NCBI RefSeq assembly: GCF_044324875.1
Contig: NZ_CP172185.1
Origin: Escherichia coli
GTDB lineage: Bacteria; Pseudomonadota; Gammaproteobacteria; Enterobacterales; Enterobacteriaceae
Length of the DNA stretch: 64,000 nucleotides
Strand: one strand, 5' to 3'
Part shown: positions 1 to 64,000 of the stretch, piece after piece
Position numbering within the stretch: position 1 is the stretch's first letter
How the letters are laid out: the number at the start of each line of letters is the position of its first letter
The notes under the pieces: model-generated
What the model was told of the DNA's origin: nothing
The model's input: only the letters and a program-made list of their open reading frames with translations
The model's database searches: none
Translations under genes and position numbers: made by a program

Positions 1-489
1 TGCCCGACGCGTCATTAAATCCGCAGGCAACATTTTCGCTTCAATACAATGTTTTAACGTTTGTTCTATACGGTCATAACTTTCCAGACAGAGATTACGT
101 TGTGCCTGTTGCACAACAGCCATTTCTCCGACAAATTCGCATTTGTGGAATATAATCTCCATCAATAATCGACGCCGTTCTTCTGTCACCGTGGATTCAA
201 GAACATGAATTAATATCTCTCTTAATACTGAGAGTGGATCGCCAGGGAATTTTGCCTGATACTCAAGCTCTAGTTCACCAATATTGGATTCTGACAGTTC
301 CCAGATCTCACTGAACAAATCCGACTTGTCTTTAAAATGCCAGTAGATTGCACCGCGCGTAACGCCAGCTGCTTTTGCAATCTCGCCCAGCGAGGTGGAT
401 GATACCCCCTGCTGTGAGAAAAGACGTAGAGCCACATCGAGGATGTGTTGGCGCGTTTCTTGCGCTTCTTGTTTGGTTTTTCGTGCCAT
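1..489 (-). CDS. acrR: AcrR TetR-family repressor of acrAB; 3' end runs off the window start
   Basis: Reverse-strand ATG at 487-489 reads MARKTKQ..., matching E. coli AcrR; no stop before position 1; divergent from acrA. Confidence 0.9.
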
Positions 490-517
490 ATGTTCGTGAA
501 TTTACAGGCGTTAGATT

Positions 518-541
518 TACATACATTTGTGAATGTATGTA
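518..541. promoter_or_regulatory. AcrR operator, 24-bp palindrome in the acrR-acrA divergent promoter region
   Basis: tacatacatttgtgaatgtatgta is a perfect inverted repeat; this matches the AcrR binding site as I recall it. Confidence 0.8.
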
Positions 542-630
542 CCATAGCACGACGATAATATAAACGCAGCAATGGGTTTATTAACTTTTGACCATTGACC
601 AATTTGAAATCGGACACTCGAGGTTTACAT

Positions 631-1824
631 ATGAACAAAAACAGAGGGTTTACGCCTCTGGCGGTCGTTCTGATGCTCTCAGGCAGCTTAGCCCTAACAG
701 GATGTGACGACAAACAGGCCCAACAAGGTGGCCAGCAGATGCCCGCCGTTGGCGTAGTAACAGTCAAAACTGAACCTCTGCAGATCACAACCGAGCTTCC
801 GGGTCGCACCAGTGCCTACCGGATCGCAGAAGTTCGTCCTCAAGTTAGCGGGATTATCCTGAAGCGTAATTTCAAAGAAGGTAGCGACATCGAAGCAGGT
901 GTCTCTCTCTATCAGATTGATCCTGCGACCTATCAGGCGGCATACGACAGCGCGAAAGGCGATCTGGCGAAAGCCCAGGCTGCAGCCAATATCGCGCAAT
1001 TGACGGTGAATCGTTATCAGAAATTGCTCGGTACTCAGTACATCAGTAAGCAAGAGTACGATCAGGCTCTGGCTGATGCGCAACAGGCGAATGCTGCGGT
1101 CACTGCGGCGAAAGCTGCCGTTGAAACTGCGCGGATCAATCTGGCTTACACCAAAGTCACCTCTCCGATTAGCGGTCGCATTGGTAAGTCGAACGTGACA
1201 GAAGGCGCATTGGTACAGAACGGTCAGGCGACTGCGCTGGCAACCGTGCAGCAACTTGATCCGATCTACGTTGATGTGACCCAGTCCAGCAACGACTTCC
1301 TGCGCCTGAAACAGGAACTGGCAAATGGCACGCTGAAACAAGAGAACGGCAAAGCCAAAGTGTCGCTGATCACCAGTGACGGCATTAAGTTCCCGCAGGA
1401 CGGTACGCTGGAATTCTCTGACGTTACCGTTGATCAGACCACCGGGTCTATCACTCTACGCGCTATCTTCCCGAACCCGGATCACACTCTGCTGCCGGGT
1501 ATGTTCGTACGTGCACGTCTGGAAGAAGGGCTTAATCCAAACGCTATTTTAGTCCCGCAACAGGGCGTAACCCGTACGCCGCGTGGCGATGCCACCGTAC
1601 TGGTGGTTGGCGCGGATGACAAAGTGGAAACCCGTCCGATCGTTGCAAGCCAGGCTATCGGCGATAAGTGGCTGGTGACAGAAGGTCTGAAAGCAGGCGA
1701 TCGCGTAGTAATAAGTGGGCTGCAGAAAGTGCGTCCTGGTGTCCAGGTAAAAGCACAAGAAGTTACCGCTGATAATAACCAGCAAGCCGCAAGCGGTGCT
1801 CAGCCTGAACAGTCCAAGTCTTAA
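631..1824 (+). CDS. acrA: AcrA multidrug efflux periplasmic adaptor lipoprotein
   Basis: ORF 595..1824 trimmed to ATG 631 (MNKNRGFTPLAVVLMLSGSLALTGC lipobox), 397 aa; directly upstream of acrB. Confidence 0.95.
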   Translation: MNKNRGFTPLAVVLMLSGSLALTGCDDKQAQQGGQQMPAVGVVTVKTEPLQITTELPGRTSAYRIAEVRPQVSGIILKRNFKEGSDIEAGVSLYQIDPATYQAAYDSAKGDLAKAQAAANIAQLTVNRYQKLLGTQYISKQEYDQALADAQQANAAVTAAKAAVETARINLAYTKVTSPISGRIGKSNVTEGALVQNGQATALATVQQLDPIYVDVTQSSNDFLRLKQELANGTLKQENGKAKVSLITSDGIKFPQDGTLEFSDVTVDQTTGSITLRAIFPNPDHTLLPGMFVRARLEEGLNPNAILVPQQGVTRTPRGDATVLVVGADDKVETRPIVASQAIGDKWLVTEGLKAGDRVVISGLQKVRPGVQVKAQEVTADNNQQAASGAQPEQSKS

Positions 1825-1843
1825 CTTAAACAGGAGCCGTTAA

Positions 1844-4996
<3,153 letters not shown>

Positions 4997-5013
4997 TACA
5001 ACGTGTAATCACT

Positions 5014-5038
5014 AAGGCCGCGCAAGCGGCCTTTTTTA
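5014..5038 (+). terminator. Rho-independent terminator after acrB
   Basis: aggccgc / gcggcct stem followed by TTTTTT, 18 bp after the acrB stop. Confidence 0.75.
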
Positions 5039-5541
5039 TGCATAACCGACGAACATTAAGGAGTCATTGAACCACCAACTCAGGATCTCATACGAAAACC
5101 AGTATTAACCTCGCATAAAATTCATAAAAAATACTGATTGTTAGTTAATTTATATTAAGTAGCGCTAATAGATTTAATAATCCATAATCATTTAGAGGCT
5201 ATTCTTAATTATTTGCGGTAATTCTTTATTCATTCCTCGGTTATTACGTCATATTCAGAGCAATCCTGGTATTAGTGTCACCAATTTCATCTGGCGATAA
5301 TCCTGAAATGTTATGAATAGTTCGAGCAGACTGCTTTTACCTGCTGCGGGTTAGTGCTAGTATGAAAAAATGAGTCCTGTCCCGCTTCCTTCCTAATTGT
5401 AATTTTTCGTAATAATGCGATGAAAACCTGCAAAGAGTGGCTTATAGTTAAGCTAACAAACGAGAGGGCAAGTCCAGGTCAGTAAGTTTTTTCCATCCCG
5501 AAAGGTGTCCGTTAGTTCAACCACTAAGAAGGGGACGCGTT

Positions 5542-5916
5542 ATGGATGAATACTCACCCAAAAGACATGATATCGCACAGCTTAAGTTTCTCTGTGAAAC
5601 CCTGTATCATGACTGTCTTGCAAACCTTGAAGAAAGCAATCATGGCTGGGTTAACGACCCAACCTCGGCGATCAACCTCCAGTTGAATGAACTGATTGAG
5701 CATATTGCGACCTTCGCACTTAATTACAAAATTAAGTATAATGAAGACAATAAGCTCATTGAGCAGATCGACGAATATCTGGATGACACCTTTATGTTGT
5801 TCAGCAGTTATGGTATTAATATGCAGGATCTTCAGAAATGGCGGAAGTCAGGTAATCGACTATTCCGTTGTTTTGTCAATGCGACGAAAGAGAATCCTGC
5901 GAGTTTATCTTGTTAG
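5542..5916 (+). CDS. tomB: TomB (YbaJ), Hha-associated biofilm modulator
   Basis: 124-aa [28 protein letters not shown]... immediately upstream of hha. Confidence 0.93.
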
Positions 5917-5941
5917 AATTATTACAACCATGGGTAGAAGT

Positions 5942-6160
5942 ATGTCCGAAAAACCTTTAACAAAAACCGATTATTTAATGCGTTTACGTCGTTGCCAGAC
6001 AATTGACACGCTGGAGCGTGTTATCGAGAAAAATAAATACGAATTATCAGATAATGAACTGGCGGTATTTTACTCAGCCGCAGATCACCGCCTCGCCGAA
6101 TTGACCATGAATAAACTGTACGACAAGATCCCTTCCTCAGTATGGAAATTTATTCGCTAA
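5942..6160 (+). CDS. hha: Hha haemolysin expression modulator, H-NS partner
   Basis: ORF 5696..6160 trimmed to ATG 5942: [39 protein letters not shown]..., 72 aa. Confidence 0.95.
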
Positions 6161-6331
6161 TAAATAATTCGCCTTCGGAGCTATAACCGGCTGTTTATTA
6201 AGAATTTTATACTTTTTCGCCATGAAGACATACCCTATGTGATCTTTATCACACAGATGTAATGGGAACGTTCTCTTCACTGACTTTTCGTCTTACTGTG
6301 TTGCCGCATTTTCAGCAACCGGAGGTCAGTA

Positions 6332-6883
6332 ATGAGCACAGAAAAAGAAAAGATGATTGCTGGTGAGTTGTATCGCTCGGCAGATGAGACGTTATCTCGC
6401 GATCGCCTGCGCGCTCGTCAGCTTATTCTCCGATACAATCATTCCCTGGCGGAAGAGCACACATTACGCCAGCAAATTCTCACTGATTTATTCGGTCAGG
6501 TGACAGAGGCTTATATTGAGCCAACGTTTCGCTGTGATTATGGCTATAACATTTTTCTCGGCAATAATTTTTTCGCCAACTTCGATTGCGTGATGCTTGA
6601 TGTCTGCCCTATTCGCATCGGTGATAACTGTATGTTGGCACCAGGCGTTCATATCTACACGGCAACACATCCCATCGACCCTGTAGCACGTAATAGCGGT
6701 GCTGAACTGGGGAAACCCGTCACCATCGGTAATAACGTCTGGATTGGCGGACGCGCGGTCATTAACCCTGGTGTGACCATTGGTGATAACGTCGTGGTAG
6801 CCTCAGGTGCAGTTGTCACAAAAGATGTCCCGGACAACGTTGTCGTGGGCGGTAATCCAGCCAGAATAATTAAAAAATTGTAA
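6332..6883 (+). CDS. maa: Maltose O-acetyltransferase (hexapeptide-repeat acyltransferase)
   Basis: 183-aa ORF with hexapeptide-repeat C-terminus ([14 protein letters not shown]...[13 protein letters not shown]...). Confidence 0.93.
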
Positions 6884-6999
6884 TCGGTTTTTTCGCAACT
6901 GTTATGCAAAATTGTGGCAAATCTGTTACTTCCCCTCTACTATTCCCACGTTAAAATAGGGTGTTCCCTGGAAAGTTGCAGATACCACGAAGGCAAACG

Positions 7000-7470
7000 A
7001 TGACCGAAATACAACGCCTGCTGACCGAAACAATTGAGTCTCTAAATACCCGCGAAAAACGCGACAACAAACCCCGCTTTAGTATCAGTTTTATCCGTAA
7101 ACATCCGGGGCTGTTTATCGGTATGTACGTTGCTTTTTTTGCCACCCTGGCAGTGATGTTGCAGTCCGAAACGCTGTCAGGCTCTGTCTGGCTACTGGTT
7201 GTATTATTTATCCTGCTTAATGGTTTCTTCTTTTTCGATGTCTACCCACGCTACCGCTATGAAGATATCGACGTGCTGGATTTCCGCGTTTGCTATAACG
7301 GCGAATGGTACAACACGCGCTTTGTACCTGCCGCGCTGGTTGAAGCCATCTTGAACTCTCCGCGTGTCGCGGATGTTCATAAAGAACAACTGCAAAAAAT
7401 GATCGTCCGTAAAGGTGAACTGTCTTTTTACGATATTTTTACCCTCGCTCGCGCCGAATCAACATCTTAA
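7000..7470 (+). CDS. ylaC: YlaC inner membrane protein (DUF1449)
   Basis: ORF 6961..7470 (GTG-initiated in track) trimmed to ATG 7000, [22 protein letters not shown]..., 156 aa; two hydrophobic helices. Confidence 0.85.
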
Positions 7471-7627
7471 GTTAGGGTTACATACCAGGCGTAAAGCTCT
7501 GCGCCTGGTCAAATGACAACGTTCGTTTCCACCCATCCCTTCATGAAATCCCGGCTCTACCTCCTTATCTCCTGCCAGCCTTTTTCCACAATCGGATATA
7601 CTTTCTCTACACTGTGTTAATAAGGAT

Positions 7628-9184
7628 ATGCTGGTGAGAACACGACATCTGGTCGGCCTTATTTCGGGAGTGCTGATTCTTTCAGTATTGCTGCCTGTCG
7701 GCTTAAGCATCTGGCTGGCCCATCAGCAGGTAGAAACATCATTTATTGAAGAGCTGAATACGTATTCCTCCCGCGTCGCTATTCGGGCCAATAAGGTGGC
7801 GACACAAGGGAAAGATGCGCTGCAAGAGCTGGAAAGATGGCAAGGCGCTGCCTGTAGCGAAGCCCATCTCATGGAAATGCGTCGGGTATCTTACAGTTAT
7901 CGCTATATTCAGGAAGTGGTTTATATCGATAACAACGTTCCCCAGTGTTCGTCTCTGGAGCATGAAAGCCCGCCCGATACCTTCCCCGAGCCAGGTAAAA
8001 TTTCGAAAGATGGTTATCGTGTCTGGTTAACATCGCATAACGATTTAGGCATTATCCGTTACATGGTTGCCATGGGAATGGCACATTATGTCGTCATGAT
8101 CGACCCCGCTTCCTTTATTGATGTCATTCCCTATAGCTCATGGCAAATTGATGCCGCCATTATTGGTAATGCCCATAACGTTGTGATAACCAGCAGCGAT
8201 GAAATTGCTCAGGGAATTATTACCAGACTACAAAAAACACCCGGTGAGCATATCGAAAATAATGGAATCATTTACGATATCCTGCCCTTCCCGGAAATGA
8301 ATATTTCGATCATCACCTGGGCTTCAACGAAAATGTTGCAGAAAGGCTGGCATCGGCAAGTCTTTATTTGGTTACCGCTCGGGTTGGTGATTGGCCTACT
8401 GGCAGCAATGTTTGTGCTGCGTATTTTGCGCCGTATCCAGTCACCGCATCATCGGCTGCAGGATGCTATTGAAAATCGTGATATTTGCGTGCACTATCAG
8501 CCGATTGTCTCCTTAGCCAATGGCAAAATTGTCGGTGCTGAGGCACTGGCGCGCTGGCCGCAGACAGACGGTAGTTGGTTATCACCAGATAGTTTTATTC
8601 CGCTGGCACAGCAAACGAGCCTTTCTGAGCCATTGACGCTACTGATTATAAGAAGCGTCTTTGAAGATATGGGCGACTGGCTGCGTCAGCATCCGCAGCA
8701 GCATATTTCGATCAATCTTGAATCCACCGTGCTCACCTCGGAAAAAATCCCGCAATTGCTGCGTGAAATGATCAATCACTATCAGGTTAATCCCAGACAG
8801 ATCGCGCTTGAACTCACTGAACGCGAGTTTGCCGATCCGAAAACCAGCGCCCCGATAATTTCTCGCTACCGGGAGGCGGGCCATGAAATTTATCTTGATG
8901 ATTTTGGTACGGGGTATTCAAGTTTAAGTTATTTACAGGATCTGGATGTCGACATTCTGAAGATCGATAAATCTTTCGTTGATGCGCTGGAATATAAAAA
9001 TGTCACGCCGCATATCATCGAAATGGCAAAAACACTGAAACTGAAAATGGTAGCGGAGGGAATCGAAACCAGTAAGCAAGAAGAGTGGTTACGCCAGCAT
9101 GGCGTGCACTACGGTCAGGGCTGGCTCTACAGCAAGGCATTACCGAAAGAAGATTTCTTACGCTGGGCCGAGCAACATTTGTGA
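7628..9184 (+). CDS. pdeB: c-di-GMP phosphodiesterase PdeB (YlaB), periplasmic sensor plus EAL domain
   Basis: 518-aa ORF; N-terminal TM helix, second TM, C-terminal EAL domain; true start may be the GTG at 7634 (516 aa). Confidence 0.9.
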   Translation: MLVRTRHLVGLISGVLILSVLLPVGLSIWLAHQQVETSFIEELNTYSSRVAIRANKVATQGKDALQELERWQGAACSEAHLMEMRRVSYSYRYIQEVVYIDNNVPQCSSLEHESPPDTFPEPGKISKDGYRVWLTSHNDLGIIRYMVAMGMAHYVVMIDPASFIDVIPYSSWQIDAAIIGNAHNVVITSSDEIAQGIITRLQKTPGEHIENNGIIYDILPFPEMNISIITWASTKMLQKGWHRQVFIWLPLGLVIGLLAAMFVLRILRRIQSPHHRLQDAIENRDICVHYQPIVSLANGKIVGAEALARWPQTDGSWLSPDSFIPLAQQTSLSEPLTLLIIRSVFEDMGDWLRQHPQQHISINLESTVLTSEKIPQLLREMINHYQVNPRQIALELTEREFADPKTSAPIISRYREAGHEIYLDDFGTGYSSLSYLQDLDVDILKIDKSFVDALEYKNVTPHIIEMAKTLKLKMVAEGIETSKQEEWLRQHGVHYGQGWLYSKALPKEDFLRWAEQHL

Positions 9185-9225
9185 ATTGTAGGGCTGACGG
9201 CACGCCGCACAGCCCGTCACGCTAC

Positions 9226-9579
9226 CTATTCGTCGATGATTGACTCGAATCCGCCATAAATCATTCGCTTACCATCAAACGGCATGGACTCGCCGAACTC
9301 TTTCATCCGTGGGTCCGACATCATCTTTTGATTAGCAGCGTCGCGGACCTCTTTTGAGGGGTATTCAATCCAGCTAAAGACAACCTCTTCATTCTCTTCA
9401 GCTTTTACCGCCATACGAAAATCGGTCACTTTGCCATCAGGTACATCGCTGGCCCAGCATTCGACAATACGAAGCGCGCCAAACTCTTTAAACAATGGCG
9501 CAGCCTTAGCAGCCATTTCCCGATAGGCATCCTTTTTATCGGCAGGAACGGCAACCACAAAACCATCAACATACTTCAT
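9226..9579 (-). CDS. ybaA: YbaA, DUF1428 family protein
   Basis: 117-aa ORF MKYVDGFVVAVPADKKDAYREMAAKAAPLFKEFGA... Confidence 0.9.
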   Translation of the reverse strand: MKYVDGFVVAVPADKKDAYREMAAKAAPLFKEFGALRIVECWASDVPDGKVTDFRMAVKAEENEEVVFSWIEYPSKEVRDAANQKMMSDPRMKEFGESMPFDGKRMIYGGFESIIDE

Positions 9580-9689
9580 CAGACATACCTCCGAAGCGTA
9601 CTGCGCAGCCAGACAATTCTTGCGACGTCAGTTGTGGTTAAAGTTTAGCCATATTGGGATTTTTTGACGAAACGGGGGGAGGCAGAAAT

Positions 9690-9803
9690 GGGTGGGGGCC
9701 CTGCCAGCTACATCCCGGCACACGCGTCATCTGCCTTGGCTGCTTCCTTCCGGACCTGACCTGGTAAACAGAGTAGCGTTGCGGGAGAACCAACAGAGCC
9801 CCC
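9690..9803 (-). ncRNA. ffs: 4.5S RNA, signal recognition particle RNA
   Basis: Reverse complement of 9690-9803 reads GGGGGCTCTGTTGGTTCTCCCGCAACGC...GGCAGGGCCCCCACCC, the 114-nt E. coli 4.5S RNA as recalled; located between ybaA and atl as in K-12. Confidence 0.93.
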
Positions 9804-9879
9804 ATTGAGAGCGTTGAGAACCAACGCGCAGGCGCATTATCACTGCTGCCCCGGCTAATTGCAACCCATTGCGTGCCGG

Positions 9880-10269
9880 ATGCTGGTTTCTTGCGCAATG
9901 CGACTTCACTCGGGCGTTTTTCCAGATTATGCTGAAAAATTACCTCAGGAAGAAAAGATGGAAAAAGAAGATTCATTTCCCCAACGCGTCTGGCAAATCG
10001 TCGCCGCTATTCCCGAAGGCTATGTCACCACTTACGGTGATGTGGCGAAACTGGCAGGATCGCCCCGCGCCGCGCGCCAGGTGGGCGGTGTGTTAAAGCG
10101 TCTCCCTGAAGGCAGCACCTTGCCCTGGCACCGGGTGGTTAATCGCCACGGCACAATTTCGCTAACCGGACCGGATTTACAGCGTCAACGACAGGCATTA
10201 CTGGCAGAAGGTGTGATGGTATCGGGAAGCGGGCAAATCGACTTGCAGCGTTATCGCTGGAACTACTAA
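9880..10269 (+). CDS. atl: Atl (YbaZ) alkyltransferase-like DNA-binding protein
   Basis: ORF 9859..10269 (TTG in track) trimmed to ATG 9880, MLVSCAMRLHSGVFPD..., 129 aa. Confidence 0.88.
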   Translation: MLVSCAMRLHSGVFPDYAEKLPQEEKMEKEDSFPQRVWQIVAAIPEGYVTTYGDVAKLAGSPRAARQVGGVLKRLPEGSTLPWHRVVNRHGTISLTGPDLQRQRQALLAEGVMVSGSGQIDLQRYRWNY

Positions 10270-10292
10270 CCCTCTCCGGGCGGAGAGGGTTA
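10270..10292. terminator. Hairpin between convergent atl and ybaY, probable bidirectional terminator
   Basis: ccctctccg gg cggagaggg, a perfect 9-bp stem immediately after the atl stop; weak U-tract. Confidence 0.55.
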
Positions 10293-10299
10293 ACTGCGC

Positions 10300-10872
10300 T
10301 TAATATTGCGTAGGAGCTGGAACTGCCGAAGACGGATTCACCTGAGTTGGTGAAGTTGAAGGTACGGTAGTCGTTGCGCCACCGCTGGCCTGAACCGGCA
10401 CGGCGGTTTGCTGCACCGGCACCAATGTCAGGTCGGCTTTAGTTCCGCCCTTGTTGATAACCGGCTGAACGGTATCGGTAATAAATACCAGTTTGTCATT
10501 CACGGTAATCGCCGCACTCAACAGAATACGCGCGTTCGGCTGAACATCTGCCGGGTTAAATGGCAGAACAAAGCTAAATGGTGACTGTTTACCTTCGGTA
10601 CGCACCGCTTTCTGCGCCAGCACTTTTGACGGTGCATCGGCTAACGACGCGTCAGAAAGTGTCACGGTCAGCACAGCATCAGGCGGCAGTGCGACTTTCT
10701 GACGGATCCAGACGGTACCGGAGACATTCGGTTGCTGGATAGCAGGTTGTTGTGTTGCTGAAATAGACGTATTTGCAGCCGGTGCTGGCGTCTGAATATC
10801 CGCGCTTTTATCTGCGCAAGCCGCCAACGCAATCGCAACCGCTAAACCACTGGCCATGTGCACGAGTTTCAT
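10300..10872 (-). CDS. ybaY: YbaY outer-membrane lipoprotein
   Basis: 190-aa ORF MKLVHMASGLAVAIALAACADKS... with signal peptide and lipobox Cys. Confidence 0.9.
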   Translation of the reverse strand: MKLVHMASGLAVAIALAACADKSADIQTPAPAANTSISATQQPAIQQPNVSGTVWIRQKVALPPDAVLTVTLSDASLADAPSKVLAQKAVRTEGKQSPFSFVLPFNPADVQPNARILLSAAITVNDKLVFITDTVQPVINKGGTKADLTLVPVQQTAVPVQASGGATTTVPSTSPTQVNPSSAVPAPTQY

Positions 10873-11088
10873 TCACTTCTCCTTATTATCAATGCACCAG
10901 CGGGCTAACTTTCCTCGCCGGAGAGTGGTTAACAAAATAGTAACGTCAACAAGTGTGGCACACATCACGCATTTCTGCCTGTAATTAGCCCGTAATTCAG
11001 ACCATTGCACCCATCGGACCAGTGGCAAATTTGCGTTATACTCAACTCACTTTGGCTTGCTGCGGCAGCTTTGTTACTGGAGAGTTAT

Positions 11089-11949
11089 ATGAGTCAGGCG
11101 CTAAAAAATTTACTGACATTGTTAAATCTGGAAAAAATTGAGGAAGGACTCTTTCGCGGCCAGAGTGAAGATTTAGGTTTACGCCAGGTGTTTGGCGGCC
11201 AGGTCGTGGGTCAGGCCTTGTATGCTGCAAAAGAGACCGTCCCTGAAGAGCGGCTGGTACATTCGTTTCACAGCTACTTTCTTCGCCCAGGCGATAGTAA
11301 GAAACCGATTATTTATGATGTCGAAACGCTGCGTGACGGTAACAGCTTCAGCGCCCGCCGGGTTGCTGCTATTCAAAACGGCAAACCGATTTTTTATATG
11401 ACTGCCTCTTTCCAGGCACCAGAAGCGGGTTTCGAACATCAAAAAACAATGCCGTCCGCGCCAGCGCCTGATGGCCTGCCTTCGGAAACGCAAATCGCCC
11501 AATCGCTGGCGCACCTGCTGCCGCCAGTGCTGAAAGATAAATTCATCTGCGATCGTCCGCTTGAAGTCCGTCCGGTGGAGTTTCATAACCCACTGAAAGG
11601 GCACGTCGCAGAACCGCATCGTCAGGTGTGGATCCGCGCAAATGGTAGCGTGCCGGATGATCTGCGCGTTCATCAGTATCTGCTCGGTTACGCTTCTGAT
11701 CTTAACTTCCTGCCGGTAGCTCTACAGCCGCACGGCATCGGTTTTCTCGAACCGGGGATTCAGATTGCCACCATTGACCATTCCATGTGGTTCCATCGCC
11801 CGTTTAATTTGAATGAATGGCTGCTGTATAGCGTGGAGAGCACCTCGGCGTCCAGCGCACGCGGCTTTGTGCGCGGTGAGTTTTATACCCAGGACGGCGT
11901 GCTGGTTGCCTCGACCGTTCAGGAAGGGGTGATGCGTAATCACAATTAA
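11089..11949 (+). CDS. tesB: Acyl-CoA thioesterase II
   Basis: ORF 11005..11949 trimmed to ATG 11089, [31 protein letters not shown]..., 286 aa. Confidence 0.95.
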
Positions 11950-11954
11950 AAAAA

Positions 11955-11988
11955 TAGCCGGAGGTGAAAACCGTCCGGCTGTTTTTTG
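11955..11988. terminator. Bidirectional rho-independent terminator between convergent tesB and amtB
   Basis: agccgga...tccggct stem flanked by an A-run upstream and TTTTTT downstream. Confidence 0.7.
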
Positions 11989-11997
11989 CAGTGCTTG

Positions 11998-13284
11998 TTA
12001 CGCGTTATAGGCATTCTCGCCGTGGCTGTTGACGTCCAGCCCTTCTCGCTCTTGTTCTTCCGGCACACGCAGGCCAACCGTCAGATCCGCCAGTTTGTAG
12101 CCAATAAATGCCACCACACCGGACCAGACGATCGTAATGGCGATGCTTTCCAGCTGTACCAGCAACTGATGGCCCATCGTCACACCTTCAGCTAAGCCCA
12201 CGCCACCCAGCGAACTGGCGGCAAAAATCCCGGTCATGATACAGCCGACAATGCCACAAACGCCGTGCACACCGAAGACATCGCAGGGATCATCCACCCG
12301 CAGCAAGCGTTTGAGCATGGTAACGCCCCACAAGCCCGCTAGACCCGCTACCACGCCGATAATCAACGCGCCGCCAACCCCAATGTAGCCACAGGCTGGC
12401 GTCACGCCGACCAGACCGGCAATCGCGCCTGAACACGCTCCCAGCAGTGAAGGCTTACCACGCAGCGCCCATTCACCGAAGATCCAGCCAAGAATTGCCG
12501 CCGCCGTTGCGACCACAGTATTCACAAATGCCAGTGCTGCGATTTCATTCGCCGTGCCCGCTGACCCGGCGTTAAAGCCAAACCAACCGATATAGAGAAT
12601 GGCAGTCCCGGTGAAGACCATCGGCAGGTTGTGCGGTTTAAACGCCTCTTTGCCGAAGCCCACGCGTTTGCCTATCAGATATGCGCCCACCAGACCGGCG
12701 ATTGCGGCGTTAATGTGCACCACGGTGCCACCCGCGAAATCCAGTGCACCGTGAGAAGCCAGCAAACCGCCGCCCCAGACCATATGCGCAATCGGAATGT
12801 AAGAGAGCGTCAGCCATACCACCACGAAAATCAACACAGCTGAGAAGCGGATTCGTTCCGCCAGCGCCCCAACTATCAAGCCTACGGTAATGCAGGCAAA
12901 CGATCCCTGAAACGCTACGTGGATATACTGATAAATGCTGCCCATCACCGCCGTCAGTTCGATGTTTTTCAGCATCAACCAGTTAATGTTGCCGAAGAAG
13001 TTGTTTCCCTCACCAAACGCCAGCGAGTAACCGTAAACCACCCAGAGAATACAGACCAGTGCAAACGTCACCGTCACCTGCGTCAGCATCGACAGCACGT
13101 TTTTGCCGCGAATCAACCCACCGTAAAACAGGGCAATCCCCGGAATAGTCATAAACAGCACCAGCGCAGTACAAATCATCATAAACGCATTGTCGGCTTT
13201 ATCGGCCACCGCAGGTGCAGCCATTACCAGTCCCGGCAGCATCGCCAGTGAAGCAAGCCCAGTTTTTATCGTCGCTATCTTCAT
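11998..13284 (-). CDS. amtB: Ammonium channel AmtB
   Basis: 428-aa ORF MKIATIKTGLASLAMLPGLVMAAPAVADKADNAFMMICTALVLFMTIPG... Confidence 0.97.
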   Translation of the reverse strand: MKIATIKTGLASLAMLPGLVMAAPAVADKADNAFMMICTALVLFMTIPGIALFYGGLIRGKNVLSMLTQVTVTFALVCILWVVYGYSLAFGEGNNFFGNINWLMLKNIELTAVMGSIYQYIHVAFQGSFACITVGLIVGALAERIRFSAVLIFVVVWLTLSYIPIAHMVWGGGLLASHGALDFAGGTVVHINAAIAGLVGAYLIGKRVGFGKEAFKPHNLPMVFTGTAILYIGWFGFNAGSAGTANEIAALAFVNTVVATAAAILGWIFGEWALRGKPSLLGACSGAIAGLVGVTPACGYIGVGGALIIGVVAGLAGLWGVTMLKRLLRVDDPCDVFGVHGVCGIVGCIMTGIFAASSLGGVGLAEGVTMGHQLLVQLESIAITIVWSGVVAFIGYKLADLTVGLRVPEEQEREGLDVNSHGENAYNA

Positions 13285-13313
13285 TTTTCGTTCCTGTTGC
13301 TGTGTGCCAGAGA

Positions 13314-13652
13314 TTACAGCGCCGCTTCGTCGGCTTCGCCGGTACGAATACGAATGACGCGTTGCAATTCAGCGACGAAGATTTTGCCGTCGCCAATTTT
13401 TCCGGTGTAAGCCGCCTTACTGACGATATCGATCACTTCATCGAGTTGGTCATCAGCAATCGCCACATCAATTTTTACTTTTGGCAGGAAATTGACGCTG
13501 TATTCCGCCCCCCGGTACAGCTCGGCATGTCCTTTCTGACGCCCGAAACCTTTCACTTCGGTGACGGTCAGGCCCTGAATACCAATGGAAGATAACGCTT
13601 CACGAACGTCTTCCAGCTTGAATGGTTTGATTATCACGGTCACCAGCTTCAT
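13314..13652 (-). CDS. glnK: Nitrogen regulatory protein PII-2 GlnK
   Basis: ORF 13314..13790 trimmed to ATG 13652, MKLVTVIIKPFKLEDVREALSSIGIQGLTVTEVKGFGRQKGH..., 112 aa. Confidence 0.95.
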   Translation of the reverse strand: MKLVTVIIKPFKLEDVREALSSIGIQGLTVTEVKGFGRQKGHAELYRGAEYSVNFLPKVKIDVAIADDQLDEVIDIVSKAAYTGKIGDGKIFVAELQRVIRIRTGEADEAAL

Positions 13653-13703
13653 AGATCCCCTCCGGTCAGAATTCGGTAATGGTTCTGCTACACGAAGAAG
13701 GTA

Positions 13704-13721
13704 TTGCAAGCGGTGTGCCAG
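13704..13721 (-). promoter_or_regulatory. Sigma-54 (-24/-12) promoter of glnK-amtB
   Basis: Reverse strand reads CTGGCACACCGCTTGCA (TGGCAC-N5-TTGCA) about 50 bp upstream of the glnK ATG; NtrC-like TGCACC half-sites lie further upstream near 13790-13830. Confidence 0.75.
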
Positions 13722-13832
13722 AAATGAAAAACGAGAAAGAGAGCAGGAAGTTAAGAAGATTGAAAATGAAAACGCACTATGACAGTGCACAGTGCGTTAC
13801 ATTTTTGCACCAACGATGAAATATTGCGCTAT

Positions 13833-17379
<3,547 letters not shown>

Positions 17380-17408
17380 GCGTTGTGTCCTGACTTGATT
17401 CTGGATAT

Positions 17409-17867
17409 TTATTCGATGGGTAAAGAAGTGGTGTATTTAATCTGTTCCATCGCGAAGCTGGAAGTGACGTCCGACAGCCCCGGCACGCTGTTTACCAGAC
17501 GCTTATAAAACTCGTCGTAGCGTTTCATGTCGGCAACCTGGACGCGCATCAGATAATCGTATTCACCAGCCATGCGCCAGAACCCCAGCACTTCTGGCAT
17601 TTCGGTAACCACCGTGACAAAGCGGCAATACCATTCGCTGCTGTGATGTTGCGTTTTTATCAGCACAAAGGCGGTCAGGCCGAGGCCTATTTTTTCCGGA
17701 TCCAGCAGGGCGACTTTGCCGATAAGGATACCGTCGTCCTCCAGCCGTTTCAGACGCTTCCAGCACGGGGTGGTTGTCAGATTAACGGCTTCAGCCAGTG
17801 CCTGCAAAGAGAGGGTGCAATCCTGCTGTAGTAAGGCCAGCAGCTTACGGTCAATTTTATCTAACAT
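17409..17867 (-). CDS. decR: Lrp/AsnC-family transcriptional regulator DecR (YbaO)
   Basis: ORF 17409..18095 trimmed to ATG 17867, [48 protein letters not shown]..., 152 aa. Confidence 0.9.
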
Positions 17868-17978
17868 AGCCCTTCCACAGAGAATTTTTTTCTCTTTTAA
17901 TTCTATTTTAAAGGTGAAATCGCGACAATTTATTCTGTGCGGTTTAAACACCACGGCACAAAATGACAAATTCAACGC

Positions 17979-18002
17979 AAAAAAAACCGGGCAATTGCCC
18001 GG
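17979..18002 (-). terminator. Rho-independent terminator after cof
   Basis: Perfect palindrome ccgggcaattgcccgg followed on the reverse strand by eight U residues, 18 bp after the cof stop. Confidence 0.8.
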
Positions 18003-18019
18003 TGCTGGAAGGGATCTCG

Positions 18020-18838
18020 TTATTCGGGGGAATAAGGTAGATGTGGATAGTCCAGCCAGTGCGTCAAATAGTGAGAGACAGCCTGATTTCGGCAATGTCC
18101 AATCACCGGTAAATGCGGGAGTTCCGCGCGCAGTTGCGGCATCGCATTGCCCATAATAAAGCCGCTACCGACGCTGCCTAACATTTCGCGATCGTTCATC
18201 GCATCACCAAAGGCCATGCAATCGCGCAACGATAAACCTAAATGTTGGGTCAGCACCGTCAATGCAGCGCCTTTATTGCAGCCCACCGGCAGCACTTCGA
18301 GGCAATCCGTGGCGGAAAAACACAAATGTGCACGCTCGCCTAATGCTTCGTGTAGCTGGATCTGCAAGCGTGTAAGATCGTCGTGATCGCCACAGAAGCA
18401 GATCTTGGTGACGCTGCCGAGTGGCATTTTTTTGACATCGATTATCTGATAACGAAAACCGCTATAGACAAATGCCTGCAACAACGCAGGGTTCTCTTTC
18501 CCGGTAAACCAACCATCGTCATTGAAGATATGCATGCTGGCTCGGGTATCCCATTGCTGATACAGCACCAGCTCCGCGACATCCGCAGGTAAATCATCAC
18601 GATGTAAAAGTTCACCTTCCAGAGAATGCACGCGCGTTCCGTTGCCAGTAATCAAATATGCATCCAGCGATAGCGCCCCGAGAATATGCTGCATCTCCAG
18701 CGCATGACGCCCCGTGGCAAAAGTGAGGGTAATGTCGCGTTCACGCAGTCGCGCCAAAGTAGAGAGGGTTTTCTCACCTAAATGATGGTCAGGCATCAAT
18801 AAAGTGCCATCCATATCAAATGCTGCCAGACGAGCCAT
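18020..18838 (-). CDS. cof: HMP-PP phosphatase Cof (HAD superfamily)
   Basis: ORF 18020..18850 trimmed to ATG 18838, [25 protein letters not shown]... (HAD motif DxDGT), 272 aa. Confidence 0.93.
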
Positions 18839-18937
18839 TTCTTTCTCCACTCTGTGACACGGTTAATGGTGATTGAGTATCACCTGATATATACGGAAGT
18901 AATAGTGAATAGTTAAATAATATTGTTCCGGGTTTAT

Positions 18938-20638
18938 ATGCGACTGCTCAACCGTCTTAACCAGTATCAACGTCTGTGGCAACCTTCCGCCGGAAAGCCG
19001 CAAACCGTCACCGTCAGCGAACTGGCCGAACGCTGTTTTTGCAGCGAACGCCATGTTCGTACGCTGTTGCGTCAGGCACAGGAGGCGGGATGGCTGGAGT
19101 GGCAGGCGCAGTCAGGACGCGGAAAGCGCGGACAATTACGCTTTCTGGTCACGCCAGAATCGCTACGCAATGCGATGATGGAACAGGCGCTGGAAACCGG
19201 AAAGCAGCAAGATGTGCTGGAGCTGGCGCAACTGGCCCCAGGTGAGCTGCGCACTCTGTTACAGCCGTTTATGGGCGGACAATGGCAAAACGATACGCCC
19301 ACGTTGCGTATTCCCTACTATCGCCCGCTCGAACCGCTACAACCGGGCTTTTTGCCCGGCCGTGCCGAGCAGCATCTCGCCGGACAGATATTTTCCGGCC
19401 TGACCCGCTTCGATAATAATACCCAGCGCCCGATTGGCGATTTAGCGCATCACTGGGAAACCTCTACTGACGGGTTACGCTGGGACTTTTATCTTCGTTC
19501 AACCCTACACTGGCATAACGGCGATGCAGTAAAAGCCTCACACTTACACCAGCGATTATTGATGCTGTTACAACTGCCAGCACTGGATCAATTATTTATT
19601 AGCGTGAAGCGTATTGAAGTCACCCATCCGCAGTGTCTGACCTTCTTTTTACATCGCCCCGATTACTGGCTTGCGCACCGGCTGGCGAGCTATTGCAGCC
19701 ATCTGGCGCATCCGCAATTCCCCCTGATCGGCACTGGTCCTTTTCGCTTAACACAATTCACAGCGGAACTGGTGCGCCTGGAGAGTCATGATTATTACCA
19801 TTTACGTCATCCGCTGCTTAAAGCGGTTGAGTACTGGATAACTCCGCCGCTTTTCGAAAAAGATTTGGGAACCAGTTGTCGGCATCCCGTGCAAATCACT
19901 ATCGGCAAACCGGAGGAGCTGCAACGGGTCAGCCAGGTCAGTAGTGGCATCAGTTTAGGTTTTTGCTATTTAACGTTGCGCAAAAGTCCCCGACTGTCCC
20001 TCTGGCAGGCGCGAAAAGTGATCTCCATTATTCATCAATCCGGTTTATTACAAACGTTAGAAGTCGGAGAAAACCTGATCACCGCCAGTCATGCATTACT
20101 GCCAGGCTGGACTATTCCGCAATGGCAAGTACCGGATGAGGTCAAACTACCGAAAACCTTGACACTGGTTTATCACCTACCGATAGAACTTCATACCATG
20201 GCAGAACGTCTACAGGCGACACTGGCAGCGGAAGGCTGTGAACTCACAATTATTTTTCATAACGCAAAAAACTGGGACGACACGACCCTACTGGCACACG
20301 CAGACCTCATGATGGGCGACAGATTAATTGGCGAAGCACCGGAATATACCCTGGAGCAATGGCTGCGTTGCGATCCACTATGGCCACATGTTTTCGACGC
20401 TCCAGCATATGCACATTTGCAATCGACACTGGACGCGGTGCAAGTAATGCCTGATGAGGAAAACCGATTTAATGCCCTGAAAGCGGTTTTTAGCCAGTTA
20501 ATGGCAGACGCGACGCTGACGCCGCTATTCAACTATCACTATCGCATTAGTGCCCCTCCCGGCGTGAACGGTGTGCGACTGACACCGCGCGGCTGGTTTG
20601 AATTTACCGAAGCCTGGCTTCCCGCGTCGTCGCAATGA
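18938..20638 (+). CDS. ybaE: YbaE, solute-binding-protein-like uncharacterised protein
   Basis: ORF 18923..20638 (TTG in track) trimmed to ATG 18938, MRLLNRLNQYQRLWQPSAGKPQTVTVSELAERCF..., 566 aa. Confidence 0.88.
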   Translation: MRLLNRLNQYQRLWQPSAGKPQTVTVSELAERCFCSERHVRTLLRQAQEAGWLEWQAQSGRGKRGQLRFLVTPESLRNAMMEQALETGKQQDVLELAQLAPGELRTLLQPFMGGQWQNDTPTLRIPYYRPLEPLQPGFLPGRAEQHLAGQIFSGLTRFDNNTQRPIGDLAHHWETSTDGLRWDFYLRSTLHWHNGDAVKASHLHQRLLMLLQLPALDQLFISVKRIEVTHPQCLTFFLHRPDYWLAHRLASYCSHLAHPQFPLIGTGPFRLTQFTAELVRLESHDYYHLRHPLLKAVEYWITPPLFEKDLGTSCRHPVQITIGKPEELQRVSQVSSGISLGFCYLTLRKSPRLSLWQARKVISIIHQSGLLQTLEVGENLITASHALLPGWTIPQWQVPDEVKLPKTLTLVYHLPIELHTMAERLQATLAAEGCELTIIFHNAKNWDDTTLLAHADLMMGDRLIGEAPEYTLEQWLRCDPLWPHVFDAPAYAHLQSTLDAVQVMPDEENRFNALKAVFSQLMADATLTPLFNYHYRISAPPGVNGVRLTPRGWFEFTEAWLPASSQ

Positions 20639-20702
20639 ATAGCTGGTCCGGGTTAATCGCAGGCGTTACCATAACGCTTTTATTGTTCAAGCAGGATTAT
20701 CT

Positions 20703-21398
20703 ATGAAACGTGCTGTCGTTGTGTTCAGTGGAGGCCAGGATTCCACCACCTGTCTGGTGCAGGCATTACAACAATATGATGAAGTCCATTGCGTGACGTT
20801 CGATTACGGTCAGCGACATCGCGCAGAAATCGACGTGGCACGCGAACTGGCGCTGAAACTGGGGGCACGCGCGCATAAGGTTCTTGATGTAACGCTGCTC
20901 AACGAGCTGGCGGTCAGCAGCCTGACGCGTGACAGCATTCCGGTGCCTGATTATGAACCTGAAGCTGATGGCATCCCGAATACGTTTGTCCCAGGGCGTA
21001 ATATTTTGTTCCTGACACTGGCGGCAATATATGCGTATCAGGTAAAAGCAGAAGCCGTAATTACTGGCGTCTGCGAAACGGATTTCTCCGGCTACCCGGA
21101 TTGCCGCGATGAGTTTGTGAAAGCACTAAACCATGCCGTCAGTTTGGGCATGGCGAAAGATATTCGTTTTGAAACGCCGCTGATGTGGATTGATAAAGCG
21201 GAAACCTGGGCGCTGGCAGATTATTACGGCAAACTGGATTTAGTCCGTAACGAAACGTTGACCTGCTATAACGGCATTAAAGGCGACGGTTGCGGTCATT
21301 GTGCGGCATGTAATTTACGCGCCAACGGTTTGAATCATTATCTGGTCGATAAACCGACGGTGATGGCAGCGATGAAGCAGAAAACCGGGTTGAGGTAA
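20703..21398 (+). CDS. queC: 7-cyano-7-deazaguanine synthase QueC
   Basis: 231-aa [42 protein letters not shown]... (PP-loop ATPase SGGxDS). Confidence 0.95.
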
Positions 21399-21412
21399 TT
21401 ATTCCGGGTGTC

Positions 21413-21437
21413 GCCGGATGCGGCTTGAGCATCCGGC
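21413..21437. repeat. REP element between convergent queC and fadM
   Basis: gccggatgcggcttgagcatccggc, matches the REP palindrome family. Confidence 0.7.
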
Positions 21438-21449
21438 ACCACAAAACGT

Positions 21450-21848
21450 TTACTTAACCATCTGCTCGAGCTTTTCGCGCAATTCCCCTTCCAGAGCTAA
21501 TGCTTTCTGCGTTTTAAGATCAATACAAACAAACGTAATAAGCGCATCCGCTACCACCTGCCCTTCCGGCTCCAGTGTAATGACCTGGCTTAAGATGCCG
21601 CTTTTACCGTTTAATTGCTGCAACTGACTGGTAATGGTTAACAGGTCGCTTAATACCGCCGGGCGACGATAGTTAATATTGATATTGACCACGACGAAGG
21701 CGATGTTATGGGCCGTCATCCACTGAAAACTGTCGCTATTTTCCAACCCATCCCAGCGGGCTTCTTCGAGAAACTCCAGATAGCGGGCGTTATTAACGTG
21801 CTGGTAAACATCGAGATGATATCCACGAACTTTGATTTGTGTTTGCAT
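21450..21848 (-). CDS. fadM: Long-chain acyl-CoA thioesterase III FadM (YbaW)
   Basis: 132-aa ORF MQTQIKVRGYHLDVYQHVNNARYLEFLEEARWDGLE... (hotdog fold). Confidence 0.93.
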   Translation of the reverse strand: MQTQIKVRGYHLDVYQHVNNARYLEFLEEARWDGLENSDSFQWMTAHNIAFVVVNININYRRPAVLSDLLTITSQLQQLNGKSGILSQVITLEPEGQVVADALITFVCIDLKTQKALALEGELREKLEQMVK

Positions 21849-22092
21849 AGCGCAATAACCTTACGTTGTTTTTATAAAAACTGTTATAAGTGCAAAATGG
21901 CATCTGAATCGATCGCAGTTTGGCATTCGAATCGATCATGATTTGGCATCCATCTCCGATCACAGTTTGGCATCACAATCGATCACGATTTGGCATGCTT
22001 CCGATCATTGATTGGCATCCTGCCAGTCACTCCGGGAATTAACTCTTTTCACCACAGTCTCCATTGCCGTGTTTAAACCAGTGGAGACGTCA

Positions 22093-23658
22093 ATGTCCAG
22101 AAAGAGAAAATCCAGGAGCACTATGGAAACCTGTTTTAAGATCCTTCAGCTCAAGTTCGACAAGAAGCTGACTAACCGTTGTATCGGACTGACGTTACAC
22201 ATCAGCGCCTCAACCGTTTTTGAGGTTCTTGCCCGCTTCAAAGCCTCTTCTCTGTCATGGCCATTACCTGCTGATATATCCCATGACACGCTGGAGAAAC
22301 TCATTTTTCCGCCCAAAGACACCTTTGCATCAGAGCTTGTAATGCCTGACATGTTGTACTTCGATACGGAAATGAGAAAACCAGGTGTGACGCGGCAACT
22401 GTTGTGGATGGAATACAAGGCACAGGCGGGTAACAAAGCGATGGGATACTCGCACTTCTGCCGTTGCTACCGGGAGTGGAAAAAAACGCGACGTCTCTCC
22501 ATGCGCCAGGAGCATCGTGCCGGCGAAAAGCTTTTTATCGACTTCTGTGGTCCTACGGTTCCTGTTATTAATCCGGACACCGGTGAGATACGCCGCGTGG
22601 CAATCTTCGTGGCCGTAATGGGGGCGTCCAACTATACCTACGTTGAAGCGTGCGAAGGTCAGGACATGATGTCATGGTTAAATGCCCACAGCCGTTGCCT
22701 GACCTTCCTGGGCGGCGTACCGAAGCTGCTCATCCCCGATAACCTCAGAAGCGCAGTGAAAAAGGCCGATCGATATGAGCCTGTCATCAACGACAGTTAT
22801 CAGGCACTGGCTGAGCACTATGGCACGGTTATCATCCCGGCCCGACCACGCAAACCTAAAGATAAACCAAAAGCAGAAAACGGCGTCCTCATCGTTGAAC
22901 GATGGCTTCTTGCCCGCATCCGTAATGAAACCTTCCACACGCTCAGGGCGCTGAATGCGCGCCTTAGGGAGTTACTGACAGACATGAATAACCGGCCAAT
23001 GAAGGGGTACGGCAATCAAACCCGTGCAGAACGCTTCCGCATACTGGATGCGCCAGCACTCTCTCCGCTGCCTCTGGCACCTTATGAATACACGGAATAC
23101 AAAGCTGTGAAGGTTGGCCCTGACTACCACGTTGAATATGCCCGTCACTGGTACTCCGTTCCACACGAACTGGTCGGTCAGCGTCTGTCACTGAAGGCGG
23201 GGCAGTCGGTGGTACAGCTCTGGCACAAGGGGCAGTGTGTGGCGCAACATCCGCGCAGCACACATGAATATAAACACACAACCAATCCGCTTCACATGCC
23301 AGAGCGCCACCGGCAGCACGGGACATGGACACCGGAACGCCTGATCGAGCAGGGAAAACGTACGGGCCCGTCCACAGGCCGGGTGGTTGAATCCATGCTG
23401 AAGGCAAAACCCCATCCGGAACTGGCTTATCGTGCAGTTCTGGGGCTGCTGGCACTTCAGAAAAAATACGGCCCGGAACGGCTGGAAAAGGCCTGTTACG
23501 TTGCCCTGCACTATAACGCCCCTGACAGACGCTTTATCGACAATCTGCTGCGTCACCATCGGGAGAACCTGGAGCTTCCATTATCCCGCCAGGGCGAACA
23601 ACATCCGGCATATGCTTCAGAGCATGAAAACCTGCGTGGTCCGGGCTACTACCACTGA
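22093..23658 (+). CDS. istA: IS21-family transposase IstA
   Basis: ORF 22012..23658 trimmed to ATG 22093 (ggagacg SD-like sequence upstream); large transposase-sized protein, IstA-like by pattern; start could instead be ATG 22123. Confidence 0.8.
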   Translation: MSRKRKSRSTMETCFKILQLKFDKKLTNRCIGLTLHISASTVFEVLARFKASSLSWPLPADISHDTLEKLIFPPKDTFASELVMPDMLYFDTEMRKPGVTRQLLWMEYKAQAGNKAMGYSHFCRCYREWKKTRRLSMRQEHRAGEKLFIDFCGPTVPVINPDTGEIRRVAIFVAVMGASNYTYVEACEGQDMMSWLNAHSRCLTFLGGVPKLLIPDNLRSAVKKADRYEPVINDSYQALAEHYGTVIIPARPRKPKDKPKAENGVLIVERWLLARIRNETFHTLRALNARLRELLTDMNNRPMKGYGNQTRAERFRILDAPALSPLPLAPYEYTEYKAVKVGPDYHVEYARHWYSVPHELVGQRLSLKAGQSVVQLWHKGQCVAQHPRSTHEYKHTTNPLHMPERHRQHGTWTPERLIEQGKRTGPSTGRVVESMLKAKPHPELAYRAVLGLLALQKKYGPERLEKACYVALHYNAPDRRFIDNLLRHHRENLELPLSRQGEQHPAYASEHENLRGPGYYH

Positions 23659-23674
23659 CAGAAGGAACAACAGT

Positions 23675-24430
23675 ATGAGTGATAACCTGTTAAACAAACT
23701 GACCCAACTGAAACTCCCGGCGATGGCCGGGAGCCTGATACGGCAGCGGGAAACGCCTCAGACCTACGACGAACTGTCGTTCGAGGAAAGGCTGACGCTG
23801 CTGGTTGATGACGAGCTTCTGAGCAGGGAAAACAGCCGTGTGGCACGGTTGAGAAAAAATGCCGGCCTGAAATACCAGGCAACACCGGAAGGGCTGCGCT
23901 ATCCGGCCTCAAGAGGTCTGCGGGCTGAACAGATGAGAGAACTGCTGAACGGCCACTACATAACCCACAGGAAAAACCTGCTGATAACCGGTCCGACAGG
24001 ATGTGGCAAGAGCTGGATAGCCAATGCGCTGGGCGAACAGGCATGTCGACAGAAACACAGCGTCCGGTACTGTAGAACCGGGCGATTACTGGAACAACTG
24101 GCTCAGGGACGTGTTGATGGCAGCTGGCTGAAATATCTGAAACAGTTGCAAAAAATACAGGTTCTAATCCTGGACGATCTGGGGCTGGAACAGTTAAGTA
24201 ACGCCCAGTGTAATGACCTTCTGGAGCTCATAGAGGATCGTTACGGACAAAGCAGCACGATAGTGGTAAGCCAGTTCCCGGTAGATAAATGGCATGGTCT
24301 GATGGAGAACCCAACAACAGCAGATGCCATCCTGGACAGACTGGTACATAACTCACACCGAGTGGTCCTTCAGGGAGAGTCACTGAGGAAAAATCCCCCG
24401 GTAGTGGAAAGCAGCGAAAAAACGCGTTAA
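23675..24430 (+). CDS. istB: IS21-family ATP-binding helper protein IstB
   Basis: ORF 23432..24430 trimmed to ATG 23675 (aagga SD), 251 aa; Walker A GPTGCGKS and Walker B VLILDDLG; 16 bp after the istA stop. Confidence 0.85.
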   Translation: MSDNLLNKLTQLKLPAMAGSLIRQRETPQTYDELSFEERLTLLVDDELLSRENSRVARLRKNAGLKYQATPEGLRYPASRGLRAEQMRELLNGHYITHRKNLLITGPTGCGKSWIANALGEQACRQKHSVRYCRTGRLLEQLAQGRVDGSWLKYLKQLQKIQVLILDDLGLEQLSNAQCNDLLELIEDRYGQSSTIVVSQFPVDKWHGLMENPTTADAILDRLVHNSHRVVLQGESLRKNPPVVESSEKTR

Positions 24431-24545
24431 AAAGCGGTAGAAAAAGTTAAGTTCCCGGTTGATCGAATGGATGCGAATCGCTGATCGGACTTCGATGCCA
24501 ATCCGTGATCGAATAGAGCGGAATACGCAATAAGTACAGAGGTCA

Positions 24546-26991
<2,446 letters not shown>

Positions 26992-27182
26992 GGTGTAACA
27001 ACACTCCGCTGTAGATGACTGTGTACCTCACGCAACGTATCGATGCGCGCAAAGGCCTATTGTGACAAGAAACGGGGGCAATTGTCAGCCCACAAGACGC
27101 AGAAAGTCACCGAATACAAATAAAAAAGGCACATCAGTAGATGCGCCCTTGAACTTCGTCACATCCCCACTGGGGACAACGC

Positions 27183-27455
27183 TTAGTTTACCGCGTCTTT
27201 CAGTGCTTTACCTGCACGGAAGCTCGGTACTTTAGCGGCAGCGATGGTGATCTCTTTACCGGTCTGCGGGTTGCGGCCAGTACGGGCAGCACGCTCTTTA
27301 ACGGCAAAAGTACCAAAACCTACCAGTGCTACATCATCCCCTTCTTTCAGAGATTCAGTTACGGAAGCAATAATAGCATCTAACGCACGGCCAGCCGCAG
27401 CTTTAGAGATATCAGCCCCTGCAGCAATCTTGTCGATCAATTGAGATTTATTCAC
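27183..27455 (-). CDS. hupB: DNA-binding protein HU-beta
   Basis: 90-aa [53 protein letters not shown]... Confidence 0.97.
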
Positions 27456-27593
27456 TCTTCTCTTCCTCTTTATAATTTATATCGCACTTGAATCCTTCAA
27501 GGTACGAACGCGCAGCAGTTATATCAGGCCAGCCATCCCCTTACAACACCCCTTAATAAGGGCAAGCCCGATCCGCCATCTAACTTAGCGAGA

Positions 27594-27640
27594 CAAAAAA
27601 AGGCTGGCAAGCCCGAATTAGCCTGCCAGCCCTGTTTTTA
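27594..27640 (-). terminator. Rho-independent terminator after lon (structurally bidirectional)
   Basis: ggctggca...tgccagcc stem flanked by AAAAAAA and TTTTTA, about 25 bp after the lon stop. Confidence 0.75.
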
Positions 27641-27663
27641 TTAGTGCATTTTGCGCGAGGTCA

Positions 27664-30018
27664 CTATTTTGCAGTCACAACCTGCATGCCAGACGGTTCA
27701 TTTTGCAGCGCCAGAGTCAGAACTTCCTCAATGCGCTTCACAGGATGAATGTCCAGATCGGCAATTACGTTGTCAGGAATCTCTTCCAGATCGCGTTTAT
27801 TTTCGAACGGAATTAGCACTGTTTTAATCCCGCCGCGATGCGCTGCCAGTAGTTTTTCTTTCAAACCACCGATCGGCAGTACCTGACCACGCAGAGTGAT
27901 CTCACCGGTCATTGCCACATCGGCACGAACCGGGTTACCGGTCAGGCAAGAAACCAGCGCGGTGCACATAGCAATACCGGCACTCGGACCATCTTTCGGC
28001 GTCGCACCTTCCGGTACGTGGACGTGGATGTCGCGTTTTTCGTAAAAATCAGGGTTGATCCCCAGTTTTTCCGCACGCGCACGAACCACCGTTAACGCCG
28101 CCTGAATGGACTCCTGCATCACTTCGCCAAGCGATCCGGTATAGGTCAGTTTGCCTTTCCCCGGAACACATGCGGTTTCAATGGTCAGCAAGTCACCGCC
28201 CACTTCCGTCCACGCCAGACCAGTTACCTGACCGACACGGTTTTCGTTATCAGCGCGTCCATAGTCGAAACGCTGAACACCGAGGTAGTCATGCAGGTTA
28301 TCACCGTTAATTTCGATATGTTTTAATGACTTATCGAGCAGTAACTGCTTAACCGCTTTGCGACACAGTTTGGAGATTTCACGCTCCAGACCACGCACGC
28401 CCGCCTCACGGGTGTAATAACGAATAATGCCGATAATGGCGCTATCGTCGACGGTCAGCTCACCTTTTTTCAGTGCATTACGTTCAATCTGCTTCGGCAG
28501 CAGGTGACGTTTGGCGATGTTCAGTTTTTCATCTTCGGTATAACCGGAGAGGCGAATCACTTCCATACGATCCAGCAGCGGTGCCGGAATGTTCATGGAG
28601 TTCGACGTCGCGACAAACATCACGTCGCTGAGATCGTAATCCACTTCCAGGTAGTGGTCGCTGAACGCTACGTTCTGCTCTGGATCCAGCACTTCAAGCA
28701 GTGCGGAGGCCGGATCGCCACGCATGTCAGAAGACATTTTGTCGATCTCATCGAGCAGGAACAGCGGGTTTTTCACGCCCACTTTCGCCATTTTCTGGAT
28801 CAGTTTACCCGGCATAGAACCGATGTAAGTACGGCGGTGACCACGGATTTCCGCTTCATCACGCACGCCGCCCAGCGCCATACGGACATATTTACGCCCG
28901 GTGGCTTTGGCGATGGACTGACCAAGAGAGGTTTTACCTACCCCCGGCGGCCCTACCAGGCAGAGGATCGGTCCTTTGATTTTGTTGACACGGCTTTGAA
29001 CCGCAAGATACTCAAGGATACGATCTTTCACGCGCTCCAGACCATAATGGTCGGTATCAAGGATTTCCTGCGCCTGACGCAGGTCTTTTTTGACCTTGCT
29101 GCGCGCATTCCACGGCACCTGTACCATCCAGTCGATATAACCACGCACTACGGTCGCTTCTGCCGACATCGGAGACATCATTTTCAGCTTCTGCAACTCT
29201 GCTTCCGCTTTCTCTTTTGCCTCTTTCGGCATTTTCGCCGCGTCAATTTTGCGCTTCAGGGCTTCGTTTTCGTCCGGCGCGTCGTCCATTTCACCGAGTT
29301 CTTTCTGAATAGCTTTCATTTGCTCGTTCAGATAGTACTCACGCTGGGATTTCTCCATCTGCTTTTTAACGCGGTTGCGAATGCGTTTCTCAACCTGCAG
29401 CAGATCGATTTCCGATTCCATCATTGCCATCAGATATTCCAGACGTTCGTTAACGTCGGACATCTCCAGAACGGACTGTTTGTCAGCCAGTTTCAGCGGC
29501 ATATGTGCAGCAATGGTATCCGCCAGACGCGCCGGGTCGTCGATGCTATTCAGCGACGTCAGCACTTCTGGTGGGATTTTTTTGTTCAGCTTGATGTAGC
29601 CTTCGAACTGGCTGATTGCAGTACGCACCAGCACTTCCTGTTCCCGCTCATCAATGGTCGGCGACTCCAGATACTCCGCCTTCGCAGAAAAGTGTTCGCC
29701 ATTGTCAGAGAGCGCAGAAATACGCGCGCGCTGTAACCCCTCGACCAGCACTTTGACGGTGCCGTCAGGCAGTTTCAGCATCTGCAATATAGAGGCCACG
29801 GTCCCGACGGTGAAAAGATCGTTTACACCCGGCTCATCCGTTGAAGCTTCTTTCTGCGCGACCAGCATAATTTTTTTATCATGGTCCATCGCCGCTTCCA
29901 GACAACGGATAGATTTTTCCCGCCCGACAAATAAGGGGATGACCATGTGCGGATAAACCACCACATCGCGCAGCGGCAATACGGGGATTTCAATGCGTTC
30001 AGAACGCTCAGGATTCAT
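27664..30018 (-). CDS. lon: ATP-dependent protease Lon
   Basis: ORF 27664..30063 trimmed to ATG 30018, [44 protein letters not shown]..., 784 aa; Walker [10 protein letters not shown]. Confidence 0.97.
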
Positions 30019-30149
30019 AGAGCTCTCTCTTAGTTTAATTTCCGCCAGGTAATCAGATGACACGACTGTGCTTCACGCCATCTATTAACATGTACGTCAG
30101 TATATGGGGATGTTTCCCCCACATTCAACGCCGAGAATAGAGGAAAAAT

Positions 30150-30178
30150 TAAAGGGGAGATAAAATCCCCCCTTTTTG
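30150..30178 (-). terminator. Rho-independent terminator after clpX
   Basis: On the reverse strand, gggggattttatctcccc hairpin followed by a U-rich tract, about 30 bp after the clpX stop. Confidence 0.65.
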
Positions 30179-30205
30179 GTTAACTAATTGTATGGGAATG
30201 GTTAA

Positions 30206-31480
30206 TTATTCACCAGATGCCTGTTGCGCTTCCGGCTTGCCATAAATCAGCAACGGCTTGCTTTGACCATCAATTACCGATTCGTCGATAACCACTTTTT
30301 CGACGTCTTCCATGGACGGCAGATCGTACATGGTATCGAGCAGTGCGGCTTCTACGATGGAACGCAGGCCACGGGCACCGGTTTTACGCGCCATCGCTTT
30401 CTTAGCGATAGCATCCAGCGCCTCGTCACGGAATTCCAGATCCACGCCTTCCAGATTAAACAGCGCCTGATACTGCTTGGTCAGGGCGTTTTTCGGCTCT
30501 TTGAGGATCTGAATCAGAGCTTCTTCGCTCAGTTCATTCAACGTTGCTACAACCGGCAGACGACCAATGAACTCAGGGATCAGACCAAACTTGATCAGAT
30601 CTTCCGGTTCAACCTGCGCCAGCAGCTCGCCTTCGCTTGCTTTGTCGGACTTCGCTTTTACCGTCGCGCCAAAACCAATGCCGGAGCCGGTTTCTACACG
30701 ATGGGAAATGACTTTATCCAGACCAGCGAACGCACCACCACAAATAAACAGGATCTTAGAGGTATCTACCTGCAAGAACTCTTGCTGCGGGTGTTTACGC
30801 CCGCCCTGCGGTGGAACGGCGGCAACCGTACCTTCAATCAGTTTCAACAGTGCCTGCTGTACGCCTTCACCGGAAACGTCTCGGGTAATGGACGGGTTGT
30901 CTGACTTACGAGAAATCTTGTCGATTTCATCGATGTAGACAATCCCGCGCTGCGCTTTCTGTACGTCGTAATCGCACTTTTGCAACAGCTTCTGAATGAT
31001 GTTTTCAACGTCTTCGCCCACATAACCGGCTTCGGTCAGCGTGGTTGCGTCGGCCATGGTGAACGGGACGTCCAGCAGGCGCGCCAGCGTTTCAGCCAGC
31101 AGCGTTTTACCGGAACCGGTCGGACCGATCAGCAGAATGTTACTTTTGCCCAACTCGACACCATTGCTGGTATCGCCGTTGCGCAGACGTTTGTAATGGT
31201 TGTATACCGCGACCGCCAGCACTTTTTTCGCCTGTTCCTGGCCGATAACGTAATCGTCCAGGTGGTTACGAATTTCATGCGGCGTCGGTAGCGCACTGCG
31301 TTCACGATGCGGTGCAACTTCTTTAATCTCTTCGCGAATGATGTCGTTACATAAATCAACACATTCGTCGCAGATATACACGGATGGACCGGCAATCAGC
31401 TTGCGCACTTCATGCTGGCTTTTGCCGCAAAAAGAGCAATACAGCAATTTGCCTGAGCCATCTTTGCGTTTATCTGTCAT
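30206..31480 (-). CDS. clpX: ATP-dependent Clp protease ATP-binding subunit ClpX
   Basis: 424-aa [47 protein letters not shown]... (zinc-binding N-domain, Walker A GPTGSGKT). Confidence 0.97.
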
Positions 31481-31605
31481 GGGTCAAAACCTCTTCTTTG
31501 TTCTTTGTGCCGCACACGACGACGCAAATGCCATTCTCAGGCGCAAGCCGCTTACAGCGTTGTGCCGCCCTGGATAAGTATAGCGGCACAGTTGCGCCTC
31601 TGGCA

Positions 31606-32229
31606 TCAATTACGATGGGTCAGAATCGAATCGACCAGACCGTATTCCACCGCTTCAGGGGCGGAAAGGAAGCGATCGCGCTCGGTATCACGTTCAATCT
31701 GTTCTAATGATTGACCCGTATGAAGCGCCATAAGTTCATTCATGCGCCCTTTAACTTTCAGAATTTCACGGGCATGAATTTCGATATCGGTCGCCTGGCC
31801 CTGGTAGCCGCCCAACGGCTGGTGAATCATCACGCGCGAATTCGGCAGGCAGAAACGTTTACCTTTTGCCCCTGCAGTCAGCAAGAAAGCGCCCATCGAA
31901 GCCGCCTGGCCCATACAGATGGTGCTGACATCAGGCTTGATAAACTGCATGGTGTCATAGATAGACATCCCGGCAGTGATCACCCCGCCAGGGGAGTTAA
32001 TGTACAGATAGATATCTTTTTCTGGGTTTTCTGCTTCCAGGAACAGCATCTGCGCCACAATCAGGTTAGCCATGTGGTCTTCAACCTGGCCAGTCAGAAA
32101 AATGACGCGTTCCTTAAGTAGACGAGAATAGATATCAAAAGAGCGCTCACCTCGTGAGGTCTGTTCAATGACCATCGGCACCAGCGCCATATGGGGTGCA
32201 AAATTATCTCGTTCGCCGCTGTATGACAT
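31606..32229 (-). CDS. clpP: ATP-dependent Clp protease proteolytic subunit ClpP
   Basis: 207-aa [54 protein letters not shown]... Confidence 0.97.
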
Positions 32230-32474
32230 TTCCGTCTCCTGGATAAAATTGAAAAAACCTGCTGTACCGATTGTAACCTTATGGACGGATTATCAGCTAG
32301 TCCCTGTGTTATGGGTACGGCATCACCATATTTCAAGCATAACAATCTTTTGTTGTTACGCTAACACCGAAAGAGGCTTTTCGCACGGTTCCATGCAAAA
32401 TTCATGACAAAAAAAAGCCCACCACCTGGCGGTGACGGGCTTTTGTGCGAATTTAGCGCGTTATGCTGCGTAAA

Positions 32475-33782
<1,308 letters not shown>

Positions 33783-34116
33783 TCAAAAAATCACAGTGCT
33801 CGGTCAACTCTTACCCCGCAAGCACAGGTTGTTGGCTTCGCGGAACCGGGATGTTCTTATAATCAATCACATTCCCTGTTACCAGAATCATCCCGAAAGC
33901 ATTCAAATAGGACGCGGCATTATAGCGGCATCACTTTTATGAGTCGAGAACGGTTATTGCGCGCTGTCGCGTATTTTTTCACAATTCCCGGGCAATTTTC
34001 GTCTGAATGCTGGGCAAAAAGCGCAAAATCCAGACAAAACAAAACGGCCCGCAGGCCGTTTTTCATAAAATCTTTAGCAACATACTGGAAAAGCGCCGAC
34101 AGTTGCAAATGCGTTT

Positions 34117-34434
34117 TTACGCGATGCTTCCTGCTCCACGACAGGGAGGAGAGGCAAAGACGGTGTCCTGCAACCCTTCCCACTCCTTAATAGTGTAAGT
34201 ATGCAGAGCCAGCGCATGAACGGTAGTAGAGAGTTCCTCCGCTAAAGTACTGTAAATCATTCGATGACGATTCAGAAAACGTTCACCCGTAAAACGATCG
34301 CTGACCAGCACAACTTTAAAATGGCTTTCAGAGCCGGCTGGGACATTGTGACGATAGCTTTCATCCACTACTTCGAGGAATACGGGTTGGAACGCCGCCC
34401 TTAATTTTTCTTCTATCCGCTCACGTATCATCAT
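34117..34434 (-). CDS. bolA: BolA stress-response morphogene regulator
   Basis: ORF 34117..34467 trimmed to ATG 34434, [42 protein letters not shown]..., 105 aa. Confidence 0.93.
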
Positions 34435-34738
34435 GAAATATCTCCTCCGACAACGCTGAGATGTCATCCATCCCTTTAAATACTAGCCGCTTTTACCGTT
34501 TCCATTGCAGCTTAACAACAAATATTTAGGTTTCGTCCTGGTTTTTCTGTCAAGCGTATGAAGTTTACTGATTTAAAGATTGAAACACAGGCCTCGCATC
34601 AGCGTTTCTTTTACCAGGGGTGATTATTTCGTCAACATGATGAATTTACATGCCTTACCCACTTCCCCTCGCCGTTGGCAATGTTATGATGGCGGGAATT
34701 TTTACCAAACACGCTTAAGAGTCTCTGAGAGCCCGAAC

Positions 34739-35317
34739 ATGTTCAAAAAAATCCTCTTCCCGTTAGTTGCTCTGTTTATGCTTGCAGGATGCGCAAAACC
34801 GCCAACAACTATTGAAGTTTCCCCGACGATGACACTGCCACAGCAGGATCCAAGCCTGATGGGCGTCACCGTAAGCATTAATGGTGCCGATCAGCGTACC
34901 GATCAGGCGCTGGCAAAAGTCACCCGCGATAATCAAATCGTTACCCTGACCGCCTCCCGCGATCTGCGTTTCCTGCTGCAAGAAGTGCTGGAAAAACAGA
35001 TGACCGCGCGTGGTTACATGGTTGGTCCGAATGGCCCGGTTAATCTGCAAATCATCGTTAGCCAACTGTATGCTGACGTGTCCCAGGGCAACGTGCGCTA
35101 CAACATCGCTACTAAAGCGGATATTGCCATCATCGCTACCGCGCAGAATGGCAACAAAATGACCAAAAACTATCGTGCCAGCTACAACGTTGAAGGTGCG
35201 TTCCAGGCCTCCAACAAAAATATCGCCGATGCGGTTAACAGTGTGCTGACCGATACCATCGCTGATATGTCTCAGGACACCAGCATCCACGAATTCATCA
35301 AGCAGAACGCGCGTTAA
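34739..35317 (+). CDS. yajG: YajG lipoprotein
   Basis: ORF 34580..35317 trimmed to ATG 34739, MFKKILFPLVALFMLAGCAKPP... (lipobox), 192 aa. Confidence 0.9.
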   Translation: MFKKILFPLVALFMLAGCAKPPTTIEVSPTMTLPQQDPSLMGVTVSINGADQRTDQALAKVTRDNQIVTLTASRDLRFLLQEVLEKQMTARGYMVGPNGPVNLQIIVSQLYADVSQGNVRYNIATKADIAIIATAQNGNKMTKNYRASYNVEGAFQASNKNIADAVNSVLTDTIADMSQDTSIHEFIKQNAR

Positions 35318-35360
35318 TTTCTGCCCTCTGGCCCGGTGCAAGCCGGGCCTGTAGACGCCC

Positions 35361-36836
35361 ATGTCCAGTCAATATTTACGTATTTTTCAACAGCCGCGTT
35401 CAGCCATATTGCTGATCCTGGGTTTTGCTTCCGGGCTACCGCTCGCCCTGACATCCGGCACCTTACAGGCCTGGATGACGGTCGAGAATATCGACCTCAA
35501 AACCATTGGTTTCTTCTCGCTGGTAGGCCAGGCTTACGTTTTTAAATTCCTCTGGTCACCGCTGATGGACCGCTACACGCCCCCATTTTTCGGGCGGCGG
35601 CGCGGTTGGCTGCTCGCCACGCAAATCATGTTATTAGTCGCCATTGCGGCGATGGGTTTTCTCGAACCTGGCACCCAACTCCGCTGGATGGCGGCACTGG
35701 CAGTGGTGATCGCTTTTTGCTCTGCCTCCCAGGATATTGTCTTCGATGCATGGAAAACCGATGTGCTCCCGGCAGAAGAACGTGGTGCGGGCGCGGCAAT
35801 CAGCGTGCTGGGTTACCGTTTAGGGATGCTGGTTTCCGGCGGCTTAGCCCTGTGGCTGGCAGATAAATGGCTGGGCTGGCAGGGCATGTACTGGTTGATG
35901 GCGGCGCTGTTGATCCCCTGTATTATCGCGACGTTACTTGCACCAGAACCAACCGACACCATTCCAGTGCCCAAAACGCTGGAACAAGCGGTTGTTGCAC
36001 CTCTGCGCGATTTCTTTGGTCGCAATAATGCCTGGCTTATTTTGCTTCTTATCGTGCTGTATAAGCTGGGCGACGCATTCGCCATGAGCCTGACAACCAC
36101 GTTTTTGATTCGTGGCGTCGGGTTTGATGCGGGTGAAGTAGGCGTGGTTAACAAAACGCTTGGCTTACTGGCGACCATTGTTGGCGCATTGTACGGTGGG
36201 ATTTTGATGCAGCGCCTGTCACTGTTCCGGGCGCTGCTGATTTTCGGTATTTTACAAGGTGCGTCTAACGCCGGTTACTGGCTGCTGTCGATTACTGATA
36301 AGCATCTCTACAGCATGGGCGCAGCCGTCTTTTTCGAAAACCTCTGTGGCGGGATGGGTACATCAGCCTTTGTCGCGCTGTTAATGACGCTGTGTAATAA
36401 GTCATTTTCCGCTACTCAATTTGCCCTGCTCTCAGCGCTTTCTGCTGTAGGGCGAGTTTATGTCGGCCCCGTGGCGGGTTGGTTTGTTGAAGCACACGGC
36501 TGGTCGACATTCTATCTGTTCTCCGTCGCCGCTGCCGTACCAGGGCTTATTTTGCTGCTGATTTGTCGCCAGACGCTTGAATATACACGAGTAAATGATA
36601 ACTTTATCTCCCGTACCGAATATCCGGCAGGTTATGCCTTTGCCATGTGGACACTGGCGGCGGGCGTCAGCCTGTTGGCCGTGTGGTTACTGCTGTTGAC
36701 GATGGACGCGCTGGATTTGACGCACTTCTCTTTCCTGCCTGCTCTGCTGGAAGTCGGGGTTTTAGTCGCCCTTTCTGGCGTCGTGCTTGGTGGTTTACTG
36801 GATTATCTGGCGCTACGAAAAACGCATCTGACGTAA
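35361..36836 (+). CDS. ampG: Muropeptide permease AmpG (MFS)
   Basis: 491-aa ORF MSSQYLRIFQQPRSAILLILGFASGLPLALTSGTLQAWMTVENIDLKTIGFF... Confidence 0.95.
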   Translation: MSSQYLRIFQQPRSAILLILGFASGLPLALTSGTLQAWMTVENIDLKTIGFFSLVGQAYVFKFLWSPLMDRYTPPFFGRRRGWLLATQIMLLVAIAAMGFLEPGTQLRWMAALAVVIAFCSASQDIVFDAWKTDVLPAEERGAGAAISVLGYRLGMLVSGGLALWLADKWLGWQGMYWLMAALLIPCIIATLLAPEPTDTIPVPKTLEQAVVAPLRDFFGRNNAWLILLLIVLYKLGDAFAMSLTTTFLIRGVGFDAGEVGVVNKTLGLLATIVGALYGGILMQRLSLFRALLIFGILQGASNAGYWLLSITDKHLYSMGAAVFFENLCGGMGTSAFVALLMTLCNKSFSATQFALLSALSAVGRVYVGPVAGWFVEAHGWSTFYLFSVAAAVPGLILLLICRQTLEYTRVNDNFISRTEYPAGYAFAMWTLAAGVSLLAVWLLLLTMDALDLTHFSFLPALLEVGVLVALSGVVLGGLLDYLALRKTHLT

Positions 36837-37295
36837 TCTGTAAATATTATTTAGCCGTAGTAATCACTCGCCGTAATTATTGCGGCCAAATAAACATCAG
36901 CATCGCTTATTAATATTTGTTCTTTTGTGCGGCTTAGCGTCTGGAAATTATTGACGTCATTTATGAATTCTATTTTTCTTACACGATTCAGCTAATGAGT
37001 CTTTATTTTCTCACTACCCAGTTGTCACCTTAATGATAATTATTTGTTAAATAATTGTTTTATTTCGCATTGGTTATACCAATTGCCCGCCCAGACTCCT
37101 TCTGCACTCCCCTTTTGTTATAACGCCCTTTTGCAACAGCTTCTTAAAATCAACCTGATATGTTTTGCAACATATGTGACCTGGAAGCCAAATCCAAGTA
37201 ACAGGAATTTAATCATGTTTACAGTAATGTAACCTTCCCGTAAAATGCCCACACACTTTAAACGCCACCAGATCCCGTGGAATTGAGGTCGTTAA

Positions 37296-38243
<948 letters not shown>

Positions 38244-38252
38244 AGGGGTTGA

Positions 38253-41189
<2,937 letters not shown>

Positions 41190-41200
41190 GAGCGGCGGTT

Positions 41201-42091
41201 ATGATGTTTAAGCAATACCTGCAAGTAACGAAACCAGGCATCATCTTTGGCAACCTGATCTCGGTGATTGGGGGATTCCTGCTGGCCTCAAAGGGCAGCA
41301 TTGATTATCCCCTGTTTATCTACACGCTGGTTGGGGTGTCACTGGTTGTGGCGTCGGGTTGTGTGTTTAACAACTACATCGACAGGGATATCGACAGAAA
41401 GATGGAAAGGACGAAGAATCGGGTGCTGGTTAAAGGCCTGATCTCTCCTGCTGTCTCGCTGGTGTACGCCACCTTGCTGGGTATTGCTGGCTTTATGCTG
41501 CTGTGGTTTGGCGCGAATCCGCTGGCCTGCTGGCTGGGGGTGATGGGCTTTGTGGTTTACGTCGGCGTTTATAGCCTGTACATGAAACGCCACTCAGTCT
41601 ACGGCACATTGATTGGTTCGCTCTCCGGCGCTGCGCCGCCGGTGATCGGCTACTGTGCAGTAACCGGCGAGTTCGATAGTGGCGCAGCGATCCTGCTTGC
41701 TATCTTCAGTCTGTGGCAGATGCCTCACTCCTATGCCATCGCCATTTTCCGCTTTAAGGATTACCAGGCGGCAAACATTCCGGTATTGCCAGTGGTAAAA
41801 GGCATTTCGGTGGCGAAGAATCACATCACGCTGTATATCATCGCCTTTGCCGTTGCCACGCTGATGCTCTCTCTTGGCGGTTACGCTGGGTATAAATATC
41901 TGGTAGTCGCCGCGGCGGTGAGCGTCTGGTGGTTAGGCATGGCTCTGCGCGGTTATAAAGTTGCTGATGACAGAATCTGGGCGCGCAAGCTGTTCGGCTT
42001 CTCTATCATCGCCATCACTGCCCTCTCGGTGATGATGTCCGTTGATTTTATGGTGCCGGACTCGCATACGCTGCTGGCTGCTGTGTGGTAA
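41201..42091 (+). CDS. cyoE: Protohaem IX farnesyltransferase (haem O synthase)
   Basis: ORF 41156..42091 trimmed to ATG 41201, [32 protein letters not shown]..., 296 aa. Confidence 0.95.
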
Positions 42092-42239
42092 CACAACCTC
42101 TCAGTTAAAAAGGTGCTACGGCACCTTTTTTCTTAGCATTAGAATCATATCCCTCTCGAAATATTTACTAAAAAATCCGCATGTTTACCCCATTCGTTTG
42201 CCGCTTTACACTAGTCGCGAATTTAAAACAGAGGTGGTA

Positions 42240-43604
42240 ATGAACGATTATAAAATGACGCCAGGTGAGCGACGCGCGACCTGGGGTTTAGGGACCGTAT
42301 TCTCGTTGCGCATGCTGGGCATGTTCATGGTTCTGCCGGTTCTGACCACGTACGGCATGGCTCTGCAAGGTGCCAGCGAAGCATTAATCGGTATTGCCAT
42401 TGGTATTTATGGTCTGACTCAGGCCGTTTTTCAGATTCCGTTTGGCCTGCTTTCCGACCGCATTGGTCGCAAACCATTAATTGTCGGTGGGCTGGCAGTG
42501 TTTGCCGCCGGTAGCGTTATCGCTGCGCTCTCTGACTCCATCTGGGGAATTATTCTGGGCCGGGCGCTACAAGGCTCCGGTGCGATTGCCGCTGCCGTTA
42601 TGGCGCTGCTTTCCGATCTCACGCGCGAACAAAACCGCACCAAAGCAATGGCGTTTATCGGCGTGAGCTTTGGCATTACCTTTGCCATTGCGATGGTGCT
42701 TGGCCCGATCATCACTCACAAACTTGGGCTGCACGCGCTGTTCTGGATGATCGCTATTCTGGCAACGACCGGCATTGCGTTGACCATTTGGGTTGTGCCC
42801 AACAGTAGCACTCACGTACTTAATCGTGAGTCCGGAATGGTGAAAGGCAGTTTCAGTAAAGTGCTGGCGGAACCGCGGCTGCTGAAACTCAACTTTGGCA
42901 TTATGTGTCTGCATATTTTGCTGATGTCGACGTTTGTTGCCCTGCCCGGACAACTGGCTGATGCGGGGTTCCCGGCGGCTGAACACTGGAAGGTCTATCT
43001 GGCGACAATGCTAATCGCCTTTGGCTCGGTCGTGCCTTTCATTATCTACGCTGAAGTTAAGCGCAAAATGAAGCAAGTCTTTGTCTTCTGCGTTGGGTTG
43101 ATCGTGGTTGCGGAAATTGTGTTGTGGAACGCACAAACGCAGTTCTGGCAACTGGTGGTCGGCGTGCAGCTTTTCTTTGTAGCGTTTAATTTGATGGAAG
43201 CCCTTCTGCCTTCACTTATCAGTAAAGAGTCGCCAGCAGGTTACAAAGGTACGGCGATGGGTGTTTACTCCACCAGCCAGTTTCTTGGCGTGGCGATTGG
43301 CGGTTCGCTGGGCGGCTGGATTGACGGCATGTTTGACGGTCAGGGAGTATTTCTCGCTGGCGCAATGCTGGCCGCAGTGTGGCTGGCAGTCGCCAGTACC
43401 ATGAAAGAACCGCCGTATGTCAGCAGCTTGCGCATTGAAATCCCGGCGGACATTGCCGCAAACGAGGCGTTAAAAGTGCGTTTGCTGGAAACTGAAGGCG
43501 TCAAAGAAGTGTTGATTGCAGAAGAAGAACATTCAGCTTATGTGAAAATCGACAGCAAAGTGACGAATCGCTTTGAGGTTGAACAGGCAATTCGTCAGGC
43601 ATAA
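42240..43604 (+). CDS. yajR: MFS transporter YajR
   Basis: ORF 42042..43604 trimmed to ATG 42240, MNDYKMTPGERRATWGLGTVFSLRMLGMFMVLPVLTTYG..., 454 aa. Confidence 0.92.
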   Translation: MNDYKMTPGERRATWGLGTVFSLRMLGMFMVLPVLTTYGMALQGASEALIGIAIGIYGLTQAVFQIPFGLLSDRIGRKPLIVGGLAVFAAGSVIAALSDSIWGIILGRALQGSGAIAAAVMALLSDLTREQNRTKAMAFIGVSFGITFAIAMVLGPIITHKLGLHALFWMIAILATTGIALTIWVVPNSSTHVLNRESGMVKGSFSKVLAEPRLLKLNFGIMCLHILLMSTFVALPGQLADAGFPAAEHWKVYLATMLIAFGSVVPFIIYAEVKRKMKQVFVFCVGLIVVAEIVLWNAQTQFWQLVVGVQLFFVAFNLMEALLPSLISKESPAGYKGTAMGVYSTSQFLGVAIGGSLGGWIDGMFDGQGVFLAGAMLAAVWLAVASTMKEPPYVSSLRIEIPADIAANEALKVRLLETEGVKEVLIAEEEHSAYVKIDSKVTNRFEVEQAIRQA

Positions 43605-43614
43605 AAAACGAGGC

Positions 43615-43715
43615 GAATTGCCTGCTGCGCTACGCTTACCAGGCCTACAAAGTTCCTGAGTTATAAACCTTTGTAGGCCGAATTAGCTGTTCATGCTGCA
43701 TTCGGCATGAACAAA
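43615..43715. repeat. REP/BIME-type palindromic cluster between convergent yajR and yajQ
   Basis: tgcctgctgcgctacgcttaccaggcctaca is REP-like; a second hairpin gttcatgc...gcatgaac lies near 43690-43713. Confidence 0.65.
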
Positions 43716-43731
43716 ACGCACATTGTCGCGA

Positions 43732-44223
43732 TTAATCGCGGAAGTTTTTGAACTGGAACGGCTGACCGAGATCGCCACCACGTACCATCGCCATGACAGC
43801 CTGCAAATCATCACGAGATTTACCCGTTACGCGGATCTCATCGCCCTGAATTTGCGCCTGCACTTTCAGTTTGCTGTCTTTGATCATCTTGACGATTTTC
43901 TTCTGGGTCGCACTCTCAATGCCCTGTTTCAGTTTCGCTTCCACAAACCAGGTTTTACCGCTATGAACGATATTTTCCGGTACATCCAGCGAACTGCCTT
44001 CAATGCCGCGCTTCAGCAGCTTGGCACGCAGAATATCCAGCAACTGATTGACCTGGAAATCGGACTCGCTCAACACTTTGATGGTTTTGCTGGCGTCGTT
44101 CAGCTCAAATGAGGCTTCAACATTACGGAAGTCAAAACGGGACTCCACTTCGCGGCTCGCGTTATCGACCGCGTTACGTGCTTCCTGAAGATCAACTTCA
44201 GAGACAATATCGAAAGATGGCAT
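43732..44223 (-). CDS. yajQ: YajQ nucleotide-binding protein (UPF0234)
   Basis: ORF 43732..44391 trimmed to ATG 44223 (gaggagaaaag SD), [34 protein letters not shown]..., 163 aa. Confidence 0.92.
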
Positions 44224-44390
44224 CTTTTCCTCTCCCTTCATTTTTGATGCGAAGCATAATACCTGCAAAGTTAAATAACCAACAGTCCTGCACCAGGACG
44301 TATCCCTTAATTGTGCATAGTCGCAACAGCATGCACAATTAAGGGATAGCCTTATTGAACACCCGGAGTGGTTGCGGGTGAGGAGGAACA

Positions 44391-45855
<1,465 letters not shown>

Positions 45856-45870
45856 TGGCGGATGCGGCAA

Positions 45871-45898
45871 ACGTCGCATCTGACCAGATGCGACGTAA
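45871..45898. terminator. Perfect palindrome between convergent yajL and thiI (REP-like, bidirectional terminator candidate)
   Basis: cgtcgcatctg acc cagatgcgacg, an 11-bp perfect stem. Confidence 0.55.
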
Positions 45899-45908
45899 AA
45901 ACCACAAA

Positions 45909-47357
45909 TTACGGGCGATATACCTTCACATTGTTAAAGCCCTGCTCGCGCAGATAGAGCGCCTGCAGGCGGCTCATCACCCCGCGCTCACACCACAACA
46001 GCCAGGTTTTGTTCTGGTCGAGATCGCCAAATTTGGTGCTCAGTTTATAGAACGGCAGAGAAACCACATCAATCCCTTCGACTTTCAGCGGCTTATCTTC
46101 CTGTTCATCGATAGAACGGATATCGAGGATCACGTCGTTCGGGCCGAAGCCATTGACGGTTTCCACTTCCACCACTTCCTGCTCGGTCTGCTGGGCGATT
46201 TCGCGGATATCAACGTTATTCGCTTCCTCAACCACTTTATCGAGAATGCTGAAGTCGAACTTCTCTTCTTCCGCTTCAATCTTCGATTTAACCGCTTTCA
46301 CCGTCGGGCTTTTGGAGATCACACCGCAATATTCGGGCATCGTGCGGGCAAAGTCTTCAGTGCCAATCTGGCGAGCCAGGTTGATGATGTGCTCTTTGTC
46401 GTAAGAAATCAGCGGACGCAGGATCAGCGTGTCGGAGACGTTATCAATCAGGCGCAGGTTAGTCAGCGTCTGGCTAGACACCTGGCCCAGTGCTTCGCCA
46501 GTGACCAGCGCCTGTACACCGTAACGTTCAGCCACTTTAGACGCGGCACGCACCATCATACGTTTGAGGATAACACCCATCTGACCGTCGTCGATTTTCT
46601 CGAGAATTTCCCCGACGACAGGTTCGAAATTAATAGCGACAAAACGCACGCGGTGGGAGCTGCCAAAGCGGTTCCACAGATAATGCGCCACCTGACGCAC
46701 GCCAATTTCATGCGCCGCGCCGCCGAGGTTAAAGAAGCAGTAATGCACGCGGCAGCCGCGACGCATCAACATATAGCTGGAAACGCCGGAGTCGAAACCA
46801 CCGGAAATGAGCGACAGCACATCTTCCTGGGTACCAATCGGGAAACCGCCAATACCTTCATAGCGACCTTTAATCAGCAGGAGACGATCGTCTTCCACTT
46901 CCAGATGGACAGTGACATCCGGGTTAGTCAGCTTCACGCGCGCGGATTCAATATGCTGATTTAAACCGCCGCCGACGTAACGTTCCACATCAATCGAGCT
47001 AAAATCATGTTTGCCGCGGCGCTTCACGCGTACGCAGAAGGTTTTCCCTTCCAGCTGATCGCGATACTGAACCAACGCTTTCTCAAAAATATCGTGCATG
47101 TCGGTAAACGGCACGTCTTCGACTTCGAGAATATGGTGGATACCCGGAATACGGGTCAGGGCGTCGCGAATGGCCAGACGCTGGTTTTCATCTTTTGCGC
47201 GAACTTCGATGTTATCCCAGTGGCGGACGACAGCGAGCGTCTCATCATAGTGCTTTAAAACGTTACGAATGTTCCCGGTAAGGATTTTTATAAAGCGCAA
47301 GCGCACAGATTGGCTTTTGATGGTGATTTCCGGGAACAATTTAATGATAAACTTCAT
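45909..47357 (-). CDS. thiI: tRNA 4-thiouridine synthase / thiamine biosynthesis sulfurtransferase ThiI
   Basis: 482-aa [55 protein letters not shown]... Confidence 0.96.
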
Positions 47358-47562
47358 GGCGGCAATGGTTCGTTGGCAAGCCTTAAGCGACTTGTATAGG
47401 GAAAAATACAGCAGCCCACACCTGCGGCTGCATCCAGGCGCGGAAGTATACCACTAACATCGCTTTGCTGCGCACATCACCTTACCATTGCGCGTTATTT
47501 GCTATTTGCCCTGAGTCCGTTACCATGACGGGGCGAAAAATATTGAGAGTCAGACATTCATT

Positions 47563-47805
47563 ATGCCGAAGAAAAATGAGGCGCCCGCCAGCTTTGAAAA
47601 GGCGCTGAGCGAGCTGGAACAGATTGTAACCCGTCTGGAAAGTGGCGACCTGCCGCTGGAAGAGGCGCTGAACGAGTTCGAACGCGGCGTGCAGCTGGCA
47701 CGTCAGGGGCAGGCCAAATTACAACAAGCCGAACAGCGCGTACAAATTCTGCTGTCTGACAATGAAGACGCCTCTCTAACCCCTTTTACACCGGACAATG
47801 AGTAA
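47563..47805 (+). CDS. xseB: Exodeoxyribonuclease VII small subunit
   Basis: 80-aa [53 protein letters not shown]... Confidence 0.96.
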
Positions 47806-48704
47806 TGGACTTTCCGCAGCAACTCGAAGCCTGCGTTAAGCAGGCCAACCAGGCGCTGAGCCGTTTTATCGCCCCACTGCCCTTTCAGAACACTCCCGTG
47901 GTCGAAACCATGCAGTATGGCGCATTATTAGGTGGTAAGCGCCTGCGACCTTTCCTGGTTTATGCCACCGGTCATATGTTCGGCGTTAGCACAAACACGC
48001 TGGACGCACCCGCTGCCGCCGTAGAGTGTATCCACGCTTACTCATTAATTCATGATGATTTACCGGCAATGGATGATGACGATCTGCGTCGCGGTTTGCC
48101 AACCTGCCATGTGAAGTTTGGCGAAGCAAACGCGATTCTCGCTGGCGACGCTTTACAAACGCTGGCGTTCTCGATTTTAAGCGATGCCGATATGCCGGAA
48201 GTGTCGGATCGCGACAGAATTTCGATGATTTCAGAACTGGCGAGCGCCAGCGGTATTGCCGGAATGTGCGGTGGTCAGGCATTAGATTTAGATGCGGAAG
48301 GCAAACACGTACCTCTGGACGCGCTTGAGCGTATTCATCGTCATAAAACCGGCGCATTGATTCGCGCCGCCGTTCGCCTTGGTGCATTAAGCGCCGGAGA
48401 TAAAGGACGTCGTGCTCTGCCAGTACTCGACAAGTACGCAGAGAGCATCGGCCTTGCCTTCCAGGTTCAGGATGACATCCTGGATGTGGTAGGAGATACT
48501 GCAACGTTGGGAAAACGCCAGGGTGCCGACCAGCAACTTGGTAAAAGTACCTACCCTGCACTTCTGGGTCTTGAGCAAGCCCGGAAGAAAGCCCGGGATC
48601 TGATCGACGATGCCCGTCAGTCGCTGAAACAACTGGCTGAACAGTCACTCGATACCTCGGCACTGGAAGCGCTAGCGGACTACATCATCCAGCGTAATAA
48701 ATAA
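47805..48704 (+). CDS. ispA: Farnesyl diphosphate synthase
   Basis: 299-aa [35 protein letters not shown]...; DDxxD motifs (IHDDLPAMDDDDLRRG, FQVQDDILD); 1-nt overlap with the xseB stop. Confidence 0.96.
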   Translation: MDFPQQLEACVKQANQALSRFIAPLPFQNTPVVETMQYGALLGGKRLRPFLVYATGHMFGVSTNTLDAPAAAVECIHAYSLIHDDLPAMDDDDLRRGLPTCHVKFGEANAILAGDALQTLAFSILSDADMPEVSDRDRISMISELASASGIAGMCGGQALDLDAEGKHVPLDALERIHRHKTGALIRAAVRLGALSAGDKGRRALPVLDKYAESIGLAFQVQDDILDVVGDTATLGKRQGADQQLGKSTYPALLGLEQARKKARDLIDDARQSLKQLAEQSLDTSALEALADYIIQRNK

Positions 48705-48728
48705 ACAATAAGTATTAATAGGCCCCTG

Positions 48729-50591
<1,863 letters not shown>

Positions 50592-50645
50592 TCCCTACTC
50601 CACTCCTGCTATGCTTAAGAAATTATTCATGGCAGGAGTGGCAGC

Positions 50646-64000: not shown

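What the first reader, a model, noticed from the sequence alone, without database searches (positions are those of the whole stretch)
518..541. AcrR operator palindrome in the acrR/acrAB divergent promoter
The perfect 24-bp inverted repeat tacatacatttgtgaatgtatgta lies between the divergent acrR start (489) and acrA start (631). It matches the AcrR binding site as I recall it, so the local repression circuit for this efflux pump appears intact.
Basis: partly seen in the sequence, partly recalled or inferred. Interest (0 to 1): 0.2.

Follow-up and report, generated by a model that had tools for sequence, protein, structure and literature searches.

The report
Known AcrR repressor binding site
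This short palindrome is the textbook DNA site where the E. coli repressor AcrR sits to hold down the AcrAB drug-efflux pump; it is base-for-base identical to the laboratory strain K-12, so it is real but ordinary.

Summary
The sequence TACATACATTTGTGAATGTATGTA is at window 518-541, between the acrR start (489, minus strand) and the acrA start (631, plus strand), as reported. It is two perfect 10-nt arms (518-527 and 532-541) around a 4-nt spacer, TGTG, that is not palindromic. "Perfect 24-bp inverted repeat" is therefore slightly overstated.

It matches the published 24-bp AcrR-binding site of the acrAB promoter at 24 of 24 positions. Window 1-700 differs from K-12 MG1655 at one synonymous base. 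The 141-bp intergenic region occurs in 5423 of 5426 complete E. coli genomes.

In 80 Enterobacterales species found through AcrR homology alone, a near-identical site lies 27-29 nt from the acrR ATG. The left arm is invariant, the right arm is 98% conserved, and most variation is in the spacer. Arm changes are never compensated, which fits protein half-sites rather than an RNA hairpin.

A consensus scan places the acrAB -35 and -10 hexamers at 516-521 and 540-545, so bound AcrR would occlude the promoter. A perfect marbox lies in acrR codons 1-7.

"Circuit intact" holds only for what the window contains: the operator, AcrR residues 1-163, and full-length acrA and acrB. AcrR codons 164-215 lie outside the window. 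This is already known and of low interest.

The parts
518..541 (.). AcrR operator, 24 bp: TACATACATT-TGTG-AATGTATGTA
   Evidence: Sequence read. Identical to the published AcrR-binding site. Present with 0-3 mismatches, 27-29 nt from the acrR ATG, in 80 of 80 Enterobacterales loci.
518..527 (.). Left (acrR-proximal) half-site arm, TACATACATT
   Evidence: Perfect inverted-repeat arm. Invariant in 80 of 80 species.
528..531 (.). 4-bp non-palindromic spacer, TGTG
   Evidence: This is the most variable part across species (TATG, TGTG, TGCG, CGCG, TTTG, CGGG), but G531 is invariant.
532..541 (.). Right (acrA-proximal) half-site arm, AATGTATGTA
   Evidence: Perfect complement of the left arm. 98% column identity. 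The only changes are one-sided, at 532 (5 species) and 537 (9 species).
1..489 (-). acrR, codons 1-163 of 215, cut by the window edge; a TetR-family repressor
   Evidence: The translation is identical to K-12 AcrR residues 1-163. Pfam TetR_N (residues 16-62) and TetR_C_2. RefSeq annotation is acrR.
470..489 (-). marbox (MarA/SoxS/Rob activator site) inside the first codons of acrR
   Evidence: Perfect match to AYNGCACNNWNNRYYAAAYN, the only one in 64 kb; shuffles give a mean of 0.06. PMC11642870 places the acrAB marbox in the first 21 nt of acrR.
516..545 (+). Predicted sigma-70 acrAB promoter: -35 TTTACA (516-521), 18-nt spacer, -10 TACCAT (540-545). The operator fills the space between the hexamers and overlaps both.
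   Evidence: Consensus scan, 9 of 12 matches. Both hexamers are almost invariant across 80 species. The transcription start site was not verified here.
555..584 (-). Predicted sigma-70 promoter for acrR: -35 TTAATA (584..579), -10 TATATT or TATTAT (562..555). It would place the operator in the transcribed leader of acrR.
   Evidence: Consensus scan only. acrA-acrR is listed as a divergent pair with overlapping transcripts (PMC12288877). AcrR regulates its own expression (PMC9769551).
631..1824 (+). acrA, the periplasmic adaptor of the pump; first regulated gene
   Evidence: 397-aa reading frame from the ATG at 631. Membrane-fusion Pfam domains. RefSeq annotation.
1847..4996 (+). acrB, the RND permease; second gene of the regulated operon
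   Evidence: 1049-aa ORF. Collinear with K-12 acrB.

Best explanation
Window 518-541 is the operator of AcrR, the local TetR-family repressor of the acrAB multidrug-efflux operon, in an Escherichia coli chromosome.

Each 10-bp arm is a half-site read by the N-terminal helix-turn-helix of an AcrR subunit. The literature proposes two dimers on opposite faces of the DNA (a dimer of dimers). The site fills the space between the predicted acrAB -35 (516-521) and -10 (540-545) hexamers and overlaps both. Bound AcrR would therefore keep RNA polymerase off the acrAB promoter. The site also lies in the path of the divergent acrR transcript, which would account for autoregulation. When pump substrates or metabolites bind the C-terminal domain of AcrR, the protein leaves the DNA and acrAB is derepressed. 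MarA, SoxS or Rob, acting at the marbox (470-489, inside acrR codons 1-7), activate the same promoter independently.

Shown here: sequence identity to the characterised site, its position, its conservation, and the intact N-terminal 163 residues of AcrR. Taken from the literature: binding, repression, ligand release and stoichiometry. Inferred: the promoter hexamers and hence the occlusion geometry.
For: - The 24-mer is an exact 24/24 match to the published AcrR site 5'-TACATACATTTGTGAATGTATGTA-3'.
- Window 1-700 equals K-12 MG1655 except for one synonymous base.
- The 141-bp intergenic region is present in 5423 of 5426 complete E. coli genomes, at 99% identity or more in 5419.
- In 80 species, collected by AcrR protein similarity only (60-99% identity; Escherichia to Serratia and Erwinia), the site sits at a fixed distance from the acrR ATG. 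The left arm is 100% conserved, the right arm 98% and the spacer 83%. These arms are the best-conserved stretch of the intergenic region.
- The adjacent gene encodes a TetR_N plus TetR_C_2 protein identical to K-12 AcrR over residues 1-163.
- The promoter-like hexamers bracket the site.
- Purified AcrR shifts the acrAB promoter fragment (PMC9769551).
- Drug-selected mutations fall in the intergenic region overlapping this site (PMC11702832).
- AcrR regulates its own expression, and the 141-bp divergent arrangement is as published.
Against: Nothing contradicts the explanation. The gaps are these:
- Binding was not, and cannot be, tested here.
- The primary papers that defined the site could not be read, so the method (footprint or oligonucleotide binding) and the stoichiometry are second-hand.
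- The transcription start sites were not verified; the promoter assignment rests on a consensus scan at 9 of 12 matches.
- No AcrR-DNA complex turned up in the PDB sequence search. AcrR itself appears only as 2qop, 3bcg and 3lhq, which I recall as DNA-free structures.
- The last 52 codons of acrR are outside the window.
Confidence: 0.95

Rival explanations
1. The inverted repeat acts mainly as an RNA hairpin in a transcribed leader, for instance the acrR 5' leader or the overlapping divergent transcripts. It would control mRNA stability or translation rather than serve as a protein-binding operator.
For: As RNA the + strand folds into a 10-bp stem at -11.9 kcal/mol (z = -3.66) and the - strand at -9.2 kcal/mol (z = -2.23). 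acrA-acrR is listed among divergent gene pairs with overlapping transcripts (PMC12288877). The predicted acrR promoter would transcribe through the site.
Against: Across 80 species there is no compensatory change. All 14 arm changes are one-sided and break the pair: 522:537 T:A to T:T in 9 species, and 527:532 T:A to T:T or T:G in 5. The predicted acrAB -10 ends at 545, so the site lies upstream of the acrA transcript. Any palindromic operator folds well by construction. Direct AcrR binding to this promoter is published.
Confidence: 0.03
2. The site is chiefly the target of a different regulator, with AcrR secondary. Candidates are the AcrR paralogue EnvR/AcrS, or OmpR as proposed for Yersinia.
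For: In Yersinia enterocolitica a likely OmpR site in the acrAB promoter overlaps the AcrR site (PMC4403819). From my own knowledge, EnvR/AcrS has been reported to repress acrAB.
Against: The cognate repressor gene is adjacent and co-conserved with the site in 80 of 80 species. Loss of acrR derepresses acrAB in several studies. Other factors are described as additional, not alternative.
Confidence: 0.02
3. It is a chance AT-rich palindrome, or conservation due only to the promoter hexamers, with no operator function.
For: The site overlaps the predicted -35 and -10 hexamers, which are themselves conserved.
Against: The hexamers cover only 518-521 and 540-541 of the site, yet 522-527 and 533-539 are also invariant or nearly so. 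No shuffle reproduces the pattern. The symmetry is exact over 10 + 10 nt.
Confidence: 0.005

Closest known systems
AcrR operator of the E. coli K-12 acrR-acrAB intergenic region (Su, Rutherford and Yu 2007; used as reference site in PMC9769551 and PMC10597343)
   Same: Identical at 24 of 24 bases. Same 141-bp intergenic region, same distance from the acrR ATG, same flanking genes, same marbox.
   Different: Nothing in the site itself. The host strain is not K-12: the window is about 98% identical to K-12 overall and carries extra DNA elsewhere.
AcrR operators of other Enterobacterales (Salmonella, Citrobacter, Enterobacter, Klebsiella, Serratia, Erwinia and others)
   Same: Same arms, same spacing of 27-29 nt from the acrR ATG, same divergent acrR/acrA layout.
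   Different: The spacer differs: TATG is commonest (32 of 80), and the TGTG found here occurs in 23 of 80. Some genera carry one-sided changes in the right arm (A537T, A532T/G).
QacR IR1 and TetR tetO operators (other TetR-family repressor sites)
   Same: Palindromic operator in or next to the promoter of a divergently transcribed efflux gene, with ligand-induced release. AcrR is suggested to bind as a dimer of dimers, like QacR (my own knowledge).
   Different: Unrelated sequences. From my own knowledge, tetO is a 15-bp site bound by one dimer and occurs twice, and QacR IR1 is 28 bp. Here there is a single 24-bp site.
TtgR and MtrR operators (closest AcrR relatives with solved structures)
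   Same: TtgR and MtrR are the nearest PDB relatives of AcrR (E = 2e-44 and 2e-32). They also repress RND pumps from a divergent or adjacent promoter.
   Different: Different operator sequences and different hosts. From my own knowledge, DNA complexes exist for these two but not for AcrR.

Membership tests
AcrR operator (acrAB promoter, Enterobacteriaceae) | Sequence matches the experimentally characterised 24-bp AcrR-binding site | tested here: met
   24 of 24 identical to 5'-TACATACATTTGTGAATGTATGTA-3' as printed in PMC9769551 and PMC10597343, and to K-12 MG1655.
AcrR operator (acrAB promoter, Enterobacteriaceae) | Two 10-bp inverted repeats separated by 4 bp | tested here: met
   Arms 518-527 and 532-541 are 100% complementary with a 4-nt spacer. 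This matches the description in PMC10597343.
AcrR operator (acrAB promoter, Enterobacteriaceae) | Lies in the 141-bp region between divergent acrR and acrA | tested here: met
   acrR ATG at 489 (minus strand), acrA ATG at 631, intergenic region 490-630 = 141 bp. Literature value is 141 bp. RefSeq annotations are acrR and acrA.
AcrR operator (acrAB promoter, Enterobacteriaceae) | Overlaps the acrAB promoter, so that binding blocks RNA polymerase | tested here: inconclusive
   A consensus scan puts -35 at 516-521 and -10 at 540-545, bracketing the site, and these hexamers are conserved. No experimentally mapped start site could be retrieved.
AcrR operator (acrAB promoter, Enterobacteriaceae) | Cognate TetR-family repressor with an intact DNA-binding domain encoded next to it | tested here: met
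   Residues 1-163 are identical to K-12 AcrR. TetR_N covers residues 16-62, and R45 is wild type. Codons 164-215 are outside the window and were not seen.
AcrR operator (acrAB promoter, Enterobacteriaceae) | Conserved together with acrR in orthologous loci | tested here: met
   80 of 80 species loci, found by AcrR protein similarity, have the site with 0-3 mismatches at 27-29 nt from the ATG.
AcrR operator (acrAB promoter, Enterobacteriaceae) | Bound by AcrR protein and released by ligands | not testable with these tools
   Literature only: gel shift of the acrAB promoter by purified AcrR, and the dimer-of-dimers proposal.
Structured RNA element (hairpin) | Base pairs maintained by compensatory changes | tested here: not met
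   Zero compensatory changes. There are 14 one-sided, pair-breaking changes in 80 species.

The most novel reading that the evidence does not exclude
The site may be read asymmetrically. In 80 species the acrR-proximal arm never changes, while the acrA-proximal arm tolerates changes at 532 and 537, and the spacer base G531 is invariant although the spacer is not palindromic. The promoter hexamers cover only 518-521 and 540-541, so they do not explain this. One arm, or G531, could carry an extra constraint. Possibilities are a second factor, a different contact by the second AcrR dimer, or a role in the acrR leader. Genera with a weakened right arm might then run a higher basal level of AcrAB. 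The pattern rests on perhaps four to six independent substitution events, so it may be sampling noise.
Probability: 0.15. Interest if true: 0.2.

Novelty: already known. Interest (0 to 1): 0.06.

Why it matters
AcrAB-TolC is the main intrinsic multidrug-efflux pump of E. coli. Loss of AcrR repression, through acrR or operator mutations, is a common step toward clinical and laboratory resistance. Finding the operator, the marbox and the AcrR DNA-binding domain all wild type means this strain shows no sign, within the window, of that route to pump overexpression. That is a routine genotype call, not a discovery.

Tried and rejected
1. I tried to read the primary papers that defined the site (PMC2104644, PMC2254304) and the TetR-family review (PMC1197418). 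None is held.

2. I tried to identify the source genome so as to read acrR codons 164-215. The best complete E. coli genomes are only 99.4% identical over window 1-25000, and none has the IS21-family insertion at this place. The rest of acrR could not be inspected.

3. I considered an RNA-hairpin reading. The site folds well, but there is no covariation and the changes that do occur break pairs. Rejected.

4. I looked for further AcrR-like sites in the 64-kb window. There is none within 3 mismatches.

5. I searched the literature for a mapped acrAB or acrR transcription start. I found only figure legends without coordinates, so the promoter geometry stays a consensus-scan inference.

6. I considered chance or promoter-only conservation. 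Rejected.

Full report
**Observation**

Window 518-541 reads TACATACATTTGTGAATGTATGTA. The repeat finder and my own script agree on its structure. There are two perfectly complementary 10-nt arms, 518-527 (TACATACATT) and 532-541 (AATGTATGTA). They are separated by four bases, TGTG, whose reverse complement is CACA. The literature describes the same site as two 10-bp inverted repeats connected by a 4-bp spacer (PMC10597343).

The flanking landmarks are right:
- The + strand reads CAT at 487-489. Translating the minus strand from 489 gives [10 protein letters not shown]..., which runs to the window edge.
- The ATG at 631 opens a 397-codon frame, followed by a 1049-codon ORF at 1847-4996.
- The intergenic region 490-630 is 141 bp, the published distance between acrR and acrAB (PMC9769551).

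**Chance**

The arm pattern, allowing up to three mismatches, occurs once in the 64-kb window and in none of 100 shuffles. Perfect inverted repeats of this size (arms of at least 10 nt, spacer of at most 10 nt) occur at only six places in the window. Dinucleotide-preserving shuffles give a mean of 0.85 register counts.

**Identity**

A full-text search for the 24-mer finds three papers. All give it as the AcrR-binding site of the acrAB promoter and cite Su, Rutherford and Yu 2007.

Alignment of window 1-700 to K-12 MG1655 shows one difference, at window position 4. That base is the third position of codon 162, and both versions encode Arg. The 163 AcrR residues in the window are identical to K-12. 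They carry Pfam TetR_N (residues 16-62) and the start of TetR_C_2. R45, which I recall as a site of resistance-associated substitution, is wild type.

RefSeq annotates the matching DNA as acrR and acrA in E. coli. The 141-bp intergenic region is found in 5423 of 5426 complete E. coli genomes, at 99% identity or more in 5419.

**Conservation outside E. coli**

I collected loci through the AcrR protein, not through the palindrome. This gave 80 species of Enterobacterales with AcrR identity from 99% down to 60%. In every one, the best match to the site has 0-3 mismatches and starts 27-29 nt from the acrR ATG.

| Segment | Window coordinates | Mean column identity |
|---|---|---|
| Left arm | 518-527 | 1.00 |
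| Spacer | 528-531 | 0.83 |
| Right arm | 532-541 | 0.98 |
| acrR ATG to operator | 490-517 | 0.80 |

The spacer varies (TATG 32, TGTG 23, then TGCG, CGCG, TTTG and CGGG), except that G531 never changes. The only arm changes are A537T (9 species) and A532T/G (5 species). None is compensated in the other arm. This is the pattern expected of two independently read protein half-sites, not of a selected RNA stem.

**Surroundings and mechanism**

A sigma-70 consensus scan finds, on the acrA strand, TTTACA at 516-521 and TACCAT at 540-545 with an 18-nt spacer. The operator therefore fills the gap between the acrAB hexamers and overlaps both. On the acrR strand the scan finds a -35 at 584..579 and a -10 at 562..555, which would put the operator in the acrR leader. 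These are consensus matches at 9 of 12 positions. I could not retrieve mapped start sites, so this geometry is an inference. The hexamers are almost invariant in the 80 species. E. coli acrA-acrR is also listed among divergent gene pairs with overlapping transcripts (PMC12288877).

The marbox consensus AYNGCACNNWNNRYYAAAYN matches once in the window, perfectly, on the minus strand at 489..471. That is acrR codons 1-7. Shuffles give a mean of 0.06 matches. It agrees with PMC11642870, which locates the acrAB marbox in the first 21 nt of acrR and shows it is needed for full derepressed expression.

Three further points come from the literature:
- Purified AcrR shifts the acrAB promoter fragment.
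- AcrR regulates its own expression, and ligands release it from DNA.

Drug selection in continuous culture also yields noncoding variants in the acrR/acrAB intergenic region that overlap this site (PMC11702832).

The best explanation is therefore the standard one: a TetR-type operator that occludes the acrAB promoter and is relieved by ligand binding. MarA, SoxS and Rob provide independent activation from the marbox about 26 bp upstream of the -35.

**Rivals**

An RNA-hairpin role is suggested by the fold energies: -11.9 kcal/mol (z = -3.66) on the + strand and -9.2 kcal/mol on the - strand. Any palindrome folds well, however, and the comparative data show pair-breaking, uncompensated changes.

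Use of the site by other regulators, such as OmpR in Yersinia or EnvR from my own knowledge, would be additional to AcrR rather than a replacement for it.

Chance, or promoter-only conservation, is excluded. Positions 522-527 and 533-539 lie outside the hexamers and are nevertheless invariant or nearly so.

**What cannot be said**

The claim that the repression circuit is intact holds for the operator, the marbox, AcrR residues 1-163, acrA and acrB. The last 52 codons of acrR lie outside the window. No complete E. coli genome in the collection matches the window closely enough to stand in for it: the best is 99.4% identical, and none has the insertion sequence at 21878-24529. The primary papers were not available, so I cannot say whether the site was footprinted. 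The PDB sequence search returned AcrR itself only as 2qop, 3bcg and 3lhq, which I recall as DNA-free structures, and showed no AcrR-DNA complex.

**Novelty and score**

This is the known AcrR operator in its known place, identical to K-12. It is a correct and useful annotation with no new biology.

The one mildly curious residue is the asymmetric conservation: the left arm and G531 are invariant while the right arm is not. It rests on only a handful of independent substitution events.

Interest: 0.06.

Noticed in passing
window 21878-24529: A 2.65-kb IS21-family insertion sequence lies between ybaV and fadM. It carries istA (about 22090-23655) and istB (about 23672-24427) and is 99.7-100% identical to copies annotated as ISSso4. 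Four K-12 bases are duplicated at the junctions. K-12 lacks it, and no complete RefSeq E. coli genome has it at this site.
   Followed up: partly
window 51851-53422 (+): A 523-aa pentapeptide-repeat protein (Pfam PF00805) is encoded in about 2 kb of extra DNA between yajO and pgpA. It is absent from K-12 and present at this locus in 931 of 5426 E. coli genomes. Function not examined.
   Followed up: partly
window 60185-60701 (-): A ParE toxin (104 aa) and ParD antitoxin (80 aa) pair is inserted between yajD and secF. It is absent from K-12 and present in 424 genomes, including E. coli 042.
   Followed up: partly
window about 50631: About 126 bp of the K-12 yajO-dxs intergenic region (K-12 438150-438275) is missing from the window. 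It may be a repetitive extragenic element in K-12; not examined.
   Followed up: no
window 470-489 (-): A perfect MarA/SoxS/Rob marbox lies inside acrR codons 1-7. Missense changes in the first few acrR codons, such as the Thr5 variants selected in PMC11702832, may therefore act on the activator site as well as on the protein.
   Followed up: partly
L084 1406-2500 (E. coli Z1323CEC0008, chicken): An IS481-family element of about 1.1 kb sits between the acrR ATG and the operator, with TTAGAT (window 511-516) duplicated at both junctions. The operator and the acrAB core promoter stay intact, but the marbox and acrR are moved about 1.1 kb away. The effect on pump expression is unknown.
   Followed up: partly
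L004-L083, operator columns corresponding to window 518-541: Conservation of the operator is asymmetric. The left arm is invariant in 80 of 80 species. The right arm changes at 532 (5 species) and 537 (9 species). Spacer base G531 is invariant although the spacer is not palindromic. The commonest spacer is TATG, not the TGTG of E. coli.
   Followed up: partly
window 10267-10292, 24538-24562, 42107-42130, 45871-45896, 53518-53539: These are the five other perfect inverted repeats in the window with arms of at least 10 nt and short spacers. I assume they are terminators or repetitive elements, but I did not check.
   Followed up: no

Follow-up and report, generated by a model that had tools for sequence, protein, structure and literature searches.

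The 545-bp spacer between acrB and tomB (4997-5541) is very probably a composite non-coding control region and not a gene. All positions refer to the window, that is, the whole 64,000-nucleotide stretch of Escherichia coli DNA (NZ_CP172185.1) that was analyzed. In the arrangement that we propose, acrAB transcription would stop at a conserved intrinsic terminator at the beginning of the spacer, with Rho as a possible back-up in the C-rich segment behind it. About 350 bp of AT-rich DNA would then serve as the upstream regulatory region of tomB-hha, bound by H-NS and repressed by the operon's own Hha, and the conserved islands within it are most simply viewed as transcription-factor sites, PdhR-like in Escherichia and RcsAB-like in most other genera, together with two further motifs. 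A σ70 promoter with a weak -35 element, served by an invariant CpxR-type box centered at about -49, would initiate transcription at A5455, and the leader would contain no more than two small hairpins besides the Shine-Dalgarno sequence. For E. coli, the spacer is already explained by published work, with a terminator, an H-NS/Hha-repressed region, a CpxR-served promoter, a start site at -87, and a leader. The features are listed in Table 1.

Table 1. Features of the acrB-tomB spacer, given in window positions
Feature	Position	Strand	Remarks
acrB intrinsic terminator	5014-5039	+	terminator scan, covariation, folding
Escherichia-specific segment	5040-5117	+	C-rich, G-poor; bicyclomycin-sensitive position at its end
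Distal conserved module (candidate)	5134-5181	+	CTGATTG, GTTTATTTT, AATAAG, -10-like AATAAT at 5176-5181
RcsAB/RcsB-box-like element	5255-5268	+	E. coli copy TCAGAGCAATCCTG, 9/14
PdhR-box-like palindrome ATTAGTGTCACCAAT	5271-5285	+	one mismatch to ATTGGTNNNACCAAT
Conserved motif TTATGAAT	5311-5318	+	family form CTAAC-N4-ATGAAT-N3-TAAGGA
CpxR-type direct repeat GTAATTTTTCGTAAT	5399-5413	+	inside invariant 18-bp block ATTGTAATTTTTCGTAAT, 5396-5413
tomB-hha σ70 promoter	5420-5448	+	-35 ATGAAA 5420-5425, 17-bp spacer, -10 TATAGT 5443-5448
tomB-hha 5' untranslated leader	5455-5541	+	87 nt, start site A5455
Leader CCAUCCC	5493-5499	+	nearly invariant
Leader hairpin UUAGU/ACUAA	5512-5516 / 5523-5527	+	one pair UA 32 / GC 21
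Shine-Dalgarno AAGGGGA	5529-5535	+	in leader

The window represents part of the E. coli core chromosome, inverted relative to K-12, and the genes on its + strand follow each other in the order acrA, acrB (1847-4996), tomB (5542-5916), hha (5942-6160), and maa. The RefSeq annotation places no feature inside the acrB-tomB spacer. Relative to K-12 MG1655, the spacer carries eight substitutions and no indels, and the K-12 coordinate is therefore exactly 486250 minus the window coordinate. Of 5426 complete E. coli genomes, 5423 contain it once (identity 90-100%), and its identity is at least 95% in all but 19 complete genomes. The first-pass annotation had described the spacer as unusually long and AT-rich, and this description holds. 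Ranked by the annotation of the near-identical strain NRZ14408 (50 kb collinear), it exceeds all others among the 41 annotated spacers, whose median length is 141 nt. Its GC content of 0.382 (window, 0.508; pooled intergenic DNA, 0.442) is the fifth lowest among the local spacers of at least 100 nt. The 200 nt with the lowest GC content within the spacer (5115-5314, GC 0.28) rank second lowest across the 64 kb; GC remains at 0.28-0.29 over 5101-5314, which qualifies as an AT-rich tract, and the AT-rich run ttaattatttgcggtaattctttattcattcc covers 5205-5236. Hence, the length of the spacer is exceptional locally, while its AT-richness is marked but not unique. The window also harbors a 2.6-kb IS21 element that is absent from NRZ14408 and affects annotation transfer beyond 21.8 kb.

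Among 80 species-representative genomes from which we extracted the tomB locus, 76 have acrB upstream of it. Across these 76 other Enterobacteriaceae species the spacer measures 435-559 bp with a GC content of 0.35-0.40, indicating that both length and GC content are maintained and do not reflect chance. The alignment of 77 spacers (the 76 species plus the window) consists of conserved islands that are separated by essentially unalignable sequence. From 5' to 3', these islands are the terminator, the distal module, the palindrome, the CTAAC motif, the 18-bp block, the promoter hexamers, and parts of the leader, and their spacing relative to TATAGT is kept across genera.

The acrB terminator had been placed at 5014-5038 by the first-pass annotation. 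Our terminator scan confirms it, with an extent of 5014-5039, and its stem shows covariation. The hairpin (5014-5033) consists of an 8-bp stem (AAGGCCGC/GCGGCCTT) with six G-C pairs and a 4-nt loop, and is followed by TTTTTT, which ends at 5039. All eight stem pairs are able to form in 76-77 of the 77 species. Compensatory changes were observed for the pairs 5015/5032 (AT in 57, GC in 19) and 5018/5029 (CG in 74, TA in 1, TG in 2), and the 8 nt 3' of the stem contain four to seven T residues across species. When the spacer was folded in 150-nt segments, the one containing the terminator was the only one with significant folding (z = -2.58). The Term-seq data of Adams et al. (supplementary file 1) lack an acrB entry as well as any RNA 3' end near K-12 48121x, and use of the terminator in vivo is therefore not shown by that dataset.

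The segment that follows the terminator (5040-5117; 5040-5112 in the alignment of the spacers) fails to align outside Escherichia, and base counts between 5039 and 5120 give 21 C versus 12 G. An orphan site in the Rho table of Adams et al. (10.1101/2020.07.18.207399), at K-12 481133(-) and thus window position 5117, has a Rho score of 2.08 (p = 5.6e-6), and the RNA signal downstream of 5117 was doubled by bicyclomycin in the same study. This Rho score is ambiguous, because its 800-nt downstream window also spans tomB. The segment is possibly a zone of Rho back-up termination for acrB read-through, and the Rho data at 5117, together with those at position 5614 within tomB (see below), are compatible with an action of Rho on transcripts that read through from acrB, on the early part of tomB, or on both.

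A promoter scan identified ATGAAA-17-TATAGT (9/12 matches) as the sole promoter-like site on the + strand of the spacer. Both hexamers are kept family-wide and are the same as those given for tomB-hha by Shimada (2014). The start site of tomB-hha was mapped to K-12 480795(-), corresponding to A5455 of the window, by SMRT-Cappable-seq, where it is classified as 'same' as the RegulonDB entry. A class I start site was reported at 480020 in old coordinates (Romero 2014), which equals 480796 and window position 5454; the offset of 776 between the coordinate systems was fixed by the hha-internal start site, located at 479648 in Romero (2014) and at 480424 in the other dataset. The mapped start site is located 7 or 6 nt past T5448 (5455 or 5454, respectively). 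No further start sites are present in the spacer in these two datasets (SMRT-Cappable-seq and Romero 2014, laboratory growth), and the next upstream reverse-strand start site in both tables is that of acrA. Both datasets stem from standard laboratory growth, so that a promoter silenced by H-NS or lacking its activator would escape. The Cappable-seq supplement (PMC4782308) contains no rows for the region in either coordinate system. The long 5' leader suggested by the first-pass annotation thus shrinks to only 87 nt.

Published reporter and binding data concern the same proximal part of the spacer. The fragment from -198 to -1 of ybaJ (window 5344-5541) drives gfp expression, and the signal was higher in an hha mutant (Garcia-Contreras 2008). 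Of three predicted tomB promoters in Salmonella, only the proximal one was active, and TomB bound it in EMSA. A tomB-assigned ChIP-seq peak of σS RNA polymerase at 479920-480115 (old coordinates) corresponds to about 5359-5554 of the window, if the 776-bp offset applies. Two candidate elements were dropped: an inverted repeat around the -10 hexamer (GCTTA-TAGT-TAAGC) is not kept in Enterobacter or E. albertii, and σE-like promoters noticed by eye near -150 in Trabulsiella and Yokenella are not conserved in position and absent in E. coli.

The spacer between tomB and acrB is marked as holding an H-NS genomic-SELEX site (Shimada 2014). Together with the increased gfp signal in the hha mutant, this bears out the earlier proposal, made from base composition, of H-NS/Hha-type regulatory DNA. 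Because Hha is a product of the very operon that it represses, this amounts to negative autoregulation of an H-NS co-repressor.

CpxR recognizes the consensus GTAAA-N5-GTAAA. The box at 5399-5413 reads GTAAT-N5-GTAAT and thus contains two mismatches. The surrounding 18-bp block shows a mean identity of 0.98 over 77 species, the distance between the beginning of the box and the inferred transcription start is exactly 56 nt in 74 of 75 species, and related boxes with equal spacing to the -10 hexamer were found in Cronobacter, Erwinia, and Pantoea. The bare CpxR pattern is not enriched in the 64-kb window (59 observed versus 48 expected), and the PdhR operator pattern ATTGGTnnnACCAAT, with up to two mismatches, was found three times versus 2.75 expected by chance. 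Bare matches to either pattern are not significant alone in the 64-kb window, and their assignment rests on conservation and the literature. RegulonDB lists tomB and hha as CpxR targets, and the CpxR iModulon includes tomB. For ymoBA of Yersinia, CpxR~P was shown by EMSA to bind to a CpxR motif located 56 bp upstream of TSS2, and this motif confers Cpx-responsive activity (PMC13353760). The PdhR-like palindrome shows no conservation outside Escherichia. Published data document both the control of tomB-hha by PdhR and a genomic-SELEX peak at 480770. The PdhR 17-mer of Anzai (2020) was rejected as a spacer site, as it maps into acrB instead (4526-4542). The bases that each protein would contact in E. 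coli are inferred.

The distal half of the spacer contains three further islands. The first one, the distal module, has the family consensus CTTATTG, GTTTATTTT, AATAAG, and TATAAT, with blocks at 0.8-0.9 identity. Its -10-like hexamer reads AATAAT in the window and TATAAT in most genera. The spacing is kept, with CTTATTG some 335-350 nt and the -10-like hexamer some 294-308 nt upstream of the start site. This module is a candidate for either a silent distal promoter or a protein-binding array. A Salmonella construct that may correspond to it, 'p622', was inactive. The island closest to the promoter, the TTATGAAT motif, has a conservation of 0.9 and, in most genera, lies some 158 nt upstream of the start site.

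The palindrome between these two resembles an RcsAB box. The consensus of the RcsAB box/RcsB box is TaAGaatatTCctA, reportedly going back to work of Wehland and Bernhard from 2000; the same string is present in two Rcs papers. The palindrome reads TAAGAATATTCCTA/G or TAGGAATATTCCTA in other genera and TAAGAATATTCCTG in Salmonella, with the family consensus TAAGAATATTCCT. Most genera match the RcsAB box consensus at 12-14 of 14 positions, with a perfect 14/14 box in Kluyvera ascorbata, whereas the copies in Escherichia are degenerate (9/14). Measured against TAAGAATATTCCTA, at least 12/14 positions match in 53 of the 77 spacers and at least 11/14 in 68. Shuffled spacers reached 12/14 in 14 of 1520 cases (0.9%) and 13/14 in none, and 78 hits in 38 kb of spacers compare to three in 432 kb of flanking sequence. 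Nearly all matches lie on the + strand, and their centers are mostly located at -205 to -237 from the start site. A related palindrome lies equally far from the start site in Cronobacter and Mangrovibacter. Matches in Erwinia and Pantoea were set aside, as they are located inside an unrelated upstream ORF and are not comparable. Characterized Rcs boxes generally adjoin the -35 element (RcsB alone), are located about 100 nt upstream, or lie just past the start site for repression (flhDC). The putative RcsAB-like box described here, with its distance of about 220 nt to the mapped start site, is farther away than such boxes. A literature search returned no link of Rcs to tomB/ybaJ in titles or abstract openings, and the tomB-hha literature examined contains no description of the distal 350 bp (5040-5390), including the conserved module.

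A possible, if doubtful, reading of these patterns is that the distal half, with its CTTATTG/GTTTATTTT/AATAAG/TATAAT block, the RcsAB-type box, and the CTAAC-ATGAAT-TAAGGA motif, might be a conserved regulatory module of tomB-hha. The Rcs phosphorelay, which responds to envelope stress, would then set the level of the H-NS co-repressor Hha alongside Cpx in most Enterobacteriaceae, possibly via a silent distal promoter, and the Rcs input would have decayed in Escherichia, where a PdhR-like site is located beside the remnant. The function of the distal module is inferred.

Such a distal promoter, normally silent and using the -10-like hexamer at 5176-5181, would yield a leader of roughly 350 nt that includes the RcsAB-like box and would provide a second, stress-dependent mode of tomB-hha expression. 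This would be compatible with the composite control region as a whole, and we regard it as unlikely. The four blocks of the module are conserved at fixed spacing, and the RcsAB-like box follows about 70-80 nt downstream, also at a fixed position. On the other hand, the -35 match is poor, no start site maps there in the E. coli datasets, standard scans call no promoter at this place in E. coli, Salmonella, or Kosakonia, and p622 was inactive in Salmonella. The doubled RNA signal downstream of 5117 in the presence of bicyclomycin would fit initiation in the distal half, but it is open to other readings. Likewise, Yersinia ymoBA has a second, upstream start site, but at -188 and not at about -350. 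Among the points against the main reading, a well-conserved TATAAT-like distal hexamer is hard to explain without any initiation there, and Yersinia ymoBA uses two start sites, at -188 and -106 (PMC13353760).

The leader invites a second alternative, likewise compatible with the composite control region and about as improbable, namely that its 87 nt act as a translational or Rho-dependent attenuator. CAUCCC (5494-5499) or GUGUCC (5505-5510) would hide the ribosome-binding site, and untranslated tomB mRNA would then be terminated early. The CCAUCCC element is nearly invariant, 95% of the sequences allow CAUCCC to pair with the Shine-Dalgarno region and 92% allow GUGUYC to pair with GGAYGC, and the Shine-Dalgarno sequence is sequestered in the minimum-energy fold of the E. 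coli leader. Furthermore, the catalogue of 3' ends in 5' UTRs and ORF-internal positions by Adams et al. (10.1101/2020.07.18.207399) contains a tomB entry, a strong 3' end at K-12 480636 (window 5614), located 72 nt within the reading frame, with a significant Rho score of 1.66 and an intrinsic-terminator score of 2.7; tomB is not mentioned in the main text of that study. The RNA from the tomB start site to this 3' end would be 160 nt long and lie mostly outside 4997-5541. Against an attenuator, neither of the two Shine-Dalgarno-occluding helices, which are pairable in 92-95% of the sequences, shows compensatory changes or covariation, the CAUCCC and GUGUCC helices exclude each other, and the 3' end at 5614 is possibly a processing product. 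The folding of the E. coli leader is ordinary (z = -0.14), and the RNAalifold consensus is weak (-5.6 kcal/mol, with a covariation term of -0.26 kcal/mol). Elsewhere, the leader is 81-101 nt long. Its two small hairpins have modest support, with one to two covarying pairs each; besides the one listed in Table 1, this is a CCGA/UCGG hairpin with one pair that is GC in 49 and AU in 8 sequences, and which is disrupted in Escherichia. Three hand-specified leader structures received weak or ambiguous support.

The first-pass annotation had also considered that the spacer could hide an unannotated small RNA or a leader peptide, which is unsupported by our data: additional start sites, Rfam matches, folding, and ORF conservation all gave null results. 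We consider it very unlikely that either strand carries an independent small RNA gene with a promoter and a 3' end of its own. The spacer is long and its length is conserved, the -10-like hexamer at 5176-5181 is conserved as well, and an extended -10-like sequence, TGCTAGTAT at 5355-5363, is shared with Citrobacter and Salmonella. But the only start site of the spacer in the datasets is the one at 5454/5455, and the terminator scan found no terminator-like site in the spacer after 5039. A search against Rfam at a permissive threshold returned sub-threshold hits only, all due to the terminator hairpin (best hit uxuA, 22.8 versus 66.8 bits), and folding of ten overlapping 150-nt segments on both strands gave z scores of -0.5 to +1.2 outside the terminator segment. 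Moreover, the sequence between the islands is essentially unalignable, and the distal construct was inactive in Salmonella. A single start site near tomB, found in data from standard laboratory conditions, is the very observation that the first-pass annotation had named as speaking against an independent transcript in the spacer.

We also inspected 14 spacer ORFs of at least 7 amino acids and found no conserved small ORF among them: intact orthologues are present in none of the 76 species for 11 of the 14 and in at most six species for the others. Of the 76 species, 72 retain the ATG at 5313, but the frames starting from it encode mutually dissimilar peptides of 1-46 amino acids, and no Shine-Dalgarno-like sequence is present upstream of it in the flanks examined. 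We read this motif as one that probably acts at the DNA level and does not mark a gene. A leader peptide or small protein, such as those encoded by the 13-aa ORFs at 5313-5354 and 5067-5108 or the 21-aa ORF at 5420-5485, is thus hardly credible, even with AAGGAG 3 nt before the TTG at 5067, given that all three ORF starts precede the sole mapped start site, the ATG at 5420 coincides with the -35 hexamer, and the ORF at 5067 lies within Escherichia-specific sequence.

The composite control region agrees with what is recorded for K-12. The tomB-hha (ybaJ-hha) promoter of RegulonDB/EcoCyc is the same locus, with the same hexamers, the start site at 480795, an H-NS site, autorepression by Hha, and control by PdhR and CpxR (Shimada 2014; Garcia-Contreras 2008; Ogasawara 2007 via PMC3265435; Yan 2018). 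The proximal 200 bp do not differ from the recorded K-12 region. The orthologous ymoB-ymoA operon of Yersinia pseudotuberculosis (PMC13353760) likewise has a distance of 56 bp between its CpxR motif and the proximal start site; its leader is 106 nt long compared to 87 nt in the window, and its second start site at -188 is without counterpart in the E. coli datasets. With its low GC content, the reported H-NS binding, and the Hha-dependent repression, the spacer resembles regions silenced by H-NS/Hha, such as hly, proU, bgl, and acquired islands. Unlike these, it is core-genome DNA that was not recently acquired, with length and motif order conserved in the family, and the silenced operon encodes a partner of H-NS itself, resulting in an autoregulatory loop.

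Taken together, the window itself presents a documented tomB-hha control region and the acrB terminator without a hidden gene, and is of little further import, while the comparative result across the family is of modest value. Hha determines how strongly H-NS silences virulence and horizontally acquired genes, and tomB-hha influences biofilm formation and persistence. The candidate distal module represents a modest, testable lead for work on Hha, H-NS, and envelope stress. If true, an Rcs-type site beside the Cpx input would link two envelope-stress systems to H-NS silencing, and would explain why about 350 bp of AT-rich DNA keep their length and motif order throughout the family.

The mapped tomB-hha start site is not the only one in this operon. 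Another lies inside the tomB gene, at K-12 480424; it is present in both datasets, SMRT-Cappable-seq (Yan 2018) and Romero 2014, and the unit starting there is labelled in the former as a 'novel' hha-maa unit. Therefore, hha has a separate promoter of its own within tomB. An extended -10-like sequence (TGCTAGTAT) is located ∼90 nt upstream of the mapped tomB-hha start site, and its TGnTAnnAT form is common to E. coli, Citrobacter, and Salmonella. Neither of the two datasets lists an E. coli start site at this element. In the Yersinia ymoBA operon, transcription also starts farther upstream, at -188 (PMC13353760).

Term-seq data for K-12 (Adams et al., 10.1101/2020.07.18.207399) place one RNA 3' end 72 nt into tomB, flagged as Rho-significant, which implies a 160-nt 5' fragment consisting of the leader and 24 tomB codons. 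A second 3' end falls at the opening codons of hha. The same tables contain no 3' end for the acrB terminator, a well-conserved element, although they call a bicyclomycin-sensitive site 80 nt downstream of it.

Features discussed in the text, with their coordinates
Feature	Sequence	Coordinates
acrB terminator	window	5014-5039
Extended -10-like sequence	window	5355-5363
3' end within tomB	window	5614
tomB-internal start site	window	5826
3' end within hha	window	5943
IS21-family element	window	21850-24500
PdhR palindrome	window	37069-37083
Lowest-GC stretch	window	about 51600-53300
117-aa ORF preceding tomB	Erwinia amylovora (L085)	1504-1857
117-aa ORF preceding tomB	Pantoea sp. (L086)	1495-1848
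acrB-tomB spacer	Mangrovibacter (L088)	1155-2000

The acrB-tomB spacer is broken by an IS1 insertion in strain TUM13773, so that one or more complete E. coli genomes are affected, and 15 genomes match the spacer with less than 80% coverage. In Mangrovibacter the spacer measures 846 bp, far above its length in other genera; the added sequence is richer in G+C, TATAGT is retained, and the CpxR-type box is degenerate. In the two Erwiniaceae loci, acrB is not the upstream neighbor of tomB. Instead, tomB is preceded by a 117-aa ORF without any Pfam match. This ORF and the CpxR-like box overlap at the ORF's stop codon, and an ABC-transporter operon is located beyond the ORF.

Elsewhere in the window, ATTGGTTATACCAAT perfectly matches the PdhR consensus palindrome. 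Its approximate place, inferred via a 2,644-bp offset, is close to the spacer between ampG and cyoA or to the beginning of cyoA; PdhR is known to target cyoABCDE. Between fadM and ybaV lies a 2,644-bp IS21-family element (istA/istB, ISSso4-like). Strain NRZ14408, near-identical in other respects, lacks this element, which is multicopy in other strains, on both chromosomes and plasmids. The GC minimum (0.225 at ∼52.9 kb) falls in an accessory gene for a 'pentapeptide repeat-containing protein', flanked by yajO and pgpA. This stretch was probably acquired horizontally, because a 2.1-kb query spanning the gene is covered to at least 80% in only 932 of 5426 genomes.

Follow-up and report, generated by a model that had tools for sequence, protein, structure and literature searches.

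The analysed stretch of Escherichia coli DNA (64 kb; hereafter referred to as the window) harbors at positions 9690-9803, on the minus strand, the gene ffs for 4.5S RNA, the RNA subunit of the E. coli signal recognition particle (SRP), an assignment that we regard as practically certain. The gene is located between ybaA and atl/ybaZ, and its mature product, its upstream signals, its two protein-coding neighbours and the open reading frames (ORFs) that cross it are arranged as follows:

9690..9803, minus strand: mature 4.5S RNA (ffs), 114 nt; match to K-12 b0455 and a single long hairpin as minimum free energy (MFE) structure
9699..9795, minus strand: core of the Rfam family RF00169, equal to the extent of the PGAP feature for ffs (SRP_RNA, 97 nt, in strain 06-00048)
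9738..9761, minus strand: domain IV core, nt 43-66 of the RNA, GGUCAGGUCCGGAAGGAAGCAGCC, including the GGAA tetraloop; apical loop in the predicted fold
9690..9693, minus strand: unpaired 3' overhang ACCC of four nt in the predicted fold
9804..9829, minus strand: 5' leader of the precursor, approximately 22-26 nt, removed by RNase P according to the literature; placed by fold, conservation and published 5' ends
9836..9864, minus strand: putative ffs promoter with -35 hexamer TTGCAA (9864-9859), 17-nt spacer and -10 hexamer GATAAT (9841-9836), from a promoter scan
9226..9579, minus strand: ybaA (DUF1428), downstream neighbour; Pfam PF07237 (E = 2.3e-48), K-12 and PGAP annotations
9958..10269, plus strand: atl/ybaZ (MGMT-family base-flipping protein), divergent upstream neighbour; Pfam PF01035 DNA_binding_1 (E = 3.9e-27)
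9638..9976, minus strand: ORF of 112 aa with ATG start, from the ORF list, judged spurious
9727..9909, minus strand: ORF of 60 aa with GTG start, from the ORF list, judged spurious

The reverse complement of 9690-9803 reads GGGGGCTCTG...GGGCCCCCACCC over its 114 nt (the minus-strand sequence starts with GGGGGCTCTGTTGG and ends with GGCAGGGCCCCCACCC), and all 114 bases are shared with ffs of E. coli K-12 MG1655 (b0455; NC_000913.3, 476448-476561), where the gene is annotated as 'signal recognition particle 4.5S RNA'. Judged by this alignment, the window gene is identical to the reference gene and not merely ffs-like: there is no difference to K-12 within ffs, and the four differing positions of the aligned 300-nt intergenic stretch are located in the flanks. 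Apart from the sequence, the window shares with K-12 the neighbouring genes, promoter and leader, the GGAA-tetraloop hairpin and the ACCC 3' end of the RNA. The Rfam 15 scan of the whole window (both strands, gathering thresholds) resulted in two matches, RF00169 and RF02029; the former (Bacteria_small_SRP) covers 9795..9699 on the minus strand over the full model (1-97) with 68.1 bits against a gathering score of 40 (E = 5.5e-13), which is far beyond chance. The first-pass annotation, which had read the reverse complement of 9690-9803 as the 114-nt 4.5S RNA from the sequence alone and had named a covariance-model scan as the check, is thus borne out by the K-12 identity and by the RF00169 match. 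Its coordinates correspond to the mature RNA as annotated in K-12 and are more accurate than the 97-nt core of Rfam and PGAP, which leaves out the first 8 and the last 9 nt of the mature RNA. No evidence against the identity as ffs was found; the gene is an already known one, and its finding does not by itself add new biology.

The genomic context is that of the species in general. A 361-nt query around ffs had a match in 5424 of the 5426 complete E. coli genomes, typically at a single site in each (median of one), where the matched locus is annotated as 'ffs: signal recognition particle sRNA small type' beside an MGMT-family protein; in strain 06-00048 this 361-nt region is 100% identical to the window, the PGAP feature covering 97 nt of it. 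The gene order atl/ybaZ - ffs - ybaA is common to the window, K-12 and strain 06-00048, so that the intergenic placement between ybaA and atl proposed by the first-pass annotation agrees with the annotations of both strains and with the Pfam matches of the neighbours; pdeB (CSS-motif and EAL domains) was identified by Pfam as a further neighbour. In E. coli, ffs is a single-copy essential gene. The two annotations differ in the length of atl: PGAP assigns 312 nt (ATG at 9958, 103 aa) versus 390 nt in K-12 (ATG at 9880, 129 aa). Cross-genus conservation of the protein begins at the motif M-x-x-x-D-(S/A/T)-FPQRVW, i.e. at the 9958 start, which is preceded by AGGAAG, and in Citrobacter the frame is closed upstream of the equivalent start codon; the sequence comparison therefore suggests that the shorter protein chosen by PGAP is probably the correct one and not that starting at 9880. 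With an atl start at 9958, the divergent spacer between ffs and atl would comprise 154 bp.

According to blastn, the entire window aligns collinearly, in inverted orientation, to K-12 486249-427328 at 97-98.6% identity, apart from three insertions; neither ffh nor ftsY is contained in the K-12 map of the stretch equivalent to the window. The insertions relative to K-12 are an IS21-family element of 2.65 kb between ybaV and fadM (21878-24529), which is also missing from strain 06-00048, a segment of approximately 2 kb between yajO and pgpA (51621-53602), and a segment of approximately 0.7 kb between secF and yajD (60164-60851) with a ParD/ParE pair. The genes carried by them are:

22012..23658, plus strand: istA (rve and Mu-transpos_C_2 domains), within the IS21-family insertion
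23432..24430, plus strand: istB (IstB_IS21, E = 2.4e-60), within the IS21-family insertion
51851..53422, plus strand: gene of a 523-aa pentapeptide-repeat protein, within the yajO-pgpA insertion
60459..60701, minus strand: ParD antitoxin, within the secF-yajD insertion
60185..60499, minus strand: ParE toxin, within the secF-yajD insertion

The MFE structure of the 114-nt RNA is a single long hairpin of -57 kcal/mol (z = -3.15) with a GGAA apical tetraloop at nt 53-56 (9748-9751) and internal loops predicted on both sides of it. This apical part corresponds to domain IV, the region of SRP RNA that is bound by the M domain of Ffh/SRP54 and that is characterised in the family by a GNRA-type tetraloop between a symmetric and an asymmetric internal loop. 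Diverse bacterial phyla share the exact 24-mer of domain IV, which was present in at least 120 stretches of a collection of species-representative genomes. Independently of the Rfam model, the hairpin was examined by aligning 14 gammaproteobacterial homologues and counting the pairs of the E. coli structure: standard pairs were formed in 91.5% of the cells, a value that includes the two apical helices 3 and 4, which are invariant by construction, the loci having been fetched by the domain IV motif. Pairing fell to 36-50% when the 3' partner was slid by 1-3 columns, a comparison that favours the tested structure over its slid controls, since this structure was derived from the window sequence itself. 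Changes on both sides were found in 20 of 42 pairs, and none of 500 shuffles reached any of the five observed covariation measures. Covariation across the 14 Gammaproteobacteria thus supports the predicted long hairpin. The small SRP RNAs of Pseudomonas, Vibrio, Haemophilus and Rheinheimera have the same length register, domain IV 24-mer and long helix as the window RNA; outside of domain IV the helix of the gammaproteobacterial RNAs diverges in sequence (mean column identity of 80%), whereas the long helix itself is maintained by compensatory changes. The domain IV motif is also the same in the large SRP RNA of Bacillus and Paenibacillus (scRNA, approximately 271 nt), the mature form of which comprises 271 nt, includes an Alu domain and results from RNase III processing (PMC1935012 and general knowledge). 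In contrast to this larger, RNase III-processed type, the window RNA belongs to the minimal, RNase P-processed type that consists of the 114-nt hairpin.

Within 9500-10050, the site at 9864-9836 on the minus strand was the sole promoter-like one (9 of 12 matches; shuffled sequences gave 0.3 on average); its -10 hexamer is followed by a GC-rich GCGCC discriminator and ends 7 nt before position -26. According to published RNA-seq data (Gössringer et al. 2017, PMC5499578), the 5' end of pre-4.5S RNA is located 'primarily at -26' and, in minor species, at -127 or -153; the precursor is cleaved by E. coli RNase P (PMC5499578; see also PMC7049720). In the predicted fold of 9580-9827, the leader forms a small hairpin, GCGUUG-GUUCU-CAACGC (9811-9827). 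Across E. albertii, Citrobacter, Enterobacter and Superficieibacter its loop varies but its stem does not, and the TCTCAAT preceding the +1/cleavage site is likewise invariant in these four. Both promoter hexamers and the GCGCC discriminator are kept in Escherichia, Citrobacter, Enterobacter and Superficieibacter. At the other end of the RNA, RNase T has been reported to stop at CC and to leave a 4-nt ACCC overhang on 4.5S RNA (PMC3439924), with which the ACCC overhang in the fold agrees. The sequence signals are present and conserved, and they agree with the published 5' ends and processing; that the TTGCAA-17-GATAAT site acts as the promoter is inferred. Downstream of ffs, the terminator scan identified no canonical intrinsic terminator, and the fold of 9580-9827 contained no convincing G+C-rich hairpin with a U run after the gene; the sole terminator-like site, at 9812..9798, is located in the leader and 5' end and corresponds to chance level (1 found versus 0.8 expected). 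The 4.5S hairpin followed by ACCCAUUU may itself contribute to the end of transcription.

For expression, processing, Ffh binding and function of the window gene, the proposed sequence of events draws on the literature or on what can be inferred from the locus. Most likely, ffs would be transcribed from its own sigma-70 promoter (TTGCAA-17-GATAAT, 9864-9836) into a precursor with a leader of approximately 22-26 nt that carries the small hairpin. RNase P would remove this leader, and exonucleases acting on the 3' end, above all RNase T, would shorten it to the ACCC overhang. The mature RNA is predicted to be one long hairpin whose apical domain IV (GGAA tetraloop and two internal loops) would bind the Ffh M domain, and the resulting SRP would recognise signal sequences on nascent chains and, together with FtsY, deliver the ribosomes to the membrane.

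With regard to other RNA genes, the first-pass annotation had considered ffs to be the only one supportable in the window. This holds with respect to the K-12 RefSeq annotation, which lists no ncRNA other than ffs in the region 421-488 kb, and with respect to tRNA and tmRNA genes, none of which were detected in the window by ARAGORN; it does not hold with respect to the second Rfam match:

30090..30185, plus strand: sraA (RF02029), Rfam 106.7 bits against a gathering score of 56

The sraA match maps to K-12 458721-458816 (minus strand) in the clpX-lon spacer, antisense to both genes, and 5377 E. coli records contain its region at more than 99% conservation, with clpX as the only gene annotated under it; an annotation of sraA itself is absent from K-12 RefSeq and PGAP. 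A table of enterobacterial sRNAs in a review (PMC3384567) places SraA (psrA/t15) between clpX and lon. Read on the other strand, its 3' hairpin AAAGGGGAGAUAAAAUCCCCCCUUUUU has the appearance of the clpX terminator. A permissive Rfam scan (E up to 1) added only sub-threshold matches, all of which were treated as chance or REP sequence: a naRNA4 match at 59631-59667 on the minus strand (40.4 bits versus 59.5, E = 0.001; probably a REP-type element), a Thr_leader-like match at 11902-11988 (28.8 bits versus 55) and a snoRNA-like match (25.7 bits versus 50).

In the 2-kb neighbourhood of ffs, 27 ORFs of at least 30 aa were listed, two of which, with at least 60 aa, are situated directly over the RNA gene; these are the 112-aa and 60-aa reverse-strand ORFs that the first-pass annotation had named and dismissed as spurious. 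Both are present in the ORF list, and their dismissal is upheld by the lack of a family match and of an annotation, by their disruption in relatives and by start codons upstream of the main ffs transcription start: very probably, neither is a gene. No Pfam family was found for either at E values up to 0.1, and neither is annotated in K-12 RefSeq or by PGAP in strain 06-00048. Their frames were followed in five relatives by anchoring them on the ffs 5' end. A real protein-coding gene of 112 aa that overlaps ffs would be in line with the ATG-started frame in the window and K-12 and with open frames of similar length in Citrobacter (117 aa) and Enterobacter (119 aa), but only 59 aa of the frame remain in E. 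albertii, the ffs of which is identical, and in Superficieibacter, with a nearly identical ffs; the argument of missing conservation thus refers to two of the five relatives and is joined by others. The ATG (9976) is positioned at -173 and hence upstream of all reported ffs 5' ends (-26, -127 and -153; PMC5499578), the GGGGAA in front of it abuts the start codon directly and leaves no usable Shine-Dalgarno spacing, the upstream third of the ORF is antisense to atl or the atl 5' region, and another third falls within the -57 kcal/mol hairpin, the conservation of which is explained by RNA covariation. Taken together, a protein-coding function of the 112-aa frame is extremely unlikely. No greater credit can be given to the 60-aa frame as a real small protein, perhaps produced from the minor long ffs precursors: its GTG at -106 is upstream of the main transcription start, although it would fall inside the minor transcripts starting at -127 and -153 (PMC5499578), and the start is kept only in Escherichia among the five relatives compared (frame open in E. 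coli and E. albertii). Citrobacter, Enterobacter and Superficieibacter lack a start codon for it and retain only 29-58 codons, whereas promoter, leader and ffs are conserved there; moreover, the ORF spans promoter and leader and ends within the RNA hairpin. Of the two ORFs, translation is more plausible for that of 60 aa, since transcripts starting at -127 or -153 would include its GTG; that one of the overlapping minus-strand frames is in fact translated from the minor long precursors is nevertheless unlikely, indeed very improbable, in view of the missing conservation outside Escherichia and the missing family match. Both ORFs would rather be frames that happen to be open in GC-rich non-coding and antisense sequence; their middle part is conserved because of the RNA pairing documented by covariation.

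A different doubt concerns whether this is the functional gene at all: it might be a decayed or additional ffs-like copy, such as the att-site duplicate that a mobile element leaves behind. Partial duplicates of this kind are known elsewhere, namely in E. coli 20220828076, where an island has a 25-bp repeat of the ffs 3' end at its distal border, and in Stutzerimonas urumqiensis, with a second ffs-like copy that lacks the native 5' end. The ffs of the window, however, is of full length and identical to that of K-12, occupies the ancestral position atl-ffs-ybaA with intact promoter and leader, and is the sole occurrence of the sequence within the 64 kb; in addition, no integrase or island adjoins it, as ybaA follows after 110 bp. 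The probability of a decayed or additional copy is accordingly vanishingly small, and the locus is treated here as the functional, single ffs gene.

In other genomes, ffs is an integration target. In E. coli 20220828076, an island of approximately 31 kb with a site-specific integrase is inserted between ffs and ybaA; from the annotated ffs feature to the start of the integrase gene there are 109 nt (approximately 100 nt from the mature 3' end), and the island contains an IS26-bounded multi-resistance region with floR, qnrS2, aac(6')-Ib-cr, blaOXA-1, catB3, arr and qacEdelta1. It is flanked by a 25-bp direct repeat that consists of the last 21 nt of ffs and ATTT (corresponding to window positions 9686-9710, minus strand), with copies at 9251-9275 of locus L126 and at 40423-40447 of the joined L126/L127 sequence. 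Since the repeat flanking the island is the ffs 3' end with ATTT, the ffs 3' end acts as attB. The junction between ffs and the island was encountered in 2 of 5426 E. coli genomes and is therefore not widespread; in the window the site is unoccupied. Certain Tn7-like elements reportedly use ffs as an integration target as well. For an Enterococcus phage, ffs is described as the integration target in PMC12540744. Stutzerimonas urumqiensis (NZ_RBZQ01000004.1) possesses two ffs-like copies approximately 12 kb apart on one scaffold (L112:2829-2942 and L113:832-945), the second of which lacks the native 5' end and shows ACGAGGGCTGCC in place of GGTGGCCCTGCC; this two-copy pattern fits that expected for an element integrated into ffs.

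If, against expectation, one of the overlapping frames were translated, the ffs locus would have a dual function in Escherichia. For the preferred reading as the known 4.5S RNA gene, the significance of the locus is one of annotation quality only: ORF lists that are compiled mechanically yield false genes in intergenic DNA, and the 97-nt feature of Rfam and PGAP under-calls the mature 114-nt RNA. As false ORFs cover an essential RNA gene here, a search with RNA models should precede any interpretation of ORFs.

Follow-up and report, generated by a model that had tools for sequence, protein, structure and literature searches.

Where two genes converge on a short spacer that holds a palindrome, does the palindrome form the 3′ end of both transcripts, and how would each transcript be ended there? 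The question is raised by a 64,000-nucleotide stretch of Escherichia coli DNA (hereafter the window), for which an initial annotation had noted a single strong palindrome in the short spacer of each of four convergent pairs (atl/ybaY, tesB/amtB, queC/fadM and yajL/thiI) and had read these palindromes as shared terminators.

Palindromes in four convergent spacers

The window corresponds to approximately 427.3-486.2 kb of the K-12 MG1655 chromosome in reverse orientation, with 97-99% identity and three insertions relative to K-12, and gene coordinates within it were obtained by transferring the K-12 annotation through this mapping. A 2-kb piece surrounding tesB/amtB was matched in 5,424 of 5,426 complete E. 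coli genomes, and the annotation there is tesB and amtB. The palindromes were found where the initial annotation had placed them, one per convergent spacer, and the spacers are indeed short (30-53 nt):

atl (ybaZ), 9880-10269 (+), and ybaY, 10300-10872 (−): spacer 10270-10299 (30 nt), palindrome 10267-10292 with a perfect 11-bp stem
tesB, 11089-11949 (+), and amtB, 11998-13284 (−): spacer 11950-11997 (48 nt), palindrome 11955-11981
queC, 20703-21398 (+), and fadM, 21450-21848 (−): spacer 21399-21449 (51 nt), palindrome 21413-21437 with a perfect 9-bp stem
yajL, 45265-45855 (+), and thiI, 45909-47357 (−): spacer 45856-45908 (53 nt), palindrome 45871-45896 with a perfect 11-bp stem

Folded as RNA, the four palindromes reached −18 to −24 kcal/mol on both strands, with z-scores of −3.8 to −6.4 calculated for each strand against 200 dinucleotide-preserving shuffles, none of which equalled the native sequence. 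When perfect inverted repeats (stem of at least 9 bp, loop of 3-12 nt) were counted across the 64-kb window, 11 were observed compared with 1.55 in shuffled sequence. All 11 were intergenic and three were sites named in the initial annotation, tesB/amtB being absent from this set because its stem is bulged. Sliding 40-nt folds of both strands ranked the four sites 4th, 7th, 15th and 30th among the non-overlapping segments of the 64 kb. Related loci were collected by a scan for TesB, which yielded 80 Enterobacteriaceae loci with 10-kb flanks in which gene ends were located by tblastn; hairpins were present in 98-100% of the orthologous spacers, compared with 4-33% of shuffles.

Terminators were called with a program of our own that folds the sequence upstream of each T-rich segment on both strands and scores a U-tract as at least 5 U in 8 nt, starting 0-2 nt past the stem. 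Among the four sites, a hairpin followed by a U-tract on both strands was detected only at tesB/amtB. No call was made on either strand at atl/ybaY, queC/fadM or yajL/thiI, and since these sites have no U-tract they were not classed as intrinsic terminators. The bulge in its stem is probably why the tesB/amtB element escaped a built-in terminator scan. Searches against Rfam identified no family in any of the spacers, the sole matches in the window being SRP RNA and sraA.

The initial annotation had named Term-seq or other 3′-end mapping as the way to check its reading, and such maps have been published for K-12. One such list, with 306 bidirectional terminators of K-12, is reprinted by Harris et al. 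2026 (bioRxiv 10.64898/2026.03.23.713779) in their supplement, with their reference 47 as its source. An element enters this list when the 3′ ends of opposite transcripts overlap between convergent genes. We take the source of the list to be the SEnd-seq study of Ju, Li & Liu 2019. All four sites are present in it, as consecutive entries whose hairpin sequences are identical to those of the window:

#31, yajL/thiI, K-12 443004-443039 (window 45867-45902): labelled REP39, log and stationary phase
#32, fadM/queC, K-12 464806-464841 (window 21409-21444): labelled REP41, log and stationary phase
#33, tesB/amtB, K-12 474262-474299 (window 11951-11988): labelled REP42, log and stationary phase
#34, ybaZ/ybaY, K-12 475955-475987 (window 10264-10296): no REP label, stationary phase only

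These entries support the view that the four palindromes are shared 3′-end elements, one per convergent spacer serving both genes; for K-12, the four sites and the principle were already known. None of the four spacers has a 3′ end in the curated Term-seq list published by Adams et al. 2021 (numeric matches were to unrelated coordinates or scores). This gap probably stems from expression thresholds and is taken here as an absence of data, not as a refutation. The genes of these pairs are not mentioned in the TERMITe supplements.

The list given in the initial annotation was incomplete, as hairpins were also found at pdeB/ybaA, yajR/yajQ, tsx/yajD and a strain-specific junction at pgpA. The pdeB/ybaA hairpin (9191-9218; GGGCTG...CAGCCC with an inner GGC/GCC stem), which lies in a fifth convergent spacer, is kept in 18 of 18 distinct spacers, and a K-12 Term-seq 3′ end of pdeB at 477032(−) maps to approximately 9219 (+) of the window, just past the hairpin. 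At yajR/yajQ a 9-bp perfect stem (43688-43713) is located beside a longer hairpin. The tsx/yajD junction is entry #29 of the published K-12 terminator list; its hairpin reads GCCGGATACAAGATCAGGC in the window (59577-59609) and GCCGGGAAUAAAUCCCGGC in K-12 (431093-431125), within a spacer that is 92% identical overall. At pgpA, approximately 2 kb (51621-53602) replaces the K-12 pgpA/yajO spacer with its REP38 (terminator #30). The insert encodes a pentapeptide-repeat protein of 523 aa (51851-53422, +), and the new convergent spacer (53423-53598) holds two hairpins, at 53518-53539 and 53556-53591.

Other differences from K-12 and other palindromes were observed along the window. Between fadM and ybaV, a 2.65-kb insertion relative to K-12 (21878-24529) carries two ORFs whose Pfam matches are of the kind seen in IS21-family elements, one with integrase core and Mu-transposase C-terminal domains (22012-23658) and one matching the IstB ATPase (23432-24430); a perfect 10-bp palindrome (24538-24562) stands just outside its right end. 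An insertion of approximately 690 bp between secF and yajD (60164-60851), absent from K-12, encodes a ParD antitoxin (60459-60701, −) and a ParE toxin (60185-60499, −). The longest palindrome of the window, identical in K-12, is TATCCCTTAATTGTGCAT...ATGCACAATTAAGGGATA (44301-44348), an inverted repeat whose two 18-bp arms match perfectly around a 12-nt loop; it is situated within the promoter region from which yajQ and panE diverge. Between the divergent genes acrR and acrA lies TACATACATTTGTGAATGTATGTA (518-541), an AT-rich perfect palindrome of 10 bp that, from its appearance, is presumably the AcrR operator.

The terminator between tesB and amtB

The tesB/amtB element consists of three adjoining parts:

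11948-11954: A7 tract, holding the last two bases of the tesB stop codon and serving as template for the U-tract in the amtB direction
11955-11981: hairpin with an AGCCGGA/TCCGGCT stem (7 bp), a GG/CC upper stem with one bulged G (3 bp) and a 6-nt loop
11982-11988 (+): T6 tract (11982-11987) followed by G, the U-tract of the tesB-direction transcript

The + strand is laid out as TAAAAAAAT-AGCCGGAGG-TGAAAA-CCGTCCGGCT-GTTTTTTGC. The tesB transcript (+) contains the hairpin and then GUUUUUUG, and the amtB transcript (−) contains the same hairpin and then AUUUUUUU. The hairpin folds at −24.1 kcal/mol (z −6.35) on the + strand and at −17.9 kcal/mol (z −5.36) on the − strand, and the 78 nt surrounding the element are identical to K-12. 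Published K-12 3′ ends mapped to the window fall at 11951 (−) in the amtB direction and at 11988 (+) in the tesB direction. In entry #33 the last letters are ...GGCUAUUUU for the amtB-direction transcript and ...GGCUGUUUUUUG for that of the tesB direction; each end is located within its U-tract or immediately beyond it, which fits the expectation for two-way intrinsic termination. The terminator caller and the K-12 3′ ends on both strands thus agree with the proposal in the initial annotation that this site, with U-tracts on both strands, is truly bidirectional. We conclude that 11948-11988 is very probably a canonical two-way intrinsic terminator common to tesB (+) and the glnK-amtB operon (−). 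RNA polymerase arriving from either side would transcribe the hairpin and then a U-tract before being released, and antisense read-through from each gene would thereby be kept out of the other.

A symmetric layout alone is no proof of two-way use, since hairpins flanked by an A-tract and a T-tract also occur outside convergent pairs (42107-42130, 34041-34062, 60791-60830 and 32407-32446), for example after the non-convergent genes cyoE and bolA. Termination in the two directions also may not be equally tight. One of the Rho regions reported by Adams et al. 2021, with a Rho score of 3.3, lies on the strand opposite amtB at K-12 474030(−), approximately 270 nt past the tesB stop; for the amtB direction they list none. 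This suggests either that the tesB-direction terminator leaks somewhat or that other antisense transcripts start there, and a leak would fit the weaker conservation of the tesB-direction U-tract across species.

tesB and amtB are convergent neighbours in 73 of the Enterobacteriaceae loci, giving 72 distinct spacers of 42-273 nt, and a hairpin of −11.8 kcal/mol or below was found in 72 of 72. The hairpin was joined to a U-tract in the amtB direction in 60/72 spacers, in the tesB direction in 36/72 and in both directions in 34/72. Among the 56 spacers of up to 120 nt the corresponding counts were 42, 24 and 23, compared with 3, 2 and 0 of 56 for shuffled sequences.

The tesB/amtB hairpins showed no sequence kinship between genera. 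The arms are AGCCGGAGG...CCGTCCGGCT in Escherichia, GCCTCCC...GGGAGGC in Klebsiella, Raoultella, Kluyvera and Kosakonia, and CGGCAACC...GGTTGCCG in Enterobacter; the spacer is occupied by REPs in Citrobacter and Salmonella and by CCCTCTCCC...GGGAGAGGG repeats in some Enterobacter species. In E. albertii and E. whittamii, approximately 135 bp with two inverted REPs are inserted straight after the Escherichia hairpin, with loss of the tesB-direction T-tract and retention of the amtB-direction U-tract. Judged from these spacers, what is conserved at tesB/amtB is a hairpin, mainly as an amtB-direction terminator, and not one particular sequence. REP-derived palindromes may become true intrinsic terminators at this position by gaining flanking A and T tracts.

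Within E. coli, two alleles were observed at the base of the stem (11955 and 11981): T...G with a T6 tract in the window and K-12, and C...A with a T7 tract in the comparison of loci L004/L005. The T...G allele gives a U.G pair in tesB-sense RNA, and the C...A allele gives a U.G pair in amtB-sense RNA.

Hairpins at the other three sites

The remaining three spacers carry the following elements:

10267-10292: atl(ybaZ)/ybaY hairpin, TAACCCTCTCC-GGGC-GGAGAGGGTTA, 11 bp, overlapping the atl stop codon, with no U-tract on either side
21413-21437: queC/fadM palindrome, GCCGGATGC-GGCTTGA-GCATCCGGC, REP41 in K-12, with no U-tract
45857-45896: yajL/thiI element of REP39 type, with three arms GATGCGGC / GTCGCATC / GATGCGAC that make alternative hairpins possible, and no U-tract

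The initial annotation had described all three as REP-like. This holds for queC/fadM and yajL/thiI and fails for atl/ybaY. A REP consensus, GCCGGATGCGGCG, was matched with up to 2 mismatches at 21413 (1 mismatch) and 45857 (2 mismatches), and at neither the tesB/amtB nor the atl/ybaY hairpin. K-12 labels from the supplement of Harris et al. 2026 follow the same lines at three sites (yajL/thiI REP39, fadM/queC REP41, ybaZ/ybaY none) and designate tesB/amtB as REP42, so that the distinction between terminator and REP drawn in the initial annotation is not clean; by its letters, the tesB/amtB element would count as REP-like only in its GCCGGA/TCCGGC core. The K-12 RefSeq record as retrieved lists no repeat features.

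The main yajL/thiI hairpin (11 bp, 45871-45896) is invariant in two divergent alleles while its flanks vary, a comparison made within E. coli only. Of the 5425 records from complete E. coli genomes that match the queC/fadM element, 5342 do so at 99% identity or more; queC and fadM were adjacent and convergent in just 7 of the loci collected. The single perfect palindrome of E. coli has as its counterpart in E. albertii a full pair of inverted REPs, and it looks like the outer halves of these two REPs joined together. BLAST with a 45-nt queC/fadM query returned a median of 1 place per genome (maximum 6), a count to be read with the query being too short for diverged REP copies and the database too large. 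That these two elements act mainly in mRNA stabilisation, as the initial annotation had suggested, is plausible; the source list of 3′ ends classes both as terminators. Harris et al. 2026 describe REPs as 3′-UTR regulators that both terminate and stabilise, with approximately 60% of REPs located between convergent genes, and report that mRNAs ending in a REP show no genome-wide increase in half-life.

The atl/ybaY hairpin has no REP label and no consensus match and was therefore not classed as a REP. The convergent arrangement was found in 52 loci, with a spacer of 28-36 nt in 43 of these. A hairpin of −12 kcal/mol or below was present in 98% of 46 distinct Enterobacteriaceae spacers, compared with 4% of shuffles, and in 46/47 when the spacer of the window itself was included; it mostly begins −3 to +4 nt from the atl stop. 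The 47 distinct spacers contain 31 different 5′ arms, and U-tracts are essentially absent. With 44 spacers aligned by MAFFT, RNAalifold found no consensus structure, since the register of the alignment shifts between genera; each sequence was instead folded against shuffles, and pairs were tallied with the loop as anchor. In the tally, every one of nine stem positions was paired in 27-40 of 40 sequences, by 3-6 kinds of pair that include several Watson-Crick types; as it was fitted to each sequence's own fold, this tally leans towards pairing.

The atl/ybaY hairpin is not equivalent on the two strands. A recurrent mismatch reads C.A on the atl-sense strand and forms a G.U pair on the ybaY-sense strand, and the hairpin was stabler in ybaY-sense RNA in 24 cases, compared with 6 for the opposite. 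Mean folds were −15.8 kcal/mol (ybaY-sense) and −13.8 kcal/mol (atl-sense; Wilcoxon p = 2e-5, for sequences that are not phylogenetically independent). The asymmetry between G.U and C.A points to selection at the RNA level, which would act chiefly on the ybaY transcript. The 5′ arm is pyrimidine-rich (mean 78%) in nearly all genera (loci L004-L083). In both transcripts the C/U-rich arm comes first and the purine-rich arm second, a bias like that of many published K-12 terminator stems. Such a hairpin might be a factor-independent or collision-type terminator, or a site for an RNA-binding protein. It seems doubtful that it represents a distinct class of dedicated 3′-end element, defined as non-REP, without a U-tract and fixed to the atl stop.

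In E. coli Z1323HEC0355 (NZ_CP148363.1, 1-140) a Tn5-type mosaic end, TGTGTATAAGAGACAG, abuts the loop of the atl/ybaY hairpin, so that the left arm and atl are displaced. The spacer is matched at only 80-90% identity in 309 E. coli genomes; in the one examined, the Tn5 end lies beside the hairpin.

Transcript release and relation to known systems

At atl/ybaY, queC/fadM and yajL/thiI, stable hairpins without a U-tract would mark a 3′ boundary common to both transcripts. Most likely, a large share of polymerases run past the hairpin at queC/fadM and yajL/thiI and would be stopped by Rho within approximately 100-300 nt, the hairpin setting the steady-state 3′ end by blocking 3′-to-5′ exonucleases. 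A scheme of this kind was proposed by Dar & Sorek 2018, where Rho terminates just downstream and 3′-to-5′ exonucleases trim back to a stable hairpin lacking a U-tract. Bicyclomycin DirectRNA-seq (Adams et al. 2021, supplementary file 2) places Rho regions at K-12 443228(+), antisense to yajL, at 442717(−), antisense to thiI, and at 464707(−), antisense to fadM, and the supplement of Harris et al. 2026 contains an in vitro Rho site at 464716-464812(−) that abuts REP41. In the 100 nt downstream, the C/G ratio was 2.15 in the queC direction, 1.75 in the yajL direction and 1.89 in the thiI direction, where the 95th percentile for the window is 1.6. These Rho regions and the C-rich, G-poor, rut-like downstream sequence at the REP sites match the Dar & Sorek model. 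Intermediate ratios were obtained for ybaY (1.45), fadM (1.53), tesB (1.29) and amtB (1.45). The atl direction is G-rich downstream (0.67), which makes Rho unlikely there, and the published K-12 tables list no Rho region around ybaY/ybaZ. At atl/ybaY a conserved non-REP hairpin, selected mainly in ybaY-sense RNA, would do the same 3′-boundary job.

Taken together, these observations make it very probable that tesB/amtB is an intrinsic two-way terminator and that the other three are shared 3′-boundary hairpins, the REP sites being Rho-stopped and exonuclease-blocking and atl/ybaY being a conserved non-REP element. We infer the manner of release at each site from the anatomy, statistics and conservation computed here, together with 3′-end overlap and Rho regions taken from K-12 tables for identical sequence.

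The authors of the 306-terminator list held that most of its elements are neither intrinsic nor Rho-dependent and proposed polymerase collisions instead. Applied to all four sites, this would mean that the hairpin pauses polymerase and that head-on and trailing polymerases cause its release independently of a U-tract or Rho (Ju 2019; Wang 2022). We regard this as possible rather than likely: all four sites belong to the list from which the model was derived, it requires nothing beyond a stem-loop where two genes converge, U-tracts are missing from three of the four sites and the atl direction has no rut-like sequence downstream, but tesB/amtB has full intrinsic anatomy in both directions, with 3′ ends in its U-tracts, so that collisions are unneeded there, and bicyclomycin-sensitive read-through occurs just past the REP hairpins. 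Moreover, collisions work best for highly expressed pairs, and the genes of the four pairs are presumably mostly weakly expressed, which counts against the model. Collisions are compatible with the combination of intrinsic, Rho-dependent and protective functions set out above and do not exclude it; their contribution may be greatest for transcripts leaving atl, which run into G-rich sequence and for which the tables give no Rho region.

It is far less likely that the palindromes act as DNA, be it as cruciforms, as sites for proteins reported to bind REPs or as leftovers of REP mobility, with no role in ending transcripts. Three of the four sites carry REP labels, REPs come and go in these spacers from one species or strain to another, and other perfect palindromes are found in divergent promoter regions, such as that between acrR and acrA (518-541). 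However, 3′ ends overlap on all four sites, the strand asymmetry of G.U and C.A at atl/ybaY matters only in RNA, and unrelated hairpins occupy the same spot across genera, with the amtB-direction U-tract kept in 60 of 72 spacers. Harris et al. 2026 also found no role for REPs in chromosome compaction. That the palindromes are chance features without function has a negligible probability: although GC-rich sequence folds easily and coding regions also yield strong 40-nt folds, a chance origin is refuted by the shuffles (0/200 folded as well, at any site on either strand), by the intergenic location of all 11 perfect stems (1.55 expected) and by the hairpins in orthologous spacers (98-100%, compared with 4-33% of shuffles).

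On the preferred reading of shared 3′-end elements, the four palindromes define where the transcripts of eight E. coli genes end and keep down antisense read-through from one convergent gene into the other, which matters little beyond annotation. The wider lesson comes from the comparison of species, where spacers conserve a hairpin (for amtB, a hairpin with a U-tract) and not a particular sequence, and terminators, REPs and other repeats interchange at the same spot. Such turnover of hairpins is a caution for terminator annotation and supports the view of REPs as recruited 3′-end elements.

Canonical bidirectional intrinsic terminators are exemplified in E. coli by the tonB/P14 terminator. 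tesB/amtB resembles this type in its full A-tract, GC-rich stem-loop and T-tract, and in 3′ ends that fall in the U-tracts on both strands; atl/ybaY, queC/fadM and yajL/thiI differ from it by having no U-tracts. Compared with the protective stem-loops of Dar & Sorek 2018, the queC, yajL and thiI directions are alike in lacking a U-tract and in having a Rho region and C-rich, G-poor sequence downstream, whereas the atl direction differs in its G-rich downstream sequence; exonuclease trimming, which belongs to that system, is for the present sites a predicted step. With the REP 3′-UTR regulators of Harris et al. 2026, queC/fadM, yajL/thiI and tesB/amtB share a REP label and a position between convergent genes, while atl/ybaY is non-REP, tesB/amtB has just the GCCGGA...TCCGGC core in common with the REP consensus, and queC/fadM, with two inverted REPs in E. 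albertii, has one perfect palindrome here. The closest likeness is to the K-12 bidirectional terminators #31-34, which are the same loci with identical hairpins and overlapping 3′ ends: the strain of the window differs from them in flanking bases only, and from the K-12 set in that a 2-kb insertion has cost it entry #30 (REP38, pgpA/yajO).

Follow-up and report, generated by a model that had tools for sequence, protein, structure and literature searches.

The sigma-54 promoter of the Escherichia coli glnK-amtB operon and an upstream palindrome apparently shared by an NtrC site and a predicted terminator hairpin

The mdlB-glnK spacer and its core promoter element

The DNA analyzed here, a stretch of 64,000 nucleotides that we call the window, is chromosomal DNA of Escherichia coli. 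Its minus strand carries, in this order, mdlA, mdlB, a spacer of 180 bp, glnK and amtB, and tesB stands on the plus strand in convergent orientation. The upstream edge of the regulatory spacer is the TGA stop codon of mdlB (13833..13835, minus strand). On its other side lie glnK (13314..13652, minus strand), which encodes a PII-family regulator of 112 amino acids, and amtB (11998..13284, minus strand; 428 amino acids), which begins 29 nt past glnK and belongs to the same operon. An earlier note on this DNA, made from the letters alone, had named glnK and amtB as the genes downstream of a sigma-54 promoter; NCBIfam equivalog models identify both of them (NF007946 with 236.8 bits for glnK and NF007947 with 877.8 bits for amtB), in agreement with the RefSeq annotation, and also name SmdB/MdlB and TesB. 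The Shine-Dalgarno (SD) sequence of glnK is GGAGGGG (13657..13663, minus strand), in which GGAG is invariant in nine species. No RNA family was matched in an Rfam search of the spacer; elsewhere in the window, Rfam matches correspond to the sraA sRNA (30090-30185, plus strand, 106.7 bits) and to the ffs small SRP RNA (9699-9795, minus strand, 68.1 bits).

The spacer is present as a single copy, at an identity of at least 95%, in 5423 of 5426 E. coli genomes, and a 751-bp stretch around the promoter, found in 5423/5426, is 100% identical to many complete genomes. Only one base separates the spacer of the window from that of K-12 (strain C600), namely T13759 here versus A in K-12. This position lies just past the U-run of the hairpin described below and outside the promoter, the NtrC dyads, the hairpin stem and the anti-SD segment. 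Since this single difference falls outside every element, the literature on K-12 applies directly: the K-12 promoter glnKp sits at the same locus, with identical core promoter, palindrome, hairpin, anti-SD segment and SD, and nothing functional differs. The strain itself is not K-12, because the window contains elsewhere an insertion of the IS21 family without counterpart in K-12. This ISSso4-like element (about 21870-24530) lies between fadM (21450-21848, minus strand) and ybaV (24598-24969, minus strand), carries istA (22012-23658, plus strand) and istB (23432-24430, plus strand), and offsets the coordinates of the window by about 2.65 kb relative to MG1655, K-12 lacking it at this place. 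Of the 5426 E. coli genomes, 224 contain copies that span at least 80% of its length.

The core promoter, CTGGCACACCGCTTGCA (13705..13721, minus strand), is noncoding and lies inside the 180-bp spacer on the sense strand of glnK. It reads TGGCAC (13720..13715), an inner spacer ACCGC (13714..13710) and TTGCA (13709..13705), flanked on the minus strand by TTTTTCATTTC before TGGCAC and by ATACCTTCTTCGTG after TTGCA. The GG doublet (13719-13718, -25/-24) and the GC doublet (13707-13706, -13/-12) are one helical turn apart, which is the canonical spacing. The earlier note was right in reading TGGCAC-N5-TTGCA with correct GG/GC spacing on the minus strand, its interval of 13704-13721 being this element plus one flanking base per side. 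Also, its distance of about 50 bp to glnK corresponds to 52 nt between the last base of the element and the ATG (13652-13650).

How surprising such a sequence is depends on the space searched. The exact TGGCAC-N5-TTGCA motif occurs once in the 64-kb window, when 0.03 matches are expected from shuffles, and with one mismatch allowed the three matches found are unremarkable against the 2.1 expected. The sigma-54 position weight matrix (PWM) scan that the earlier note had suggested as a check was run in a leave-one-out manner, with a matrix built from the 134 other ChIP-seq motifs (Bonocora et al. 2015) and glnK's own site excluded. The glnK site scores 14.6 bits, at the 56th percentile and hence about the median of real ChIP sites. 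A score this high is contained in 77% of simulated 64-kb sequences, so that the matrix alone does not discriminate across the window; in the 164 sense-strand positions of the 180-bp spacer, only 0.0015 hits are expected at this score. The highest-scoring PWM hit of the window is another one, CTGGCATTATTAATGCT (24767-24783, plus strand, 16.7 bits), antisense inside ybaV, and it coincides with a published low-stringency sigma-54 ChIP-seq site (463347; S2 Table, PMC4591121). Other published sigma-54 ChIP-seq sites in the window lie at 32394-32410 (minus strand), 34874-34890 (minus strand) and 448-464 (plus strand), these being OS02 upstream of clpP, IA04 inside yajG and IA05 inside acrR. Two PWM hits of comparable score, at 7147-7163 and 44844-44860 (both plus strand), are absent from the published lists searched.

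Conservation was assessed with a protein-based scan of one genome per species, which gave 79 glnK loci whose upstream regions of 300-400 bp were inspected. According to tblastn searches with AmtB and MdlB, amtB lies downstream of glnK in 71 of these 79 related loci, and mdlB lies upstream in the 14 Enterobacterales loci except Orbaceae. A sigma-54 motif is present at each of the 14 Enterobacterales loci, with a score of 13.8-18.0 and its end 43-88 nt before the ATG, and most other glnK loci have one too. A functionless chance match to the consensus could be argued from the fact that most random sequences of 64 kb contain an equal score somewhere. However, this has to be contrasted with the exact consensus being met where 0.03 are expected, with the 0.0015 hits expected on the correct strand of the spacer, with conservation in the Enterobacterales and beyond, and with published experimental occupancy. 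Conservation and occupancy already refute a chance match, to which we give practically no credence.

Published occupancy, nitrogen control and the start of transcription

The promoter is a known one: glnKp is the sigma-54/NtrC promoter of glnK-amtB and has already been well studied. In the sigma-54 ChIP-seq data, site OS03 is CTGGCACACCGCTTGCA verbatim, assigned to glnK on the plus strand, with transcription predicted to begin 42 nt ahead of the gene (PMC4591121). Its peak is at 471768 and its motif center at 471761, with an occupancy score (FAT) of 18 and an EcoCyc status that was "predicted", not "confirmed", in 2015 (PMC4591121); the motif center maps to position 13713 of the window, the center of 13705-13721. 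In genomic SELEX, the sequence of the RpoN peak at mdlB>glnK equals CTGGCACACCGCTTGCA (PMC8743547 supplement), and a peak for NtrC is likewise located at mdlB>glnK (PMC8743547). Comparison with the known promoter, another check that the earlier note had proposed, therefore ends in identity of the 17-mer with both the OS03 and the RpoN gSELEX sequences.

Binding by NtrC and control by nitrogen have been documented in vivo. ChIP-seq of NtrC in nitrogen-starved cells gives a glnK-amtB peak at 471741-471821 with 39.7-fold enrichment (PMC4066584); this interval corresponds to 13733..13653 of the window and, being 80 bp wide, lies over the core promoter, offset from the palindromes, and does not resolve the sites. 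When glnG is deleted, glnK mRNA is hard to detect, and complementation restores it (PMC4066584). Ammonium starvation raises the NtrC-specific activity at glnKp about 400-fold over that of ammonium-rich cells (PMC3870243), and a 50-bp E. coli glnKp can be activated by NtrC from synthetic enhancers (10.1101/086108). The Salmonella Typhimurium promoter of glnKamtB (STM0462), in the orthologous position, has the core TGGCACATCCTTTGCA, with the same TGGCAC and TTGCA as in E. coli and three substitutions in the 5-nt inner spacer. It is bound by sigma-54 in ChIP-chip and depends on NtrC and nitrogen limitation, and its lacZ fusion yields 1.1 Miller units in nitrogen-replete versus 1778 in nitrogen-limited cells, with rpoN dependence (PMC3844500), an induction reported as about 1600-fold (PMC3844500). 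The control by nitrogen limitation that the earlier note attributed to this operon is thus well founded, given the NtrC ChIP-seq peak, the glnG-dependent glnK mRNA and the Salmonella fusion. Sigma-54 occupancy, NtrC occupancy of the region and dependence on NtrC, sigma-54 and nitrogen limitation have all been shown in published experiments, which we matched to this sequence.

It could still be argued that the sigma-54 site is occupied yet unproductive, like many intragenic ones, and that glnK-amtB owes its transcription to a different promoter or to read-through from mdlAB. The ChIP-seq paper itself makes the point that binding sites are not necessarily promoters (PMC4591121), and the EcoCyc listing of this promoter as predicted goes in the same direction. 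Against this, the orthologous region of Salmonella drives lacZ with the sigma-54-dependent rise from 1.1 to 1778 Miller units, and NtrC activates the E. coli glnKp from synthetic enhancers. Moreover, a sigma-70 promoter scan of the mdlB-glnK spacer found none, and the hairpin and SD sequestration discussed below oppose read-through. We consider an unproductive site to be extremely unlikely, and glnKp to be, almost certainly, the single sigma-54-dependent, NtrC-activated promoter of the E. coli glnK-amtB operon.

Transcription of glnK probably starts near 13694 (minus strand), a position placed 12 nt downstream of the -12 C (C13706), which would give a 5' UTR of 42 nt. The same base is obtained from the rule of PMC4591121 (motif center +19, distance 42). 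A start at 13694 puts the sequence CCTTCTT (13701..13695) at -7..-1, and in this it agrees with the published 7-nt CT-rich insulator centered at -4 (10.1101/086108).

NtrC-type sites and their helical phase

We searched for NtrC sites using the 17-bp dyad consensus TGCACCANNNTGGTGCA (TGCACCA-N3-TGGTGCA), expected about 80-150 bp upstream of +1. A search with up to three mismatches finds nothing in the spacer. The best palindrome, TGCACTGTCATAGTGCG (13773..13789, minus strand, center about -87), has four mismatches and emerged from a scan at 10/14 matches together with conservation. Farther upstream, at a distance of 33 bp from this proximal site, lies an NtrC-like 17-mer, ATTTCATCGTTGGTGCA (13806..13822, minus strand, 8/14, center about -120), of which only the TGGTGCA half (13812..13806) matches. 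An alternative candidate register of the distal site is TGCAAAAATGTAACGCA (13809..13793, minus strand, 9/14, center -107). The earlier note had placed NtrC half-sites containing TGCACC near 13790-13830. This was partly correct: the plus strand does read TGCACC at 13806-13811 (GGTGCA on the minus strand), a conserved half-site with 8/14 matches to TGCACCANNNTGGTGCA, and the best palindrome (13789..13773) falls just outside that range. Both halves of the proximal palindrome, TGCAC and GTGCG, are invariant in the nine Enterobacteriaceae compared, and the TGGTGCA half-site is conserved in eight of the nine. In Citrobacter the same 33-bp pairing of NtrC-like sites is found at -130/-97. Taken together, these observations make the palindrome at 13789..13773 the strongest candidate for an NtrC site at glnKp.

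The arrangement recalls that of E. coli glnAp2, which has a -24/-12 element (TTGGCACAGATTTCGCT) and is activated by looping, as glnKp would be. The NtrC sites of glnAp2 are about 32-33 bp apart, at -140/-108, in helical phase classes that are also those of the glnK loci. However, they are high-affinity sites, near to the consensus, that overlap the sigma-70 promoter glnAp1, whereas glnKp has one 10/14 site and one half-site, standing closer (-87/-120) and without an overlapping sigma-70 promoter. Atkinson and colleagues are said to have found in 2002 that glnKp requires more NtrC~P than glnAp2, with later firing in starvation. We detected no IHF site between enhancer and promoter when searching for the IHF consensus with up to one mismatch.

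When the nine Enterobacteriaceae are aligned, the invariant positions are TGGCA/TTGC of the core promoter, TGCAC-N7-GTGCG-TTTT, the CGC of the preceding ACGCAC and the SD, and TGGTGCA is nearly so. Between these conserved islands the DNA is freely substituted and variable in length. Homologous palindromes are present in Yersinia, Rahnella, Acerihabitans and Photorhabdus, and analogous ones at many gamma- and beta-proteobacterial glnK loci. Their distances from the promoter fall into discrete classes. Centers of the homologous palindromes are at -87 in Escherichia, -97 in Citrobacter, -118 in Superficieibacter, -130/-131 in Klebsiella sp. and Photorhabdus, and -140 to -142 in Enterobacter, Yersinia, Acerihabitans and Rahnella; the glnK dyads of Pseudomonas, Marinobacter, Cycloclasticus and others are at -97/-98, -108 to -111, -128 to -131 and -139 to -144. 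Across taxa, dyad distances step by whole helical turns (-87, -97, -109, -118, -130, -141 and -151). For periods of 10-11 bp, a Rayleigh test gives p ~0.02 with the five enterobacterial spacing classes (-87, -97, -118, -130 and -141) and p <0.001 with 26 sites; at the control periods of 7, 8, 9, 12 and 13 it is not significant. As the sites are a manual collection from related genomes, we take the phasing as supportive, not decisive, evidence that the NtrC dyads stand in one helical phase relative to the promoter across glnK loci. Enterobacter, Yersinia and Acerihabitans have one more NtrC-like 17-mer, some 62 bp upstream of their main dyad.

Sigma-54 enhancers have been proposed to tolerate insertions and deletions of whole helical turns, and enhancer-promoter distances differ in this way between species (PMC4740811). 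The phasing at glnK loci fits this idea, as well as the glnAp2 sites at -140/-108. In the same manner, the loop lengths of the sigma-54 enhancers bound by LuxO at the Vibrio qrr genes are quantized by about 11 bp, with whole-turn differences between species like those of the glnK loci. There, however, the activator and the genes are other ones, and the glnK pattern has been collected by hand from fewer independent lineages. The whole-turn shift of enhancer distance in natural glnK loci is probably of some small value in itself.

A terminator-like hairpin on the palindrome and the proposed insulation of glnK

The proximal palindrome does not stand alone. A terminator scan recovers an intrinsic-terminator-like element (13762..13798, minus strand) that overlaps it, composed of a stem AACGCACTGTG (13798..13788), a loop CACTGT, a stem CATAGTGCGTT (13781..13771) and a U-run TTTTCATTTT (13772..13763). 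The U-run is read by the terminator scan as TTCATTTTCA (element 13798..13762), and is also given as UUUUCAUUUU. The hairpin has an 11-bp stem and a 6-nt loop, and starts about 35 nt past the mdlB stop. Folding of the RNA from 13835 to 13755 gives -23 kcal/mol (z = -3.3), with none of 200 shuffles as stable. Hairpin and T-run are present in all nine Enterobacteriaceae, in which GTGCGTTTT is invariant and 91.9% of the stem pair cells are standard pairs. One stem pair is fully compensatory, being C-G in five species and U-A in four, and its 5' member is outside the NtrC 17-mer; the switch probably happened just once in evolution, and one half of the stem is under additional constraint as an NtrC site. 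A mapped RNA 3' end at the U-run was looked for without success, the E. coli Term-seq supplements that were searched having no entry for mdlB or glnK, something that low expression of mdlAB could account for. The hairpin with its U-run is likely to be the intrinsic terminator of mdlB, and is treated here as a predicted one.

The existence of this hairpin raises the question of whether the block at 13762-13798 could be solely the terminator of mdlAB, with NtrC binding elsewhere or needing no specific site. Several observations fit: the hairpin and U-run conform to the pattern of a terminator and fold well (z = -3.3), GTGCGTTTT is invariant in nine species, the compensatory pair includes a base outside the NtrC 17-mer, and the palindrome has just 10/14 matches to the NtrC consensus. 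However, Yersinia, Rahnella, Acerihabitans and Photorhabdus keep the palindrome without any T-run, and in two of them, Yersinia and Photorhabdus, mdlB is followed by a hairpin and T-run of its own, separate from the NtrC-type palindrome. Moreover, NtrC-type palindromes upstream of the sigma-54 motif occur in Pseudomonas, Marinobacter, Cycloclasticus and others that have no mdlB there, the distance from palindrome to promoter shifts by whole helical turns, which a terminator does not need, and NtrC is found on this region in vivo and in vitro. That the palindrome is more than a terminator follows from its being kept without the T-run and in phase with the promoter, and we regard the terminator as sole function of the block as improbable. 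Still, the conservation of the palindrome within the Enterobacteriaceae could be due in part to the overlapping hairpin.

What emerges is that an NtrC enhancer site and a terminator hairpin appear to be merged in the Enterobacteriaceae. Since the two elements are separate in Yersinia and Photorhabdus, their overlap would be a lineage-specific fusion. We found no published description of an overlap between enhancer and terminator, in a literature search that did not include the primary glnKp papers.

The second device that would keep glnK silent is the sequence CCTTCTT (13695..13701, minus strand, -7..-1), published for the 50-mer of glnKp as an anti-Shine-Dalgarno insulator, which is present in read-through RNA only. 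Levy et al. have described that glnKp silences expression from upstream promoters independently of rpoN; the CT-rich segments responsible, above all the 7-mer at -4, act by base-pairing with the SD that follows (10.1101/086108). A further CT-rich tract lies at about 13732-13759. Folding of the native sequence is in line with this description: in read-through RNA, 13701..13694 pairs with the SD (13663..13657) at a probability of 0.8-0.99, and the probability of the SD being unpaired is 0.01, versus 0.67 in a transcript started at 13694. Sequestration of the SD is strong in E. coli, E. albertii, one Photorhabdus and one Enterobacter, and in most genera it is no better than in composition-matched shuffles of the CT-rich upstream sequence. 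We make no claim of conservation of the insulator beyond Escherichia.

These elements can be assembled into a scheme for the control of glnK-amtB. Sigma-54 holoenzyme sits on the -24/-12 element (13721..13705) in a closed complex unable to initiate alone. Upon nitrogen limitation, phosphorylated NtrC would assemble on an upstream enhancer made of the palindrome at 13789..13773 and of the partly matching conserved sequence around 13822..13793. From there it would reach the polymerase by looping of the CT-rich spacer of about 65 bp, which has no IHF site, a geometry that we infer, and its hydrolysis of ATP would open the promoter, for a start near 13694. Unless the promoter fires, the operon would be silenced at two levels. 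The first would be the predicted terminator-like hairpin after mdlB, on the very bases of the NtrC palindrome; the second, the CT-rich anti-SD segment just upstream of +1, which would hide the glnK ribosome-binding site in read-through RNA only.

In its strongest form, this scheme would have about 17 bp of DNA play a dual role in the Enterobacteriaceae, as NtrC enhancer when read as DNA and as the loop-proximal part of the mdlAB terminator hairpin when read as RNA, as the outcome of a lineage-specific fusion; combined with the anti-SD segment, it would build a two-layer insulation that makes expression strictly dependent on the sigma-54 promoter. We advance this full version tentatively, as a serious possibility that is somewhat more likely to fail than to hold.

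GlnK and AmtB govern ammonium uptake and the PII signaling branch in nitrogen starvation, and glnKp serves as a standard reporter for the activity of NtrC. Its recognition in raw sequence makes a good positive control for the scan and tells nothing new about the promoter. What is mildly new is that the NtrC enhancer and the predicted mdlB terminator appear to share bases. Such shared bases, if they are what they appear to be, would constrain the evolution of either element, and they would be relevant whenever this region is mutated or reused as a part.

Follow-up and report, generated by a model that had tools for sequence, protein, structure and literature searches.

An ISSso4-type IS21-family insertion sequence between fadM and ybaV of Escherichia coli and its arrays of 23-bp terminal repeats

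Iterated repeats fill both ends of an insertion sequence (IS) in a 64,000-nucleotide stretch of Escherichia coli DNA (contig NZ_CP172185.1; hereafter, the window), and they raise the questions of where exactly the element ends and which protein reads its ends. The genes around the insertion are ordered queC (20703 to 21398, plus strand), fadM, also named ybaW (21450 to 21848, minus strand), the IS, ybaV (24598 to 24969, minus strand), and ppiD (25120 to 26991, minus strand), and the insertion itself contains two open reading frames (ORFs), both on the same strand. The best explanation, which we regard as highly probable as a whole, is that the IS arrived by transposition in an E. coli-type chromosome, landed in the intergenic space between fadM and ybaV, and generated a duplication of its 5-bp target, ATAAG. 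The features of the locus are listed in Table 1.

Table 1. Coordinates of the element, its terminal repeats, and the adjoining host DNA (positions in the window)
Feature	Coordinates	Strand	Description or basis
Complete ISSso4-type IS21-family IS	21891..24529	+	2,639 bp, 5'-TG...CA-3'; termini invariant in nine independent copies; empty site
Target-site duplication, left copy	21886..21890	.	ATAAG (5 bp); single ATAAG in the empty site
Target-site duplication, right copy	24530..24534	.	ATAAG; empty-site comparison
Left-end array	21891..22018	+	Six units of ~23 bp, each an (A/T)TGGCAT core followed by CGATC
L1	21891-21914	+	Unit of the left array
L2	21915-21937	+	Unit of the left array
L3	21938-21961	+	Unit of the left array
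L4	21962-21984	+	Unit of the left array
L5	21985-22006	+	Unit of the left array
L6	22007-22018	+	Half unit of the left array, without CGATC
Subterminal inverted repeat, left arm	22032..22050	+	CCGGGAATTAACTCTTTTC; 74% complementary to 24440-24458
istA	22093..23658	+	IS21-family DDE transposase, 521 aa from the ATG at 22093; Pfam, NCBIfam, and IS5376 homology
istB	23675..24430	+	AAA+ helper ATPase, 251 aa; Pfam IstB_IS21, NCBIfam NF038214
Subterminal inverted repeat, right arm	24440..24458	-	GAAAAAGTTAAGTTCCCGG on the plus strand; pairs with 22032-22050
Right-end array	24461..24529	-	Three units read from the tip; inverted match to the left units
R1	24529-24507	-	TGCGTATTCCGCTCTATTCGATC; weak core ATTCCGC
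R2	24506-24483	-	ACGGATTGGCATCGAAGTCCGATC; core TTGGCAT
R3	24482-24461	-	AGCGATTCGCATCCATTCGATC; core TTCGCAT
Host DNA outside the element	24535..24597	.	Downstream of ybaV; same sequence at the uninterrupted site of E. coli 7/2

An earlier note, made from the sequence alone, had assigned the element to the IS21 family, and both of its proteins bear this out by scoring above the NCBIfam cut-offs. IstA reaches 284.6 bits against NF033546 ("IS21 family transposase"; cut-off, 160), and IstB reaches 257.8 bits against NF038214 ("IS21-like element helper ATPase IstB"; cut-off, 200). In addition, IstB matches the Pfam family IstB_IS21 with an E value of 1e-60, and IstA matches Mu-transpos_C_2 (72 bits) and, slightly below the cut-off of 32.6 bits, rve (32.1 bits). 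IstA is homologous to the IstA of IS5376 (PDB 8B4H and 8Q4D; E value, 7e-14), with a phmmer alignment that spans residues 85 to 383 only and has the N-terminal helix-turn-helix (HTH) region outside it. The element is built like other IS21-family members. The istA product is a DDE transposase of the RNase H fold with a C-terminal beta-barrel, and istB lies directly downstream, its ATG (23675) separated by 16 nucleotides from the stop codon of istA (23658). The terminal inverted repeats are imperfect and of the form 5'-TG...CA-3', the target duplication seen by comparison with the empty site is short, and each end carries multiple direct repeats about 23 bp apart (six left, three right; period, 22 to 24 bp).

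Two in-frame ATGs 10 codons apart are present at the start of istA, at 22093 (MSRKRKSRST) and 22123 (METCFK...), and PGAP starts identical istA copies at the downstream one, which yields a protein of 511 aa. Paired in-frame istA starts 7 to 10 codons apart are also shared by the diverged relatives ISEc12, ISAs29, an ISPre4-like element, and an IS21-family element of Citrobacter freundii, with a distance of 7 codons in ISEc12, ISAs29, and the C. freundii element. The two starts are reminiscent of the transposase/cointegrase pair of IS21, whose members differ by 8 N-terminal residues (PMC10122671).

Within the family, PGAP labels IstB proteins identical to this one "IS21-like element ISSso4 family." Compared with the copy on Shigella sonnei plasmid pFORC11.1, whose IstA and IstB carry the ISSso4 family label from PGAP, the element shows 96.3% nucleotide identity over 2,639 bp and 509 identical IstA residues out of 521. 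The istA-istB order, the termini, and the six-unit left and three-unit right arrays are the same in both. In ISfinder, an isoform has at least 95% nucleotide identity to the reference. With a divergence of about 3.7% from the S. sonnei copy, the present copy is probably an isoform or close variant. Copies that are 99.5% to 100% identical occur in 92 complete E. coli genomes. Both the element and its terminal repeats are ordinary and already catalogued. Very probably, this IS21-family element is intact and of the ISSso4 type, and its repeats are 23-bp units that are predicted IstA sites by homology with IS5376.

The limits of the element were fixed by aligning its copies and by comparison with uninterrupted chromosomes. 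In an alignment of the window with eight other copies, all nine share the termini TGCAAAATGG... and ...GGAATACGCA without variation, the flanks being unrelated, and the invariance begins at the T of TGCAAAATGG (21891) and stops at the end of ...GGAATACGCA (24529). When the IS was searched together with both flanks, the copies located elsewhere in the 92 complete E. coli genomes matched only from about 21870/21891 to about 24529/24538. The predicted empty site was built from positions 21591 to 21890 and 24535 to 24834, with the IS and one ATAAG deleted. It is found in a single piece with 100% identity over 600 nucleotides in many E. coli chromosomes and is covered by at least 80% in 5,422 of 5,426 complete genomes. 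The empty-site junction expected from these limits is ...TTATAAG/TACAGAGG..., with the slash at the joint; the empty site reads ...CTGTTATAAGTACAGAGG... with one ATAAG only, and in a three-way alignment with E. coli 7/2 it reads ...AAAACTGTTATAAGTACAGAGGTC.... Together, the empty-site match and the shared exact termini place the IS at 21891 to 24529 and identify ATAAG as the target duplication. The IS at this site is found in none of the 5,426 complete E. coli genomes, in which a query spanning the junctions reached a best coverage of 81%.

These limits agree with the earlier note at the left end, where the terminus TGCAAAATGGCA at 21891 is confirmed by the copy alignment, and depart from it at the right end. 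The note had extended the IS to about 24593, with TGCATAGTGGCA (24582 to 24593) as its right inverted repeat, or alternatively had placed both ends 6 bp further inward with the hexamer TGCAAA as the target duplication. In favor of such boundaries, TGCAAA does occur at both 21891 to 21896 and 24588 to 24593, and TGCAAAATGGCA and TGCATAGTGGCA share a superficial match of 9 out of 12 positions. However, the left hexamer is internal to the IS and invariant in all copies, the right one belongs to the host and is also seen in the empty site, and the 64-kb window contains 50 copies of TGCAAA in all, so that the occurrence of the hexamer stands and its role as a duplication does not. Moreover, the whole of 24535 to 24597 is present in the empty site, and no other copy of the IS reaches past 24529 to 24535. 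The true right end is ...GCGGAATACGCA at 24529, which is 64 bases inside the one called, and TGCGTATTCCGC... is the actual inverted repeat on this side. Alignment to an empty site, which the note itself had named as the check, thus gives junctions that differ from both of its schemes, and the probability that either is right is negligible. The supposed right terminus, also given as TGCCACTATGCA (24580 to 24591), proved to be host DNA downstream of ybaV and is present in the empty site. The main value of the analysis lies in this correction, which settles the element limits and the duplication and returns 64 bp formerly given to the IS to the 3' region of the host gene ybaV.

Target duplications in the IS21 family measure 4 to 8 bp, with 5 bp in many members. 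Those flanking other copies of this element are TTTATAG, CATAAG, CTCAGAA, TTATAC, AAAGT, GTAAAG, GTAAA, ATTAAT, and CTCAGGC (5 to 7 bp). Over 13 insertions of this IS type, the duplications are 5, 6, or 7 bp long and mostly AT rich, and the 7-bp class (4 of 13) is larger than expected if a duplication of constant 5-bp length were extended by chance.

On the host side, the IS lies 42 bp (21849 to 21890) from the fadM start codon, on its upstream side, with istA oriented away from fadM, and it cuts fadM off from all sequence further upstream. The expression of fadM in this strain could be changed by an IS at this distance. At the other end, a hairpin on the minus strand at 24538 to 24562, with a 10-bp stem (AGAGGTCATA...TATGACCTCT), lies directly downstream of ybaV. 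Its start lies 4 bp past the right ATAAG copy, at a distance of 9 bp from the end of the IS. The empty site contains this hairpin too, and it probably serves as the terminator of ybaV.

The left end is an ordered array of two alternating blocks. The core TTGGCAT occurs on the plus strand at 21920, 21943, 21967, 21990, and 22012, with spacings of 23, 24, 23, and 22 bp, and a sixth, degenerate core, ATGGCAT, is found in the terminal unit at 21897. Interleaved with the cores are CGATC blocks at 21910, 21933, 21957, 21980, and 22002, and the two kinds of block are 11 to 12 bp apart from center to center, which is about one helical turn. These five TTGGCAT sequences make up five of the nine matches in the 64-kb window. 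The combined pattern TGGCAT-N5-7-CGATC is far more specific, with six matches in the window, all in the IS ends (five left and one right), compared with 0.12 expected by shuffling, and none of 100 shuffled sequences reached six. Taken as two-unit blocks, L2-L3 (47 nucleotides) and L4-L5 (46 nucleotides) are about 85% identical to each other. The iterated left-end repeats reported in the earlier note are thus real, and they amount to six cores 22 to 24 bp apart with five CGATC blocks between them. The consensus proposed for them, (T/G)TTTGGCAT(C/T), does not hold and is slightly off for the flanking bases: G or A precedes TTTGGCAT, the fifth copy reads GATTGGCAT, and the bases following the five copies are T, C, C, G, and C.

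At the right end, two to three units matching the left array are present in inverted orientation. CGATC is found at positions 19, 43, and 65 counted from the tip inward on the minus strand, and the two ends can be aligned over about 70 nucleotides with a few gaps. The two right-end copies noted earlier, GATTGGCATCG (24491 to 24501, minus strand) and GATTCGCATCC (24470 to 24480, minus strand), are present as called. The right tip TGCGTATTCCGC (24518 to 24529) is nearly unchanged in relatives with about 45% IstA identity, which read TGCGTATTCCGG, TGCGTATTACCG, and TGCGTATTCTGG (loci L014, L015, and L016), and the left tip has diverged to TGCAAAATGGCA, so that the two tips of this element are unusually dissimilar.

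What the units are likely to do can be judged from IS5376 of Geobacillus stearothermophilus, the IS21-family model of known structure. The terminal inverted repeats of the IS21 family consist of direct repeats, L1/L2 and R1/R2, that are 23 bp apart in IS5376; each contains two conserved blocks about one turn apart, CS1 and CS2, which are read by HTH-2 and HTH-1, respectively, and integration requires two complete repeats (PMC10122671). In the same structure, the IstA tetramer has its catalytic subunits on repeat 1 and its structural subunits on repeat 2, and both ends are wrapped as a negative supercoil (PMC10122671). The present element shares with IS5376 a homologous IstA, TG...CA tips, a 5-bp target duplication, and direct repeats 23 bp apart with two conserved blocks each and about one helical turn between them. 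In period, bipartite layout, and orientation, the ISSso4 units agree with the IS5376 description, (A/T)TGGCAT and CGATC taking the places of the two blocks at 11 to 12 bp from center to center. The elements differ in that each IS5376 end has two repeats according to its description, compared with arrays of six (left) and three (right) here, the motif sequences are unrelated, and IstA has 521 aa here compared with about 400 aa, with N-terminal DNA-binding regions that cannot be aligned by phmmer. Consistent with the sites described for the family, 23-bp direct repeats bound by HTH-1 and HTH-2 of IstA (PMC10122671), the proposal in the earlier note that the iterated ends are the transposase-binding sites of an IS21-type element is upheld.

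Each 23-bp unit is most likely a site for the two HTH domains of IstA. Such a site may comprise a core and the CGATC downstream of it or a CGATC and the core downstream of it, and the sequence fits either division. We infer the binding of IstA and the division of work between the units by homology with IS5376. In this model, each unit would dock a single IstA monomer, and the two blocks would be read by its HTH-1 and HTH-2 domains, which lie in tandem. The catalytic pair of subunits would sit at the CA-3' tips on the terminal units L1 and R1, and the structural pair would occupy L2 and R2, completing a tetramer that would wrap both ends as a negative supercoil until a bent target is delivered by IstB. 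The inner units, L3 to L6 and R3, are most likely accessory and could increase the amount of IstA bound locally and block transcription into istA. Related roles have been proposed for the family, namely, that occupancy of the ends masks promoter elements (PMC10122671) and that multiple terminal repeats hold IstA in an autoinhibited state until IstB arrives, as suggested in the 2024 transpososome paper (PMC11208146). Homology, together with many identical copies at different sites with duplications, points to binding of the repeats by IstA and to transposition with IstB and ATP. A broader parallel exists with the ends of phage Mu and Tn7, which, as is well established, carry several subterminal MuA or TnsB sites per end in numbers that are unequal between left and right and are served by a tandem-HTH transposase and an AAA+ helper (see also PMC10122671). 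However, Mu and Tn7 belong to other families, with irregular spacing and no homology at the DNA level, and the parallel is an analogy only.

Diverged relatives provide a comparison within the IS21 family. In elements with 42% to 48% IstA identity, the 23-bp bipartite architecture is kept, whereas the block sequences are element specific. The ISPre4-like element has blocks ATTCCAC...CTTGGACAC in four left and four right units, ISAs29 has ATTCCGG...GTGAACAC in four left and two right units, and ISEc12 has AATAACAT...GAGATC in four left and two right units. The C. freundii element has three to four left and two right units, and the right tip TGCGTATT(C/A)C... is conserved throughout. None of these four has as many left units as the ISSso4 type, whose left tip has diverged. 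The repeat motifs differ across these sequences and may covary with IstA, and a layout that stays constant while the motifs change is the pattern predicted by a reader encoded in the element. In a closer relative from Enterobacter asburiae (83% identical), every CGATC block and most of the cores are preserved, and there is a full sixth unit.

The number of left units also varies among near-identical, intact elements, which carry six, four, or three, each with its own target duplication. A copy on an enterotoxigenic E. coli (ETEC) plasmid has four left units, one of them an L2/L4 fusion, and is flanked by GCCAGA (locus L019, 2682 to 2800); this duplication and those of the intact three-unit copies are perfect. 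Three units are found in a copy on a plasmid of pig E. coli (L1, L5, and L6; duplication AGGCT) and in an E. coli chromosomal copy (duplication ATCTAAG); the three-unit arrays lie at 2694 to 2800 of locus L020 and 2701 to 2807 of locus L022. Decayed remnants on E. coli and Serratia plasmids (among loci L012, L017, and L018) have three or two left units. Judging from these copies, L2 to L4 are dispensable for the upkeep of an apparently intact element and, since two three-unit copies sit at different sites with a duplication each of their own, probably for transposition as well. Conceivably, recurrent deletion of left units after insertion gave rise to the three-unit copies instead. The variation in unit number is a small detail that is possibly undescribed, and it touches a point left open by the structural papers on IS21, Tn7, and Mu, namely, the purpose of the repeats beyond the core two.

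Two readings of the supernumerary units may be set against each other, and we consider each of them improbable, though not negligibly so. According to one, the six-unit array is a lineage-specific expansion that involved a 47-bp two-unit duplication, and the six-, four-, and three-unit variants may tune transposition frequency or the autoregulation of istA by acting as a sink for IstA. If this were true, ISSso4 would be a natural allelic series for the function of supernumerary repeats of the IS21, Mu, and Tn7 types. According to the other, function resides solely in the two outermost units of each end, and L3 to L6 are neutral products of unequal recombination or slippage between the 23-bp or 47-bp repeats. 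The similarity of L2-L3 to L4-L5 points to duplication, and neutrality would also suit both the variation in unit number among intact elements and the need of IS5376 for only two repeats in vitro. However, most E. coli copies have six units, the cores and CGATC blocks of this form are largely conserved in the E. asburiae relative, and distant relatives also keep four left units, all of which argue against neutral extras.

A very unlikely alternative to IstA as the reader is that the repeats are mainly promoter or host-factor elements, with TTGGCA serving as a -35-like hexamer or the units serving as iterons for a host protein. TTGGCA does match TTGACA at five of six positions, and promoters at the ends are known in IS21 biology (PMC10122671). 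However, a consensus scan of both strands from 21700 to 24750, which includes the left end, revealed no sigma-70-like promoter, whether for istA or directed outward, and no -35/-10 promoter-like pair, and autoregulation is therefore a predicted step of the proposed mechanism. The inverted copies of left-end units at the right end also speak against this alternative, as does the variation of the motif among diverged relatives on a constant 23-bp bipartite layout, which favors an element-encoded reader over one from the host. A junction promoter in the style of tandem IS21, with the -35 hexamer in the right end and the -10 hexamer in the left end, was sought by eye, and no convincing one was found. 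The candidate -10 hexamer CAAAAT (IS positions 3 to 8) was rejected since, with a junction of 2 to 3 bp, the -35 hexamer would be AATAGA or GAATAG, which match at no more than two of six positions.

Directly inside the repeat arrays at both ends lies a subterminal inverted repeat, CCGGGAA(T/C)TTAAC(T)nTTTTC. As a candidate site for the integration host factor (IHF), the subterminal CCGGGAAnTTAAC repeat was rejected, with no match to WATCAANNNNTTR by eye. The inverted repeat is conserved in the 83%-identical relative from E. asburiae, and a motif of the form ...CCTTAACGC occurs at the equivalent position at both ends of ISAs29 and of the C. freundii element.
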